From positions 310,001-374,000 of the forward strand of contig OZ251243.1 in the NCBI GenBank assembly GCA_965240325.2: 64,000 bases of DNA, in the 5' to 3' direction. Shown piece by piece: positions 1 through 64,000 of the stretch. Below the pieces are notes generated by a model, which worked only from the letters and a program-made list of their open reading frames with translations, was not told the origin of the DNA and made no database searches. A program made the translations under genes and the position numbers. Source of the stretch: Rebecca billardiae RCC1528 (taxonomy: Eukaryota; Protista; Haptophyta). The stretch's first letter is position 1. Every line of letters starts with the position of its first letter.

Positions 1-167
1 CCCCACCTCGCGCCCCATCGCGTGTGGGTCCCACGTCAAGGGATGAGGTCTTAACGGCACCGCCACGCCTCCGCCATCGTGCGACGACCGCACAACGGGC
101 CGGCTGCCGGTCGCGCGCGCGGCCGGGGCGCGACAACTTTGACATCAAAGTGACAACCTCCGCCGCC

Positions 168-1023
168 ATGCGCCGGCGATCCCGCCATGCGCTCGCCGTC
201 GCGCTGGCGCTCGCGAGTTGCGCGGCGCCGCTCGCGCGCGCCGAGGAGTGCGAGGACGAGCACGAGTCGTGCAGCACGTGGGCATCCTCGGGCGAGTGCT
301 CGAACAACCCGGGCTTCATGCACGCCACCTGCCCGCGCTCGTGCGGTACGTGCCCGAAGCCGATCTCGGAGGACCTCACGCAGCTGAGCGACGAGCGCGT
401 CGTGATGGAGGTGGCGGGGTACGGCGAGATCACGCTCGCGTTCTACCCGAACGCGGCGCCCATCACCGTCGAGCACATCGTCAAGCTCTTCCGCCTCGGC
501 TGCTACGACACCAACCACATCTTCCGCGTCGACCGAGGCTTTGTGGCGCAGGCGCGCGCGCGCGCCCGGCCCGGCGCGCGCGCGCGCCGCGGGCCGGCGG
601 GCGCCGACGCGCGTGGGCCGCGCGCGTCACCCTACCCCACACGCGCGCCGCCCAACCCCGCCGCAGGTCCAATCGGTCTACCAGGGCGCCGTCACGCAGA
701 CGCTCAGCGCCGAGTGCCTCAAAGAATCCGCGAAGAACGTCCCGGCCGAGTTCACGCCGATCCGGCACGTGCGCGGCATCCTGTCGATGGGGCGGATGGC
801 GGACCCGAACTCGGGCGGCTCGTCCTTCTCGATGCTCCTCGGCAAGGCGCCCCACCTCGACAGCCAGTACACCGTCTTCGGCCGCGTGGTCGACGGCCTG
901 GACGTGCTCTCAGCGCTCGAGAAAGTCGAGACGAAGCGCGAGGGCATCTTCGTGATGCCCAAGGACAGGATCGAGATCTCGCGCGCGTACGTGGTCAGCG
1001 CGAAGGACAAGGTCGAGATCTGA
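168..1023 (+). CDS. CYP23: Secreted cyclophilin-type PPIase (CYP23-like) with N-terminal ShKT domain; exons 168-551, 667-1023
   Basis: Signal peptide, then ShKT CEDEHESCSTWASSGECSNNPGFMHATCPRSCGTC. Cyclophilin motifs FRVDRGFVAQ, HVRGILSMGR, HLDSQYTVFGRV and REGIFVMP. Removing GC-AG intron 552-666 joins the two frames. Confidence 0.88.
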
Positions 1024-1362
1024 GCGCGGAGCGCGGCCGTGGGGAGGGGCGGGTCTGACAGTGACTGACGACCGTATTATTGGTCGTGCCCGCCGTGGGT
1101 GCGATGCTCGTCCAGCAGGCGGACTACTCGCGGCGACTATACTACTGAGAACTGTCAGTGTCGTAGTCGTGAGTGTATAGACTATAGTAGTAGTATGACA
1201 CAGTCCGGATGACGGACTCCGGCTGCTGCGCTCCGCGTCGAGCAGCCGACGATGAGGCGGCCGCGCTGCACGGCACCCGCCATATCAACCGCCGCCCGGC
1301 CGGCCCTGGCCGCTTTATGGCCCGGCCGGCGCTGCGGGGTGCCAAGCCTGCAGGCGCCCGCG

Positions 1363-2823
1363 TCAGAGGCCCGCGCGCGCGACCCCGCCCGGCAGCGCGT
1401 GCTGCGCGCACAGCACGCCCACGACCACGGACGGGAGCGCGCCCACCAGCAGGCCGACGAGCGCGCCCACGGCGAACACGCCGCGCTGCGCGAAGATGCG
1501 CGTGCCCAGCCCGCCCGAGTTGACGTGCAGGTGGAAGGCGTGCGGCGAGTACTGGTTCTCCACCACGCTGAACACCTCCTTCTCCCCCTCGAAGTCGCAC
1601 TGGATCGCCTGTCCGTCCTGCATCGGCAGAAACACCGGATTGTCCTGCTCGGACGCGTTGGCAGCGATCACGTTGAGCAGCTTGAGCGCGGACTCGAGCC
1701 CGCGCGTGGAGGAGAGGACGAGGTTGTCGTCGACCTCCTCGCCCATCTCGACCTCGTACTCCGCCTCCGCCACGCGGTTCTTCTGCAGCACCAACTCCAT
1801 CCACGCCTCCGAGTAGTGCGGCCGCATCGCGAACGGCGCGCGGAAGAGCGGGAGCGCGCCGAGCACGCGCGTCGACACGCCGTCGTCGTCGAGGTCGGTG
1901 GCGGAGAAGCCGCCGATGAGGTACTTGGCGTCGACGGCGAAGTTCTCGAGCGAGCCGGGCAGGATCTCGCCCGTCATCTCGATCGACTTGGAGCACACCA
2001 TCGTCGACGCGCTCATCGACGCCCAGAAGATCTGGCCGCTGCGCACCGCGCGCACGAGGTGGCCCACAAAAGGCTGGTTCACCTGGTACGCGAGGTTGAC
2101 CATCACGACGTCGCCGCCCTGGCCGACGACGGCGTCGTACTCGGCGAAGGCGGCGCGGCACCACACGTCGAGCGCCGCCTTGTGCCGCTTCTCCAGCCGC
2201 TGCGACGCCTCCGCCAGCTCGTCCGCCGGCGTGGGCTGGCCGGGCCATACGCGCGGCGGCTTGCCCGCGCGCACCTTGTCCACGACCGCCTGCGTGCGCG
2301 CGAGCGCGTCGTAGTAGCGCTTGCGGTCGGCGTCGAGGATGCCCTCGACGCGCGGCCTCGACGCGTGGTACTTGCCCTCCTCGCCCTCGCTGTCGAGCAG
2401 CCACGGCTTCTGGTACAGGCAGAGGGTCGTCACGTTCTCCGGCAGGATGCCGCACCGCTCGATCAGCTCGAGGTCCCAGAAGAAGGTGACGCGCTTCTCG
2501 CGGCCGAGCCGCGCGGACGGCCCGTCCTTGTGGTAGTTGCCGTCGTTCAGGTGCATCACCTTCACCTTCGCCAGCTCGTCGCGGTACTTCTGCCGCAGCG
2601 GCACCGCGTGCGCGTGCTCGTCGGCCGCGCGGAAGACGCCGCGCCGCTTCAGGATCACCTTCATGAACTCGGCGAGCAGCCGGTCGCTCGCGAGGGCGCT
2701 CGAGGTGATCCACGCGACGCCCGGCTGGCTCTGCCGCGTGGGCAGCACGGACAGCGTCTGCGTGCGCGACACCGTCTTCGACGACTCGAGCTTCAAACCG
2801 GGCGGCGCGTTGGTGGCCGCCAT
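1363..2823 (-). CDS. Peptidase S51 (dipeptidase E/cyanophycinase)-like protein with C-terminal TM anchor
   Basis: YDAVVGQGGD ... VRSGQIFWASMSASTMV ... LGALPLFRAPFAMRPHY matches the S51 motif order (D.I.VGGG / G.SAG / PHY). Hydrophobic C-terminus. Confidence 0.55.
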   Translation of the reverse strand: MAATNAPPGLKLESSKTVSRTQTLSVLPTRQSQPGVAWITSSALASDRLLAEFMKVILKRRGVFRAADEHAHAVPLRQKYRDELAKVKVMHLNDGNYHKDGPSARLGREKRVTFFWDLELIERCGILPENVTTLCLYQKPWLLDSEGEEGKYHASRPRVEGILDADRKRYYDALARTQAVVDKVRAGKPPRVWPGQPTPADELAEASQRLEKRHKAALDVWCRAAFAEYDAVVGQGGDVVMVNLAYQVNQPFVGHLVRAVRSGQIFWASMSASTMVCSKSIEMTGEILPGSLENFAVDAKYLIGGFSATDLDDDGVSTRVLGALPLFRAPFAMRPHYSEAWMELVLQKNRVAEAEYEVEMGEEVDDNLVLSSTRGLESALKLLNVIAANASEQDNPVFLPMQDGQAIQCDFEGEKEVFSVVENQYSPHAFHLHVNSGGLGTRIFAQRGVFAVGALVGLLVGALPSVVVGVLCAQHALPGGVARAGL

Positions 2824-2948
2824 GTCGCGCCCACTCGTCGTTGGCGCGCAGCCGCGCGCTGATTGTTTGCGCGAAAGCGGCGTGCGCGCGCACAGGAACT
2901 GAGCGATCCGGATGACCGTCATCGTCGGGAACGAGCGAGGTCGGGGCA

Positions 2949-3735
2949 ATGGCTGCGGCCGACTTCGGCGCGTCCTCCGAGCAGCGCCTGAGCAGCGTGG
3001 CGATCGCCGAGGCGCTGGCGGAGCTCGACCACGAGGAGGCGGCGCTGGATGCGCGGCTCGACGCCGAGCTCACCGAGCTCGCCGAGCTGCGCGCGCGCGT
3101 CGCGCGCGCCGCCGCCGCGCGCGCGCAGCTCGAGACGCTGCGCTCGCGCGCGGCCGAGCTCGCGCGCGGCGTCAGCGAGAAGGCGACGCGCGCCGAGCGG
3201 ATGAGCGAGCGCGTGCGCGAGCTCGACCTGGCGCAGTCGCGCGTCGTCGAGACGCGCAGCGTCGTCGACGCCGCGAGCCAGCTCTCCAAGTCCGCCGCGG
3301 TGATCGAGGCCGCGATGGCGCGCCAGGAGTATGAGGAGGCGGCCGAGTCGGTTCACGCGATCCTGAGCCGGCTCGGGGACGAGGCGTCGGGGCTCGCGGC
3401 GGCCGAGCCGGGCGCGGCGGAGGGCGACGGCGAGGACTCGCGCGGGCGCGACGCCGTGCTCATGCGCAAGGTCCTGAGCGCGCGAGACCGTCTGCGCGAG
3501 CTCGCGCTCAGCGCAATGCGCGCGCACGCCGACGCGGGCGGCGCCGCCGCGGGCGGAGCCCAGGGCGGCGCGGCGGCGCAGCCGCGGGGGCAGGCGGAGT
3601 TCCTGCGGTTCCTGCGCATCCTGCCGCGCGTCGGCGAGCCGGGCGAGGCGTACCGCCAGCTCTGCGCCTACCGCCGCCTCGCGCTCGACGCTCAGCTCGC
3701 GGCCGCGCGCGCGCAAGCGGAGCGCGCGCTCGCGA

Positions 3736-3769
<34 letters not shown>

Positions 3770-4792
3770 GCGCATGCCGTGGCCGGCGCTCGTGTCGGTG
3801 CTGCTGCAGGCGTGCGCCGCGGCGATCGAGGCGGACGCGCCGCTCGTGCGCGCGCGCCTCGGCGGCTCGCGCGCGCTCGTCGGCTTTGTCAGCGAGCTGC
3901 ATGCCGGCTGCCGCGAGCGCGCCACCGAGCTCTCGGGCGCCGTCTCAACTGGCGGACAGGTCCGGGCGCTCCTGAAAGGGCTGGAGGGCGGCGGGGGCGG
4001 CGGGGGCGGCGGTGGGTCCTCGGCCGAGGCGGCGGCGCTCGACGGCACCGCCGCCGCCAGGGCCGAGCCCGGCCCCGCCGACGCTGCGCTCGGCGCTCGG
4101 CTGGAGTGCGCGCAGCAGTGGACGGCCGACCTGGCGGCCATGCTGAATGGCGCCGTCGGTTACGACAGTTACGTGCTGGGCAAGGTGGAGGCGGAGGAGG
4201 CGGCGGCGGCGGAGGCGGAGCGGCGGCACGGCGCGCACGCCGAGGACGCCGACGCCGACGCAGGCGGGGCCGCCGGCGCGGCGGCGGGCGGCGCGTGCGC
4301 GCACCTGCCGCCGCCGCCGCCAATCATTCCGCTCTGCGTGGGTGGCGGCGCGGCGGGCGCGGACGGCGGCGGCCGTGGCGGCGGCGGCGGCGGGTTCAGC
4401 TCGTGCGCGGTGCTGCTCGCCGAGCTGATCAGCGCGCTGACGCACCACTCGGCGCGCCGCGCGATGGCCCTCGAGACTGCGAGCGCGGAGCCACCCGCCA
4501 CGGCGGCCGGCGCGGCGCTGGCGGCGGGGCCGGCGGCGGGGCCGCAGCCGCCGCCGGCGCAAGCGTTGCGCTCGTCCGGACCGTTGCGCTCGTCCGGACC
4601 GGACGACGTGTTCTACGTGCTCAAGCAGGCGCTGGCGCAGGCGGCGCGCTCGCACAGCTACGCCGTGCTCGCGGCCGTCACCCGCGCGGCCGCCGCCGTG
4701 CTGCAGAGGCCATATCTGGAGACGCTGCTCGCGCGCGCCAAGGGCCCTGCCGCCGCTGGGTCGGCGCTGCAGACTCTCACCGCGTCCCTTCA

Positions 4793-4824
<32 letters not shown>

Positions 4825-5571
4825 TGGGCGGCGGCGGCGGCGTGGGCGGCGGCGTGGGCGGGGCAGGCGGCGTGGGCGGCGGCGCGGGCGGCGGCGCGGG
4901 CGGCGGCGGCGGAACCGCCGCGGCCGCCGCGACCGCGGGCGGGCAGCGACTTGTGTCTCTTGGCTCAGCCACGGCAGCTTACGCCGCGACGCTGGTGGGC
5001 GCGGGCCGCGGCGGCGCCGCCGACGGGCTGGCCGAGCCGCCGCACTTTCTGATCAACCTGAACAATCTCGAGATCTCGGGGGCGTACTTGGAGAAGCTCC
5101 TCACGCAGCAGGTGCGCGCGCGCGCGCCCGCCCGCCGCTGTACGCGCGGCCGCGCGCGGGCACTCATTCCTGCGGCCGCGCGTGACGGCGCGCGCGCTCG
5201 CGCGCGCGCGCGCGCGTTGCTCGGCTGCGCAGGAGGAGGCGTGTGCGGGCATCGCCAAGGCGCTCGGCACGGGGCCCGCGCACACGCACGGCGCGAACGC
5301 GCACGCGCACGCCGCCGCGGACTCGGAGGCGCCGGGCTCGCCGCGCGCCGAGGGCGGCAGCGCGCACACGGCGTACGCGCGGCGCGCGATCGCGCGCGGC
5401 GCGGCGGAGGCGGCGCACGCGCGCGGCGCGCTTGCGGAGCTGCGGCCGCAGCTGCGCGCGGCGCACGCGCAGGCGGTGGGCCAGCTGTGCTCCTCCATCG
5501 CGCACCGGCTGAAGGCGAAGCTCGATCTCTTCTCGGGCACGAGCTATGACATTGCGATGCCCGGCGCGGAC

Positions 5572-5604
<33 letters not shown>

Positions 5605-6336
5605 GCGGGTGGCGGCGGCGGCGCGGGTGGCGGCGGCGGCGCGGGCGGCGGCGCAAGCGGCGGCGGCTCGCTCGCGGCCGAGTCCTCCATGAATGCGTTC
5701 GTGCCCGCGCTCACCTCCGCGATCGACGCGCAGCTCCTCGCGCTGCGCGCGGTGCTCACGCCCTCCAACGCGGACACAGTCGCGCAGGGCGTCGCCCGGC
5801 TCATCGCAGAGCGACTTGAGGGCATGTTGCTGCAGAAGCGATTGTCGCCGGTGCGCGGCGGAGCGCGCGGCGGCGCGGCGCGGAGGCGGCGCGTGGAGAG
5901 AGGCAGCGGCGCGCCCGACAGCGCGCGCGCGCCCCTCGCGCCTGCGGTGCCGTGCCAGCGAGCGCGTGTGCGCGCGCGTGCGCTCACGCCGCCGCCGCCC
6001 TCGCGCCCTCCGCGCCTCGCCGCGCGCCGCCCGCGTGCGCGCGCTCGGCCCCTGCAGCTGGGAGCCCTCCGTCTGGACAAGGACGTGCGCGCACTCGTCG
6101 CGCACCTCGCAGAGGCGTGCTCCCCCGGCGCGGCGCGCGCGGCGTTCGCGCGCGTCTCGCAGTGCGTCGTGCTGCTCGGCCTCGAGCGCGAGGCTGAGGT
6201 GGCGGAGTTCTGGGCGCCGGGCGGCGCGGAGAGCGCTGTCGGCATCCGGTGGAAGCTGAGCGCGGCGGAGGTGCGGCAGGTGCTCGGCCTGCGCGCGGAC
6301 TTCCGAAAGGATGTGATCGCTGCGCTCAAGCTCTGA
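2949..6336 (+). CDS. COG4: Conserved oligomeric Golgi complex subunit 4; introns 5112-5232 and 5851-6057
   Basis: RVRELDLAQSRV, DDVFYVLK, FLINLNNLE, LGALRLDKDVRAL and WKLSAAEVRQVLGLRADF...IAALKL. Both introns are GT-AG. Confidence 0.9.
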
Positions 6337-6754
6337 GTGAGCGAGCTCTAGTGAGCAGCCGTGATGCTGCGCGGCCCGAAGGGCCCGCCACGCGCGGGCC
6401 GTGGCCGCTGTGACGAGGCGTGGGAACGAAGCGCGCTGACGAGTCGGCTACTCCGCTACTCGGATGACAAGTGCTCACGTCAATCCGGCTGCTGCGCATT
6501 CGCGAGTCAATCGCATCGCGCGCAGTGATCGTCGTCATGAACGACGACTGTCGACTGCTACGCGATCATCAGATCGACCGCCGGACCGGATCAGCATCGT
6601 AGCAGCAGTCGTATAGTCGTCGCGCGATCGTCTGACTCGGCGGCTCGGAATCGAGAGCGAGAGTGGAGCCTGTGACTCAGAGAGTGCCGCCGCCGCGGTG
6701 CTGACTACTGAGTACTGTTATGACAGCAGCCTGCCCGAGCCCCGCCGTCGATCG

Positions 6755-7801
6755 TCAGCGGCGAGCGTGGCGCGCGCCGCCACTCGCGCCTCGGGCGCCC
6801 GGCAGTGGCACCGCATACGACCCGGGGTCGCACGAGTCGTCGAGCATGCACGGCCGGCAGACGGGCCGGAGCGCGCGGCACTGCTCGAGCACGCGCCGCG
6901 CGTCTGCAAGCGTCAGGTACTCCCTGGGCGCCTGCGTGTGGTGCTTCGAGCCGAAGGAGACGTTCACGATCGCGCCCCCGCACGTGACCGCGCTCGCGTC
7001 GAGCGCGCGCGCGCCCGCGTCCGCGTCGAGGAAGCGGTACACCTTCGCCAGCTCCTCCGCCGGCCGCGCGAGCAGCCGCTCATAGACGACAAGCTGCGCG
7101 CGCACGCCGCCGTCGCGGAGCGTCGCCGCCGCGCGGCCCATGCGCGGCAGGTTTGCGGCGAGCTGGCGCATGTTGCGCAGCAGCTCGGCGAGGGCGGGCG
7201 CGCCGGCGGCCTCGCCGCTGCCGCCGTCGCGCCGCTTCGCCGACGCGCCCATCGCGTGCGCGATCACGTTCACGCGCGCCAGCAGCAGCACTCGCACGCG
7301 CCGCCTCCTGAAGGGCGCCACCCACGGCTCGAGCGGCCACCAGCCCTGGTTCATGTGCCAGAGGAAGCCGCGCACGTGCCCCGAGCGCACGTACGCGTCC
7401 GCCTGCTCGAGCTGCTCGAAGCGCGCCGTCCCGTACGCCCTGCGCATGCACAGCTCCCAGAAAGTCCGCACCGCCGAGCGCGGGGTTGGCCTGGGCGGTT
7501 CGAACGGCTTCCGGCCCCAGAACCGGTCCATCACGGCGAGGCGCGTCGGGCCGGCGCCGTCGGATCCGGGCGGCCCGCCCCAGCCGTCGCGCGGCACGCA
7601 GCGCTCCGGCCGGTCGGGCTTGACCCCGAAGGCCTCGCCCGCATGCACGACCCCCGGGCACGCGCGGAGCTCGCTCAGCATGAAGTGCGTGCCGCTGTGC
7701 TGCTGCGAGAGCAGCACGTACGGGATCGTGGCGCGGGCGAGCGGCACGACGAGCGAGGCGGCGGCAAGCACCGTGGCGAGCCCGCCCTGTGCGCGTCGCA
7801 T
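6755..7801 (-). CDS. Sulfotransferase (Stf0-like) with signal/anchor peptide
   Basis: 5'-PSB-like motif YVLLSQQHSGTHFMLSEL..CPGV..AGEAF; also LLLARVN and VVYERLL..P.EEL..VYRFL. Confidence 0.7.
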   Translation of the reverse strand: MRRAQGGLATVLAAASLVVPLARATIPYVLLSQQHSGTHFMLSELRACPGVVHAGEAFGVKPDRPERCVPRDGWGGPPGSDGAGPTRLAVMDRFWGRKPFEPPRPTPRSAVRTFWELCMRRAYGTARFEQLEQADAYVRSGHVRGFLWHMNQGWWPLEPWVAPFRRRRVRVLLLARVNVIAHAMGASAKRRDGGSGEAAGAPALAELLRNMRQLAANLPRMGRAAATLRDGGVRAQLVVYERLLARPAEELAKVYRFLDADAGARALDASAVTCGGAIVNVSFGSKHHTQAPREYLTLADARRVLEQCRALRPVCRPCMLDDSCDPGSYAVPLPGARGASGGARHARR

Positions 7802-7926
7802 CTGTGCGCGCGATCCTCTCGACGAGCGCGAGCGCGGCCGTTGTCGGACGGCGAGGCGTCGCACCGATCGATCATCCATTGTCATCATCGCATTCCAGCG
7901 CAAAAAAATGCGCTGTGCAAATCAGC

Positions 7927-8005
7927 AAATCAATCAACGACGGCCGACGACGCGTCGAAATCGGAAATCAACATAATATCCTCGGCGGGCCGACTCAAGG
8001 TTCCA
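7927..8005 (+). repeat. 79-bp direct repeat, copy 1
   Basis: aaatcaatcaacgacggccg...ccgactcaaggttcca is identical to 13119-13197. Confidence 0.95.
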
Positions 8006-8049
8006 AGCTGTAAGTGCCCGTCTGACAGCTCAGACGATACCTAGTGGCC

Positions 8050-9513
8050 TTACGGTGCCGCGGGTGCCCTTGCAGTCCTGACGACGACGCAGCTGTGATG
8101 ATGCTGACACTGCTCAGCGGCCCGGCTCCCCCCGGTCACACGCCTGGCCATCACCACGGGTCGTACACACGACGGCGTCGAGACGACGCTGGCTGTGACC
8201 AGCTGCGGCAGCTGCGATGATCGCGGCCGCCGCGCTGCCACAACGTCCGGAGCAGTGGCTGTGCTGCTGGCGCGCTTCCGCTGTCGCTTGGCGGCGCTCG
8301 TCACTTCGTTGGGGCTCTTCATGTCTTGCTGCAGCCCGCGCTTGTGCCGACCTGAACTCCGATGGCGCTTCATGCCGGCCAGCTTGTGCGCAGCGCACCG
8401 GCTGGCGCGCGCGTCGCCCGGCATGCCGAATGAAGGCCCCATGGTGCAGCCCGTGTGATCGCACTTGCGGCTCTTCAGGTCGACCATGCCGGCCAGCTTG
8501 TGCGCAGCGCACCGGCTGGCGCGCGCGTCACCCGGCATGCCGTAGTAAGGCCGCGTGGTGCAGCCCGTGTGATCGCACTTGCGGCTCTTCAGGTCGACCA
8601 TGCCGGCCAGCTTGTGCGCAGCGCACCGGCTGGCGCGCGCGTCGCCCGGCATGCCGCAGTGAGGCTGCTTGGTGCAGCCCGTGTGATCACACTTGGGGTG
8701 ATTCAGGTCGACCATGCCGGCCAGCTTGTGCGCAGCGCACCGGCTGGCACGCGCGTCGCCCGGCATGCCGAACGCAGGCTGCATGGTGCAGCCCGTGTGA
8801 TCACACTTGCGGCTCTTCAGGTCGACCATGCCGGCCAGCTTGTGCGCAGCGCACCGGCTGGCGCGCGCGTCGCTTGGCATGCCGAATGAAGGCCGTGTGG
8901 TGCAGCCCGTGTGATCGCACTTGGGGTTCTTCAGGTCGACCATGCCGGCCAGCTTGTGCGCAGCGCACCGGCTGGCGCGCGCGTCGCCCGGCATGCCGAA
9001 TGAAGGCCCCATGGTGCAGCCCGTGTGATCGCACTTGCGGCTCTTCAGGTCGACCATGCCGGCCAGCTTGTGCGCAGCGCACCGGCTGGCACGCGCGTCA
9101 CCCGGCATGCCGAACGCAGGCTGCGTGGTGCAGCCCGTGTGATCGCACTTGCGGCTCTTCAGGTCGACCATGCCGGCCAGCTTGTGCGCAGCGCACCGGC
9201 TGGCACGCGCGTCACCCGGCATGCCGAACGCAGGCTGCGTGGTGCAGCCCGTGTGATCGCACGTGGGGTGCTTCAGGTCGACCATGCCGGCCAGCTTGTG
9301 CGCAGCGCACCGGCTGGCGCGCGCGTCGCCCGGCATGCCGAATGAAGGCCCCATGGTGCAGCTCGTGTGATCGCACTTGAGGTTCTTCAGGTCGACCATG
9401 CCGGCCAGCTTGTGCGCAGCGCACCGGCTGGCGCGCGCGTCACCCGGCATGCCGTAGTAAGGCCGCGTGGTGCAGCCCGTGTGATCACACTTGCGGCTCT
9501 TCAGGTCGCCCAT
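8050..9513 (-). CDS. EsV-1-7 cysteine-rich repeat protein (10 x 38 aa) with basic NLS-like tail; possibly 5'-truncated
   Basis: Unit MVDLKSRKCDHTGCTTRPYYGMPGDARASRCAAHKLAG (C-x4-C-x16-C-x2-H). Tail contains KRHRSSGRHKR and AKRQRKR. A broken partial unit lies upstream at 9514-9546. Confidence 0.85.
   Translation of the reverse strand: MGDLKSRKCDHTGCTTRPYYGMPGDARASRCAAHKLAGMVDLKNLKCDHTSCTMGPSFGMPGDARASRCAAHKLAGMVDLKHPTCDHTGCTTQPAFGMPGDARASRCAAHKLAGMVDLKSRKCDHTGCTTQPAFGMPGDARASRCAAHKLAGMVDLKSRKCDHTGCTMGPSFGMPGDARASRCAAHKLAGMVDLKNPKCDHTGCTTRPSFGMPSDARASRCAAHKLAGMVDLKSRKCDHTGCTMQPAFGMPGDARASRCAAHKLAGMVDLNHPKCDHTGCTKQPHCGMPGDARASRCAAHKLAGMVDLKSRKCDHTGCTTRPYYGMPGDARASRCAAHKLAGMVDLKSRKCDHTGCTMGPSFGMPGDARASRCAAHKLAGMKRHRSSGRHKRGLQQDMKSPNEVTSAAKRQRKRASSTATAPDVVAARRPRSSQLPQLVTASVVSTPSCVRPVVMARRVTGGSRAAEQCQHHHSCVVVRTARAPAAP
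8374..9513 (-). repeat. Coding tandem array of 10 x 114-bp units
   Basis: gccggccagcttgtgcgcagcgcaccggctggc recurs every 114 bp. Confidence 0.95.
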
Positions 9514-9593
9514 GCCGGCCAGCTTGTGCGCAGCGCGGACACCGGCCTTGATTGAGCGTGCCTACCGGGAGGTACGATCAAAGGACCATCAAA

Positions 9594-10238
9594 TAAAGAC
9601 CCTTCAGGAAAGGGTGTGGCCCCACTGCGACCGCAGGGACGAGGGCCGCTCGGAATAGCCGTGAGTGCGACGTCACGCGCCGCTGTTGGGCCTGAGCGCC
9701 GCTAGTGAGGCCCTGGCCGCGCCCCATACCCACCATGCAGCCGAGTAGCCCTCTCACGCCTCTCACGACAGCCTGTAAGCCACACCGTGAGCAACGCGGC
9801 AGCCATCGGAGCCGATCGTCATCACACACACCGTTCAAAATAGAAATGGGAGCAGCTACGGGACGCATCCGCCACTCGTCTCTTCTCTACAGACGTCACA
9901 GCGTTGCGTGTTGCTGCTCCGGCGGCATCAGCATGCACTCACGCCTATTTCGGGCGTGCAAAGAGCAGCGCGTGCAAGCTGTTGCGTTTCACTGCGTTGC
10001 AGATCGCGCGTCGGTGACAAGGAGGCAGAGACGACGGATGACAGCATGCCGAAGCGGCGCATGCCCTTCCAATTGGTGTATACTTGCCAACCATCCACCC
10101 CGGCGGACGATCCGGCGATGACGCCGCGACTCTGAGCGCGCACAGTAGGCGAGGTGCGCTGGCGGGACGAGCCGGGCGGCATGCCGCCACTGGGAACCCA
10201 CTGAAGCCGGGGCCACAACCTTTCCTGAAGGGTCTTTA
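9594..10238. mobile_element. MITE-like element with ~30-bp TIRs and probable TA target duplication (Tc1/mariner-type)
   Basis: taaagacccttcaggaaagggtgtggcccc (9594-9623) versus ggggccacaacctttcctgaagggtcttta (10209-10238), 1 mismatch. No recognisable coding capacity. Confidence 0.8.
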
Positions 10239-10628
10239 CCTACGATCTCGATCGGCAAGCGCGGCGCCGCTCGCCGGTGGGCCCCCCACGGATCGAGCCG
10301 ACAGAGGGGCTCGAGGCGCGCTGAGGCGAGGCCAGGCGCGCACGCGCTGGGTCCGACACGCCACAGGTGACTCGTTGCGCGCTCGCGCTTTCGGCGAGCC
10401 CAGCGAGCGAGGCGGCGCGACCACACGCGCGCCCCGCAGCGGCGGAGGAGGGCGCGCGGGCACGAGCCAAGGGCACGGATGGGCACACCATACCTCAGCG
10501 CCGGTGCGCGACCGCACGCGACGGCTCGCCGCACGCGCTCCCGGCCGCAGCCAGCGCGAGACGGAGCGCGCGCACGCGGCGCGGCGGCATCGCCTATGAG
10601 CTCAATACTATCTCCCGCTGGCGAGCGG

Positions 10629-10697
10629 AGCCCAGGACGCGCTCGGCGCGTCCTGGGCTAAGCCCAGGACGCCAGTGGGCGGCCGAAGCCCAGGACG
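10629..10697. repeat. Hairpin plus iterated AGCCCAGGACG motif cluster
   Basis: agcccaggacgcgc-tcg-gcgcgtcctgggct is a perfect 14-bp stem. Further direct copies start at 10661 and 10687. Confidence 0.8.
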
Positions 10698-10915
10698 GGC
10701 TCGATTTCGGTGGAGTGGCCTCGGTCGTCCGGGGCCCTATCTTGTAATCGACGTACCCGTTTACATATTCGATCGGATTACGACCATCGCCTTGACATAG
10801 GCACCATTTATTCACGACAGATTGGGGTGCATAACAGAGTTCATTCCTTTATAGAGTTACAATCGTGTATGGGCTATGTGCGCACCGGTCGTAAAGCATA
10901 TCTCGCCATTCTTTG

Positions 10916-13037
10916 TGGCCCGCGGTGCAGGGCGGAGCGCGTAGCGTGGAGCCCCACCGGGGGCCCTCACTACGTTGTCAAAAAGATCTTTTGATCAAAG
11001 AAAAGGGGACGGGGGACGATTTTTAGGGTAGTTGGAGGGTGAGTTTTCGATTTTTTGAGGGGTACGGTACAATGCTGTCCATCCCAAGCTTAAAAGGCCG
11101 CGCCCGGGTCATTTCGCGTATGTCGTTGGACGGCCGTCACATTGTCAGTAAACGAATCTGCGCCATTGTGGTAATGCCCGGGGCCGGACTCCGCCCAGCA
11201 CCAGACAACAGTGATCCACTCCGGACTGGGCGGTCCGGCGATCGCTCCCGGCGATGAGTCGATGACCAGTGGACCTCTCGACCCGCAGTCAAACGCCGGC
11301 GACGCGGCGCGGGCGCGCAAGACAGATCCGAAATCCTGATTCCTGGACGCGCACGCGAACCGGCTCGGCATGCGGAACGCGTTGATGCGCTTGGGGACGC
11401 ACGACATCGGGCCGTTCTGAAACGACACCGGGCGAAACTCTACCGCGTGCACGCGCGGACCGGCGGACCGCAGGCCGCGGCGTGACGACTGCGACACTGC
11501 GCGACGCGAAGGCCAGCAGGTGCTGGCGCCGCAGATGGCGGTGCGGGCGTTCTGCCCGAGCTGCAACAACCCGCTGCTCTCGGGCCAGGTGCATCAGCGC
11601 ATCCAGGACCGCCGCTGCCACGTGCTAACCAAGGTGGTGGGCAAGTTGCGTGCGCCGAAGACACTAACTACGCGACCGTGTGCGAGCAAGGCGTGCCACT
11701 GAGATGATCGACACGGCGAAGCAGGTGGTGATCGAGGCGCTGAGCCTGATCATGGTGAGGCGCATCTTCTCGACCTGCCCGACGCGCAGACCACGCAGGC
11801 GTCGCTTCCGGGCGCGTGGGACTCGCGCACCAAGACGGTGTGGCGCGTGGACCCTGTCGCCAAGGCGGTCAACTCCGCCTGGCCGCTGGAGGTGGTCGCT
11901 CGCCGCGCCTGGCCAACCTGGTGCACGAGGGGCCAGCTGATGGCGGCGGTGGTGCCACCGATGAAGCTGATCTTCGTGCAGCGCAAGGACGCGTCGGGCC
12001 CGTTCTCCCACGTCGTGCTCAAGATCGTCTTCCGCGTCGCGACGATGAGCGTCGCTGCTCTGTGCGCGGCGCGCGCGCGCGCGCGCGCGCGCGACGGGCA
12101 CGTGGCGCGCCGACCAGCCGTACGGCGCTGACTGTTGACGCACCTCGCGCATGCGCTACCCCGGCCGCGCCGCCGCCGCCGCCGCGCAGGCATGCTCTCG
12201 TAGGAGGAGACGGCGGAGCTGCGCGCACACATGGCCGCGCGCGGCTCTCGGTCGGACGGTCGGCGATCACGGGCGCGCTGCCGGCCCGGCGCGCCGCTGA
12301 ACGACGAGTAGGCCGCGCTGGAGGAGTACGTCCGCCGCCGCGCTCCGCCTGCGCGAGCAGCGCTCCGCCGCGCCCGACCCGCTGGCCGAGCAGCTGCGCA
12401 GCGACCGCGCCATCGCAGAGCAGCTGCAGCGCGAGGAGATGGCGGCACGCGCGGGCGGCGCGCCCGTGACGCTGCACTCGGCCGAGGTCGACGAGGACGC
12501 GCAGATGGCGCTGGCGCTGCTGCTCGTGTGCGAGGCGTGCGACCAGGACACACGCGCGCTGCGCAACGCTGAGCGCCGGATCCGTTTTCGGCGCCGTAAG
12601 GTACGCAAGGCGCTGGCAGCGGAGCGCACCGGGGCGGCGGCGCATGCGCGCACGCGGCGCGCTCGCGGTCGATGCGCGGCAACTCCAACCGCCTCGGCAA
12701 GCGCAAGCAGCGGGACGATGGCGGCGCCGCGGCGGCGGGTGCGATGAACAAATCGGACGAGCGCGCCAAGTCCCGACGCATCGCCAACGCCGCCAAGCTG
12801 TTCGAGGACATGGACGGCGACGAGATCGCGGCCGCGGCGCACGCGGCGGGCAAGCTGGACTGCCAACTTGCGACGCGTCTCGCAGACTGCCACTGCCACT
12901 GGGCCTGGCCCATTATAAATCTTCATACGACATTGAGCAGCTACGACATTGAGCAGCCGAGCAGCCGACGGAGGGTGCACCGCGGGCCCCTAACTGCGTT
13001 GGTTCTACGGAAGGACCGCGGAACGCGGTCATATTAT
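10916..13037 (+). mobile_element. Non-autonomous Helentron/Helitron2-like element, copy 1
   Basis: 5' ggcccgcggtgca (10917-10929) has a subterminal inverted copy at 12976-12988, followed by the 3' hairpin gaccgcg-gaa-cgcggtc (13014-13030). Both ends are homologous to 61995-63650. Confidence 0.7.
11330..12900 (+). pseudogene. Fragmented gene of unknown function carried inside the element
   Basis: Coding-like GC3-rich pieces in shifting frames, separated by stops or frameshifts: FCPSCNNPLLSG, MKLIFVQRKDASGPFSHVVLKIVF, AEQLQREEM, GKRKQR..KSRRIANAAKLFEDM. Confidence 0.5.
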
Positions 13038-13118
13038 CTGGATATATCACAGCCAATCTTGAATATAACCAAATGAGAATTTCTCAAATTCTCAAAAGTT
13101 CGTAGCCTAAAGAGGGGT

Positions 13119-13197
13119 AAATCAATCAACGACGGCCGACGACGCGTCGAAATCGGAAATCAACATAATATCCTCGGCGGGCCGACTCAAGGTTCCA
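13119..13197 (+). repeat. 79-bp direct repeat, copy 2
   Basis: Identical to 7927-8005. Confidence 0.95.
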
Positions 13198-13215
13198 CAG
13201 CGTCGATGGGAGCTG

Positions 13216-14367
13216 CTACACGACCACGTGCGAGGGCCGCGTGGGCCGCGCGTGCATCAGCCGGACGGCCTCGTCGAAGCGCGCGGCGGCGTGCGCGTAC
13301 ACGACCTGCGAGCACGCGTTCAGCTCTGCGCCCACGCGCCGGCCGAGCGCCGCGCGCTGACTCGCCGACTCGAGGAAGGCGACGGGGCGCACGTTGCTGC
13401 GCATGAGCCCGAGCCGTCTGGGCGGCATGTCGAGGCCGACGCTGCGCAGCATGAGCGCCACCGCGTCGGCGAGCCGATCGACCGTGCCCACCACGTCCAG
13501 CTGCGCGAGCAGCCGCGCCGCCGGCGCCGCCACGTCCTCGGCGCACCGCAGCACGCGCGCGGCCTGCAGCTCAGCCAGCCAGTCCGAGTGCGCCGCGTCG
13601 GCGCGCTGCTGCGCGCGGAGGAGCCTGTCCGGCTCGAGCACCTTGCGCCGGGCGTCCTTGCGCGCGCCCAGCGCGGAGACCTCGCCCTCCGCGCGCGCGA
13701 GCGCCGCACGCGCCCGCTCGAGCCGCGGCAGGTCCGCTGGCGCGGGCGCGCGCCCGCCGGCGCCGTACTCGGCGCGGCGCGCGCGCTCGAGCCGGGCCGC
13801 CAGCTCTGGCAGCAGGTCGAGGCGGAGGTGCGTGTTCGAGCGGATGAGGAGGAGCTCGCGGTTCGCGCGGAGCCACTGCTCGCGCGTCATGTTGCGCCGC
13901 GCGCGCTGCTTCGAGAAGTACTCCGAGTCGCTCACCGCCATCGCGCCAGGCTCGCGCAGCACGGTGGCGGCGCCAAAGCGGCAGCCGCGCGCCTCGGCGA
14001 GCGCGCGCACGCGGCCGAGCTCGGCGACGAACTGGGGCAGGTGCGGCTTGCAGTGCACCTCGATGACGTACTTGCGGTGCGCCTGCAGGCTGCCAAAGTG
14101 CCGGCTGTTGTTCGACGCCCACGCGAGGCCCACCTCCCTGAGCGTCGTGCAGTGGTGCGTCACGTACCAGCCTCGCTCCTTGAAGTATTGGCGCACGCTC
14201 GTGCCGGCGCACTTGGGCACGTGCAGGAAGGCGAGCACGTGGCACGGGGGCGGCGGCGGCGGCTCCGCCTCCCCGCCGCCGAGCATCGCGGCGAGGATGA
14301 GCAGCGCACGCAGCGCGCCGCGGCCGCGCCGGCCTGTCGCCAACGGGGGCGCACGGGCGGACGCCAT
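13216..14367 (-). CDS. Golgi-type sulfotransferase (Sulfotransfer_2-like)
   Basis: Signal/anchor, then LAFLHVPKCAGTSV (5'-PSB), TVLREP...VS (3'-PB) and DVVGTVDRL. Confidence 0.8.
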   Translation of the reverse strand: MASARAPPLATGRRGRGALRALLILAAMLGGGEAEPPPPPPCHVLAFLHVPKCAGTSVRQYFKERGWYVTHHCTTLREVGLAWASNNSRHFGSLQAHRKYVIEVHCKPHLPQFVAELGRVRALAEARGCRFGAATVLREPGAMAVSDSEYFSKQRARRNMTREQWLRANRELLLIRSNTHLRLDLLPELAARLERARRAEYGAGGRAPAPADLPRLERARAALARAEGEVSALGARKDARRKVLEPDRLLRAQQRADAAHSDWLAELQAARVLRCAEDVAAPAARLLAQLDVVGTVDRLADAVALMLRSVGLDMPPRRLGLMRSNVRPVAFLESASQRAALGRRVGAELNACSQVVYAHAAARFDEAVRLMHARPTRPSHVVV

Positions 14368-14451
14368 GTGTTTCGTCATCGCTTTCTGAGCACATTTTGC
14401 TCAATAAGCCGGCGGCGGCGCGGGGGGCCGGTGACGGCTGCGGCGAGGGAG

Positions 14452-15796
14452 ATGGCCGCCTCATCGCGGGCAGCGTGGACACTCGCCTCGCTGTTGCTGC
14501 TCGCGCGCGCGCGCATCGGCGCGGCCGATTGCAGCGGCGCGCCCAACTGCCTCCTCATCTCCGAGTACTACGACGGCGCCGCCTCCGACCGTTACCTCGA
14601 GCTGTACAACGGGTGCGGCGCGGTGGTCGAGCTCTCGAGTTACCGGCTGAAGGTGTGCTGGAACGGCTGCCCGACGCGCACCAACTTGGTGGACCAGCTC
14701 ACCTTCGTGCTGCCCACGGGGGTCATCCTCAACGCGGGCGAGACGTTCGCGATCCCGCACCCGATGGCGGGCGCGCAGATCGAGGCCGCGCTGCCGGCGC
14801 AGGAGACAGCGCTCTGGTTTGTCGCCGGCTCGTGGCTCAACGGCACGGACTCGTACGCGCTCCAGTTCGGCACGACGATCATCGACACGCTGGGCGAGAC
14901 GACTGGCCACGACTCGGACGCGGTGGGCCGGCTGGGCATCGAGGTGGCGGGCGTGGCGGACGCGCTGACCAACCGGCGCGTCGTGCGCAAGGGCTCGGTA
15001 CGCCGCGGCAACTGCGGCGACTGGCTCAGCTCGCGCGGCGTCGACGCGGCCTCGTCCGAGTGGCGCGTGCTCGACGACAACCTCACGGACGTGGCGGGCT
15101 CGCTCGGCTCGCACGGCGCCGGCCCGCCCTCGCCGCCGCCACACCCGCCCGTGCCGCCCGCCTTCCCGCCCGGCACGCGGCGGTGCCACCGCGACTGCGT
15201 CTTCTTCTCCGAGTGGTACGAGGGAAATTCGTCCTCGGGCGTAACGGCGTGCTGCGACCGTTACGTCGAGGTGTACAACTCGTGCGCGGATGCAGTCTCG
15301 GCGGCCGACCTGGTGCTGCGGTACTGCGCCGACGCGTGCGCGGGCTCGGCGTGGGAGCGCGAGATCTCCCTGCACAACGGCACGGACGCGCCGCCGCCCA
15401 CCATCCAGCCGGGCGGCACGCTCGTGGTCGCCGACTATCGCGCGCAGTCCGCAGAGATCCGGCGCGTGGCGGACGTGCTGGTGTACGGGCTGGGCGACGG
15501 CGACGACGCGCTCTCGCTCTGGTGGCGGCAGGGCGACGTGCTGCTCGACCAGATCGGCTTCGTCGAGTCCGGGCTGCACAGCCCCGGCGGCTGGCCGGTG
15601 GCGGGGACCCCGCGGGCGACGGCCGCCCACAGACTGGTGAGAAGTCCGGGCGTGCGTGGCGGGAATTGCGGCGAGTGGGGTGCGACGGCGGACGCGGAGT
15701 GGGTGGTGCTGGAGCTGTCGGAGGGCGTGACGAGCCGCGGCGCGCACGACGAGGCGCCGCTGCCGCCGCCGTCACCGCCGCCGGCGCCGCCGGCGC

Positions 15797-15831
<35 letters not shown>

Positions 15832-16032
15832 GCGCTGCCGCCCTCGCCTCCGCCAAGCCCGCCGCCCTCGCGCCCGCCGTCCCCTCCGCCGAGCCCGCCG
15901 CCGAGCCCGCCGCCAAGCCCGCCGCCGCCCTCGCCGCCACCCGCGCCGCCACCCGCGCCGCCGCCCTCGCCGCCGCCCTCGCCGCCGCCCTCGCCGCCAC
16001 CGCCGCCCTTGCCGCCCTCGCCGCCGCCCTCG

Positions 16033-16064
<32 letters not shown>

Positions 16065-16366
16065 GCCCTCACCACCACCCAGCCCGCCCCCGGCGCCGCC
16101 GCCGAGCCCGCCGCCCTCGCCGCCACCCAGCCCGCCGCCCAGCCCGCCGCCATCCCCACCGCCCTCGCCGCCGCCCAGCCCGCCGCCCAGCCCGCCGCCG
16201 CCCTTGCCGCCGCCCTCGCCACCGTCCCCGCCGCCCTCGCCGCCCTCGCCGCCGCCCGCGCCGCCCTCGCCGCCTGCGCCGCCGCCCGCGCCGCCGCCCT
16301 CGCCGCCGCCCTCGCCGCCGCCCGCGCCGCCGCCCACGCCGCCCACGCCACCGCCGCCGCCCTCGC

Positions 16367-16401
<35 letters not shown>

Positions 16402-16501
16402 GCGCTGCCGCCCGCGCCGCCGCCGAGCCCGCCGCCCTCGCCGCCGCCGTCCCCTCCGCCGAGCCCTCCGCCGAGCCCGCCGCCGAGCCCGCCGCCGCCC
16501 T

Positions 16502-16532
<31 letters not shown>

Positions 16533-17952
16533 CTCGCCACCCGCCTCGCCGCCCTCACCGCCGCCCTCGCCGCCGCCCGCGCCGCCGCCCGCGCCGCCCG
16601 CGCCGCCGCCCGCGCCGCCCGCGCCGCCGCCGAGCCCGCCGCCCTCGCCGCCGCCGCCCTCGCCGCCGCCGCCGCCGCTGCCGCCGTCGCCGCCGAGCCC
16701 CATCTTGAACAAGCCGAGCTGCAGCGGCGCGCCCAACTGCCTCTTCATCTCCGAGTACTACGACGGCGCCGCCTCCGACCGTTACCTCGAGCTGTACAAC
16801 GGCTGCGAGAGCGTGCTCGACCTCGGCGCGTATCGCATGAAGCTCTGCTGGAACGGCTGTCCGACGCGCACCAACTTTGTCGACCAGCTCACCTTCGCCT
16901 TCTCGCCGACGGCCCTCAACCCGGGCGAGTCGAGCGCGCTGCTGCACTCGAGCGCGGGGCTGCTGATCCGCGACGCCGCGCCGCTGCGCTCGCTGCGCTA
17001 CGCGGGCGTCGCCGGCTCGTGGCTCAACGGCACGGACTCGTACGCGCTCCAGTTCGGCACGACGATCATCGACACGCTGGGCGAGACGACTGGCCACGAC
17101 TCGGACGCGGTGGGCCGGCTGGGCATCGAGGTGGCGGGCGTGGCGGACGCGCTGACCAACCGGCGCGTCGTGCGCAAGGGCTCGGTACGCCGCGGCAACT
17201 GCGGCGACTGGCTCACCTCGCGCGGCGTCGACGCGGCCTCGTCCGAGTGGCGCGTGCTCGACGACAACCTCACGGACGTGGCGGGCTCGCTCGGCTCGCA
17301 CGGCGCCGGCCCGCCCTCGCCGCCGCCGCACCCGCCCGTGCCGCCCGCCTTCCCGCCCGGCACGCGGCGGTGCCACCGCGACTGCGTCTTCTTCTCCGAG
17401 TGGTACGAGGGCGGCGGCAGCGCGTGCTGCGAGCGCTATCTCGAGATCTACAACTCGTGCCCAGATACAATCTCGGCGGCCGAGCTCGTCCTGCGCTACT
17501 GCGACGGGGTGTGCTCCGGCTCTGCGTGGGAGGGGGAGATCCCGCTGCGGAACGGCACGGACGCGCCGCCGCCCACCATACAGCCGGGCGGCACGCTCGT
17601 CCTCGCCGACTACCGCGCGCAGTCCGCCCCGATCCTCAACGTCGCCGACCTGCTCGTCGCCGGGCTGGGCGACGGCGACGACGCGCTCTCGCTCTGGTGG
17701 CGGCAGGGCGACGTGCTGCTCGATCAGATCGGCTTCGTCGAGTTCGACGCGCACAACCCGGGCGGCTGGCCGGTGGCGGGGACCCCGCAGGCGACGCGCA
17801 ACCACCGGCTCGTGCGCAAGCCGGGCGTGCGCACGGGCAACTGCGGCGACTTCGGCGGCTCGGCGGGCACGGTGTTCAACACTGAGTGGACGGTGGCTGA
17901 CTGGGACGAGACCGGAACCACCAACAGAGGGGAGCATCAGGAGGCGCCGCTG

Positions 17953-17990
<38 letters not shown>

Positions 17991-18031
17991 CTCGCCGCCG
18001 CCGAGCCCGCCCTCGCCGCCGCAGCCGCCCT

Positions 18032-18090
<59 letters not shown>

Positions 18091-19995
18091 CCCGCGCCGC
18101 CGACGCCGCCGCCGCTGCCAGCGCCGCCGCCGCTCCGCCCGCCCTCGCCGCCGAGCCCGCCCGACGCCAACGGGCCGTACACGCTCCGCCGCGCGCCCGC
18201 TCTGGTGTACGCGCCGCCGCCGACCGTGTGGGCGTCGGTGGGCGGCGTCGTCGTCGGCGCCATCCTCTTCGCCGCCGCGCTCGCGCTGTGCGCCGGCTCG
18301 GCGCAGGGCGGCGCGAGCGCGCGCACGCCGCTCGAGCCGGGCTGGCACGCGCTGCTGCCGCGCCGCGCGCCGTGGGCGTCCGCGCTCACGGCCTGGGCGT
18401 CTCTCTCGCTGCTCGTCGGCTGGATGCTCTGGCTGCCGGGCGAGGCGGACACGCGCGCCCAGCGGGTGGGCGTGCGCGCCGTCGGCGTGCTCGCCTGCGC
18501 CTGCGTCGTGCTGCTGCCTCCGCACGGGCTGATGCTCGCGCCCGCGGCCGCGCTCGCCGGCGCGTGCTGCGAGCTCGCGCTCACACGGCTCTTCAGCTGG
18601 GCTAACGCTCCGCCTCGGCTGCTGCTGCCGCCGCCGGGCGCGGCAGACGCGCCGCCGCCCGCCGGCGCGGAGGCGGAGGGCACGCCGCTGTGCCGCGCGG
18701 TGATCGAGCTGGCCACGCCGCCGGCCGCGCCCGGCGGCGCGGCCGCGGCGGGCACGGGCGCGCGCGGCCGCGAGCTCTACAGCTCGCTGGGGTGGAGCGC
18801 TGCCGCGGCGGCCTCGGCCGGCCTCGGCCGCGTGCGCGTGCCCGCGCGCGCGCTGGGCTCGCTCCTGCGCTCGCGCCCGCTGCTCTTCGAGGCTGTGGGC
18901 TTCTTCGGCGCGGCGCTCGAGGCGGAGGCGCGCCCGCCCGCCGCACTCAGCAGCTCGGCCTCTCGCCTCTCGCAATGGTCCGCCTCCTTCACCCACCGAG
19001 GCGCGGCGGCGGGGCCGGAGCGCGCGAGCGGCCGCGGCGCCGACGGGAGCGGCGCGCGCCACGCCGACTCGCCGCGCCTGGCGTCCGCGGCGCCGGGCGG
19101 CGGTGGCGCTGACGGCGCTGAAGGCAACGCGGAGGGCATGCCTGCCAGCCGCTTCGTGCGCGCGGTGCGCATCGTGGCCGTGGGGAAGGGTCCGACGCCG
19201 GCGGGCGCGGCGGGCGGCGGGCGCGGCGGCGGCGCGCAATCTCCCGCCGATCTCGTGGTGAGCGTCGAGTTCCGGCTCTCTGATTGGCCGGAGGCGCTGG
19301 ACGCGCTGGCGCCAGCCGCGCGCGGCGGCGGCAGGCACCGCGGCGGGCGTGGCGCGGAGGCGCGCGCCGCAAGGCCGAGCAGCGTCCCTTGTCTGCTCTG
19401 GGCCGAGGCCAGCCGCGGCGCCGCCGAGGCCGCGCGCGCGCAGGAGGCGACGGCCGCGGCGGGCGGCGCGCGCGCCCTCAGCCACGCCGAGGCGGCGGCG
19501 GGCGCGTCGCGTGCGGAGCTCAGCAGCGCCACGAGCTGGGTGCCGCCGCAGGCCGTGCGCCGACGGCGGCGGTGGGCGTGGCTGGGCGTGGGCGCGTGCG
19601 CCGCCGCGTGCGCCGCGCTCATCTGCGTGCTGCTGCGTCTCCTCGCCCTCGCAGCCATCGCGGCCAACTGGCCGCGCAACGAGCTGTCGCGCTCCTTGCT
19701 CTCGCGCGCGCTGTGGAGCACAGTCTTCGCCCTCGCCGTGCGCACGCTCGTGGCCGAGCCGCTGGCCGTTGCGTGCCTGCTGCGGTTCGCGGCGGCGCGG
19801 CGCTCGCTCTCGCGCGCAGCCGGCCGCGGCGTGCCCGCCGAGCGCTCGGCGCTCGCCCCGCCGGGCACAGCGCCGCCGCCATCGACGCGCGGTGCGGCGT
19901 ACGCTCTGCTGCATCGGCGGCTGCGCGCGCCGCCGAGTGACCAGGCAGGCGGCGTGTCAGCAGCTGGGCGCGCTGACGCCGGAGGCCGAGTCTGA
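14452..19995 (+). CDS. Large cell-surface protein: signal peptide, 2x(LTD-LTD), extensin-like Ser-Pro spacers, multiple TM helices
   Basis: LLISEYYDG..DRYLELYN, LNAGET, NGTDSYAL and FSEWYEG..YVEVYN..GDGDDALSL are lamin-tail-domain-like motifs. Long (SPPP)n tracts; hydrophobic segments after about 18230. Confidence 0.75.
15757..16700 (+). repeat. Coding SPPP/APPP low-complexity tract
   Basis: ccgccgccctcg-type units spanning about 940 bp. Confidence 0.9.
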
Positions 19996-20062
19996 CCAGG
20001 CGCGCGCCCGGCGAGCACGATGATCTGGCCATGCTGCTGGCGCATCATCGTCAGCTGATCAA

Positions 20063-21876
20063 TAGGGGGTCCAAGCCAGCAGCCCACCGATTGGTGATAT
20101 TTGACAACCATGCCATGTAGGCGTCTGATGAGCGTGACGCTTGCGGAGTCACCCTCAAATATGTCCCAGAGCCCAGCCCAGCCGCCAGAAGCACTAAAAA
20201 CCGACTCCGCGTGTCGTCGCGCGGCCGCGCGCGCACGCAGCGGCGCCCGCTGTGTCACATAGAGATTCAGCCGAATGTTACCTACTTGTCATGGCAGCTA
20301 GATGACGATACGCGGTCGGACTTACTTATTGACAAGCGCTGCCCTCTATCCAGAGGATTTTATGGTGAAAATACCGAAAAAGTGGGGCACAATGCTGTGC
20401 GCGTAGACGTCCAATACGTCCATGAAAAACGACTCCAAGATCGAGCACATTACCCATTTAATTATGGGAATGTACCCGCATATAAGCACCATGTTACCCA
20501 CTATATATCGAATGCGGTTAATTTTGCCATATGTATTCAAGTGAGTGTCTATACATGGGTACCTTGCTCACTACTTGCTGGGTCATCCGAATACGGAGTA
20601 CTACGGCGCCGAGACGGCTCATGCCACTGGACTCAGCACATCAGTGAGTGCCGGCCCGCGAACGCGGGCCTGATGCCGGTGGCGGGCTGCACGTGCTGCG
20701 GCACACGGCCAACTCCGCCACTAAACATGCCGCCACCATCCCGGCGTGAGAGTCCTCTCCGCCGTCGAGGCTGGCGTGCGCAGACTAGCTCGCCATGTGC
20801 CGGGCGGCTTCCTTGCCCGTACTCAGGTGTCACCGGCACCGTCGCCGTTCGTCGTACCCCAGCCCACGCGAGGCCGCCGCCGGTCCACCTCTGCTGCGGC
20901 TACAGCGCTTGCAGTCGAGGCTGCTCCAGCTTACCTCTGACTCTGCGAGCTGCTCGGTGGCGAGCGTTGAGCTCTCTGCCTCCACTGCCGCGCCCAGCAG
21001 CACTCCTGCCCCGAGCATCATGCAGTCCGCGCGCTGCTCCAAGACGGCCGCCAACAGTGGCGCAGGCACTCCCGAGACGAAGACACGGTGTGCAGATGTG
21101 GCAGCGGTCATAGCGGAGCTTGGCGGCGCGCGTTTGCTCCGCAGCAAGCTTGACGTTCGTGACAAGGTGCACGCTCTTCGCCTCAGCGCAGCTCGGCTGC
21201 TGCATGCAGCCAAGCGGCACGCCAAGTGGCACAACAAACAAGCCGACACGTGCCGGCTGGAGCTTCTGGCGGTACTACTGTGAGCTGGAAGACAGGCCCC
21301 GCGCGTACACAGGGTCGCCGAGCTTGCTTACCACCCACGACTGCCGCGCACTCCCGTTTGCGAACGAGCGGCCAGCGATCGCGCGAGTGCATGCGCAGCG
21401 CGTGGGGAGGTGAGCACTGCACGCACCAGGCCGAGCGCCGGGGGGTCATTCATGCTCATCATGGACAAGCTAAACCAGGTGTAAACCAGCGCGCAGCGTG
21501 CACGCTTCACCTGAAACCGGGGCTGCGTTGTCCGCGCTCATCCGGATGAGAGTTCGAACGGCGCGCAGAGCGGGGCTGTGAGGTTCAAGATGTCCGGTGA
21601 GAGCGAGCTGCCAGCGATCATTTGGTCGACCGCTGTCATGGTGGCCACCCTGACTCGCCCGCCCGCGCGCCTCTGACGCCAGAGCGCGCTCCGCCGCGCC
21701 GACGCGACGATGAAGTCCACCGCCCAGGCGTGCTACTCGCCCGATCTCGGGCTCGACCGTGCTCTGAACGGCCGCGGCCCGTGCTGCCGCAATTCGAGGC
21801 AACAATGTTCGGAAATGGTCACCGCGAAATCGGTCAGTCGATTTTCGATTTTTAATTCCGCGGCTTGGACCCCCTA
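20063..21876. mobile_element. Non-autonomous TIR DNA transposon (15-bp TIR, 7-bp TSD)
   Basis: tagggggtccaagcc (20063-20077) and ggcttggacccccta (21862-21876). tgatcaa is directly repeated at 20056-20062 and 21877-21883. Confidence 0.8.
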
Positions 21877-23135
21877 TGATCAAGCTCGCGCGTATAGTAG
21901 CAGCTATATATAGTGGTTTGCTGTGCCGCGCGCCCGCCGTGCTCGGCGGTCCGATGAATAATAAATGATGATGAATCTCGTCAGGAGACTACTCAGGAGT
22001 CAGGACGGCCGATGACGTCAACTCGCACGGTGACGATGCTATACTACTACTGCATATGCGCATATATGTATATATAATTTATTATTACGACGTCGTAGCT
22101 TAGTAGTCGTGCGATCAGCATCATATCATCGGGCTGCGCTGCTGCTTGATATCCTAGTTGCTGATGCTGCGACCGGAGTCGTGATGACACAGTATCACAG
22201 ATGATCGCGGACGCGATGACAGTCGTCGACGACATCATCACATCAGCACACGCGCGTACTACACACGTACTACGACAGATGAGAGAGAGATCGAGCAGTC
22301 ATCAGCATCAGACGAGAGAGATATCAGAGAGAGAGTTGCAGAGAGAGTCGTGCCCGCCTCACTCGTGGCAGTAGTAGCGGCGTCCGACTACCCCGAAAGT
22401 GAAGACGACAGTGATGACGCGTCAGGGACATCGTAGACATCGTTGATGCGGCCGCCGGCTGTGATGGTCGCTGCTGCCGAGCTGGGGCTGCGCCGCGCCG
22501 GCCTTCATCATTCGTCGTCATCGGATCGTGCAGACGGCTGCGCTGCTACTACGATGACGATACGTCATGCATATGCACGCGATGATCGCGCGCGAGCTTG
22601 GAGCTTGGTGCTGCTGCCAGTAGTCGCGCGCAGGATGACGCCCGCGCATAGCGCTCGCGAGCTGGCACGCAAGCAGCAGGGCCAGCGCTCAAGTCAGGAA
22701 GCTGAGCAGTGGCAGCGTGGCGTGGCTGGCTGATACGAGACTCGTGAGGACCGACGCGCGTGCTGGCGTGGGCCGCCATTGTCGTCATCAACGAGGGAGC
22801 CAATCTGCGGCGGCATCGTAGTCGTATGACATACGTGTTCAGAGCTGAATCAGCCGCAGCAGGTCGTTGATGAGTCATCGTCAGTACCGGGCTGACTGAG
22901 CTATTTCTCACGATAAGGAACGCCTCCAGCTTGGTTGCGCCCGAGTGGTCCATCAGGCTGGTCGCGAGGTGCTCGACGGTGCCAGTAGGCCTGACGCAGT
23001 GAAGCCCATGTGCACCGTGATCGCGCCGAGGGACGACAGCACTGAGATGAGACCGAGGCGCGCCGTGACGCCGCCGTGAGTCGTGTTGATGTGACTGCGC
23101 GCTGGCGTTCTCTCTTCTTGCTGCGCGCACGCTGC

Positions 23136-25500
23136 TTATTGCGACGCGTCGTCGTGCGCCTTCATCACCAGGCCTGGCGGCGGGCCCCACGCACCACCGA
23201 TCGGAGGCAGCTCAAAGTGCGTGATGCCCCCAGCGGCACCGAAGGCGTCGCTCGCGTTGCCGTCGTCGAGCTTGCCGGTGGACATGGGCGCAAAGCTGAT
23301 GCTGGCGGCGGCAGTCGGGCTCAGAGAGAAGCCATCGTCACGCATGGTGGCCTCCGTGGTGGGCGACGCAAGGGGCGACATGGGGTTCGACGCAAAGGCC
23401 ATCGCGAGGATCTCCGGCGTGAGCCCCGCCGGGCTGAACTTCGAGTCGAGGGCGCCGCACGGAGGAGGCGTGGGCGGAAGCGAACGCGACGTGAACGCCG
23501 TGTCCGGGGAGGAGCTCACAGACTCGACGCCGCTCGTGTACGAGGTGCGAGCAGTGGGCAGCGAGATGAGGCTCAGCTCGTCGTCCTCCTCGTCCGGTGC
23601 GCTCACGATCTTCAGGATGCCCATGATGTTCTTGGTCACGCCCGAGCTGCACCCGGGGCCGGAGGGGCTCGCGCCGAGAAGCTGGTCATCCAGCAGCTCC
23701 TGCTGCCGCACCTCCTCCGCCTCACACTCCATCTTCACATCGTCGTCGTCCGTGCACACCTGGAGCGGCGAGGCGCCACGGTGGTCGTACCGCGCGGCGT
23801 CGGTGTCGTCGTACACGCCGTGGCCGATGGCCACGTTGCGGTTGAGGCAGAAGAGCTTGCGCACGCCCTGCGGCGCGAAGCGCAGGATGGTGCGCTTGCT
23901 CACGCCGCGGATGGCGCCGTGCTCGAGGAGAAGCCGAGCGATCCCCCAGTTCTGCTCCCTCACCGCGAGCGACAGGGGGGTCGAGCGAGCGGCGTACGAG
24001 GTGGCGTTGACGTCGGCGCCGCAGCTGATCAGGATGTTCACGCACTCCAAGGAGCGCTCGCAGTCCTTCGTGCTACGCTTCACCACTGCCATGAGTGGCG
24101 TGCGCCCGAGCGCGTCGGCCACGTTCACGCGTGCACCCTGCGTTGTGACACAGCGCGGAAGTGTGTGCGCGCGCGCGGCGGCGGCAGCAGGGGTGATGAG
24201 CCGAGCCATGGGTGGCACGCGCGTTTGGCGCGCGCGCGCGCGTCGCGACCGAGGGCGCGCGCATGGGTGCGTGCGCGCGCACGTGCTGCAGGAGGAGACG
24301 CAGGCAGCGCATGTGTGCCTCGAGGTCGCGTGCACTTGAGGCGGCGCCCAGCAGCGGCGTCGTCGACTCGGCGCCCGCGCGCGCGTTTGGATCGGCGCGG
24401 GCGCGGAGCAAGAGCTGCACAGCCGGGAGGTGCCCTTGCGCAGCAGCGTGGATGAGTGCCGTGCACGTGCCCGCCGGCGCGTGCTCGACGTCTGCGCCGC
24501 GCTCGATGAGCAGCCTCATGCACTTGGCCTGCCCCATGTCGGCGGCGAGCTTGAGAGGCGTCCACCCGTCGGCGCGCGCGCTCTCGACGTTGACGCCTCC
24601 CTCGTCGATGAGCACCCGTGCGACGTCGACGGCTCCGTGCATGCATGCGTCACGCAGCGCGGCCGAGAAGTGCAGCGCGCCGCACGCCTTCGGCGCCATG
24701 CTGCCGCGAGCCACCTCGTCGTGCGAGGTGAGCAGAAGGCGGACACACTCTGCGCGATTGCGGCGGCACGCGGCAATCAGGGGCTCCTGGTCGAGGATTG
24801 CGCCCGCGTGGATGAGCTGGCGCGCGACCTCGTGCTGGCCGAAGATGCACGCGAGGGTCAGGAGGGACTTCCAGCGCGACGTGCGCGTGTCCTCCTTCCC
24901 GCCGAACGCGCCGCTGTGCCTGGGTGCGCCGATGTTGAAGACGAGGTTGTCAGGGTCATCGTCGACCTCGTGAACCAGCACGGAGTGGTTGGGGTCGGCC
25001 TTGCGCTCGATGAGGAGGCGGACGACGCCGACGTGTCCGTACGCGCACGCGAGGGCCATCGGTGTCGCTCGCCCGAGCCACGCCGACTCGTCCGGCTCGA
25101 CGCGCACGCCCGCCTCGATGAGCACGCGAGACGTCGCGACGTCGCCGACCTGTGCGGCGACGAGGATTGGCGACATGCCATCCCTTGCGCTCGTGCGCGT
25201 GGGGTCGGCGCGGGCTTCGAGGAGGACGCGTGCGCACGTGACGTGAGCACCTGCACACGCGAGCAGCAGCGCGGTCGAACCCGCGCCGTCGAGCGGCGCG
25301 TTCAGGTCGAGCGCGGCGCGGCTTGAGAGCACGCACGCGACGCAGTGCGCGTGGCCGGCCGTCACAGCCGAGCGCAGGAGGTCGAGAAGGCGGGGCTCGT
25401 CGTTGGCGAGGCCGGTCGTGTTACGCTGCAGGTAGTGGGCGAGCTCGTCGGCGTGCGCGCCGTTGCCGCACGCCTTGCATGAGTGGTTGAGCGCGAACAT
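23136..25500 (-). CDS. Ankyrin repeat protein; intron 24138-24282; start uncertain
   Basis: Multiple ANK units (GSTALLLAC, GMSPILVAAQ, GWTPLKLAA, GRTPLMAV, STPLSLAV). A GT-AG intron joins the two ORFs. Confidence 0.85.
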
Positions 25501-25999
25501 CTCGTCGGTCGGTGCGTCGGTCGTGAAGGGCGGCGAGGCGAGATCCGTTGGCGCAGGCACGCGTGAGCGCTGGTCGTCTTTCGCTGCATCGCCAGCTCGG
25601 AATCCTCCACCGCGGCCATTCGGCCTGCATGCAGCCGAAGGCGCGCGAGGGAAGGCGTGCGATTGGACGAGAGAGGGATCGCGACGATTGGGTGGCTATC
25701 AAAGAATACTCACCCGGACGCGAGGAAGCAGATTTGGTCCGGGCCGCACCGGTCTCGGTATAGGTATCATCAATATCATAGATGGCGCTTATTGGCTAGA
25801 ATAGGCCGCCTTCCTCAAATAGTTGGATGGCGATGAGGCTACAGTTTATTTGTTTTAACGTGCTACAGTTTACTAAGAAGCGAGGCGCAATCACTCACAC
25901 TGAATCAGGCTGCGCTATGAAAATGTATTAACTATATTACTCCTGTCCGTGTTGGCGAGCTCCAATTCTCGCGCGCCTGATTATGATACGTAAGTAAGG

Positions 26000-27620
26000 G
26001 CACGGGATGCACCGCCTTCATTGGCCGTGGGAACATTCCGGGGCCGCCGTCAGCCGGAGTGTCGATCGAAGTTTCGAGGTCACAGCAAGAACCGTCGAAA
26101 ACCTTCGGCGGGAACGGATCCATACAGGCTCCGCTGCAAATCATGAACGAACCGCACGCAACCCCGTCCGTGGTCGGAACTCTACCACCGCGCCTGCTTT
26201 TGAGTCAGTGAGCGGTGGTCAGCCAGAGTGCTGGGGTCATTCATCTTTTACAACAGTATGCATGGATCAGCAGTCGTCATCGATCCTCCAGCGGCAGCAG
26301 GCTTCTCTCATATCTCTGGAGTACGGCGTGTGCTTCTCGGCCGTGCACACTGCTCATGCTGCTAGCACTCATCCTCAGGCGGACGGGACCGCAACTCAGC
26401 GGCCGCGCGGCATTAGTGCAATGCCAGTAGGGGGCAGCGTGCCCGCGGCAATTCAAATAGGCGCATCATTCTCTTGTACGTGGTGTGTGACCCCACAGCA
26501 AGATCAATGACGTGCAGTCAACAGTCAACACACGCGGCATCGGTTGCCCAATCGGACTGCGGCCGGCCCGCGTGGCCTAATGCCCTAATCACCATTTACT
26601 AATCACGCGCAACTACAACCAGCAGCAGTTTCGTCCGTTTCAAGTGAGGCGGTGCCCTTGTACTCATGTATAGCACGCACCTTCCTCGCTGCCAACTGCT
26701 GGTGAGCGTCGCTTGCTACTCACACTGATACTGGCTCCAGCAAGCCCTACACGGCAGAAACGCGTTCGAAGTTGCATCACCCGTCATCAGCCCCGAGCTC
26801 ATCGTTGACGGTACTGCGGCGATTGACCATTTGACCGCAGCGCGCCATTCGCCACGACTACTATTGGCGGCGTGCCCGGTGTCGATCGAGCAGGTACCGA
26901 CGCAGTAGAGTCGGTCCCCGCTCGCGCAGTGACGCAGCGCTGGACGAGCCGTGCCATTGACGCGATCTACAGCAGTACGTCATCGCTGACTGACATGCAC
27001 CCTCTCCGCTCTACCTCACGAGTCACGGGTGGTGCGGAGGTGATTGAGACTCTGCACGCATGCACGCTCAGGCTGGCAGCTGTGACAGAACCACTGCATC
27101 AGGCCCATAGCATGCGCACGGCGCGAGGCACTGAGGCCGTCGAGTTATATTGCGAAGGCGGCGCGGTGCGCGCGCGGCCTTGGAGCGCCGCCGCCCGCCA
27201 TACTGGTGATACTGCGCTCTGCGACCCACGCCTTGCTCCTTGCCCCCTTCAGCCGCGCCTACGATCAGTACGCCACCGGTGGACTCCGTGGAAAATTAAA
27301 TTGCATGACGCAGCCAAGATCTTCCGATTGCCGTGCGATCCGATCTACTCGGGGCGCACGCTGCTGCTTAGCGCAAATGTATGTAGGGCTGCATTCGCGC
27401 GCCATGCCGCCTTGTTGATTGAGCCTGCAGTTCAACAGCCTTGCGGTGCACGCTCACACAGCTACGGTTGATGAGTACCAATGAACACCCTGGCAAGCCT
27501 TGCACGCCATGAGATAGACAAGAGACTGCGAGCGCATTGAAGGGACGAATTGCGGAGCCGTATGAGCTGAAGGCGGTCGCCGACCACGTCTGCACACGTG
27601 TCAGCTGGCAAAGCTCCATG
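26000..27620 (+). mobile_element. Highly degenerate Ty3/Gypsy (chromovirus-like) integrase-chromodomain relic
   Basis: Ordered remnants PWEH, VDRSF, SRLLSYLW, STHPQADG (cf. HPQTDGQTER), KIKLHDAAKI and EPYELKAVADH..RVSW (chromodomain-like). GC is lower than in flanking genes. Confidence 0.45.
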
Positions 27621-28039
27621 CTCGAGTCCTCGCCCCGATGTGTGTTCACGAACAAGCCTATACGACGGCATGGGCAGGCCGTGCAAAGGCGCTTCCTCGC
27701 TCACCCGCACCTCGCGTCCCGAGTCACACATGTCGCGCGTCAGGTGGGCGCTCTCGGCTGAGCCAGGCGCAGTCTGTCACGCTCATTCTGAGGCGTAGCT
27801 GAAGCGGACGTGAGGAGCAATATGCGTGCCATGGAGGGCAGAATGGCGGCGTTCCAAGGCCGCGCGAGCACCGCGCCGCCTTTGCAAGGTAGCTCGACGG
27901 CCGCAGTGCCTCACGTCGTGCGCGCGGTGCGCGCCTCGGTGGGTCCCGCCCGATGCTAAAGAGCGGCCGTTGCCCGTTGCGGCGTTGCCAGCAGAAGTCG
28001 TTGCTCCGGACTCCGCCGGAGACGCATGGCGCCTGCCCG

Positions 28040-29899
28040 ATGTTAGCGCTCGCGACGCTCGCTCGTTGGCTGCTCGTGTGTGCTCTCGTGCCGCTCCGAG
28101 CGCGCGCCTTGGATGGCGGCGCCGTGGATGGCGCATGCGCCGAGCTGCGCCGCGGCAACCCGCGCGTCCTGGCGCTCTTCGTCGAGAACATGTTCTGGGG
28201 CCCGATGATGCTGTCTGGCCTGCACCAGTCTGGCTTCGAGGTCGGCGTCGCGTCGTACGAGCCAGACAACGTGACGCTGTGCCGGCAGGAGGCGGGCTGC
28301 GTGTTCTGGAGGCAAGGCAGCCCACCGCTCGTGCGCTTCGCCCGAGTGCTCTCGCGTAAGCGCACGTCCAACGACATCGTCGACGCGATCATCGACTGGC
28401 GCCCAGCGATCGTTCTGCCCGACCTGGCGAGCGCGGTCGTGCTGATGCGCAAGGCGGCGATCGTGGCGAAGCGGGGCGAGAGCGAGCCGGAGCACCGGGC
28501 GGCGCGCGTGCTCGCGTGCTCGCTGCCCGGGAAGGAGCAGCTGTGGGGCGTCCTCACCGAGAAGCTGCGGCTGATGAAGGCCATCGAGCGGCTCCCAGGC
28601 GTGCGAGTGCCGTGGGCGGCCACGCTCCAAGTGCGGCTGCGAGCGGGCAGCGGGCGGCCCACGTGCCTCACGGCGGCGGAGGCGAGCGTGCAGCCGGCAC
28701 TGGCGCGGCTCCCGCTCGTGCTCAAGACGAACAGGGACGCCAGCGGCCGCGGCGTGCACGTCTGCCGCACGCGCGCGCAGCTCGATCACGCGCTGGCCAC
28801 CGTCTGCACCTCCAAAGGCGGCTCGAAGGCGCGCGCCGAGCAGCTGGTCGAGGGGCACACGCTGGAGTACGTGGGCGCGGCGCTGGACGGCGTGGTGCTC
28901 GCGGGCGTGTGCTACGTCAAGTTCGTCACCTCGGGCGCCACTGGCCCGTCGAGCACGCTCCGCACCGTGAACAGCGCCCAGGCCGCGCGCTACTTTGTCG
29001 AGGTCGTCCGCGCGCTCCGCTTCAGCGGGGTCGGCGGCATCGACCTTCGGATGGACGCGCAGGGCCGCGCGTGGGTGATCGATCCCAACCTGCGGATGAA
29101 CGCGTACGCGGGGCTGCCGGGCGAGGCGTTCGGGCTGCCGCCACAGGGCGGCCTCGCGCAGTCGCTGCGCCGCGCGCTCGAGCTCGGCTCGGGCGAGGCC
29201 GCCGCGGCCGCTGGTATCCGCCCGGAGATGGTCAGCCAGAGCACCACGGTCTCGCGCGTGCGGCCGGGCATCTCCGACCCGGTGGAGCCGTGGGCGTACT
29301 GCCCGGACGTGCTCCTCGCCGTGCCTTGGGAGTTCGCGGACATGTACAACAACGCGTCCGTGCGACACGCCGGCACCTACTTCGACGCCCGCACGTGCGA
29401 GGTGCGCTTCCTGCGCGACGGCTCGGACGTCCGCGTCCGGCAGCGCTGCCCGCTGTGCCCGCAGCACTGCCTGCCCGTGCAGCCCACCAGCCCGAGCTGG
29501 GGCGGAGGCGTTGTGCACGCGGAGCAGGTGGGCGCCATGTGCCTGGAGAGCGAGGACTGGCTGCGCGTGCACCGCGGCTGCGTCGAGGTGGGCTCGCAGG
29601 TCACCATGCAGCCCAACGCGGTTGGACCGACGCACCAGGCGCACGTGTGCGGCAAGCGAGTCGTGCCTACTCGGAGTCCGGCATCAGCAGCGATGAGTAC
29701 GTCGCCAGCAGGCTCCGCCGCGGACGACTTGCTGACGACGGTACGCGTCGGAACAGGCGCATTCATGTGGTCGATCATCGTCATCGCTGTGTTCGTCGTG
29801 ACGATCATCATCGCCGTCGTCGTCGTCATCAGCGGCGGGCATCGTCAGCAGCAGACCGCACCAGTCATCGACTACAACTACCTACCGCTGCGATTATAG
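28040..29899 (+). CDS. ATP-grasp fold protein with signal peptide and C-terminal TM helix
   Basis: LPLVLKT..DASGRGVHVC, EQLVEG and GVGGIDL..D.QGRAWVIDPNLRM. N-terminal hydrophobic leader; TM FMWSIIVIAVFVVTIIIAVVVVI. Confidence 0.75.
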   Translation: MLALATLARWLLVCALVPLRARALDGGAVDGACAELRRGNPRVLALFVENMFWGPMMLSGLHQSGFEVGVASYEPDNVTLCRQEAGCVFWRQGSPPLVRFARVLSRKRTSNDIVDAIIDWRPAIVLPDLASAVVLMRKAAIVAKRGESEPEHRAARVLACSLPGKEQLWGVLTEKLRLMKAIERLPGVRVPWAATLQVRLRAGSGRPTCLTAAEASVQPALARLPLVLKTNRDASGRGVHVCRTRAQLDHALATVCTSKGGSKARAEQLVEGHTLEYVGAALDGVVLAGVCYVKFVTSGATGPSSTLRTVNSAQAARYFVEVVRALRFSGVGGIDLRMDAQGRAWVIDPNLRMNAYAGLPGEAFGLPPQGGLAQSLRRALELGSGEAAAAAGIRPEMVSQSTTVSRVRPGISDPVEPWAYCPDVLLAVPWEFADMYNNASVRHAGTYFDARTCEVRFLRDGSDVRVRQRCPLCPQHCLPVQPTSPSWGGGVVHAEQVGAMCLESEDWLRVHRGCVEVGSQVTMQPNAVGPTHQAHVCGKRVVPTRSPASAAMSTSPAGSAADDLLTTVRVGTGAFMWSIIVIAVFVVTIIIAVVVVISGGHRQQQTAPVIDYNYLPLRL

Positions 29900-30388
29900 C
29901 AGCACCGGCCATGCATCCGCCGTGTCATCGCAGTAGGTGCGCCCCTGCTGCGCGCAGGTTATTTGTTTTTATATGGCGCACGCAGCCGGACGAAAGGTCT
30001 GAGCGTGCCGAGTCGCGTGAAGCCTGACGCCGCCCGGGCCCAGGCCCAGGGTGAGGGACCCGAGCCCGAGGGGGGCGGCGCACGTGCTCCGCAAAATCAA
30101 ATATGTATATACATATATATACATATATACATGATGAACGAATTATAATAAGCGCGCGCATTTGAGTGGATCATCGTCGATTGCACTGCGCCCGTCGGGG
30201 GGCTGCTGCAGTGAAAAGCGCATCTGAGTGGATTGCAGTTCTGACCCGACACTAGTCACTACCGAGTCACTACGCGTCATAACGGGCTCATAACCGCTGC
30301 TGTCGCGCGATACTCTGAGTCGCAAGCCCGCGGACTCAGAGGCGCGGTCCGCGCGGTCTCGGCGGACCAACGGGCCGCCGAGGAGATG

Positions 30389-31864
30389 TCACTCATCGTC
30401 ATCATCGTCGTCGCCGCCGCTCGACGCGTCCGAGGAGGAGAACGGCATCGAGCCAGAGTCAGCGTCGCCTGCGACGGCCGCGCCCTCGGCGGTCTCGGCC
30501 AGGCCGAATGGCGTAGCTATGAATGGCGTGAGCGCCACGCGCCGCGTGGTGGGCGCGGCGTCCTCGCCTTCGAACCACACGTCCGCCCACTGCACCTCGG
30601 GCACGACTGCGGCGGGCCGAGGGGCAGCGGGCCGGCCGCCGCCTCCGGCCGAGGACGGCCCAGCCCCAGCCGGAGCGCTGTGCGCGGCGGCGGCCGACGC
30701 GTCCGCTGGCGAGGCGGGAGCGGCGTGCGCACTGGCGGCGCGCTCGGTGCCACCAGGGGTGCCACCACTGATCACTGTGTCCCGGCCCTCCGTCGGAGCA
30801 CGCTGGGCCAGCTCGTCTGCGCTGCTCGACTCGTCGTCGGTGCTGCTCGAGTCCTCCTCGCCGGACGCGCCCGCCTCGCCCACAGGCCCCGAGCACCAGT
30901 TGAATAAGTAGAGGTGGGTAAAGCCGTGCGCGATCTCGGGCACCACAAAGGGCTTGGGCGCGCACGCGCCCACGCCGCCGAGGCCGTCGTCAACGCGGAC
31001 GGACAGCTGGTCCGCCGCCCAGTCGAGGGAGAGGTGGAGCGTCACCCAGCTCGAGCCGAGCTGCGCCGGCCGTACCCGCCCCCAGACCCGCCGCCCGCCG
31101 CTCCCGCCGCCGCCGCCCTGCCCGCCGCCGCCGCCGGCCGCAGCGCTCTCGTCCAGCTCAAGCGTGTGCACCTGTGAGCTCGGCAGCCACACGTACCCGA
31201 GCATCGGCCGCGGCGGCCGCGCCCAGATCCGCGGCGGCAGCGGCGTGGCCAGGTCGACGAGCACGGAGAACAGGTCCCGCGGCTGCGGTGGCCGCCCCAT
31301 GTAGAACACGGCGAGGTCCTTCAGCGGCGCCTCGCCCGCCGACAGGAAGAAGTTCGCAAACGCGCGGCGCGGCGTGCGCTCTGCGACGCGCACGCGCAGC
31401 GAGATCGCGCGCGGCCGGATGGGCCGCGAGAACGAGTGGTACACGCCGTTGAAGTTCATCAGCCCGCCGCCGCGCACGCGCAGGCAGTGGCGCGGCGACG
31501 GCGTGTCGAGGCGCGCCGCTTCGATGCACTCGTAGCGCACACCGCCCGCGCCCGCGACCGTCGGCCCGTCATGCCAGCGCTCGCGCCAGCCCGGCGCGAA
31601 GTCCTCGAAGAAGAACGCGCGCTCCTGCCGGGCCATCTCGCGCAGACGCATTGCCCCCTCCTCGCTGCAGCGGTGCTCCCGCACGCGCACGATCTCGTCC
31701 GTGAACGCGTCGACGGAGGCGCGCAGCGACGCGCACACGGCGCGCAGCTTGGCGAGCTCGCGCGCCGACAGTAGAAGCAAGAGGCCGAGCACCTCGTCGC
31801 GCGCGAAGAAGGCGGCCACGCTCGAGACGAGCAGGCCGGCCTCGCCGCCCGCGCTTTCCGCCAT
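30389..31864 (-). CDS. F-box-like protein with beta-rich C-terminal domain
   Basis: DEVLGLLLLLSARELAKLRAVCASLR resembles an F-box. Long open frame ending in an acidic tail. Confidence 0.5.
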   Translation of the reverse strand: MAESAGGEAGLLVSSVAAFFARDEVLGLLLLLSARELAKLRAVCASLRASVDAFTDEIVRVREHRCSEEGAMRLREMARQERAFFFEDFAPGWRERWHDGPTVAGAGGVRYECIEAARLDTPSPRHCLRVRGGGLMNFNGVYHSFSRPIRPRAISLRVRVAERTPRRAFANFFLSAGEAPLKDLAVFYMGRPPQPRDLFSVLVDLATPLPPRIWARPPRPMLGYVWLPSSQVHTLELDESAAAGGGGGQGGGGGSGGRRVWGRVRPAQLGSSWVTLHLSLDWAADQLSVRVDDGLGGVGACAPKPFVVPEIAHGFTHLYLFNWCSGPVGEAGASGEEDSSSTDDESSSADELAQRAPTEGRDTVISGGTPGGTERAASAHAAPASPADASAAAAHSAPAGAGPSSAGGGGRPAAPRPAAVVPEVQWADVWFEGEDAAPTTRRVALTPFIATPFGLAETAEGAAVAGDADSGSMPFSSSDASSGGDDDDDDE

Positions 31865-32757
31865 GACGCGAGAGGACCCTTGGATCCGGTGCGGTCTTCC
31901 GTCCGGCCGGGGCTCCTCCATCCGGCGCTCGCCACCTGCCCGCAGCGTGACCGAGTCTCAGCTGCTCACGAGTCACGTCACACGTATGTCCAGCTAGCTA
32001 TGAAGACAAGCTGCGGCCTGCGCCCGGCAGCCCGCCATTGGCCCCGGCTGCGCAGGCGGGCAAAGGAGATGCATGCCGCCAGTGCGGTAAGCCGGTGACT
32101 CCTTAGTGACATTGTCGACCGTGTTGACCGTGTCGAGTGACGGAGTCGGGAGTGTCAGTCGACGACCGGACGAGGTCGATATGACGATACATTATTATAT
32201 TGTGTCATCATCATGTATTCATATTTCGGTCTCGGAGTCGGACGATTGCGGTTCGGCCTCGAGCCGCAGTCGAGGGCTCGAGGAGTCGGTCCGAGGTCGC
32301 GCCTGATGAGTCACTGATATGCCGGCAGGGTCACTGGGTCAGAACCGCAGTCATGTGATTGTGAACTGTGACTAACTGTCATAAACTGTCCGATGTCGAC
32401 GATATGATGATGACGATCGATATTCGTTCGATCGGATTTAAGATCAGTATCAGAACGTCTCACATGCCCAGGCGGCCAGTGGTAGTAAGTAGTCGTAACT
32501 AGCTACTCGGTAACTAGCTACTGCAGTCCAGCGTGAGCCGCCGCCGACTTTAACTTACGAGCGACTCGAGCGAGCCCGCGTCGGAGCCCGAGTCGACGAC
32601 CGCGGATCGGCCATGGGCATGCTGATACTGAAATTCAAATTATATCGACGGCGGATGCTGGACAGCCATCGCGCAGCACCGGCAGCGAGGCGCCGCTGCC
32701 GACTCCGCACCAGTAGCCTGGCCCCCGTGCTGCCGCCAGCGCGCGCCGCCACGCCCC

Positions 32758-33384
32758 TCACACGTGCTCCAGCTGCTCGCGCACGCGCCGCAGCCCGTCC
32801 AGCGCCGCGTCAAGCTGCGCCTCTGAGAGCTCGAGCGCGATCGATTGGAGCGCGCGCGCGTCGCCCTCGCGCTCGCGAGGGGGCTGGACGAGCAGGTCGA
32901 GGTCGACGACTGGTGTGGCTCTCCGCTCGTGCGCCTCGCCCGACACGCCCGCCGCGGCGGTGGAGGGCACGCACAGCCGCGCGCCGCACTGCAGAGTGAC
33001 GAGTCGCGACGCGCTGCTCACGGCCGATGCGATCAGCGCGCCCCGCCAGTGCTCCGCGTGGTGGCGCACGACCTGCGCGATGAGCGCTGCGAGCTGCGGG
33101 TGGAAGCCCTCGGGGAACGCCGAGATGATCTGCTCCTTCGTCTCGCTGGCGTAGAGCGCGCGAGAGATGACGCGCTGCGCGGACAGCACCACGTCGCGGG
33201 CGCGCTCGGCGCCGCCGTCCAGCTGCAAGCTCTCGGCGATGGCGGCAAGCCGCGCCGCGGGCATCGGGTCGTGTAGGCTGTCGAAGCTGGCTGTGAAGAG
33301 CTCGTTCACCGCCTGCTTCGAGGGCGCGGAGAGGAGCTCCTCGAGGGCAGAGCAGTCCTCAGCGGAAAGCGCGGCCGCCGCCAT
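32758..33384 (-). CDS. COMMD9: COMM domain protein 9-like
   Basis: LLSAPSKQAV, AFPEGFHPQLAALIAQVV..H..HWR and ELSEAQLDAALDGLRRVREQL. Confidence 0.8.
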   Translation of the reverse strand: MAAAALSAEDCSALEELLSAPSKQAVNELFTASFDSLHDPMPAARLAAIAESLQLDGGAERARDVVLSAQRVISRALYASETKEQIISAFPEGFHPQLAALIAQVVRHHAEHWRGALIASAVSSASRLVTLQCGARLCVPSTAAAGVSGEAHERRATPVVDLDLLVQPPREREGDARALQSIALELSEAQLDAALDGLRRVREQLEHV

Positions 33385-33424
33385 CGCTGCGGCCGAGAGT
33401 ACTTTCGGGCTTCTCCTTCCAGCG

Positions 33425-34516
33425 ATGGCTGCTGCCGGAGCGTGGGTGATCATCGGCGGCTACGCCTTGTCGTCGTCGGGCCTCGCGTTGGTGAACAAGC
33501 TGTCGCTGGTCGGCTTCGACTACCCGAACACGCTCCTCCAGCTCCAGTTTGCGTGCGCCGCCTCGGTGTCGTGGCTCCTCGGCCGGCTCGGCCTCGCGCG
33601 CGTGGACGGCCTGGACGCGCGCCGCGCGCGCGACTTCCTGCCCGCGGTCGTGCTCTTCTACGCGAGCTGCTTCGCGAACGTGCAGCTCTTGCGCCACGTG
33701 AACGTGGATACGTTCGTCGTCGTGCGCTCGTGCACGCCGCTCGCCGTCCTCGCCGTCGAGCTCGCGCGCGCGCACGTGCCGCGCTCGATGGCTGCGGCCG
33801 AGCTCGGCGCGCTCGCGCTGATGGGTGTGAGCGCCGCGCTGTACGCGGGCGCGTCCTCCGCGGAGCTGACGCGCGCGGGCGTGTGCTGGGCGCTCGTCTA
33901 CCTGGGCACGATGTGCGCGAACGGCGTCCTCGTGAAGGGCGTCGTCACGCGCGCACGCTTGTCCCCGTGGGGCCTCGTGCTGTACAACAATGCGCTGGCG
34001 GTGGCGCTGGCGCCGGTGGCCTCGCTGGCGAGCGTCGACGGGACGGCGCCCGACCTGGGGCTGCGGGAGACGCTCGGCGGCGCGCTCGTGTCCCTCCGCG
34101 GCTCGTCCGGGCCCGCCCTCGCCTCGTGCGTCGGCGGCCTCGCCATCTCCTTCTTCGGCCTGCAGGCGCGGCAGCTACTGAGCCCGACCTCCTTTGCCGT
34201 CGTGGGCGTGGCCAACAAGGCGATCACGGTCGCGGCGAACGCGGCAATGTGGGATCGGCACGCGTCGGCGGTGGGCACGTGCTGGCTGGCCGTGTGCATC
34301 GGCAGCGCGTTTGCGCACCAGCAGCTCGAGCAGCGCCGCGCGCGCATCGAGCAGGCTAGCTCGAAGCCCTCGTTATCCGCTGCTGGGCCCGATGCATCTG
34401 CGTCGCTGGCGCGCCCGGCGGCAGCTGGCACCGGGCGGCGCATGGCCGCCACGGTGGCAGCGCGCAGCCGAGCCAATGCCACGACGACGGCCTCGGCCGC
34501 CGCTGGCACTCAGTAG
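33425..34516 (+). CDS. Golgi GDP-sugar transporter (GONST3/4-like, DMT/TPT family)
   Basis: GYALSSSGLALVNK, NVDTFVVVRSCTP, WGLVLYNNAL and SPTSFAVVGVANK. Confidence 0.9.
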   Translation: MAAAGAWVIIGGYALSSSGLALVNKLSLVGFDYPNTLLQLQFACAASVSWLLGRLGLARVDGLDARRARDFLPAVVLFYASCFANVQLLRHVNVDTFVVVRSCTPLAVLAVELARAHVPRSMAAAELGALALMGVSAALYAGASSAELTRAGVCWALVYLGTMCANGVLVKGVVTRARLSPWGLVLYNNALAVALAPVASLASVDGTAPDLGLRETLGGALVSLRGSSGPALASCVGGLAISFFGLQARQLLSPTSFAVVGVANKAITVAANAAMWDRHASAVGTCWLAVCIGSAFAHQQLEQRRARIEQASSKPSLSAAGPDASASLARPAAAGTGRRMAATVAARSRANATTTASAAAGTQ

Positions 34517-35171
34517 CTGCTTGAAACCGCTACGACGTACGACTCAGACTGGCGGTGCGCGCCGGTATATATGATTAATCATCATTATTAAATAATGATA
34601 TTATACGTACGCGGATATATTATTATATGATGCGCGGATATGATGCGCAGACACTAGACAGTCCGAGTGCATGAACTTGAAGTTCACACCGTCACAGTCC
34701 GCGTCACGCGCGCGCAGGCGCGGCAGGATGAGCTGATGGCGTACTCGGAGTCGGAGTGGCTCGTCTGACCGTCCGCGATGATGACTTGTCGTCTGAGACT
34801 GAGTGCGCTTCGACTGACTGGCGTTACGTCGTCGTGGCGTCTGTCGAGTCGTCGCGATGCGCCGGTCGACATGTCAGCCGACAGATCTGTCGATGATGTC
34901 GTCTGCGCTGCGATCATCGCAGGCGGCGCAGCGCACGAGAGCCCGCTTCGTCTCTGGCCGGCCGCCGTCATTCGGAAGGAGTGTACACGCTCCTGCAGCC
35001 GGCGTAGCAGCCGCGCCAGCCGGAGCGGAGTGTCACATGCTGCAGCTGATGCGAGCCACCGGCAGCCAACCGCGTGCCGGGGCGGCGCAGCGCCGCCCTC
35101 GGAGCGCGAGGCCCCGCGCGGGCGCGAGACACGAGCCGCGCAGGGCGGCGGTAGCGGCGAAGACAGCGCTC

Positions 35172-36839
35172 TCACATCATCGGCTGCTGCGGCGAGGGCT
35201 GCGGCGCGGCGGCGGCCGCGGCGCCATCGGCCGCCGCGCCGCCGCCACATCCCACCAGCAGGGCGGTGCCCACGTGCGCCCAGGGCGCAGTGCGGAGCGA
35301 GACCACTACGGCCGCGCCCACAGCGGCGACCAGCGCGACAGCGGCGAGGCTGCCACCCGTTGTCGAGCGCTCGGCCGCCGCCCAGCTCCACGCGCCGCCG
35401 CGCCGCGCCGCGCCGCGCGCGCCGGCGCGCCCGTCCGCGTGGCGCGCGCGCAGCGGCGTGGGCGCCTCGGGCATCGGGTGCGCGGCGAAGAAGGCCCAGA
35501 GGGCCTCGTTCGTGTCCAGCTCGTGAGAGCAGTAGCCTGGGCGGGGCGGGGGCGGCGCGCGGGGCGGGGGCGGCGCGCGGGGGGGGGGGGCGGCGCGCGG
35601 AGCCGGCGCGCGCGGGCGCGCGGGCGCGGCACGGCGGGTGAGGGCGAGCGCGCGCGCCGCAGCCGGCGCCGCCGCGCGAGGCCTCGCGCGTGCCGCGCAC
35701 CAAACTTGCGGTCGAGCGAGCGGCCGAGCGAGAGGCAGCCGCTCGGGTAGCGGTGGCCCCCATCCTCCATTTTATACAGCACTACCGACGCCCCGTCGGC
35801 GCAGTCGCTCCACTCGAGCCGGAGCACGTGCGCGCTGTGCCGGGTGGCGTGCTCGTCGGGGCCGCACTGGTTGAACTCGACCCAGCGCGAGATCGCGTCC
35901 ATCACGCCCGTGCCCCAGTACTCCGGGCCCTTGCCGCCCCACGGGTTGCGCCCGTCCTCCGCGCCGTGCACCGCCATCAGCGGCACCGCGCGCGTCGCGT
36001 TGTTGGGCCGAGGGTATCTGATACCGGCGACCGGGCCGATCGCTGCGATCTGGTCGGACATCTCGCTGGCGAGGCGCACGCTGAAGCGCCCGCCGCGCGA
36101 GAAGCCGGTGGCGTACACGCGGCGCGGGTCGATGCACGCGCGCTCGCGCACCGCCGCGAGCACGTCGCGCGTGAAGGCCACGTCGTCGCCGTGGGCGTCC
36201 GAGGCTGCGGCGAACTCGGGACGTGCGTCTTTGCCGACATTCAGATTCCCGCCGACGCCCTCGACGGTGGCGACGTAGAAGCCGTAGGCGGCGGCGGTGG
36301 CGTTGAGCTTGGAGCGCGCGTCCTCCTTCTCCGCCCAGTCGGCCGAGCCCGGGAACTGCAGAACCAGCGGCGACTCGAGCGGGCGGCCCTCCACGGCACC
36401 AACTTGCGGCGGGGTGAAGAGCGTCGCGCGCCGCACGAGCCCGCCTGAGATGATGGTTAGGACGGTCGTCTGGCCGGGCACGGTGGAGAAGGCGGGCTTG
36501 GAGGCGCAGCGGGCCGCGCCGGCGCTCCACGCCGCGTACGAGACATCGCCCGCGCGCTGCGCCGCCTCGTCGTCGTCGTCACCGCCGCCGTCGCCATCGT
36601 CGTCGTCGCCATCGTCGTCGTCGCCGTCGCCGCCGCCGCCGGCCGCCGTGCCAAGTGCTGGAGGGTCCGGCGCGGCGGGGGAGGGCGGGGGCGCGAATGG
36701 CGGCGGCGACGACGAGCGCGGCGGCGGCGGCGATTTGGGGCACCGCCTGCCGCGGCAGTGCGACGTCCGGCGGTGCGCCGGGCGGTGCGTCTCTTCGCGC
36801 GGAGGCGGCGACGGCGACGGCGGCGGCGACGCGCTCGGT

Positions 36840-36879
<40 letters not shown>

Positions 36880-37366
36880 AGGGGCTCAAGGACGGCGAGG
36901 GCGGCGGTGCGCGCGGGAAACCCGGCGCGATGACCGGCGGCGGCGGCGAGACCGCTGGCGCCGGCGAAGTCGGCGGCGCCGGAGAGGGCGAGGGTGTGAC
37001 GCGCCGCAGCGGGAGCGAGCCGCGCGGCGCGGGCGCGGGGCTGGGCGAGTCGCGGCAGTGGATGCCGTGGCACTGGTCCGAGCGCGAGGACGTCCTGCGA
37101 TTGCGCGAGTGGCGTCGCCGGCCCCTGTGCGGCTGCGGGCTCAGCGGCGGCGGCGCTGCCGGCGGCTGTGATGGCGGCGGTGGCATCAGCTGTGGCGGCG
37201 GCGAGCCAAGTGGCGGCGACACCGGCGGGGGAGAGAGCACCGGCGGCGGTGGCAGCGGGGAGCTAGGGGGCTGCGGCGGCGGCTGGCACTGCTTCATGTG
37301 CGGGTGGCGCTCGCACGAGATCCCCGCCCCGAGGAGCACCGCGAGCACCGCGCACGCCGCGACCAT
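35172..37366 (-). CDS. Secreted/anchored LpqC/PHB-depolymerase-like alpha/beta esterase with Pro-rich N-terminus; intron 35537-35700
   Basis: DDVAFTRDVL...CIDPRRVYATGFSRGG, HGAED.RNPW.G and GGHRYP. After splicing: ELDTNEALWAFFAAHP, then a TM helix. Confidence 0.85.
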
Positions 37367-37661
37367 TGGCGCGCGCTATGATTCTCGGCCAACGACGACA
37401 CGGCGCTGCTTTCTCCCGCCCGCCCACGGATCCGCTCTCGCGGCAGGACTATGTATTCGGAATTCAGAGGAGGATGGATTCGACCCGCGATGACGGCTTT
37501 TGACGCGTGCGGTTCGGCGCAAACGGCCAAGCGGAGCTCTCCAACGCGGCCCGCGTTCTGACGATTTACAGATTCTTTCACGGTCCGGACGAGCGCTCGA
37601 GGAACCCTGCCCTTCCCGTTCGGCTTCGGCTCGAGGCACGACTTATCATCCGGCGCGTCAC

Positions 37662-39872
37662 TCACACCGGCGGCGGCGGCGCAGCCTCGCCAGGCTCACC
37701 CGCACCAGGCAGCGCCGCCGGCTCGGTGCTGTACCCGCTCCGCTCTGCTCCCACTGTCACTGAGTCCCAGCCGCAAGCAGCGGGCGAGCCGGCGGCCGCG
37801 GCCGCCGCCGCCGGCCGCGGCGGGCTCTGCTCACCGCTGCCACTCGGACCGTAGCCGTTGTCACCGCCGTGCCCGTTCAGTGTCACCGCCGAGCTGCGCC
37901 GGCTGAGGGCCTCCTCCGCCGCGCGCTCCTCGAGCCCCTCGGGGCTGCGCGCGTGCGCCATCTGCTCCCACAGCGCGAGCCACTGCGCGTACTCAGCCTC
38001 GTCGTACACGCCCTCCGCCGTCTCGCGCTGCGCCTCGTGGAGCTCGCGCTCGGCGGCACTCAGCTGCTGCAGCCGCGAGGGCGGGAGGCGCGGCCGCGGC
38101 GCGCGCGGCTCCGCACCGCCGCCTTGCGACTGAGGCAGCACGGCCGCGTCCGCGCCGCGGTCGGTGGCCGCGTCGGGGCCGCGGGCCGCGGGACCCACGG
38201 GGGCGCGCGCTTCGTCAGGCTTGATGTGGCCAGCTGCCGAATCGCCGCGCGCCGCCGCGGCCACCGCCTCGGCCAGACCGGCGCCGCCCGAGCGCGCGGC
38301 CTCGGCGGCGGGCAGGGCTGCGCTTGTGCCGCTGGCGCGCGCAGCGACGGGTGGCATGGGTTCGGCCTCGCCCGCCGCGCCTCCCTCGCCCTCCGGCCTG
38401 GTGGGCCCCGCGAGCGCAGGCTGCGCCGAGCCCTCTGGTGGCGGCGCCCCAGCTTCAACTGCCGAGCTGTCTGCATGCGCGGCTGCGCCTGCTGAGACGG
38501 GCGCTGCCGCAAGCGCGTGGGCCGCGGCCGCGGCCTCCGCCACCTCGCCCGCCGGCGCCGCCGCCCACTCGCCGAGGCACGCAGCGACGTCGGCGTCGGT
38601 GGGCGCGCGCAGCCGCCGCACCGCGTCACGCAGCCGCGCCGAGCCCGCCCCCTCAGCCAGCCCAACCGCCGCCTCATACCGGCTGTCCGCGCGCACGGCC
38701 GCCGCCGCGGCCGCCACACCCGGGACAGCGGCAGGGTCGCCCGCGAACGCGGCGGCGGCGGCGAGAAGGTCGGCGGCGGAGTCGAGGACGAGCGCGGGCG
38801 GCGGCGGGCGCGCGCGCACCGCGGCTGCCCCGCCGCCCTCGCGCCCGCCCGCCTCGTCGTCGCCCAGCGCCCGCGCCCCGAGGCCACCCAGCGAGATGCG
38901 CTCATAGTCCGCCACCATCTCCGCAGCCGCCTGCGCCGCCGCGCGCGCGTCCACAAGCGCGCGCAGGCTGACGAGCTGCCGCGCCCAGCTGCGCGCGGCG
39001 CCGTCGTCGGCGGCGAGCAGCGCCTCGCGCGTGCGCCGGGAGAGCGTCTCGAGCTGCCGCGCGTAGCTCAGGCTCGCCTCCTGCAGCGCGCTCACGACGC
39101 CGTCGAGCGCCTCGCCGAGCGCTGAGGTAGGAGGAAGCGGCGGCTGCGGCCGCGGCCGCGACGCAGCCGGCTGCGCGGGCGCCGCCGCCGCGCCGCCGCT
39201 CGTGCCGCAGGCAGCGGGCGCCTCCGCGCCCAGCCGCGCGGGCACGCCCTCCCGCTCCGCCCGCGCGCGCGCCCAGCCCTCCTCGAGGAACGGCTGGTAG
39301 TCGAGCGCAAGGAACGCGGCGAGCTGCGTCGCGCACGCGGCGAGCGCGCCCGGCCCGAGCACGCGCGCGCACGCGTCCACGGCGGAGTGGAGGACGGCCT
39401 GCAGCTCGGCGCGCGCGCGCGCGTGGGAGGCGCCGCGCGGTGCTCCGCCCGAGCCCAGCGCGCGGCCGGGCCAGACCACGCCGCGCTCCGCGCACAGCGC
39501 GCGCAGCCGCTCGTCCAGCGCGGCAAACTCTGCCCACGGGTGTGTCGCGATGAAGCCGCGCCGACGGGCCTGCGTCGCGACCTGGAAGACGCGGTGCGCG
39601 ACGCCGCGCGCGTCGTGCTCCTCAAACACGTCGGTCACGCGCACACGCACGCCGCTCGCGTCCGCGAGCGTGCAGAGCGCGTGCGCGTCCTGCTCGGCGC
39701 GCGGCCCGCCGTCCTCTCGGCCGAGCGAGCGCGTCAGGCCCTGGAGGGCGGTCGCCGCGCGGCCCGCGGCGGCACTGGCCGTGCCCACCGCGCTGCCGAG
39801 CACCGCCGACGCGCGCCCCGGCTCGCCGACGCGCCGCCGCAGCCTGTCGAACGACGAGGCGCGCTTGATCAT
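37662..39872 (-). CDS. PX-domain protein with IST1-like helical region
   Basis: PX-like RVFQVAT...HPWAEFAALDERL...LAAFLALD; IST1-like REALLAADDGAARSWARQLV. Confidence 0.45.
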   Translation of the reverse strand: MIKRASSFDRLRRRVGEPGRASAVLGSAVGTASAAAGRAATALQGLTRSLGREDGGPRAEQDAHALCTLADASGVRVRVTDVFEEHDARGVAHRVFQVATQARRRGFIATHPWAEFAALDERLRALCAERGVVWPGRALGSGGAPRGASHARARAELQAVLHSAVDACARVLGPGALAACATQLAAFLALDYQPFLEEGWARARAEREGVPARLGAEAPAACGTSGGAAAAPAQPAASRPRPQPPLPPTSALGEALDGVVSALQEASLSYARQLETLSRRTREALLAADDGAARSWARQLVSLRALVDARAAAQAAAEMVADYERISLGGLGARALGDDEAGGREGGGAAAVRARPPPPALVLDSAADLLAAAAAFAGDPAAVPGVAAAAAAVRADSRYEAAVGLAEGAGSARLRDAVRRLRAPTDADVAACLGEWAAAPAGEVAEAAAAAHALAAAPVSAGAAAHADSSAVEAGAPPPEGSAQPALAGPTRPEGEGGAAGEAEPMPPVAARASGTSAALPAAEAARSGGAGLAEAVAAAARGDSAAGHIKPDEARAPVGPAARGPDAATDRGADAAVLPQSQGGGAEPRAPRPRLPPSRLQQLSAAERELHEAQRETAEGVYDEAEYAQWLALWEQMAHARSPEGLEERAAEEALSRRSSAVTLNGHGGDNGYGPSGSGEQSPPRPAAAAAAAGSPAACGWDSVTVGAERSGYSTEPAALPGAGEPGEAAPPPPV

Positions 39873-40004
39873 TGCGGCGGCGGCGGCTGCGAACGGCCGA
39901 GCGCCAAGCGGAAGGCGGAAGCCCTGCCCTTGCGTTTGCAAGCCGCCCTCTCGATCGGGATCGATCTGCTGGGCGTGGCCGTCTTGATTCCTGACGAGCG
40001 AGCC

Positions 40005-40463
40005 ATGGCCGCGACCAGGCGGATCGCCGCGCTGCGCCCGGCTCACGTGGACACGCTCACCGAGTGGTTCAAGCAGCAGTGGTGGTCGAGCTCGCCACCC
40101 CGCGGGCGCGCCGACGTGGAGGTGATGCTCAAGCACTCGATCGTCCTCGCGTTCGAGGACGAGCACTCGAGCGAGCTCGCCGCGTTTGGGCGCGCGATCA
40201 GCGACCGCGCGTTCAAGGCGCTCATCCTCGACGTGATCGTCGCGCCGGAGCGCAGGCGAAGCGGGCTGGGCCAGGCGGTCGTGCAGGCCGCGCTGGAGCA
40301 CGAGGAGCTCGCGCGCGTGCGCCACATAGAGCTGTACTGTGCCCCGGACATGGTGCCATACTACGAGCGGCAGCACTGGCAGCGGCTGGACCCGGAGCTC
40401 GCCTTCATGCGCCTGGACGACGGCGCCGTGCCATGGCGGTATCAGGGGCCACGCGGTGAGTAG
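40005..40463 (+). CDS. GNAT-family N-acetyltransferase
   Basis: FGRAISDRAFKALILDVIVAPERRRSGLG (motif A) and HIELYC..DMVPYYE. Confidence 0.88.
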   Translation: MAATRRIAALRPAHVDTLTEWFKQQWWSSSPPRGRADVEVMLKHSIVLAFEDEHSSELAAFGRAISDRAFKALILDVIVAPERRRSGLGQAVVQAALEHEELARVRHIELYCAPDMVPYYERQHWQRLDPELAFMRLDDGAVPWRYQGPRGE

Positions 40464-40676
40464 CCTTCCACGGCACGCCAGCTGCTCTCGGCCACACTCC
40501 CGGCCGAGGCCATCCTGACTCCGGGCAGCGCTTGCGTGCCCCGCGGTCCGGATCTGCGCCCGGCGGCTGGCAATTGGCATTGCCAATATGGGCAAGTCAC
40601 TCTGAGTCTGACTCACCCGTCGGCGTCACCGTCGTCCGTCTCACCGCCAAGTGGCGTCAGGCCACGACTTCATACA

Positions 40677-40677
<1 letters not shown>

Positions 40678-40745
<68 letters not shown>
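40678..40745. repeat. (TA)n microsatellite
   Basis: About 33 uninterrupted TA units between convergent genes. Confidence 0.97.
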
Positions 40746-40746
<1 letters not shown>

Positions 40747-40837
40747 CACTACAATATATATACTGCAGACGACGACGACGATATGTATGCTGCCGTATAG
40801 CGATTATGGCGGATCCGCCATCCGGTCGAATCCGTCA

Positions 40838-43800
40838 TCACCGCTCCAGCACGGAGTGCACTGACTCTGCAGCCTCTGGCGACGCCGATGACGCCGTAGT
40901 CGAGCGCACCTCGCGCAGCGCCGCCGGGCCCGGCGGCGGCCCTGGGTGTGCAGCACCGGCCCCGCGATGGCTCGCAGTCTCAGCCTCGGCTTCATCCGCC
41001 GCCGGGGCGCCGCCACGCTTGGGCGCCGGCAGCGGCGGCTGATCGAGCCGCTCGACCGCTCGCTCGCTGCCGTCGTCAGACTCGGAGCTCTTGCGCATGC
41101 CCAGCAGCCCGACCTCGCGCGCCCGGCGCCGGCTCGCCTCTGCGGGCGAGCTGGGCGCAGACGCGGCGAGGTTGGGCGGGCTGAGCTCGCCCGGCAGGGC
41201 CAGGTGGCGCATCGAGCCGCTCGCCGGCGCGCCGCGCGCGTCCGCATGCGCCGCGCCGCGCCGCCAGCTGAAGCCGCCCGACGCGCTCCACGCGCCCGCG
41301 CCCGACGGCGATGGCGCAGACTCATTGCGCGCGATAGCCGGCGGCGAGTGCATCTGTTGCTGCTGCTGCACGAGGCCGCTTGCCGCGCCGGCGGCGCTGT
41401 CCGGGCCGCTGTGCCGCAGCGCGTTGGAGGAGGACGCGGCCCAGCGGTCGCGCAGCCGGCCGAGCGGGCTCGGCTGCGCGGTCGGTGCGCCTCCACCGCC
41501 GCCGCCCGCGGCCGCGTTGCTCTGGGACTGCTCAAACGCCCACGTGAACGCGGCGAGGGCGCGGTGCACCTCAGAGTGTACGGTCACGTTGAACGCCTCG
41601 ACCGCCTTCTCCGAGGAGCCGCCCGCGTCCGGCGCGACGCGCGCGCGCTTCATCCCGAACGGCGCGCGCGGCCCGCCCCGCGCGCCGCCGCCGCCGCCCA
41701 CGCTCAGCAGCTCGGCCAGAAACGGCAGCGCGCCCGCGGCAACGCGCGCCGCGCCGCCCGACTGCGTCTCGTCACGCGAGCCGGCAAACTCTCGCTCGAT
41801 CAGCTCAAAGATCATGCGCCGGTCCGCCTCGACCGAGGCCTGCGCGTTGCGCGCGTCGAAGGCGACCAGCGCGGCCTCCACGCCCTCGCGGTCTCGGCGC
41901 AGCGCGCGCACCAGCGCCGACGCCTCGGCGGGCGCGAGCGTCAGATGCAGTGCCGCCGCGCGCTGCTGCCCCAGCTTACTCGATAGCCGGCCGCTGCCGC
42001 CGCCGCCGCCTTCGAAGCTGCCGCCGGTGGCGCTGCCGCCGGCGCCGCCCGCCGCCGAGCGCCGCCCGCTCCCCGCCCTCCGCTCGCGCACGCACTGCAT
42101 CAGCTCGTACAGGCACCACGCGCGCGTGAGCGCCACCGGCGCATCCCACGGGTCGAGCACCATCACCAACGTGCCGATCTCGCGCACAATCTCGCCGATG
42201 AAGCGCACGTCTGCGGAGACGTCCATCTGCCGGATGGAGAAGACTGCGGGAGGGGCGTGTGGGCGCGCGTGTGCGCGTGCGCACGCGGGCACCGACGACG
42301 ACGCGGGAGGGGGGGGGGGGCGCGTGCTCAGCACGCACGCACGCGCGCACCCGCCGCCCGCGCGCTCGCGCGCCGCGCGCTCGGAGGCTCCCGCGCGCGC
42401 CGCGCGCAGAGGCGAGCACCGTCGATCCAGCAGTACATCTGGGCGAGCTCGAGCTCGTGCCGCGCGGCGTGCGCCTCGAGCGCGTCGAGCAGCTTGACGA
42501 ACGAGCACGCCTGCGCGTGGCTCACGAACAGCGTCGCGCGCCGCACGGCGGGCAGCCCAGCCGACGAGGTCGAACCCAGCGACTGCTCGGCGTAGGAGAG
42601 GCCGCTCGAAGCGGTGAGCGCGCGCAGGTGCTGGCCGACGGCGGCGCTGGTCGCGTCGGCGTCGACGCCGTGCGCGGCGGCGAAGTCGCGCAGCGCCGCG
42701 TACGAGACGCCGAGCAGCCGGCGCACCTCGATCCCCTCCCGCAGCGAGCTCTTGCGGCTGCCGCGCGCGCCGCGTCCGCCCGGCCCGCGGCCGCTGTGTC
42801 TCGACGGCCGCGTGACGCGGATCTGACCGCTGAGCAGCGCGCCGAGGCCCGAGCTCGCGGTGCTCCTCGGCGTGGCCACCGACTCGGCGTAGATGCTGGG
42901 CAGCCCGGGCGAGCGCATCCGCACCGACGCCCCCGCGTCCGACTGCCCCGAGCCGCGCCGCGACCCCGCCGACGAGCGCGTGCGGCGTGAGGCACGCGTG
43001 TCGGTTGACGCGCGCGAGCCGCGCGAGCTCGGCACGTGCGAGGTGACTTGTGACGAGTGCGGCGTGGGGCGCGAGGAGGCGAAGAGGGAGGGCTGCGACG
43101 AGGCGTTCTCGGAGGAGGACGGCGGCACCGGCCCGGGCGAGCTCTGCCCGCTCGTCCGCACCGACGACAGCCTGCGCCGGCCCCTCCCGGCCGCGCGCGC
43201 ACACGCCTCTGCCGCCACGCGCAGCGGAAGCCTCACCACGCGCACGCCTACTGGGCGGAACGCTTCGATCTGCGCATAGGAGACGACGCCGTGCGCCGTG
43301 GCGGTCCACGCGGCGAGCAGCGCGCGCCGGGTCGGGCCGAAGTGCAGGTACGCCGGCGCCGCGCCGAGCGCGAGGCACACGCTGCCCGCCATCGTCAGCT
43401 TGAGGATGGCGAGCAGCCGACGCAGCACGGGCGGCGGGAGCACCGCGCCGAGATGCAATCTCGTGCGCCGCAGCAGCCGCGCGGCGAGGAGGGTGGAGAC
43501 GCAGTGCTGCACGAAGGGGAGCACGACGAGGAAGAGGGTGAGGCTGAGCAGGCCCGTCGCCACGCGCATCGCGCCGAAGAACGAGCCGAGCACCGCGAGC
43601 ACCGCCACCGCGCACGCGCCGCCCACGCCGCGCGGGTGTGCCATCTGTGAGATGTGTCCGGGCGCAATGCCTGCCGACTGCGTGGCCGCCTCGAAGTAGG
43701 AGAAGAAGAGGAGGGAGGTGACGGTGCACAGCGGCGTGACCAGCGCGCCGAGCAGGTACGACGCGGACACGGGAAGCACGCCCGTCGACTGCAGCGGGTC

Positions 43801-44634
43801 GAGCGCCACCTCCGCCAGCCGCAGCACGTTCAGACTCAGCTCGCTGAAAAGAATCACGTTGGCCACAGTGACGTGCGCGCCACCATCGAGTCGAATGTAC
43901 GCGTGCAGGCGGCAGAGGGCGAGCTCGAGGGCGGCGAGGGCCTGCAGCCCGACGAACGCGCGCAGCAGCGCGAACCACGCCGAGCGCCACAGCACCTGCC
44001 ACGCGCTCAGCTCCGACGCCGTGTGCGTGACGCGCGCGCGCACCGCGGCCGCGCGCGCCGCGCCGCCGCCGCCGCCGCCGTCCGCGCGCTCGCGCGCGTC
44101 GGCGCGGAGCAGCGCGTCGACGAGCGGCAGCGCGGCGGGCTGGGCGAGGTGGAGCGCGGGCGGGGACTCCAGCCAGCGCGCGTCGCCCGCCGCCCAGAAG
44201 TGCCGCGCCTGCCCAGGCACCTGGTCAAAGTGGCGCGTGAACGCGAGCGGAAAGTGAGCCCACAGGAGCGCGCCGCGCGCGCCCGCGGCGCGCGCGTGCT
44301 GCTCGTGGCTGCAGAGCGCCCAGTTCGCGTCGAGGTGCACGACGATCGCCCCCGCGAGCGAGCCGTTGCCCACGTACGCCGGCGGGCACCCCGCGTCGTA
44401 CGACCACGCCTCGCGCCGCGTGACGACAACGCGCCCGGACACGTCAAACTCGACGGGCGAGAACGCCTGCTCGGCGGCGACGAGCTCGAGGCCGACGAGG
44501 GACGGCGGGCCGTGCGTCACGACAAAGGCCCCCCGCGCGCGCCCGAGGGCGAGCAGCACCGCCGCGACCGCGCCGCGCGCGCGCGCGCGCCGGGGGGGTG
44601 GTCGCGGCGGGGCGGGGTCCCGTTGGCCCCGCAT
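40838..44634 (-). CDS. Putative receptor: signal peptide, PA-like domain, 7 TM helices, cytosolic TIR/HET-like domain; intron 42244-42419
   Basis: PA-like LAGAIVV..CSHEQHARAAGARGALL, seven hydrophobic segments, then ATLFVSHAQ..F..LL.AL, YCWIDVFSIRQ and VLDPWDAPVALTRAWCLYE. Confidence 0.7.
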
Positions 44635-45071
44635 TGCGACCCCTCCACCTCGGCGACTCCGAGAGAGAATCGCCGGAGACAACGGCGGCAACGACGACGG
44701 AGGGCGGGCGGCGCCGCGACGGGTGAAGAGCTACTGGCTATTCATCAGATTCAGTCATCAGTGCTCGAATCAGTGATGAATAAAGAGTACTTAAACTTGT
44801 AAACGAGAATGGACCCGGACGTTACTCATCAGCAGCCTGACGACTGACGACTTGATAGAACTACTTACTACTCCCGAGGCGATTTCGATGACGACGACCG
44901 TGATATGATGGAGGTGACGACTTCCCACGATATGATGATGACCGTCAAAAATGCCTGCAGGCAACGCCAACAGCTCGGATCTGCGTCAGCAGGTGCACGC
45001 AGAGAGGGCCGAGTGGAAGACGTGCACAGCGCATGCGCTGCCCGAGCTGCGGCACTCGAACAAGCTCCGTC

Positions 45072-47178
45072 TCACGCTCCGCCGCTCGTGGGGCCGTCGT
45101 CGACGGCGGTCGGCGCGATGGCGACCGGCGCGACGGGCGGCGGCGGTACCGTCACCTCGGCGGGAGGCGGCATGGGCGGCAGCGTCGGGCTGGCGGCTCG
45201 GCCCGAGACGGGCGTCGTGGCGCCGTCGGGGGGCACGTCGCCGTCCACGTCCGCTGCGGCGAGGGCCAGCGGCATGCCCAGCGCGGGCGGCTCCTGCTGC
45301 ACGTCCGAATACGAAAAACCGCTGGCGAGCCTGCGCACGCGCGCCGCGGGCCGCGGGCACGGCGCGCGCGCAGGAGAGAGAGAGGAAAGGCGGCGGCGGC
45401 GCATCGCGTGAGCCCGGCACGCTCGCTTGGTCGTGTGGGGAGCACGCGCCCACGCGCGCGCGCGCGCAGCCCGCCCTTCGGCCTGCACGGCGCTTGGCCT
45501 CCGCGCCTGCGCGCGCGCGCCGCCTGCGCCGCCCGCCTGGCCCTGCAAGCCAGCAGCCATCCTGCCGTCTCGTCGCACCCACCCTCGCCCTCCGCTCCCC
45601 CAGCTCTCCCGCACAGAGGGGCCCGCACCTGTACTCGAGCACGAGCTGCCGCTCGTCCGAGAGATACTCCTGCAGGATGGAGCCCAGGCTGAGGTCGAGC
45701 ATCAGAGAGGGCGGCGGCGGCGGCCGGCCGGCCGTGCCCTCCGTGAGGCGCAGGGAGAGCCTGAACGACGTCCATGCGGACTCCTTGAGCTGCAGCCGGA
45801 GCACGAGGAACTTGAGCACGTGGTGCACCTGCGGTGTGTGTGTGTGTGTGTGTGGCGGGGGAGGAGGCGGGCGGCACGCGGCAGGCGCGGAGGCGGGGCA
45901 GTGAGCGGGCAGGCGGCAGGCGGCGGGCAGCAGGCAGCGGGGGCAGCCGCAGCCGCAGGCAGCGGGGCAGGCAGCAGGCGGCGGGCAGCAGCAGGCAGCG
46001 GGGCAGCGGGCAGACAGCAGGCGGCCGCTCAGCGCGGAGGCCGCGCAAAGCCTCGCAGAGAGCAGGCGCTGCCTCAACGCCTCCGGCGGGCTCTGCCATG
46101 CCGCGCCGCGCGCGCACGCCGGCGCCGCCCGCACCTGCAGCCGGCGCGAGGTCTGCAGCACCTCCTTCTCCAGGTCGCCGAGGAACACCTCCTCCGGGTG
46201 CCGCACCACGGCGAAGGTGACGGAGTCCGGGGCCGCCTCGGTGCCCGCGAGCGCGGGCGCGTGTTGGTCCGAGGCGGCGGCGTGCGCGGGGCGCGGGCGC
46301 TTGCGCTTGCCCGAGCGCGGCGGCGCCGGCCGGCCCGGCGCCGGCTGGAGCAGCGCGTCCGCGCCCTCGTCCTCGTCCGTCAGCTCCTCCTCCTCGCCGC
46401 CGCGCGGCCGGCGGCCCGCGGCCGCCGCCTTCAGTGCAAGTCTTTTGGTGCGCACGGCGGCCTGCGCGCGGAGGATGCGCTCGCGCTGCTGCTTGGCGGC
46501 GAGCTCGCGCTCGTACTCCTCGAGCTCGTGGCGCGAGCGCGCCGCGAGCTGCTCCGCCTGCTTGTGCAGCTGCTCCTCGTGCGCCAGCCGCCGCCTCTCC
46601 AGCTCGCCGTAATTGTCGAGGCACGAGTATTGCTCCAGCTCAAAACCCTCGAGGTCGGGCAGCAGCGCGGCGATGAGCCGGTCGAAGTTGGCGTCGGGGC
46701 GGAGCGAGCGCCGCGTCGCCACGTGCCGCCTGCACGACGGGCACTCCTGCGCGCCGCGCGCGCGCCGGCGAGCGCGTGCGTGCGCGCGTGCGCGCGTGAG
46801 CGAGCGAGCGCCGGGCGCGCGGGGGGAGCCGAGCGCGCTGGCGGCGCGTGCGCGCACCTTCTTGCCCTGGCGCAGGCACTTCTCGATGCAGTTGTGGCAG
46901 AAGCGATGCAGGCACTCCGTCGCCACGGCGTTCTTGAGGATGCTGCGCGCGGCGCCCGCCCGAGGCGCGCGTCAGCGCGGCGTGGCGCACTGCGCGCCTC
47001 GCGCCGCGCCCGCGCGCGCGCACCCTAGGCAGACCGGGCACGAGAGGTCGGCGGCGAGGCTGCTCACGGGGAGCGAGGTCTCGTCCTCCTCATCGCAGAT
47101 GATCGGGTACGGCGCGTCGGCCCCCACGCGCACTTCGCCAGGCCCATGGCGGGCCATCACCGACGAGTGCCTCAGCAT
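45072..47178 (-). CDS. RING1: RING1-type E3 ligase (PRC1) with RAWUL-like domain; introns 46943-47023, 46747-46857, 45829-46134, 45331-45628
   Basis: Spliced [61 protein letters not shown]. C-terminal LQTS..LQVHHVLKFL...LVLEYR. Confidence 0.88.
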
Positions 47179-48173
47179 GGTGGACGTGGGCTTGCCGGCT
47201 TGGCCTCGCCGCCACGGCCGCCCACCGCTCTTCCCATGATGGCGGGCCGATGGCGATCGGACGTGGGTATGGTAGGCACGTCTTCGTGGACCCTTCCAAC
47301 CACCGTCGCGGTCGCAGCATGATCGGCTTAAAGCCGCTCAAGCCGCCTGGTTGCTGCCTATCGGCCCACCGCGGTGGCCAGCTAGCATTGGGCTTGCTTG
47401 ATGCGGCAGCCGTTGAGGCGCAGAGTCGTCTGCGGCGCCCGAGCCGCTGTCAACGGGTGAGCGACGACAGTCGGGGAGCTTCCCCGTCGTCGCCGCAGCG
47501 CCAGTAGCAGAAGCTACAGCAGCAGCGACCGCGCGCGTATTGCTGAGACTCTGATCCGGCCTTACCAGTCAATACCGCGGAAGGCCCAGTCGACCGCGAG
47601 TCGCACGCCGCGGTCCGCGACCGGCGGGTCCGACTGGTCATGGACGCAGGCTGCCCCGGCGTGATTCACTGGCGGGCAGCATGGCGGCTCAGTAGCTGGC
47701 ATGGCGGCAACCGCGGCCGGCAGCATCGCAGGTCCTAGGCGGACGCCGCGATGACTGATGATATGCTGATGATTATGACGATGATGCCATCGTCATAGTA
47801 GTACAGAGCCGCTGACGGCATCGTCATTATTCGATTTCGGATCGGGCCACCGCCGCCGGCTCAGGCTCTCCCGCTCCGCGCCACTCTCTGCCACTCTCAG
47901 AGTGAGTCTCTCACGCTGCCGACGAGACTGATGATGAGACGATCAGTAGATATACTACTATATATATATACAATCTATACATCAGTCGTCGATCACGCGG
48001 ACAACGCCGAACGCGGTCATCCAGTCATCGACTCCGGCCGCGGCCTCAGGAAGTCTCTTCGCCGCCGCTCGGACTCGGCCTGTCTCGGGCACTCGGCGAC
48101 CGCCACGAGCTTGCTCGCACTGCGGCACTGCTCACGCGGACTGACTGCCAGTGACTCGGACGGTGGCGCTTCG

Positions 48174-51100
48174 TCACCTGCCGCCGAGCAGCTGCCCGAA
48201 GAGCCCGCTGCCGCAGTGCGCGACCGGCCCGCCGAGCGCAAGCGCGAGCGCCGCCCCCAGCTGCGCCAGCGCCATCACCGGCGGCCCGAGCGCGCAGCGC
48301 ATGACGCACGCAACCTCCGCAATGGCGGCCGCGCCGCCGTCGGCGCCGCCGGCCTCCGCGCCGCCGGCCTCGTCGCAGTCAAAGTCGGCGGGCGCGCTCC
48401 CTGGCCACGCGGCCTGCGGCCCGCCCTCCGCGCCGGGGCCCGCCCCGCCGCCGCCGCCCGCCGCGCCGCCCCACTGCTGCGCCGAGCCCGCCGAGCCGGC
48501 GCGCCCGCGCTCGGGCGGCGCGCCGCCGCCGCCGCCGAGCGCGCTCGCACCGTCCCAGACGGCGGCGGTGGTCGTCGCGCCAAAGGCGACGAGGGCGGCG
48601 GCGACGGCGGTGCCGAGCAGCTGCGCGCACAGCGCGGCGGTGCCGCCGAGCCAGCCCAGCAGCGCCGGTATGAGCAGCGCGCCCGCCGTCGCGGCTCTGA
48701 GCTCCGCGCGCGCGCGCAGCGTGCCCAGCCGCGCGCTGAGTCGAAAATCGGGCGGCGCGTCGTGTAGGGCTCGGGCTAGCCGGGACGCGGTGGCGGCGGC
48801 CGCGGCGTCTGCGCACGAGGCGTCGATGTGCTGCGCGGCGCTCTCGTGCGCGCGGAGGAGGCCGCTCGCGAGCAGCAGCGGCACCGTCGCGCCTACCATC
48901 AGCGCACATGCGCGCACGCCGCCGCCGTCACCGCCGCTGCCACCGCCGCCGCCGCCGCCGCCGGCCGCGCCGGCCGCGTGCGCGCGCACCCCAAGCCCCA
49001 GCAGACTGAGAGCCGCCGCGCCGCCGCGCGCACTCAGGGCGGGCAGGGCCGCGAGCTCGGCGACGGGCGGCGTGGGCGAGGGCGCGAGCCCCGCCTGCGG
49101 CCCAAACGCCGCGTCCAGCGCCGCCACGACCGCCAGCGCACTCAGCAGGCACCCACTGAGTGCATGCGCCGCCGCGGCGCTCCCAGCCGTCGCTGCGGCC
49201 GCGTGAAGTGCGTGCGTGCGCGCGCGCGCCGGCGCCGGCGCGTCGGCGAGCCAGCTGATGGCGTGCGCGCTGCGGGCGCTCGCGGCGAGGGCGGCGTGCG
49301 CGGCGGCGACGGGCGCGGCCATCGTGCCGCCACACGCCGCCAGCGACGCGCCGTACCCGCCGCCAAGCCTGCGGCGGGCGCGCGGCACGACGCGACGCGC
49401 CCCGCGGCGAAGGGGCAGGGCGCGCGGCGGGCGGGCGGCGCGGCGCGGGCGGGCGGCGCGTGGCCGCGGCGGTGAGTGCCAGGGGCGGTGAGGCGCGCTA
49501 GGCCGCGTGCTCGTGCCCGGTGCTCTCGCGCGCAGCACGCGCCCGCGCACTGTGCCCGCGCTGCGCCCGCACCGCGCCCACCCCGCACTCCGTGCCACGT
49601 GCGCGCCGTGCGCCGTGCGCCGTGCGCCGTGCGCCGTGCGCCGTGCGCCGTGCGCCGTGCGCCGTGCGCCGTGCGCCGTGCGCCGTGCGCCGTGCGCCGT
49701 GCGCCGTGCGCCGTGCGCCGTGCGCCGTGCGCCGTGCGCCGTGCGCCGTGCGCCGTGCGCCGTGCGCCGTGCGCCGTGCGCCGTGCGCCGTGCGCCGTGC
49801 GCCGTGCGCCGTGCGCCGTGCGCCGTGCGCCGTGCGCCGTGCGCCGTGCGCCGTGCGCCGTGCGCCGTGCGCCGTGCGCCGTGCGCCGTGCGCCGTGCGC
49901 CGTGCGCCGTGCGCCGTGCGCCGTGCGCCGTGCGCCGTGCGCCGTGCGCCGTGCGCCGTGCGCCGTGCGCCGTGCGCCGTGCGCCGTGCGCCGTGCGCCG
50001 TGCGCCGTGCGCCGTGCGCCGTGCGCCGTGCGCCGTGCGCCGTGCGCCGTGCGCCGTGCGCCGTGCGCCGTGCGCCGTGCGCCGTGCGCCGTGCGCCGTG
50101 CGCCGTGCGCCGTGCGCCGTGCGCCGTGCGCCGTGCGCCGTGCGCCGTGCGCCGTGCGCCGTGCGCCGTGCGCCGTGCGCCGTGCGCCGTGCGCCGTGCG
50201 CCGTGCGCCGTGCGCCGTGCGCCGTGCGCTGTGCGCCGTGCCGTGTGCGCTGTGTGGCCCAGTGCGCCTCCTTCCTCGCTCAGAACGGGATCAACCAAAT
50301 GCATGTCTCCGCACCGAGTGGCCTCTCGGAGGTGTATGCGGCTCCTCACCGCGAGGAGGCACAGGGCGGCCAGCGCCACACACCGCGCCCGCGCCCGCGC
50401 CCACACCCACACCCGCGCCCCCCCTTGTGCGCCGCCCTCACCGCCAAGGCGCCCCCCCCCCAGCGCGCGCTCGGCCGCGCGCCCCAGCGCTCGCTCACGA
50501 GGCCGGGGCCTTGGCTTTGCTCGCGCCGCCGCGCGCGGCCCCAGGCGCGCGCGCCGACGCTCGCGCGCGCGCGCATGCCGCACGCACCGCGCGCTCACAA
50601 ACACCGCCGCTAGCACCACCGCACCCGCCAGCGCGAGCGACCCACCCGCCGCCGCGACAGCCTGCAGCAGCGCGGCCGCGCCGCCGTGCGCAACCGCCGC
50701 GGCCGCGGCCCGGCGCGCGCTCGAGCGCGCGGGCGAGGCGGCGCGCGTCGCGACGGCGGCGACCAGAACGCCCGCCCAGATACCACAGAGCACGCAAAGC
50801 GCTCCGTGCCTGCGCGCGGCGCGCGTGCCCAATTTCAAAGCACAAGAAAAGAATAGAATGGGAATTGGGGGGGCGCGCGCGCAGCGGCGCGCGGCGCGGT
50901 GAGAGAGCGCCGCCGCCGTGCGCAGCGCAGGACGACACCACCGCCGCACGCTCCCCGCCGCCAGCGCACGCGGCACGCCCGGCGCGCGCACACGCCCCGC
51001 GCCGCGCCGCAGCCCCGCGCCGCGCCGCGCCGCGCGCACCAGTAGGCAAGGCCGTGCCAGCCGCCCGCGTCGAAGCCCGCTGCGGGCAGCAGCCAGCGGC

Positions 51101-52626
51101 ACAGCGCGGCTGCAACTGCGGAGCAGAGCATGCCGGCGATCACGCGCTCCGCCGTCATCAGCGCCTCGGCGTCCGCGCGCGCGCGCACCGTCCGCGCGCA
51201 CCGCCCCAGGCACGCGGAGACGAGCGCGCACGCCAGCGTGCCGCCGGCGCCGAGCGCGGGCGGCAGCAGCATTGGTCCGGCCCAGACACGCGGCGCGGCC
51301 GCCGCCGCCGCCGGTGCCACTCGGCCGCCCGCCGCCGCCTCCGCGTGCGTGCTCACCACGCTCGCGGCGATCAGCATGGCGGAGCAGGTGGCCCCGAGCC
51401 GAGCGCTCAGCAGGATCAGCGCGTGCCCGGCGCCGCTGGTCGCGTGCTCGCCGACGAGGGCGGCGATGAGGGCAGGCGCGCGCGGGTCGGGGCCCGAGCC
51501 GGGCGTGGGCAGCGAGGCTGCTGAGCTGCTGGCCGCCTCCGCGCCGCGCGCCGCGCCCAGCCGCAGCAGCTCGGCGCGCGCGACGCGCCGCGCCGCCACG
51601 GCCGCGCCGCTCGCCAGCGGCCCAGCCCCCGTGTGCACGAGGGCGCTCACCAGCGCGCCGCCCAGTGCTAGGCCCGCGCTCGCGTAGGCAAGATGGGTCG
51701 CCGAGCTGCGCGCGGCGCTCTGGGCCGCCTGCTGCGCTGCCGCCGGCGCGAGCTCGGACGCCGCCGCGCCGCCTCCCAGCGCCGCGTACCCGCCTCTAGA
51801 CAGGCCCCAGCCTGCTCTGTAGTCATCCGCGCCGTGGCCCGAACCGGCGGCCATGCTGATCGGGGCTGCCATGCTGATCGGGGCGGCGGCGCCAGTCCGG
51901 TAGTGCAGGTGCAGGACTCCGAGCGTGGCGCAGAGGCCGAGGAGCTCGAGCGCGGAGGTGGCGAAGGCGGTGATCGCGCCGCCTTGCGCGGCGGCGGCGA
52001 GCGCGGGCGCGAGGCCCGCCTGCGCCTGCAGCGCGCTGCGGGACGCAGAGGCCGTGGCGGCACGGAGGCCTACCAGCGCGCACGCGCTGCCGACCGCGAC
52101 GCCGACGCCAACCGCGGCGCCCTGCAGCACGCCGCACGCCCAGCCGCCGTCGCTGTACACCCCGACGAGCACGACCAGCGCGAGGCTGAGCAGCGCGCTC
52201 GCCGGCAGCACGTGCAGCGCCTGCACGCCGAGGTGCGCGCGCTCGGCCTCGCTCAGTGCGTAGCTCGCATCCCACACCTGCGCGGCGGCCGATCGGCGGG
52301 CGAGCGACGGCGGCGCGAAGGGCGGTGTGACACGGCGGGGACGGCGCGCGCGCACGAGAGGCGCCCGCGCACGGCGAGCGGCGCGCGCGCGGCGGCGCGC
52401 GCGCCCGTCGGGCGCCCCGAGCGCGCGCGGCGCCTCTCACCCGCTGCCGCACGTCCACGTCCGGAGCGAGGGACGAGTGGATGCCGGCGTCGCTCGTGGG
52501 GTCGTTCTCGATGAGCGAGAGCTGCCAGTACCGCCACCCCGTGTACAGCGCCGCGGCGAGCATCGCGCACACCAGCAGGGCCGCGACGGCGCCGGGCGCG
52601 AGTGCCTGAGGCTGATGCGACGGCAT
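48174..52626 (-). CDS. Divergent membrane H+-pyrophosphatase-like protein lacking catalytic motifs; introns 52278-52440, 50810-51039, 49369-50587
   Basis: Collinear with V-PPase: GLALGGALVSAL, DPRAPALIA, WHGALCVLCGIWAGVLV, YGASLAA, ALHAAAAT, AVWDGA and LGPPVMAL. The frame stays open after splicing. Confidence 0.75.
49603..50229. repeat. Perfect heptamer satellite (GTGCGCC)n, ~89 copies, intronic
   Basis: Uninterrupted cgccgtg units inside intron 49369-50587. Confidence 0.97.
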
Positions 52627-53344
52627 CGCGATCTCGCCCTGCGCGGCCGCTGCTTCGGTCCTCGCTCGCCTCTGCTAGCTCTCCAGCCGTCCTGGTCAGT
52701 GCCGAAACCGAGGAGTGACGACCAGACGACGTCCGACGACGACGACGAGGGCTGGGCAACTCCGCTTCCGAATTCACTCAGAAAGCTGTGGATGTGAGCG
52801 CTCTTTTTGCGTGTATTGCCATATGTTTTGGGCACTTTTGCCACACAATCATGCTGGCATCGCAACTTCGTCGCGTGACGCGTTCGACTACCGCGGATCA
52901 GCAGTTCAGCACGGTCCCAACTCGTTGAGATCGGTGCCGTGTGACGAGACGAGCGTACCTCTGCGCACTGCCGCGATGCCGCCACCGGGACTGTCGCCGG
53001 AACAAGCTTTGCGCGATGCAAAGCCGTTATGATGCGCCTTACGTAGTTTCAGTTTGTCCCGCGTTCTGAGGAGTGTCTGCGGGCACACGGACTCGAGGGC
53101 ACGTGGCTCAATCCGACAAGCTGCCTGCCTTCACGGCAGGAGCTGGGCAGCCGGGCACGGGCCCAGAAGCGCCCGAACACTTTGCACGAGCGCGGGCAAG
53201 CCCGCCCGTCGCGCGCCAGATCGGCCGCAGCCGTGATGAAGACTCGAGAGCCGCCCGAGCAGACCGCTGCTATCCGAGCGACACGTCTCGAGCGCGCTGG
53301 AACCCAGGCCGCAGCCCGCCGGTCTGCGGGTCTGCGTGCGGGCT

Positions 53345-53626
53345 CTACTGGCCGACGATGGTGAAATCAGGCGTGTCCTTCACGAGCGACATGGGGTCCA
53401 CGGCGTACGGCGGCGGCTTGCGGTTCTTGTCCGCGAGCGAGTGCTTCTTTGGGCGGCGGTCCGTGTGCTTCTTGGTCGCCTTCTTGTTGACGTGGTGCGC
53501 CATCTCGACGGCGAGCGGGCGGACGGCCGATCGGCCGACGCAGCGCGACGTGTGCGCCGCGGGTGCGAACGCAGCCGCGCCTGCGAGCGCGCAGAGGAGC
53601 ACGAGAAGCCGCAGCACCGACGCCAT
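53345..53626 (-). CDS. PSRP6: Plastid-targeted PSRP6 (cL38)-like ribosomal protein
   Basis: Signal peptide plus AAA-FAP transit start. Mature HVNKKATKKH..RRPKKH...DKNRKPPPY resembles the PSRP6 KK.T.HH...RPKK...D..RKP..Y pattern. Confidence 0.7.
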   Translation of the reverse strand: MASVLRLLVLLCALAGAAAFAPAAHTSRCVGRSAVRPLAVEMAHHVNKKATKKHTDRRPKKHSLADKNRKPPPYAVDPMSLVKDTPDFTIVGQ

Positions 53627-53888
53627 CTCCTCCACGTGCTGATGAAGCACAGCAAGCACCGGCCGCGAAGGCGCAGCGCTCCTCTCAAGCGTGGGCCACG
53701 AGATCAGCCGAGGGCAGTCCGGAAGCTTCTTTCAGCACGCAGTGGTCCGGTTGGGCTGTGCCGGTGGGTCCGGAGTTCCGGGCAGCCAGCGGCCAGGCGC
53801 GCGGTGGCGAGCGGAGGCCCAGCGGGAGAGCGCGAAGTCGTTGGCCGCGCGCGCTCTCACATCGCGCCGCGGGCCCGCGAGGCGCGGC

Positions 53889-54856
53889 ATGCCGCAGTAC
53901 CACTTCGGCGCGGTGACCGTCGACTTCCCGTACGACGCGTACGACTGCCAGGTCGTGTACATGCGCAAGGTCGTGGAGGCGCTGCAGGAGTGCTCGAACG
54001 CGCTGCTCGAGAGCCCGACCGGGACGGGCAAGACGCTCTGCCTGCTGTGCGCGACGCTCGGCTGGCGGCAGGCGATGCTCGAGGGGCGCGCGCAGCCGCT
54101 GCACGTGGGCGCCGCCGCGCACGCCGCGCTGCCGCCGCCGCCCGGCGCCGACGGCGGTGCGCGCGCCGACGCGGCGTCCGGCTGCGGCGGCTGCGGCTGC
54201 GGCGGCGCCGCCGACGCGGCGGCGCGGCGCGCGACGCCGCGCATCGTGTACGCGAGCCGCACGCACAGCCAGCTGGCGCAGGTGGTGAGCGAGCTGCGCC
54301 GCACGAGCTACCGCCCGAAGATGTGCGTCTTCGGCGCGCGCGACCAGTCGTGCGTGCACCCGGAGGTGTCCGAGCTCCGAGGCATGGCGCTCACGCATGC
54401 GTGCCAGGCGCTCACCAAGGCGGGCGGGTGCAAGTACCACGCGAACCTGATGCGGCAGAAGGCGTCGCCGCACGGCGTGCCGGTGCACCCGGGCATCCTC
54501 GACATCGAGGAGTTCGGCGCGCTCGCCAAGTCGAAGGAGCTCTGCCCCTTCTACTACGCGCGCGAGCTGCAGGGAGATGCCGATCTCGTGTTTGTTCCGT
54601 ATAACTATTTGATCGACCCGAAGGTGCGCTCGGCGCTGGGGCTGAGCTCGGCGCGCGACGTGCTGATCTTCGACGAGGCGCACAACATCGAGCGCGTCTG
54701 CACCGACGCGGCGAGCATCGAGATCACCTCCACCACGCTCGCGCACGCCGTCGGCGAGGTGGACCGGTGCGTTCGCATCGCCGAGCGGGAGCGCGGCGCG
54801 GGCGGCGCGGCGGGGGACGCGGCCGCCGACGCCGACGCGGTGCTCGGCGGCGCGGC

Positions 54857-54890
<34 letters not shown>

Positions 54891-57800
54891 GTGCTGCTGC
54901 CCATGCACGTGCTCGGCGGGCTCAAGAAGCTGCTCCTCAATCTCGAGCGGGAGATCTGCGCGCTGCCGCTCAGCCCCCGTGACGGCACGCTCACACGGCC
55001 GGGCGGCGCGCTCGCCGAGCTGCTGGCGCGCGTCGGCGTGACGGCGCAGACGCGCGACGAGCTGCTCGGCGCGCTGAGCAAGGCGACGCAGATGCTCGCG
55101 GGCGCGATGCAGCACGTCGGCGGGCTGCAGTCCAGCGGGCTGCACGCGCTCGCCGACGCGGTGCGCGTGGTGCTCGGCGGCGACCACGACTCGGCCGACT
55201 TCAAAGTGCATGTGAGCGCGGGCGCCGAGGGCGGCGGCGGCGGCGGCGGCGGCGGGTACGGCGGCGGGCGGGGCGGCGGCGGCGGCTCGGAGCGCGGCGC
55301 GCCGGCGCGCACGCTCGCGTACTGGTGCCTCAACCCGGGCGTCGCGATGCTCGAGCTCGTCAAGGCGTCGTCCGCCCATTCGCTCATCCTCACGTCGGGC
55401 ACGCTCTCCCCGCTGCCCTCTTGCGCGTCCGAGCTGAGGCTGCCGTTTCGGGTGCGGCTGGAGAACGAGCACGTGATCGGGGCGGGGCAGGCGCTGGTGG
55501 CGGTGGTGAAGCGCGGGCCCGCCGGCGCGCCGCTCAACTCGAGCTACGCCAACCGCTCCACCGCCGCGTACCTCTCCGACCTGGGCAACGCCGTCGTCAA
55601 CTTCTCGAGGCTCGTCCCAGACGGGATGCTGGTGTTCTTCCCGTCGTATGCGGCGCTGGAGGAGGCGGTGCGGCACTGGCAGGGGCGCGGTGGCGGCGGG
55701 GGCGGCGCGGGGGCCGCCGGCGCGGACGGCGCGGACAGCGTGTGGCGCCGGCTCGCGCGCTTCAAGCACGTGGTCGTCGAGCCGCGCGGCTCGCAGGCCG
55801 CGCTGAACGGCGCGTGCGCCGAATTCAACGCGGCGCTCGACTCCGGCCGTGGGGCAGTGTTTCTGGCGGTGTGCCGCGGCAAGCTGAGCGAGGGGATCGA
55901 CTTTGCGGACCGCGCGGGGCGCGCGGTCGTGGTGACGGGCCTGCCGCTCCCGCCGTTCAAAGACCCGAAGGTCGCTCTCAAGCGACAGTACCTGGACGAG
56001 CGGCGCCGAGCGCACGCGCGCGGCGCGGCGGGCGCGGCGCACGGCGGCGCGGCGCGCGGCGGCGCGTGCGCGGACGCGTGCGCGGAGAGCCCGCTGAGCG
56101 GCGAGGAGTGGTACACGCAGCAGGGCATGCGCGCGATCAACCAGGCCGTCGGCCGCGTCATCCGACACCGCCACGACTACGGCGCCGTCCTGCTCTGCGA
56201 CGAGCGCTTCGAGCAGCCGCGCTTCCGAGCGGCGCTCTCCCACTGGCTGAGGCCGGCGCTGCGCGTGTGCTCGTCATTCGGCGAGGTGAGCGGCGCGCTC
56301 GCGGGCTTCTACAAGGCGCAGCGCGCGCGCGAGGCGGCGGGCGGCGGCGGGTGCGGCAAGCCCAGGCCGCCGCCCGAGCACGCCGCGCCCGACGCCGCCG
56401 CCGCCGCCGCGCTCGAGCCCGGCGCGGCCGCGCCGCCGCCCAGCCTCGGCGCCGTGCGATCCGTTGCCCATCCCGACACTTTTTGCGGAGGCGGCGGCAC
56501 GGCCGTGGCGCTCGTGGAGCAGCTCGCGCGCGCGCGCGGCGCGGGGCAGCTCGGCGCGCCGCACGAGCGCGCGCCGCTCACGCTGCAGGGCGTGCTCGCC
56601 GCGAGCAACAGCGCCGCGCAGGGCGTGGGCGGCGCGCAGCGGCCGCCGCTGCCGCCGCCGCCGCAGCAGCAGCAGCAGCAGCCGCACCGCGCGGCGGGCG
56701 GCTTGGCGGGCGGGCTGGGTGGCGGCAGGAGCGGCGGCGAGCCCACGCCCGAGCCGCGCGCCGCGTGCGACGGCAGTGCGTACACTGCGCTGCGCCGCGC
56801 CAAGCTCGCGCAAACGCGCGAGCAAGCCGCAGCAGCCACAACCGCCGCCGCCGCCGCCGCCGTGCCCGCGGCCGGTGCGCTCACGCCGCCGGCGGGCGGC
56901 GCTCAGCGCGCGGCGCGCGGCGCGTGCGCGGGCGTCGAGAGCGTGCCGCTTGACCCGGACACGCCGGAGGAGGAGGAGGAGCCCGCGCGCGCGGAGCGGC
57001 GCGCGGCGGCCGCGGCGGCCGCTCCCGCCTCTGCGGCAGCGGCGGCCGGCGGCGCGGCGGGTGGCGACAGCGGCGGCGGGTGGCGGCAGCGTTCGCACGC
57101 GCCGCCGGGCGGCGGCGCGCCGGCCGTTCCGCGCCCGCCCGGACTCAACGTCAAGCTGTGGGTCGGGCTGCAGGGCGCGCTCGGCGGCGCCGAGCTCGGC
57201 GCACTGGCAGCGCTGCTCGGCCGCGCGCGCCATCTCGAGCTGAGCGCAGCGGCAGCGGCAGCAGCAGCGGCAGCGCCGGCCGCAGCGCCGGCCGCCGCCG
57301 CAGCAGCAGCCGCCGCCGCCGCCGCAGCAGCAGCAGCAGCAGCAGCAGCAGCACCGGCGGCGGTGCCTGTGGCGGCCGGCGGCGACGGCGTCCGCGGCGG
57401 CGCGCGCTCCGCAGCCCACGGCCCCGCGCCGCGCGGCGCGCCCGAGCCCGCGCCCAGCGCTGGGCGCGCCGCCGAGCCCGCCGCAGAGGCGTCCGCCATC
57501 GCTCGCGGACTTTTTGCCCTCCTCCGGACGCCCGCGGCGCGCCGGCCGCTCCTGGAGCAGCTGGGCGCGGGCGCGCACCTCCCGCTCGCAGTGCGCGAGC
57601 GGCTGCGCGCGCTCTCGCAGCGCGAGGGGGCAGCGGCGCCCGCCAACCGGCCCGCTGCCGGTGCCGCCGACGCGGGCTCGGCGGACAAGGCCGCGGCCAG
57701 CGCGCGCTTCCTCGAGGGGGTCAAAGCTGAACTGAGCCGAGACGAGTACGCGCGAATGAAGGCGCTGCTGCTCCGCGCGCGCAGGCCCAGGCAGCCCGCG

Positions 57801-58103
57801 CTCGCGCCGGCGGCGGCGGGGGCGGCGTGCGGCGGCGGCGGTCCGGAGGCGGAGGCGGAGGAGGCCGCTGAGCTCGCCGCCGCCCTGCACGCTCTCTTTG
57901 CGCCCTACCCGAGCTGGCGAGCCCAGCTGCGCTCCGTGCTGCCCAAGCGGCTGCGCGCGCCCTTCGATCGGCTGGGCGGCGGCGGCGCGGGCGCGGGCTC
58001 GACCGGCCAGACGGCCGGCCGCCGGCCGAGGCCGACGGTGGAGTACGAGGGCGCACCAGGCGGCGACGGGGCGCGGCCGAGCAGCAAGCGCGCAGCAAGA
58101 TGA
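53889..58103 (+). CDS. RTEL1: Regulator of telomere elongation helicase 1 (XPD-family Fe-S helicase)
   Basis: VDFPYDAYDCQ, LESPTGTGKTLCLLCATL, YASRTHSQL, FDEAHN, AVCRGKLSEGIDFAD and RAINQAVGRVIRHRHDYGA. Harmonin-like FLEGVKAELSRDEY near the C-terminus. Confidence 0.93.
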
Positions 58104-58227
58104 CACCAGCACCTGTAGACTAAGACTACTGTACAGTACATACCAGGCTGAGACTGTACACAATGGTATGTAGCCCTCGGCCATTTCGGACTCAGCGCAA
58201 GCGATTTCACCGCCGAGCCGTGCCACC

Positions 58228-60156
58228 ATGTGGCCCGCGCTCGCGGCGGGTGCGCTGTTCGCGCTCGCGGCGGACGGCATTCTCCACGGCGCGCGGGACG
58301 ACGCGCCGCCGCCGATGCCCCTCGCCCACCGCGTCGGCGAGAGCAGCCGGCCGCAGCCCAACTGCTCCATCGTCATCGACCGGCACAACCACAAGACGGG
58401 CGGCACGACGATGCGCGACATCTTCCTGCACAACATGCACGCGGGCGCGTGCCTGTACTGGGGGTACGGCCCGGCGGCGGACATGTGGGAGCGCTTCCTG
58501 GCGTACCTCGAGGCGAGCCCGCCCGACGGCGCCACCCTCTTCCGCATGTGCATCGAGGCGCACTTCCGCGTGAGCTACTTTGAGCGATCGGTGCCGAGGC
58601 TCGCGGCTGTGCGCGCCGCTGCGGCGCAGCGCGGGTGCACGCTGACGCTGGTGACGCGCTTGCGCGAGCCGCTGTCGTTCTACCTCTCGTACTACCGCTG
58701 GGCCATCATGGGCCGGCAGCGCGCGGCCCTCGAGTGCGAGCGCGCGCGCGCCGAGGGCGGGCACCGGACGGCCAACATGCCGCCTGGGCTGAGCTGTCCG
58801 CCCGAGCCGCAGCCCGAGGGGCTGGCGGCCGAGTGGGCGTGGGGGCGCGACTTCACGGAGTGGGCGCGGCGCACGCCGAACCTGCAGTCCCGCCTCCTCC
58901 TCGACGCCGGCGCGTCGCGCTGCGTCGAGCAGCCGCACCGGCCCGGCTGCGCGGCCGAGCGCGCGCGCGGCGCCGGCGGGTCATTTGGCAGCCCGGAGCG
59001 CGCGCGGCTGCACTCGATGCTCGAGCGCTTCGACGTGGTGGGCACGACGGAGGCGTTCGACGCGCAGCTGCTGCTCGTGCAGCAGCGCACGGGGCTCCCC
59101 GACGTGCGCTACGCGCGCGCCTCGCCCAGCTTCCGCTACCTGCCGCCGGGCGAGCCGCCGCTGCCGCTCGACCACCCGAGCGTCTGCGCCAACCACTCCG
59201 CGTGCGTGGCGCTCGTGCAAGCGGTCGCGCCGTACGACCACGAGCTGTACGCGCGGTTCGGCGCGGGGCTCGACGCGCGCGCGGCGGAGGCGCTGGGCGG
59301 CGAGGCCGCGCTCCACTCGCGCCTCTCGCGGCTGCGCGAGCGCGTGCGCGCGCTCGAGGCGCTCAGGAGAGCGCTGGACGAGGACGCGAGCGCGCGCGAC
59401 GCGGCGCAGCGCAGACGGCAGGCGTGGCGCGTGGCGCGGCAGCAGGCGCGGGGGCAGCGGCCGCACGGGCCGAAGCAGCCGCGCGCGCCGAGCGAGGCGC
59501 CGCCGGCCGTGCCCCTCGGGCCGTGGGCGTACCACCCGTCCACGCGCTCGCAGGTCTCGCTCCGGCGCGTGTGCCGGCTGCACAAGTCCACGCCGCCCGC
59601 GCGCGCGCGCTCGTCCTCGCCGCCCGCAGGCGCAGACGGCAGCGGGCGCGGCGGGGGCGGTGCGGGCCGTGAGGCCGTCGGCGCCCAGCAGGCTCCGCAT
59701 GGGGCGGGCGACGGTTATGCGCGCGGCGGGACCGCGTGCATGCCCGTGCCGGCGGCGGTGGCCCGCATCTGGCAGCAGGAGATTTCTCGCAAGACGCAGA
59801 GGCCGGCGCGTAACGGTTTAAGTAACGGCGTGGTGCTCTCGATGGAAGAGAGCTCGCCGCGGCTGGACACTGTCCGGGCGTTTGCCACGTGGGCGAGGGG
59901 GCACCGTGGGGTTGTGATGGCGGCGGAGCTGCCCCTCGTCCCGCCGGCGTGCCCGGAGCATGCTGCTGCCGGCGGCATTGAGCAGCGGCTTGGCGCGCCG
60001 CTGCCGAGAGCGGGACGAGACGCTGCCAACGTGAGCGCGGACGCCGAAGGCCCCGGGGCCGGGCACGGCGGGCTGTCCGATGAAGTGACCAATGCCCGTC
60101 GGCTCGGTGCGGCAGCGACGAACAAACTGCTGCTGTGTTTGCCAGGCGGCGGCTGA
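58228..60156 (+). CDS. Sulfotransferase-like protein with signal/anchor
   Basis: HNHKTGGTTMR, VTRLREPLSFYLSYY, NLQSR, FDVVGTTEAFD and APYDHELY. Confidence 0.78.
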   Translation: MWPALAAGALFALAADGILHGARDDAPPPMPLAHRVGESSRPQPNCSIVIDRHNHKTGGTTMRDIFLHNMHAGACLYWGYGPAADMWERFLAYLEASPPDGATLFRMCIEAHFRVSYFERSVPRLAAVRAAAAQRGCTLTLVTRLREPLSFYLSYYRWAIMGRQRAALECERARAEGGHRTANMPPGLSCPPEPQPEGLAAEWAWGRDFTEWARRTPNLQSRLLLDAGASRCVEQPHRPGCAAERARGAGGSFGSPERARLHSMLERFDVVGTTEAFDAQLLLVQQRTGLPDVRYARASPSFRYLPPGEPPLPLDHPSVCANHSACVALVQAVAPYDHELYARFGAGLDARAAEALGGEAALHSRLSRLRERVRALEALRRALDEDASARDAAQRRRQAWRVARQQARGQRPHGPKQPRAPSEAPPAVPLGPWAYHPSTRSQVSLRRVCRLHKSTPPARARSSSPPAGADGSGRGGGGAGREAVGAQQAPHGAGDGYARGGTACMPVPAAVARIWQQEISRKTQRPARNGLSNGVVLSMEESSPRLDTVRAFATWARGHRGVVMAAELPLVPPACPEHAAAGGIEQRLGAPLPRAGRDAANVSADAEGPGAGHGGLSDEVTNARRLGAAATNKLLLCLPGGG

Positions 60157-60406
60157 TATTATTCGTCTCATCACTCGTTCCGCGTTCGTATACTGCAGTT
60201 GACGTACGAGTCTCCAGCACGGCGACAGCTGACACCTGCTGACACCGCGCGCACCGGCGGCGCGGCTCGCTGCCTCGCAGCGTCGCCGAGTGAGTGGGCA
60301 GGCAGTGTGACTCAGTGAGACTGACTGTTTGGGCCGCAGTGGGCAAGCTGCAAGCCAGAATGAATCGTCAAGCAGCGCAAGGAATCAAACCACCCGCCGC
60401 ACCAGC

Positions 60407-61855
60407 ATGGCGGACGCGCTCAAGGTCGCACGCGATTTCTCGTGTGGCCGGCACTACGTGGCGGCGCGCGACATCGAGCCCGGCGAGCTGCTGCTCGAGT
60501 GCGAGCCCGACGTGTGGGCCCCGGTGTGGCCCTGCCCCCTCGACGACGCGGCGCTGAGCGCGCCCGAGCTCGCCGCGCTTCGGCGCGACGCCGGGATCGC
60601 CGCGCCAGCGGACGATGAGGATTCAGTCGCCTCCACGCTCGCGCCCGCGTGGCTGCTCGGCGTGCGCGCGGCGCTCGCGGCAGAGGGCACGTGGAGCTCG
60701 CTCCTCACGCTCGACGACAACCGCTCGCTCCGCAGCCCCGCCGACCAGGCCGTCGTGCGCGCGGCGGCGGCGCGACTGTGCACAGCACTCGGCGACCGAC
60801 CGGACCGGCCGGCGGCAGCGCTCGAGCGGCTGCTCGGCGCGATCCTAGTGAACAGCTTTGGCACGAGCGCGAGCGGTGCGGGTGCGCCCGACGGCATCGG
60901 GCTGTACGTCCGCGCCGCATTCTTCAACCACAGCTGCTGCGCCAACGCGCTGTGCGACCACACTCGCGCCGACCGCCGGCTGGGCGTGCGGGCGGCCATG
61001 CTGATCCGGGCGGGCGAGCCGGTGGTCATCAGCTACGTGGACACGCTCGAGCCGACGTACACGCGGCGCGCGCAGCTCGCGCGCACGAAGAACTTCCGCT
61101 GCGAGTGTGCGCGCTGCGTCGACCCGCTCGAGCTCGACGCGTGCTGCGCCGCGCTCGCGTGCGGAGCGTGCGCGCGCGGCTGGCAGCTGCCTGAGGCCAT
61201 GGCCGCCGCCGAGGCCGGGGCCGCCGCCGAGGCCGGGGCCGCCGCCGAGGCCGGGGCCGACGCCGCACTCCGCTGGGCCTGCGCCGCGTGCGCCCACGTG
61301 ACCGCCGCGCGCGAGGTGCTCGCCTGGGACCGCGCGCTGCGCGCGCAGCTCGGCGCCGCCCTACGCGCCGCGCGCGCGGAGCCCGGCCAGCCCTCCGGCC
61401 CCGCGGCGGCGGCGCTCGGCGCCGTGCTCGGCGGCGCGCTCCGCCGCTGCCACCCCAACCACGCCATAGTGCTGCAGGCGCGGTTGGCGCTGGCGTCGGT
61501 GTGCCACCCCTCAGTACCCGCCGACGCCGCCGCGGCGCGCGCAAAGCTCGGCGCGCTGGGCGAGGCGCTGGGCGCGCTGGAGCGCGTGGCGCCGCGCTGG
61601 GACCCGCAGCGCGCGGACCTTTGCTTCCAGCGGGGCATGGCCCGACGTGCGCTCGCGTATGGCGGCGCCGCCGGTGACGCCGAGGCGCGGCGGCACGCGC
61701 TGCTGCTCGCTGCTGCGGACTTCCGCACCGCGCTCGCGCAGTTCAGGGGCTGCCACGGCGACGAGCACAAGGGGGCGCGCGCCGCGCACGCGCTGGCCAC
61801 CATGTCCCTGCGCGAGGCGCACCAACCCGCCGCCGCGTCGGCGAGCACGGCGTGA
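60407..61855 (+). CDS. SMYD-like SET-domain lysine methyltransferase (no evident MYND)
   Basis: GRHYVAARDIEPGELLL.CEP, FFNHSCCANA, ISYVD and RRAQL..KNFRCECARC. Confidence 0.88.
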   Translation: MADALKVARDFSCGRHYVAARDIEPGELLLECEPDVWAPVWPCPLDDAALSAPELAALRRDAGIAAPADDEDSVASTLAPAWLLGVRAALAAEGTWSSLLTLDDNRSLRSPADQAVVRAAAARLCTALGDRPDRPAAALERLLGAILVNSFGTSASGAGAPDGIGLYVRAAFFNHSCCANALCDHTRADRRLGVRAAMLIRAGEPVVISYVDTLEPTYTRRAQLARTKNFRCECARCVDPLELDACCAALACGACARGWQLPEAMAAAEAGAAAEAGAAAEAGADAALRWACAACAHVTAAREVLAWDRALRAQLGAALRAARAEPGQPSGPAAAALGAVLGGALRRCHPNHAIVLQARLALASVCHPSVPADAAAARAKLGALGEALGALERVAPRWDPQRADLCFQRGMARRALAYGGAAGDAEARRHALLLAAADFRTALAQFRGCHGDEHKGARAAHALATMSLREAHQPAAASASTA

Positions 61856-61994
61856 CAAGCGGCCCAACAACCCGTGGAACGGCGTCCCGTCGTTCGTTCT
61901 GTGGATGAATTGATGATATGAGTAGTATATGACGCGATGGGAAGACGAACGAAATAAAAAGCGCGCGACGAGCAGCAGTGTCGTCGTTAAATCA

Positions 61995-63650
61995 TAGAAT
62001 GACCGCGTTCCGCGGTCCTTTTCCGTAGAACGAACGTATAGTTCAGGGCCCGCGGTGGCGGTGCACCCTCCATCGCAGTCGTCTATTGACAGACCCGGAG
62101 TTGCATGCCCGTACAACTAGACTCCAGCGGCGCGCCGCCGCCCGCCGCGCCCGCCGGGGCGCGGGCCCATCGGCGCACTTCGCAGCCGCCGGCGCGGCGC
62201 CGATTGTGTACAGGCGGATGCGACGAGGCGTGATCGACGCATGAGCGCGACTCCACGTGCACGCCAGGCCACGCGAAGCTGACAGCCAGGGAGCACGGTG
62301 CGGGGCCGCGGATTCGTTCGGGCCGCTGCTGCTGACTGACCGCTGTCCCGCCGCGGGTCACCGCGCACCGCGGCAGCGCCAGGATAGTTAGGTGATTTGC
62401 ACTGGTCCGAGTAGGGTTCGACCAGCGCCTGCGCGACGGCCGACAGGCGGGCGCGAGGCGTGATCGACGCATGAGCGCAACTCGACGTGCACGCCAGGCC
62501 ACGCGGAGCTGACAGCCCGAGGGAGCACGGTGCCGAGGTCGGAGGTGCGACTGGGCACCAGTCACGGATCGTTCGCGCACGCCGCGCGTGCACGGGCTGA
62601 CACACCTCGATCAGGCTCGGCACGCGTTGCAGAGGCACAGCCAGCTCTGGGGACGTCACGCACCACCGTCGCCCGCGCAGCTCGTCCTCCTCGTAGAGTA
62701 CCGTTCAGTTCCGAGGCGTAGCCCTCGCTCAGAGTCGACCGTCGACGATGGACTCGGATCGTCGGCGCTCCCCGGAAAGGCATGGCAAGGGCGGCGCGTG
62801 GTGAAGTCGAAGACTCAGAGATCGATCAGTCCGGCATCAGGCGCCGCTGCCCCCGAGCTTGCGAGAGCCCGAATACAGGGCGGCTGCCGCGGCGCGGCCG
62901 GGGCGCCTAGGCCGCCGACCGGCGCGCGGCCGCGCGCAGGCATCGACACGGGGCGGCGGGGGCGCGCGGAGTGAGCGGGGGCACGAACGCGATGTCGACG
63001 GCAGTCGGGACCCGCCGCAGCCGCGCGCTCCAGGCGCAACTCGCCGCGCGCACCTGCCCATCGCCGTCCTCACCCGTCGGTCGCTCGTCAGCTCGCCTCA
63101 TCCTCTCGCGGTCTCGCCGCAGCCGTGGCGTAGAAAACGCGGGCCCGCGCGTCCCGGCTCCCGCTCCGGTGTCAGATAGTATTGAGATTCGCCGAGGTTG
63201 GCCCATCGGCTACTGACCCTTGCCTCGTCGGCTCCTGATACAGACACGGCGCGATTGAATAGTTGATTCAACTGATTCAAGGGACGTACATGGTCACATC
63301 GGTTCGCGGCAATCTCTATCTAGATACGTCATCGCTCCTTGGACCTTGCTGCAATCTCATTGGCCGGAAAAATCGCTTGTAACGGTTCGTTACGTTAGGG
63401 ATCCTAAATTAAGGGCGTGAAGTTTTTTGGACGGGCGTCACTCCACGCTTTACTATGAACTTGCCGTGGGCGCGACCTTTTTCGGCCGTGATGCATGTTA
63501 GAGAGGGTCTCAAAATTCGAAACTCGGTCTCCTCCAGCCATGAAAATCGTCCCCCGTCCCTTTTTTCTTGATCAAAGATCTTTTTGAAACGTTGTTCGGG
63601 CCCGCTGGTGCGGGCTCCACGCTGCGCGCTCCGCCCTGCACCGCGGGCCA
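61995..63650 (-). mobile_element. Non-autonomous Helentron/Helitron2-like element, copy 2 (inverted)
   Basis: Hairpin at 62001-62017, subTIR at about 62047, 5' TIR at 63637-63650. 63425-63650 is the reverse-complement homologue of 10916-11140. Confidence 0.7.
62224..62533. repeat. Two ~78-bp imperfect direct repeats (62224-62301, 62454-62533)
   Basis: cgaggcgtgatcgacgcatgagcgc...gggagcacggtgc occurs twice. Confidence 0.85.
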
Positions 63651-63689
63651 TGAGTCCTTGTCAGGAGTGACCGTTCGACACGGCACACG

Positions 63690-64000
63690 ATGGCAGCCGA
63701 CGATCCGTCGAAGGCGGCGGCGCGCTCCATGTTGAGACCCCACGCGCTGCCGTCGCGCGTGCCCTTCTCCGAGCTGACGGAGCTCTCGCTCGCGACCGCA
63801 GTCTCGCACGACGTCGCCCGCCAGCGAGACAGCTGGCGCGCACAGTGCGACGCCGCCGAGCACGAGCTCGAGCTTCTCGAGGCGTCGACGGAGCGCACGG
63901 TGGCGCAGCTCGAGCAGCCGGTCGAGGCGGCGCTGCTGCTGCTCGGCCAGCTCACCGCGCTGCTCGCACGCGTGGAGGCGCAGGACGAGACCGCTCTCTC
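63690..64000 (+). CDS. Coiled-coil protein, 3'-truncated by window edge
   Basis: Open frame MAADDPSKAAARSMLRPH...AAEHELELLEASTERTVAQLEQ runs to the end of the window. Confidence 0.55.
   Translation, partial: MAADDPSKAAARSMLRPHALPSRVPFSELTELSLATAVSHDVARQRDSWRAQCDAAEHELELLEASTERTVAQLEQPVEAALLLLGQLTALLARVEAQDETAL

Follow-up and report, generated by a model that had tools for sequence, protein, structure and literature searches.

The window, a stretch of 64,000 nucleotides, comes from Rebecca billardiae RCC1528, which has the very GC-rich genome of a haptophyte-type alga. The minus strand contains a receptor gene at positions 44634-40838 (Table 1). Judged from the sequence, the gene is composed of two exons and encodes one spliced membrane protein. 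The open frame across the predicted splice comprises 1,206 codons, and the splice sites are canonical, with GT at 42419-42418 and AG at 42245-42244; the 3' end of the intron is rich in pyrimidines. At the predicted exon junction (42420|42243), ...TGGATCGACG is followed by TCTTCTCCATC. When the gene is read without splicing, the frame stops at about 42328, soon past WID; splicing is therefore required for the second half of the module. Both exon pieces align in register to 15 relatives, and the junction falls exactly between WID and FSIRQ, at a gap-free position of the family alignment. The ends of the intron and the register of its junction thus agree with the intron at 42244-42419 that was proposed in the preliminary description. 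The closest paralogues, C32 and C19, have an insertion at the same spot as the intron, and 12 other paralogues are continuous there.

Table 1. Positions of the features of the receptor gene, numbered from the first nucleotide of the window
Feature	Position	Strand	Remarks
Exon 1	44634-42420	-	first ATG of the open frame at 44634; 738 codons plus one base
Signal-peptide-like segment (putative), aa 1-35	44530..44634	-	hydrophobic helix aa 16-29 in model
PA-like alpha/beta ectodomain, aa 36-205	44020..44529	-	pLDDT >90; conserved CPP.YVG, L.GAIVVH, C..E.HAR.AGA.GA
Seven-helix membrane core with GPCR fold, aa 213-457	43264..43998	-	helices seen in AlphaFold model
Ser/Arg/Gly-rich low-complexity cytosolic linker, aa 471-637	42724..43224	-	composition
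Module, first half	42420..42723	-	helical sub-domain (RRLLGV...), FVSHAQ, YCWID; ends in split codon; aligns to family
FVSHAQ	42511-42528	-	
YCWID	42421-42435	-	
Phase-1 intron	42244-42419	-	176 nt, GT..AG; divides module between WID and VFSIRQ
Exon 2	42243-40838	-	TGA stop at 40838-40840
Module, second half	41534..42243	-	(V)FSIRQ, DPWDAPVALTRAWCLYE, FDARNAQAS, C-terminal helix EAFNVTVH...FTWAF
(V)FSIRQ	42227-42243	-	
DPWDAPVALTRAWCLYE	42104-42154	-	holds invariant Glu
Glu codon GAG	42104-42106	-	family column E149
Ala/Gly/Ser/Pro-rich C-terminal tail (putative coding, ~230 aa)	40838..41533	-	open frame to TGA

In the predicted order, the signal peptide and the PA-like ectodomain are followed by a seven-transmembrane (7TM) core of the GPCR fold, a disordered linker rich in Ser and Arg, and, inside the cell, a cytosolic module of 250 residues. 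All parts of this architecture, as previously suggested, were recovered from the sequence, and those up to the 7TM core also from an AlphaFold model. The model, which covers residues 1-470 (pLDDT 88.2, pTM 0.84), consists of the hydrophobic N-terminal helix, the alpha/beta ectodomain, and seven long helices within residues 219-457. The hydrophobicity of the N-terminus peaks at about residue 30, and the homologues P0001 and P0003 have short typical signal peptides at the matching position of the alignment.

In the case of the ectodomain, Foldseek matched the PA-type ectodomains of ZNRF3 (8xfs_E and 4c9u_C; TM by target 0.52-0.60, E 3e-3 to 9e-3), and the atlas features matched PA clusters at 0.86. 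Pfam PA was the sole recurrent family among 24 N-modules, with weak matches in nine of them (best E 1.7e-4). The receptor itself scored 10.8 bits (E 0.58) against PF02225, and the Diacronema members reached 20.3 bits (P0012), both below the cut-off of 23.9 bits. The PA-like character that had been proposed for the ectodomain is therefore backed by repeated sub-threshold signals from Foldseek, the atlas features, and Pfam.

The seven helices of the membrane core have the arrangement of a GPCR, with the N-terminus predicted outside and the C-terminus inside. Clusters of Arg and Lys at the cytosolic ends of TM1, TM5, TM6, and TM7 fit this topology, and so the model and the placement of these residues both agree with the claim that the tail lies in the cytosol. 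A reading as a signal-peptide-peptidase-like protein (a PA domain with a multi-TM protease) was rejected, as the best 50 fold matches of the membrane core were all GPCR-fold proteins. No 7tm Pfam family was detected at E<=1 for the receptor or the N-modules, and the class A motifs (DRY, CWxP, and NPxxY) were absent among the residues conserved in the family alignment; both results count against a conventional G-protein-coupled receptor. By eye, TM3 of the receptor ends ...FSYFEAATQ, and TM7 reads ...VVSYAQIEAFRP.

In the genome scan, several RGS loci were observed; the G-alpha-like matches were partial, and one weak locus passed the cut-off when they were summed. We found no link between these G-alpha-like or RGS loci and the receptor gene. 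As RGS domains and the one weak G-alpha-like locus are present, the receptor may still couple to G proteins.

The region that connects the membrane core to the module (residues 471-640) contains 39 Ser and 29 Arg per 170 residues. The length of the linker differs between paralogues, and it is short in P0001-P0003. These three proteins finish directly past the ..SW helix, and thus the C-terminal tail of the receptor has no counterpart in the family. Two low-complexity inserts interrupt the second half of the module.

The motifs FVSHAQ, YCWID, FSIRQ, and DPWDAPVALTRAWCLYE were found where the preliminary description had located them. Among 114 relatives of the module, E149 was the sole invariant column (114/114), and H70, W100, D102, P134, W135, R143, W145, and C146 were conserved in at least 90%. 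The invariant glutamate lies in a WxxxE context (WCLYE in the receptor). As the exons of the receptor were not joined, the fold of the module was modelled on the paralogue L024, whose identity to the exon pieces of the receptor is 45% for one and 56% for the other. In the model (pLDDT 96), the first half consists of a strand (5-7), helices (9-48), and then strand A, helix A, and strand B of a TIR-like core.

The receptor is not an isolated case. Each of its halves belongs to a family with over 50 loci in the genome; thus, its layout is not due to chance. At 48 of the 58 N-module loci, a downstream module lay on the same strand at no more than 4.5 kb, and at the remaining 10 no module was detected within that distance. 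In at least 12 paralogues, both parts, or a continuous module, lie in one open frame; an example of an intronless paralogue is located at C16:1981977-1984244. The same design was seen in three compact proteins of 750-800 amino acid residues, P0001 and P0002 (Diacronema lutheri) and P0003 (Pavlovales sp. CCMP2436), and the N-module was also present in about 30 of the best 150 library matches. Since intronless paralogues and foreign homologues hold both halves in one chain, as had been claimed for the receptor, we conclude from these sequences that the fusion is real at the family level and that the design has undergone an approximately 50-fold expansion in the genome. The module is best conserved between paralogues (46-50% identity), followed by the ectodomain (37%) and the 7TM core (29%). 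Some of the approximately 50 paralogues are apparently close together on a contig. C19 has an open frame of 2,038 amino acid residues with the module and without the N-module, and no Pfam family was found in it.

This particular copy might still not be a working fusion, being either two transcription units or a decaying paralogue disabled by low-complexity inserts and the intron. The linker of 167 residues, the two inserts in the module, and the tail of about 230 residues, which is missing from the compact relatives, would fit such decay. However, the entire frame of 1,206 codons is open with canonical splice sites, and the receptor retains every near-invariant residue of the family that is covered by its two aligned exon pieces. 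The three closest paralogues have the same layout. Furthermore, neither a start nor a promoter-like break was observed between the two halves of the gene, and the intron lies inside the cytosolic domain, so that each half of the module is incomplete alone. We thus consider a non-working copy very improbable.

Outside this family, the module is widespread and mostly N-terminal to TPR arrays. We obtained 6,819 cluster representatives of the module at E<=1e-3, a family that Pfam does not cover. In eight of 10 sampled proteins, the module was followed by TPR arrays of the KLC type, which agrees with the association with TPR given in the preliminary description. A word-index protein search restricted to the domain gave matches; with exon 1 as the query it gave none, probably because low-complexity words swamped it.

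The relationship of the module to TIR and HET domains was examined by structure and by sequence. In the Foldseek search with the L024 model, the top rows were TIR domains, and the model has the flavodoxin-like alpha/beta fold of TIR. The best structural matches included the NADase-type TIRs SARM1, RUN1, RPP1, and AbTir, and no solved HET structure was present among the matches. The best PDB profile match was a bacterial TIR (3h16, E 0.11), in which FVSHAW..WxD was aligned; a PDB sequence search with a profile of 17 sequences gave only a chance row of a TPR protein. The module was aligned by hhalign to nine canonical TIR_2 domains from this genome over 85 columns (P 4.7e-4, probability only 32%); in this alignment, its invariant glutamate appears to fall on the invariant glutamate of the TIR_2 domains.

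Only two Pfam families recurred among the 114 members of the module: HET (13 members, best E 2.4e-4) and TIR_2 (five members, best E 7.5e-3). Pfam TIR (PF01582 / PF13676) gave no match at E<=1 in either exon or in six full paralogues, and the loci that the TIR_2 model matched elsewhere in the genome included none from the receptor family. In a six-frame scan of the genome with HET (PF06985), nothing exceeded the cut-off of 22.5 bits; L024 scored 12.2 bits (E 0.23) and P0001 13.7 bits (E 0.08). The weak HET matches are located in the WLD..IRQ block (profile positions 36-75), and the RxWCLxE block resembles the third HET block by eye only. The sole Pfam row for both exons and the six paralogues, Phage_Gp84 (E 0.13), was dismissed as a chance match. 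PADLOC gave no match on six proteins, and a word-index search with the profile of 114 sequences gave nine matches, none with a TIR or HET label. Comparison of the atlas features of the module with named clusters was uninformative (scores <=0.78). Judged from the L024 model and the profiles, the 250-residue module has a diverged TIR/HET-superfamily domain at its core. The TIR/HET-like domain in the preliminary description therefore stood as regards the TIR-like fold and a sequence between TIR and HET, although the receptor reached none of the Pfam thresholds for TIR or HET, nor for PA or 7tm.

Instead of acting as enzymes, many TIR domains serve as scaffolds, and for HET no enzymatic activity has been proven (PMC10197012).

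The combination of these features suggests a surface receptor made of one chain of about 1,206 residues, in which a 7TM sensor would gate a TIR/HET-superfamily module that cleaves NAD+ or a nucleotide. We regard this reading as somewhat more probable than not (roughly 0.55). A ligand would be sensed by the ectodomain or by the 7TM pocket, and sensing would alter the conformation or clustering of the receptor and thereby switch on the cytosolic module. The module, like a NADase-type TIR, would then cleave NAD+ or a related nucleotide through the invariant glutamate, and the cleavage would yield a small-molecule signal or deplete NAD+. Such a receptor would act in place of G proteins or in addition to them. 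It would be analogous to the Toll-like receptors, but with a single component and a 7TM scaffold, and would serve non-self or environmental sensing.

The TIR domains of animal TLRs and MyD88 act by homotypic contacts. By analogy, the module may be a non-catalytic assembly or adaptor domain that recruits other carriers of the module, such as the module-TPR proteins, by homotypic contacts. We consider this explanation rather unlikely, as a single glutamate within WxxxE is strictly invariant in 114 divergent members, a pattern typical of catalytic residues, this glutamate aligns with the catalytic glutamate of TIR, and the best structural matches are of the NADase type. Moreover, catalysis and scaffolding can coexist. 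A further alternative combines a conventional G-protein-coupled or transport-like 7TM protein with a deoxyribosyltransferase-like enzyme or regulator of nucleoside/nucleotide metabolism, without an immune-type role. This combination is improbable, because TIR domains consistently outranked transferases, the sequence profiles pointed to TIR and HET only, and about 50 diversifying paralogues would be unusual for a metabolic enzyme.

If a gated nucleotide-cleaving receptor is accepted, a wider proposal can tentatively be made. Pavlovophytes may possess an undescribed one-component class of receptors, in which a GPCR-fold/PA sensor directly gates a TIR/HET-type enzyme that cleaves NAD+ or nucleotides. 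The approximately 50 paralogues might then be a surface repertoire against non-self or pathogens, the 7TM counterpart of Toll-like receptors, and the module-TPR proteins might be the cytosolic arm across protists. We consider this proposal possible rather than likely. TIR-domain immune signalling is common to bacteria, plants, and animals, and, to our knowledge, the means of non-self sensing in protist algae are almost unknown. Haptophytes are major marine primary producers and have important viruses. If true, the 7TM-TIR/HET wiring would be a new way in which sensing at the surface is coupled to cell death or to signalling by nucleotides, and haptophytes would gain a concrete, testable repertoire of candidate receptors. 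As the module has an invariant glutamate and a place between TIR and HET, it could also help decide whether HET-like domains are enzymes.

We found the design of the receptor in no paper and in no curated family, and its parts resemble several known systems. Toll-like and IL-1 receptors likewise combine a domain that binds outside the cell, a part that crosses the membrane, and an output of the TIR superfamily in the cytosol, and the TIR domains of MyD88, IL-18Rbeta, and Hydra TRR-2 were among the structural matches of the module. However, these receptors have one helix instead of seven GPCR-fold helices and an LRR or Ig instead of a PA-like ectodomain, and the module does not pass the TIR Pfam models, its HMM scores being closer to HET. 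Compared with the NADase-type TIRs (SARM1, plant RUN1/RPP1/RPS4, and bacterial AbTir, SpbK, ThsB, and SPARTA), the module is only 10-18% identical and adds an N-terminal helical sub-domain and C-terminal helices, making up 250 residues.

HET is a remote relative of TIR and has been reported in Haptophyceae (PMC4986451). The W-I/L-D..x.I.Q and R.W..xE blocks of the module resemble fungal HET (PF06985), and two Diacronema members of the module are labelled 'Heterokaryon incompatibility domain-containing' in UniRef. In contrast, HET proteins are soluble, fungal, and often NLRs, and the module of the receptor is below the Pfam HET cut-off.

The covalent joining of a 7TM receptor to a cytosolic catalytic or regulatory domain is also seen in the oomycete GPCR-bigrams (GPCR with PIPK, adenylate cyclase, PDE, INPP, or TKL) and in plant 7TM-RGS1; in the case of the bigrams, a short circuit of G-protein signalling has been proposed (PMC6033456). 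They differ from the present receptor in their lineage, in having no PA ectodomain, and in that no accessory domain of the TIR/HET type is listed for them.

Among the PA-TM-RING ligases (ZNRF3/RNF43), the ectodomains of ZNRF3, which bind protein ligands, are the best structural matches of the receptor ectodomain. This similarity is weak, and in ZNRF3 only one TM helix crosses the membrane and the output is of the RING type. Finally, the unnamed module-TPR proteins of protists, such as PTSG_02686 of Salpingoeca rosetta, the 'Mbre TPR repeat protein', and those in oomycete, haptophyte, and chytrid clusters, are soluble, carry the module at the N-terminus ahead of KLC-type TPR arrays, and have no membrane part, although they possess the same 250-residue module (TM 0.82-0.86 over 231-236 residues, E down to 1e-40).

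The window gene consists of two exons on the minus strand, and the G+C content of the gene region is 70-80% (that of the Diacronema lutheri genome is 73% (PMC8379373), which makes a pavlovophyte haptophyte the most likely source of the window). The minus-strand frame that holds exon 1 is open from 44691 to 42328, with the initial ATG at 44634; that of exon 2 contains VFSIRQ...WCLYE and ends at the TGA stop codon 40838-40840. On the coding strand (5' to 3'), the junction reads ...TGG ATC GAC G/GT...CAG/TC TTC TCC ATC (slashes mark the splice sites, and the split codon is GTC, Val); thus, the intron was placed at the positions in the table. Exon 1 encodes 738 residues and exon 2 encodes 467, and the predicted spliced product, including the split codon, has 1,206 residues. 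Without removal of the intron, translation would reach a stop about 30 codons past WID; therefore, splicing is needed for the second half of the conserved cytosolic module (about 250 residues). Both exon pieces align without gaps to the family on each side of the junction, which supports the splice model and the assignment of both halves to one protein. The searches described below used the exons separately, or intact relatives.

Predicted features of the window gene and its product
Feature	Position	Strand	Description
Hydrophobic N-terminal helix	residues 16-29		predicted model
Alpha/beta ectodomain	residues 36-205		predicted model
Seven long helices	between residues 219 and 457		predicted model
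Intron	window 42244-42419	-	176 nt, GT..AG, phase 1, 3' end pyrimidine-rich

A long (TA)n microsatellite (window 40675-40745) is located about 100-160 bp downstream of the stop codon, in an AT-richer spacer ahead of the next gene. By eye, the open frame at 39387-40463 (+) has a terminal GNAT-acetyltransferase-like stretch (...VIVAPERRRSGLGQAVV...), and the frame of the upstream neighbour at 44986-46926 (-) begins with a RING-finger-like CxxC...CPSC (CLHRFCHNCIEKCL...ECPSCRRHV).

The N-terminal model, built from a 24-sequence alignment, was confident (pLDDT 88.2, pTM 0.84). Arg/Lys clusters at the cytosol-facing ends of TM1, TM5, TM6, and TM7 agree with a predicted N-out, C-in topology, which would thus put the module on the cytosolic side, as claimed in the preliminary description. 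The 7TM core matched no 7tm Pfam family and contains no class A motifs. In the case of the ectodomain, Foldseek matched the PA-type ectodomains of ZNRF3 (TM by target 0.52-0.60), the nearest language-model features were those of PA clusters (0.86), PA was the sole recurrent Pfam family among the 24 N-modules (ectodomain plus seven-helix core; 9 members, best E 1.7e-4), and a Diacronema member scored 20.3 bits with the PA model, below the cut-off of 23.9. These four signals are each weak and mutually in agreement; the E value of the window gene's own ectodomain with Pfam PA was 0.58. The ectodomain, initially described as PA-like, keeps that name, which stops short of a PA domain proper.

In the 114-sequence alignment of the module, the Glu of WCLxE is the single invariant column. 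Conservation reaches at least 90% in eight further columns, namely the FVSH His, the WxD Trp and Asp, P and W of DPW, and R, W, and C of RxWC. The module was modelled with the intronless paralogue L024, which shares 45% and 56% identity with the window exon pieces, and the model was very confident (pLDDT 96.0, pTM 0.92). Its alpha/beta core lies between a small helical sub-domain at the N-terminus (residues 1-55) and helices at the C-terminus. Foldseek gave no match to this model at E<=1e-3; its top rows, all at E >1e-3, were the TIR domains of RPS4, SARM1, RPPT, RPV1, and AbTir. Against the PDB, the best chain for the family profile was the Paracoccus TIR 3h16 (E 0.11), with an alignment spanning FVSHAW...WxD..F. 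When nine canonical TIR_2 domains from this same genome were used in hhalign (P 4.7e-4, probability 32%, 85 columns), the invariant Glu of the family was aligned with that of the TIR_2 alignment. At E<=1, Pfam HET matched 13 of the 114 members (best E 2.4e-4) and TIR_2 matched 5 (best E 7.5e-3); no other Pfam family recurred, and the remaining 36 each matched one member. Across this genome, the HET model gave no match above its cut-off, and the TIR_2 model gave at least 10 other loci above its own and no locus of the PA-7TM-module family. These TIR_2 loci, all outside the receptor family, include tandem pairs of canonical TIR_2 domains in single open frames at G000:C5:1949398-1950210 (-) and G000:C13:1545244-1546164 (+). 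HET is reportedly a remote relative of TIR that occurs in Haptophyceae too (PMC4986451), and as of 2023 there was no proof of its enzymatic activity (PMC10197012). We concluded that the module belongs to the TIR/HET superfamily as a divergent branch that Pfam does not cover, and formally to neither Pfam family; the Foldseek, hhalign, and Pfam results support the earlier reading of a TIR/HET-like tail.

The PA-7TM-module design forms a large and diverging family in this genome (72-Mb, 41-contig assembly G000; the window is G000:C26:310001-374000). Residues 1-470 of exon 1 matched 61 stretches (58 loci), and residues 1-180 of exon 2 matched 98 stretches (about 60 loci). At 48 of the 58 N-module loci, a module match follows on the same strand no more than 4.5 kb downstream; the other ten, which include C14:660012-660782 and C1:5045185-5046048, have no such match, and their output domain may be of a different kind or a very divergent form of the module. 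Twelve module loci are without an N-module. One module-only locus (L056 1859-7975 (-), at G000:C19 about 1197858-1203974) is a 2,038-codon open frame without the PA-7TM part, in which Pfam found no family at all. In many paralogues, both parts lie within one unbroken open frame of 850-1,500 codons, and in these the spacing from FxSH to RxWCxxE is 76-77 residues. The nearest paralogues, on C20, C32, and C19 (55-60% identity), have the same layout as the window gene, and those on C32 and C19 have an insertion exactly at its intron position. Identity among paralogues is highest in the output module (46-50%), compared with 37% in the ectodomain and 29% in the 7TM core.

A domain-restricted protein search gave four proteins, including hypothetical proteins of D. 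lutheri (KFE25_014115) and Pavlovales sp. CCMP2436. The D. lutheri proteins P0001 and P0002 and the Pavlovales protein P0003 are compact (750-800 residues), with the parts ordered as in the window gene and low-complexity inserts absent. The 2,295-nt reading frame of P0001 nearly fills its 2,333-nt contig, which may be a transcript assembly. The database relatives are labelled hypothetical, except for automatic UniRef names; one PA-7TM-module protein, P0039 (D. lutheri KFE25_010880), is named 'RGS domain-containing', and Pfam found no RGS in it at E<=0.1. Repeated RGS-domain matches occur in giant open frames of 8,009, 12,933, and 13,615 codons in this genome (G000:C3:3527936-3545083 (-) and G000:C8:1519727-1592133 (-)), with at least 10 copies on C3 at a spacing of about 1.9 kb.

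Among 1.84 billion cluster representatives, the module profile had 6,819 matches at E<=1e-3; with the stricter limit of E<=1e-10, the number was 3,784. About 30 of the best 150 also contain the N-module, and all named carriers among these 150 are Diacronema. In most of the remaining matches (8 of 10 sampled), the module is N-terminal and followed by KLC-type TPR arrays, so the preliminary description was correct that it usually precedes TPR arrays; Salpingoeca rosetta and a chytrid supply the named examples. In the structure atlas, the whole 250-residue module matched unnamed clusters (TM 0.82-0.86 over 231-236 residues), most commonly recorded from Oomycota, Haptophyta, and Chlorophyta, and a weaker match (TM 0.53) was in an Ascomycota cluster. 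The main alternative to a catalytic role is that the module would be a non-catalytic adaptor, and the abundant module-TPR proteins would then be its natural homotypic partners.

Our literature search found no description of a fusion between a 7TM/GPCR protein and a TIR or HET domain. In the oomycete GPCR-bigram catalogue, the only entries are PIPK, INPP, AC, PDE, and TKL (PMC6033456), and a 2025 survey of choanoflagellate GPCRs does not mention TIR or HET. What is new here is an architecture combining known folds, together with a branch of the TIR/HET superfamily that lacks annotation.

One polypeptide carries a PA-like domain outside, a GPCR-fold core, and a TIR/HET-like module inside. In the catalytic reading, which we prefer, a ligand would alter the receptor's conformation or clustering and thereby activate the module, whose invariant Glu (in a W-x-x-x-E context) would cleave NAD+ or a related nucleotide. 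This proposed cleavage is modelled on the NADase-type TIRs (SARM1 and plant and bacterial TIRs), which cleave NAD+ or a related nucleotide.

What the first reader, a model, noticed from the sequence alone, without database searches (positions are those of the whole stretch)
48174..52626. Intact H+-PPase paralogue with its catalytic motifs neutralised (pseudoenzyme)
Seen: a four-exon frame stays open and follows V-PPase along its length. Known motifs versus what is here: [11 protein letters not shown] -> [20 protein letters not shown] -> ALVGEHATS; LDAAGNT -> LHAAAAT; WDNAKK -> WDGASA; GDTIGDPLKD -> AEVACVMRC. Selective loss of Mg/PPi-binding Asp/Lys with the TM scaffold, frame and splice sites retained argues against simple decay. 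Inference: a repurposed channel, scaffold or regulatory partner that dimerises with active PPase.
Basis: partly seen in the sequence, partly recalled or inferred. Interest (0 to 1): 0.7.

Follow-up and report, generated by a model that had tools for sequence, protein, structure and literature searches.

The report
Catalytically dead membrane pyrophosphatase gene
A very GC-rich alga carries a four-exon gene that is clearly derived from the proton-pumping membrane pyrophosphatase but has lost nearly every residue needed to split pyrophosphate or move ions. Its reading frame, splice sites and membrane-protein character are kept, so it looks like a non-enzymatic membrane protein rather than plain wreckage, though expression and function are untested.

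Summary
On the minus strand, 52626-48174, a four-exon, 941-codon open frame is colinear with membrane H+-PPases. Support comes from Pfam PF03030 (30.8-32.2 bits on exon 2, cutoff 29.7), from PDB hits to 4AV3/4A01, and from tblastn with a canonical relative, which hits only these four exons (E 9e-20 to 5e-3). That relative (L001, a Logan contig) has all motifs intact and the same three intron positions and phases.

In the window gene, 3 of 40 key polar residues of the hydrolytic centre and ion gate survive, so PPi hydrolysis and pumping are very unlikely.

Asp/Glu/Lys/Asn are lost at the rate a neutral GC-biased simulation predicts (0.15 observed, 0.18 expected), and Phe/Tyr/Met/Ile are lost just as often.

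What departs from neutrality:
- No stops (about 6-9 expected).
- About 20 indels, all in frame.
- GT-AG kept at all three introns.
- Coding-type GC periodicity.
- Arg and Pro at half the neutral level.
- Hydropathy profile r = 0.78 (neutral 0.51).

No orthologue, no RNA evidence and no view of a canonical copy in this genome were obtainable. The channel and heterodimer ideas remain speculation. I read it as a probable pseudoenzyme-like membrane protein, and a recently silenced relic is not excluded.

The parts
52441..52626 (-). Exon 1: ATG, TM1 and the loop motif IENDPTSD...VRQR. Donor is CGG|GTGAGA.
   Evidence: tblastn HSP to canonical residues 6-62, 40% identity, E 1.6e-9. The intron position is identical to L001.
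52278..52440 (-). Intron 1 (163 nt, GT..AG, phase 0). Its length is not a multiple of 3, so splicing is needed to join exon 1 to exon 2.
   Evidence: GC 0.865 with no codon periodicity (0.85/0.91/0.85).
51040..52277 (-). Exon 2 (1238 nt): TM2-TM8 equivalents, including the dead TM5 and TM6 motifs.
   Evidence: Pfam PF03030 30.8 bits. tblastn E 9e-20 and 7e-10 in one frame. AF2 pLDDT 71 with Foldseek top hits 5GPJ/4A01/4AV3.
51570..51638 (-). Dead TM5 motif: canonical [23 protein letters not shown] reads [23 protein letters not shown] here.
   Evidence: checked against the sequence.
51393..51506 (-). Dead loop 5-6/TM6 motif and gate. Canonical [34 protein letters not shown] reads TP..DPRAPALIAALVGEHATSGAGHALILLSARLG here. 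The gate changes are D->I, S->A and E->G.
51846..51887 (-). In-frame 18-bp tandem duplication (2.3 copies) encoding APISMA repeats, inside a 43-residue loop insertion.
50810..51039 (-). Intron 2 (230 nt, GTGCGC..CAG, phase 2). The donor context TACTG|GTGCGC is the same as in L001.
50603..50809 (-). Exon 3 (207 nt): TM9-TM10 equivalents. TEYYTS reads ATRAAS. The frame requires the donor GT|GTTTGT, not the GTGAGC 4 nt downstream.
   Evidence: frame test. (E 3.6e-5). L001 has its intron at the same position and phase.
49369..50602 (-). Intron 3 (1234 nt, GT..AG, phase 2). It holds a (GCGCCGT)x91 microsatellite at 49603-50241.
48174..49368 (-). Exon 4 (1195 nt including TGA): TM11-TM16 equivalents with dead motifs. 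DAYGPISDNAGGIAEM reads AALAASARSAHAISWL, LDAAGNTTAAIGKG reads LHAAAATAGSAAAA (49143-49217), WDNAKK reads WDGASA (48537-48575). The C-terminal D/K motif and gate read AAIAEVACVMRCALGPPVMALAQL (48258-48329).
   Evidence: Pfam 17.7 bits. 4A01 E 0.012. tblastn E 6e-9 and 5e-3.. The AF2 model of this half alone is poor (pLDDT 58.7).
52627..53888 (.). Lower-GC (about 0.65) spacer shared head-to-head with an RTEL1-like helicase gene. It is a putative bidirectional promoter region.
   Evidence: The promoter function is inferred, not tested.

Best explanation
This is a frame-maintained, intron-bearing gene derived from a K+-dependent-type H+-translocating membrane pyrophosphatase (M-PPase). It shares all three intron positions and phases and a lineage-specific N-terminal motif with a canonical, motif-intact relative.

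Shown: it encodes a 941-residue, Ala/Gly/Leu-rich polytopic membrane protein that keeps the hydropathy pattern of the 16-helix M-PPase scaffold. The Asp/Lys/Asn residues of the hydrolytic centre and all five ion-gate residues have been replaced, mostly by Ala, Gly, Ser, Arg or apolar residues.

Inferred: it cannot bind Mg2-PPi, hydrolyse PPi or pump H+/Na+.

Shown by statistics, not by expression data: its sequence has drifted under strong GC-biased pressure, with selection acting on only two things. One is keeping the frame open and spliceable. The other is keeping helices hydrophobic and free of Arg and Pro.

Inferred, weakly: the product acts as a non-catalytic membrane protein of the M-PPase fold, a pseudoenzyme. 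If it has a role, the most plausible one is as an inert scaffold or partner subunit, not as a channel.
For: Homology and colinearity.

Same exon-intron structure as canonical L001 (introns after canonical residues 61, 375 and 448; same phases; same TACTG|GTGCGC donor).

Loss of catalysis: 3 of 40 key polar positions are kept, and the gate reads D->I, S->A, E->G, N->M, K->Q. Their roles are taken from PMC5150537.

Evidence for coding constraint:
- 0 stops, against 6.1+-2.2 in the neutral simulation and 8.6 expected from composition (P about 2e-4). The other five frames have 4-18 stops.
- About 20 gap events against the canonical protein, all in frame, and each exon's HSPs stay in one frame.
- GC1/2/3 of 0.81/0.675/0.908, like the neighbouring helicase gene, against flat introns.
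- Arg 5.4% and Pro 4.3% against 11.5% and 10.5% neutral. Ala 28.8% and Leu 14.8% against 15.9% and 7.2% neutral.
- Smoothed hydropathy correlation of 0.78, against 0.51+-0.07 in the neutral simulation and -0.02+-0.15 for circular shifts.
- AT-richer intergenic DNA bounds the unit on both sides.
- The exon 2 model matches solved M-PPases at TMq 0.46-0.56.
Against: - No RNA run was listed for this stretch, so transcription and the three splice junctions are unconfirmed.
- No orthologue was found. The exhaustive HMMER search gave only six hits, all canonical and at most 30% identical. Two JGI metagenome scans found nothing. Purifying selection could therefore not be measured between species.
- Pairwise dN 0.87 / dS 1.21 against the canonical relative is saturated. 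Taken at face value it is close to neutral.
- 65% of family-invariant columns have changed, including many Gly, Phe and Tyr in helices. Retention by residue class is close to the neutral GC-biased expectation.
- The C-terminal half folds poorly on its own.
- The exon 2 model was built on an alignment of canonical enzymes, so its fold match is partly circular.
- Exon 3 needs a weaker donor (GTTTGT) than the nearby GTGAGC, which would break the frame.
Confidence: 0.6

Rival explanations
1. It is a recently silenced relic. The copy was kept as a coding gene for most of its divergence, which explains the frame and hydropathy. It is now unexpressed or non-functional and has simply not yet acquired a stop, frameshift or splice lesion.
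For: - No RNA holder was listed.
- No orthologue was found anywhere.
- The branch is enormous, about 10 substitutions per site, and cannot be placed on the tree.
- Residue retention by class is near the neutral expectation.
- Low-complexity insertions total 213 residues.
- The required exon 3 donor is weak.
Against: There is no disabling lesion in 2.8 kb, and the ATG, the TGA and all GT-AG pairs are intact. GC3 (0.91) is still above the intron level and GC2 (0.675) is well below it. Arg and Pro are still at half the neutral level. A long-dead copy is excluded, but a young one is not.
Confidence: 0.28
2. It is a non-catalytic partner subunit. The dead protein would heterodimerise with the canonical M-PPase and modulate it through the inter-subunit coupling known for these obligate dimers.
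For: M-PPases are homodimers in which motions at helices 10 and 13 couple the protomers (PMC5150537; the titles and abstracts of PMC10897367 and PMC6530997). The scaffold hydropathy is kept. This is a sub-case of the best explanation.
Against: Nothing here tests it. By eye, the interface-helix equivalents (TM10, TM13) are no better conserved than the rest, and TM10 carries a 5-residue deletion. The best-conserved part is TM1-TM4, which is outer ring and, from my own knowledge of the fold, not the dimer interface. A canonical partner in the same genome was not seen. No multimer modelling tool was available, and the joined model was not to be submitted.
Confidence: 0.1
3. It is a chance open frame. 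On this reading, GC-rich DNA merely mimics an Ala-rich membrane protein and there is no real gene or homology.
For: At about 80% GC, ORFs of 200-680 codons occur in all six frames here. Ala-rich queries give spurious tblastn hits of E 1e-14 on unrelated Ala-rich tails when composition correction is off.
Against: A canonical query of normal composition hits only these exons, in order, at the canonical intron positions. HMMER with bias correction passes the Pfam cutoff. Specific strings are shared, such as DPR.PA.IA..VG, SR.ALQAQ.GL and YWH..CVLCG.W.G.
Confidence: 0.01
4. It is still an enzyme or transporter with altered chemistry, using a re-built active site.
For: A few polar residues remain (E298, D322 and D816 in model numbering). 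New His residues appear at former Asp or Arg sites (R->H, D->H twice).
Against: 37 of 40 key polar positions are lost, there is no Lys in the whole protein and only one Asn, and the gate is apolar. There is no sign of a conserved new motif, because no relatives exist to compare.
Confidence: 0.01

Closest known systems
K+-dependent H+-translocating membrane pyrophosphatases (Pfam PF03030; Vigna radiata VrH+-PPase 4A01/5GPJ, plant AVP1 type). The nearest sequence is the canonical gene on Logan contig L001 (P0001).
   Same: Full-length colinear homology at 28-30% identity, and the same three intron positions and phases as L001. The N-terminal ENDPTSD..VWD.S.A.SE motif is shared. The hydropathy profile correlates at r 0.78, and the N-terminal half is predicted to match the solved fold.
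   Different: The hydrolytic-centre Asp/Lys/Asn and ion-gate residues are almost all replaced (3 of 40 kept). The protein has no Lys, is 29.5% Ala, and carries 213 inserted, mostly low-complexity residues. Its branch is about 20-40 times longer than those of canonical members.
Pseudoenzymes with a polytopic membrane-enzyme fold, for example iRhoms and Derlins, the inactive rhomboid-protease relatives. This comparison is from my own knowledge and was not tested here.
   Same: The concept is the same: the membrane scaffold of an enzyme family is kept while the catalytic residues are lost. Those proteins act as regulators or adaptors.
   Different: iRhoms and Derlins are widely conserved, under clear purifying selection, and have known partners. 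This gene has no known orthologue, no expression data and near-neutral residue turnover.
Unprocessed (duplicated) pseudogenes.
   Same: The copy retains its introns, has lost function-critical residues, evolves very fast and shows GC-biased drift of its composition.
   Different: There is no stop, frameshift or splice-site lesion after more than one substitution per neutral site. Composition and hydropathy deviate from the neutral simulation by 3-6 SD.

Membership tests
Membrane-bound pyrophosphatase (M-PPase, Pfam PF03030 H_PPase) | Sequence match to the family profile above the curated cutoff | tested here: met
Exon 2 scores 30.8 bits, and its ORF 32.2 bits, against a cutoff of 29.7. Exon 4 scores 17.7-18.1 bits, which is below the cutoff but colinear.
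Membrane-bound pyrophosphatase (M-PPase, Pfam PF03030 H_PPase) | 16-transmembrane-helix fold with inner and outer helix rings | tested here: inconclusive
   Hydropathy correlates at r 0.78 with the canonical protein. The exon 2 half has pLDDT 71 and its top 36 Foldseek hits are all M-PPases at TMq 0.46-0.56, but it was modelled on a canonical MSA. The exon 4 half has pLDDT 58.7 and only weak matches.
Membrane-bound pyrophosphatase (M-PPase, Pfam PF03030 H_PPase) | Conserved Asp/Lys/Asn of the hydrolytic centre that bind Mg2+ and PPi and activate the nucleophilic water (PMC5150537) | tested here: not met
   3 of 40 key polar positions are identical. DVGADLVGK reads [18 protein letters not shown] reads ALVGEHATS, DAAGNTT..GK reads HAAAATA..AA and WDNAKK reads WDGASA.
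Membrane-bound pyrophosphatase (M-PPase, Pfam PF03030 H_PPase) | Ion gate: D6.50, S6.54, E6.53/6.57, D/N16.46, K16.50 (PMC5150537) | tested here: not met
   D->I, S->A, E->G, N->M, K->Q.
Membrane-bound pyrophosphatase (M-PPase, Pfam PF03030 H_PPase) | PPi hydrolysis coupled to H+/Na+ transport, and a homodimeric state | not testable with these tools
   This needs expression and assay.
Pseudoenzyme (non-catalytic homologue kept by selection) | Homologous to an enzyme family but lacking its catalytic residues | tested here: met
Pseudoenzyme (non-catalytic homologue kept by selection) | Expressed and under purifying selection | tested here: inconclusive
   Indirect support comes from the open frame, in-frame indels, codon periodicity, Arg/Pro depletion and hydropathy retention against a neutral simulation. 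There is no RNA evidence. There are no orthologues for dN/dS, and the pairwise dN/dS is saturated.
Unprocessed pseudogene | Disabling lesions: premature stop, frameshift, or lost start or splice site | tested here: not met
   None is present in 2826 nt or at the six splice sites.

The most novel reading that the evidence does not exclude
This would be the first non-catalytic member of the membrane pyrophosphatase family. A dead 16-helix subunit would be kept by selection and would pair with the active pump, or sit in the same membrane. It would tune PPi-driven acidification through the inter-subunit coupling that makes M-PPases obligate, asymmetric dimers.
Probability: 0.1. Interest if true: 0.75.

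Novelty: new variant of a known kind. Interest (0 to 1): 0.45.

Why it matters
M-PPases are studied as stress-tolerance determinants in plants and as drug targets in protists. Their half-of-the-sites, asymmetric dimer mechanism is an active question (titles and abstracts listed).

I found no paper describing a catalytically dead family member. A naturally dead subunit that still folds and dimerises would be a ready-made tool for testing inter-subunit coupling. It would also add a primary ion pump to the list of enzyme folds recycled as pseudoenzymes.

If it is only a slowly dying duplicate, it is still a clean example of a different effect. Extreme GC-biased drift can turn a well-conserved pump into a 30%-Ala, lysine-free protein while the reading frame and hydropathy survive. 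That is a caution for automatic annotation, which would label this gene an H+-PPase.

Tried and rejected
1. RNA evidence: the look-up of sequencing runs listed no run, so read laying could not be used.
2. Word-index protein search with exon 2 found nothing.
3. Exhaustive HMMER search with exon 2 gave only six canonical fragments and no orthologue.
4. Two JGI metagenome scans, with exon 2 and exon 4, found no relatives.
5. Phylogeny: the dead copy sits on a branch of about 10 substitutions per site with deviant composition and cannot be placed. I draw no conclusion on the time of duplication from the tree.
6. dN/dS against L001: NG86 gave 0.87/1.21 and YN00 failed. The estimate is saturated, so I did not use it as evidence.
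7. Synteny: the nearest RTEL1 relatives (61-62% identity; L002, L003) have short flanks with no PPase-like gene. L003 has a different upstream neighbour.
8. tblastn with the Ala-rich model without composition correction gives spurious hits of E 1e-14 on Ala-rich tails. I rely only on searches where the query has normal composition or where bias correction is on.
9. 'Selective loss of Asp/Lys' is rejected after the class-wise retention count and the neutral simulation.
10. 'Channel' is rejected as unlikely because the gate and funnel residues became apolar.
11. The GTGAGC donor for exon 3 is rejected because it breaks the frame. The homologous L001 intron has the phase that fits GT|GTTTGT.
12. 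Not done, by rule: the joined 941-residue spliced model was never sent to a search, family-scan or folding tool. There is therefore no whole-protein Pfam score, full-length fold or heterodimer model. The joined model was used only inside local scripts for alignment, composition and simulation.
Full report
WHAT IS THERE

The region is about 80% GC, and ORFs of hundreds of codons are open in all six frames. An open frame alone therefore means little. I read the minus strand and tested splice combinations. This gave one model with no internal stop:

- Exon 1: 52626-52441, ATG to CGG|GTGAGA.
- Exon 2: 52277-51040.
- Exon 3: 50809-50603.
- Exon 4: 49368-48174, ending in TGA.

The total is 2826 nt, or 941 codons plus stop. 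All three introns are GT..AG. Intron 1 is 163 nt, which is not a multiple of three, so exon 1 can join exon 2 only by splicing. Exon 3 needs the donor GT|GTTTGT, because the GTGAGC four bases further on breaks the frame. Intron 3 carries a 639-bp (GCGCCGT)x91 microsatellite.

HOMOLOGY

- Pfam H_PPase (PF03030) scores 32.2 bits on the exon 2 ORF and 30.8 bits on exon 2 alone, against a cutoff of 29.7. It scores 17.7-18.1 bits on exon 4. The profile positions are colinear: 26-137, then 376-593.
- phmmer against solved structures finds the Thermotoga Na+-PPase 4AV3 and the Vigna H+-PPase 4A01. One aligned pair is DPRAPALIAALVGEHATSGAG against [21 protein letters not shown].
- Language-model features return H_PPase clusters for both large exons, at 0.89 and 0.82.

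A CANONICAL RELATIVE WITH THE SAME GENE STRUCTURE

The exhaustive HMMER search with exon 2 returned only six proteins at E <= 1e-3, and all are canonical fragments. The best is P0001 (E 3e-15, 29% identity). It lies on a 5.2-kb Logan contig, L001, from run SRR30664515.

L001 encodes a motif-intact, K+-dependent-type H+-PPase (GNTTAAIGKG) in four exons. Its three introns lie at the same positions and phases as mine:

- After ..R(H/Q)(K/R) and before VWD.
- Inside the Trp codon of ..YW|H, with the identical donor context TACTG|GTGCGC.
- In a split codon just before L(A/G)G(M/G)YG.

The two proteins also share a lineage-specific N-terminal string, (I/V)ENDPTSD.G...SLA.D.D(I/V)R..VWD.S.A(I/L)SE. 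The next-best relatives whose sequences I read (P0002-P0006) lack this string, and most other hits to P0001 cover only about 62-79% of it.

I ran tblastn with the L001 protein, which has normal composition, against the whole 64-kb window. It gave six colinear minus-strand HSPs that fall exactly in the four exons and break at the canonical intron positions. The E-values are 1.6e-9, 9e-20, 7e-10, 3.6e-5, 5e-3 and 6e-9. Nothing else scored below E 0.2.

IS IT CATALYTICALLY DEAD?

I aligned the model with L001 and 49 full-length canonical enzymes. Residue roles are taken from PMC5150537.

| Region | Canonical | This gene |
|---|---|---|
| TM5 | [23 protein letters not shown] | [23 protein letters not shown] |
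| Loop 5-6 / TM6 | [33 protein letters not shown] | PDPRAPALIAALVGEHATSGAGHALILLSARLG |
| TM9 region | TEYYTS | ATRAAS |
| TM11 | DAYGPISDNAGGIAEM | AALAASARSAHAISWL |
| TM12 | TDALDAAGNTTAAIGKG | THALHAAAATAGSAAAA |
| TM15 | WDNAKK | WDGASA |
| TM16 | [22 protein letters not shown] | AEVACVMRCALGPPVMALAQL |

- Of 40 key Asp/Glu/Lys/Asn/Arg/Ser positions, 3 are identical and 3 are conservatively replaced.
- The five gate residues have become Ile, Ala, Gly, Met and Gln.
- The whole protein has no Lys and one Asn, and it is 29.5% Ala.

Loss of PPi hydrolysis and of the canonical ion path is a strong inference.

IS THE LOSS SELECTIVE? NO.

At columns at least 90% conserved in canonical enzymes, only 93 of 267 residues are kept. 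Retention follows codon GC content:

- GC-rich codons: Gly .49, Ala .61, Pro .60, Leu .52, Arg .75.
- AT-containing codons: Asp .19, Glu .25, Lys 0, Asn 0, Tyr 0, Phe .12, Met .11, Ile .20.

I ran a neutral simulation that evolves the L001 coding sequence toward the base composition of this gene's own introns until 30% identity. It predicts retention of .18 for D/E/K/N, against .15 observed, and .13 for F/Y/M/I, against .08 observed. The catalytic residues behave as unconstrained sites. They were not specifically targeted.

IS ANYTHING CONSTRAINED? YES.

- **Stops.** There are none. The simulation expects 6.1+-2.2 in 746 codons, and composition predicts 8.6 in 941 codons (P about 2e-4). The other five frames have 4-18 stops.
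- **Frame.** There are about 20 gap events against the canonical protein, adding 213 residues and removing 18. All are in frame, and each exon's HSPs stay in a single frame. Neutral sites have seen more than one substitution each (dS at least 1.2). By inference, a neutral copy would have lost its frame many times over.
- **Codon periodicity.** GC1/2/3 is .81/.675/.908, like the neighbouring helicase ORF at .80/.62/.92. The three introns are flat at about .79-.91 in every phase.
- **Composition.** Arg is 5.4% and Pro 4.3%, against 11.5% and 10.5% in the simulation. Ala is 28.8% and Leu 14.8%, against 15.9% and 7.2%. The other frames of the same DNA are 8-34% Arg and only 4-10% hydrophobic.
- **Hydropathy.** The smoothed profile correlates with the canonical one at r .78. 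Circular shifts give -.02+-.15 and the neutral simulation gives .51+-.07. At non-identical positions r is .33, against .195+-.05 neutral.
- **Gene boundaries.** The unit is bounded by AT-richer spacers of .60-.65 GC on both sides.

Taken together, the frame has been translated and inserted in a membrane for most of its divergence. I cannot tell whether it still is.

STRUCTURE

- Exon 2, on an alignment of canonical sequences, gave pLDDT 71. Its best 36 Foldseek hits are all M-PPases (5GPJ, 4A01, 4AV3 and others; TMq .46-.56). This result is partly circular.
- Exon 4 gave only pLDDT 58.7 and weak M-PPase matches at E .24.
- The low-confidence stretches coincide with the low-complexity insertions.

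RELATIVES AND ORGANISM

- Earlier notes of this scan call the genome a very GC-rich haptophyte of the Pavlovales. I did not verify this.
- The window's own RTEL1-like protein (53889-58100, +) is not in the protein collection. Its nearest relatives are 61-62% identical and sit on short Logan contigs with no PPase-like gene in their flanks.
- The lineage is therefore poorly sampled. Finding no orthologue is weak evidence that the gene is young.
- The tree cannot place the copy, which sits on a branch of about 10 substitutions per site.
- I could not check whether this genome also holds a canonical M-PPase, so 'paralogue' is unproven. L001 may belong to another species: its GC1/GC2 are .61/.46, though its GC3 of .87 is similar.

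FUNCTION

- A leak channel is unlikely because the funnel and gate have become apolar.
- A partner-subunit role is conceivable because M-PPases are obligate dimers with coupled protomers. Nothing here tests it, and by eye the interface-helix equivalents are not better conserved than the rest.
- The best-conserved part is TM1-TM4 plus the N-terminal loop.

VERDICT

My estimates:

- Non-catalytic M-PPase-fold membrane protein kept by weak, scaffold-level selection: about 0.6. The partner-subunit idea (about 0.1) is a sub-case of this.
- Recently silenced relic: about 0.28.
- Chance open frame or still-active enzyme: about 0.01 each.

No paper in the searchable library describes a dead M-PPase.

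Noticed in passing
window 49603-50241: A near-perfect (99%) heptanucleotide microsatellite, (GCGCCGT)x91 and 639 bp long, sits inside intron 3 of the PPase-like gene. It makes this intron about 4 times longer than its counterpart in L001 (278 nt).
   Followed up: partly
window 53889-58100 (+): A single long ORF encodes an RTEL1-type DEAD_2/ARCH/Helicase_C_2 helicase with a long Ala/Gly-rich tail. It lies head-to-head with the PPase-like gene across a 1.26-kb spacer of lower GC. Its nearest database relatives are only 61-62% identical (Logan contigs), and its own sequence is absent from the protein collection.
   Followed up: partly
L001:2137-4821 and L001:808-1566: Logan contig SRR30664515_55219 carries a canonical four-exon H+-PPase whose N-terminal loop motif and intron positions match the window gene. 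A Bestrophin_2 gene lies upstream on the opposite strand. The nearest other H+-PPases are only about 58-65% identical, so this organism is also poorly sampled.
   Followed up: partly
window 51846-51887: An 18-bp in-frame tandem duplication (2.3 copies, 91% match) encodes APISMA-APISMA inside a loop insertion. This looks like recent triplet-compatible slippage within the coding frame.
   Followed up: no
L002:2900-4400 and L003:3100-4580: The Ala-rich tails of the RTEL1 relatives give tblastn E-values down to 1e-14 with the Ala-rich PPase-like model in several frames when composition correction is off. This is a purely compositional artefact worth remembering for this genome.
   Followed up: yes
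window 44986-46926 (-): The ORF downstream of the PPase-like gene has a marginal RING-finger (zf-C3HC4) match of 20.5 bits, against a cutoff of 21. Its gene structure was not worked out.
   Followed up: no
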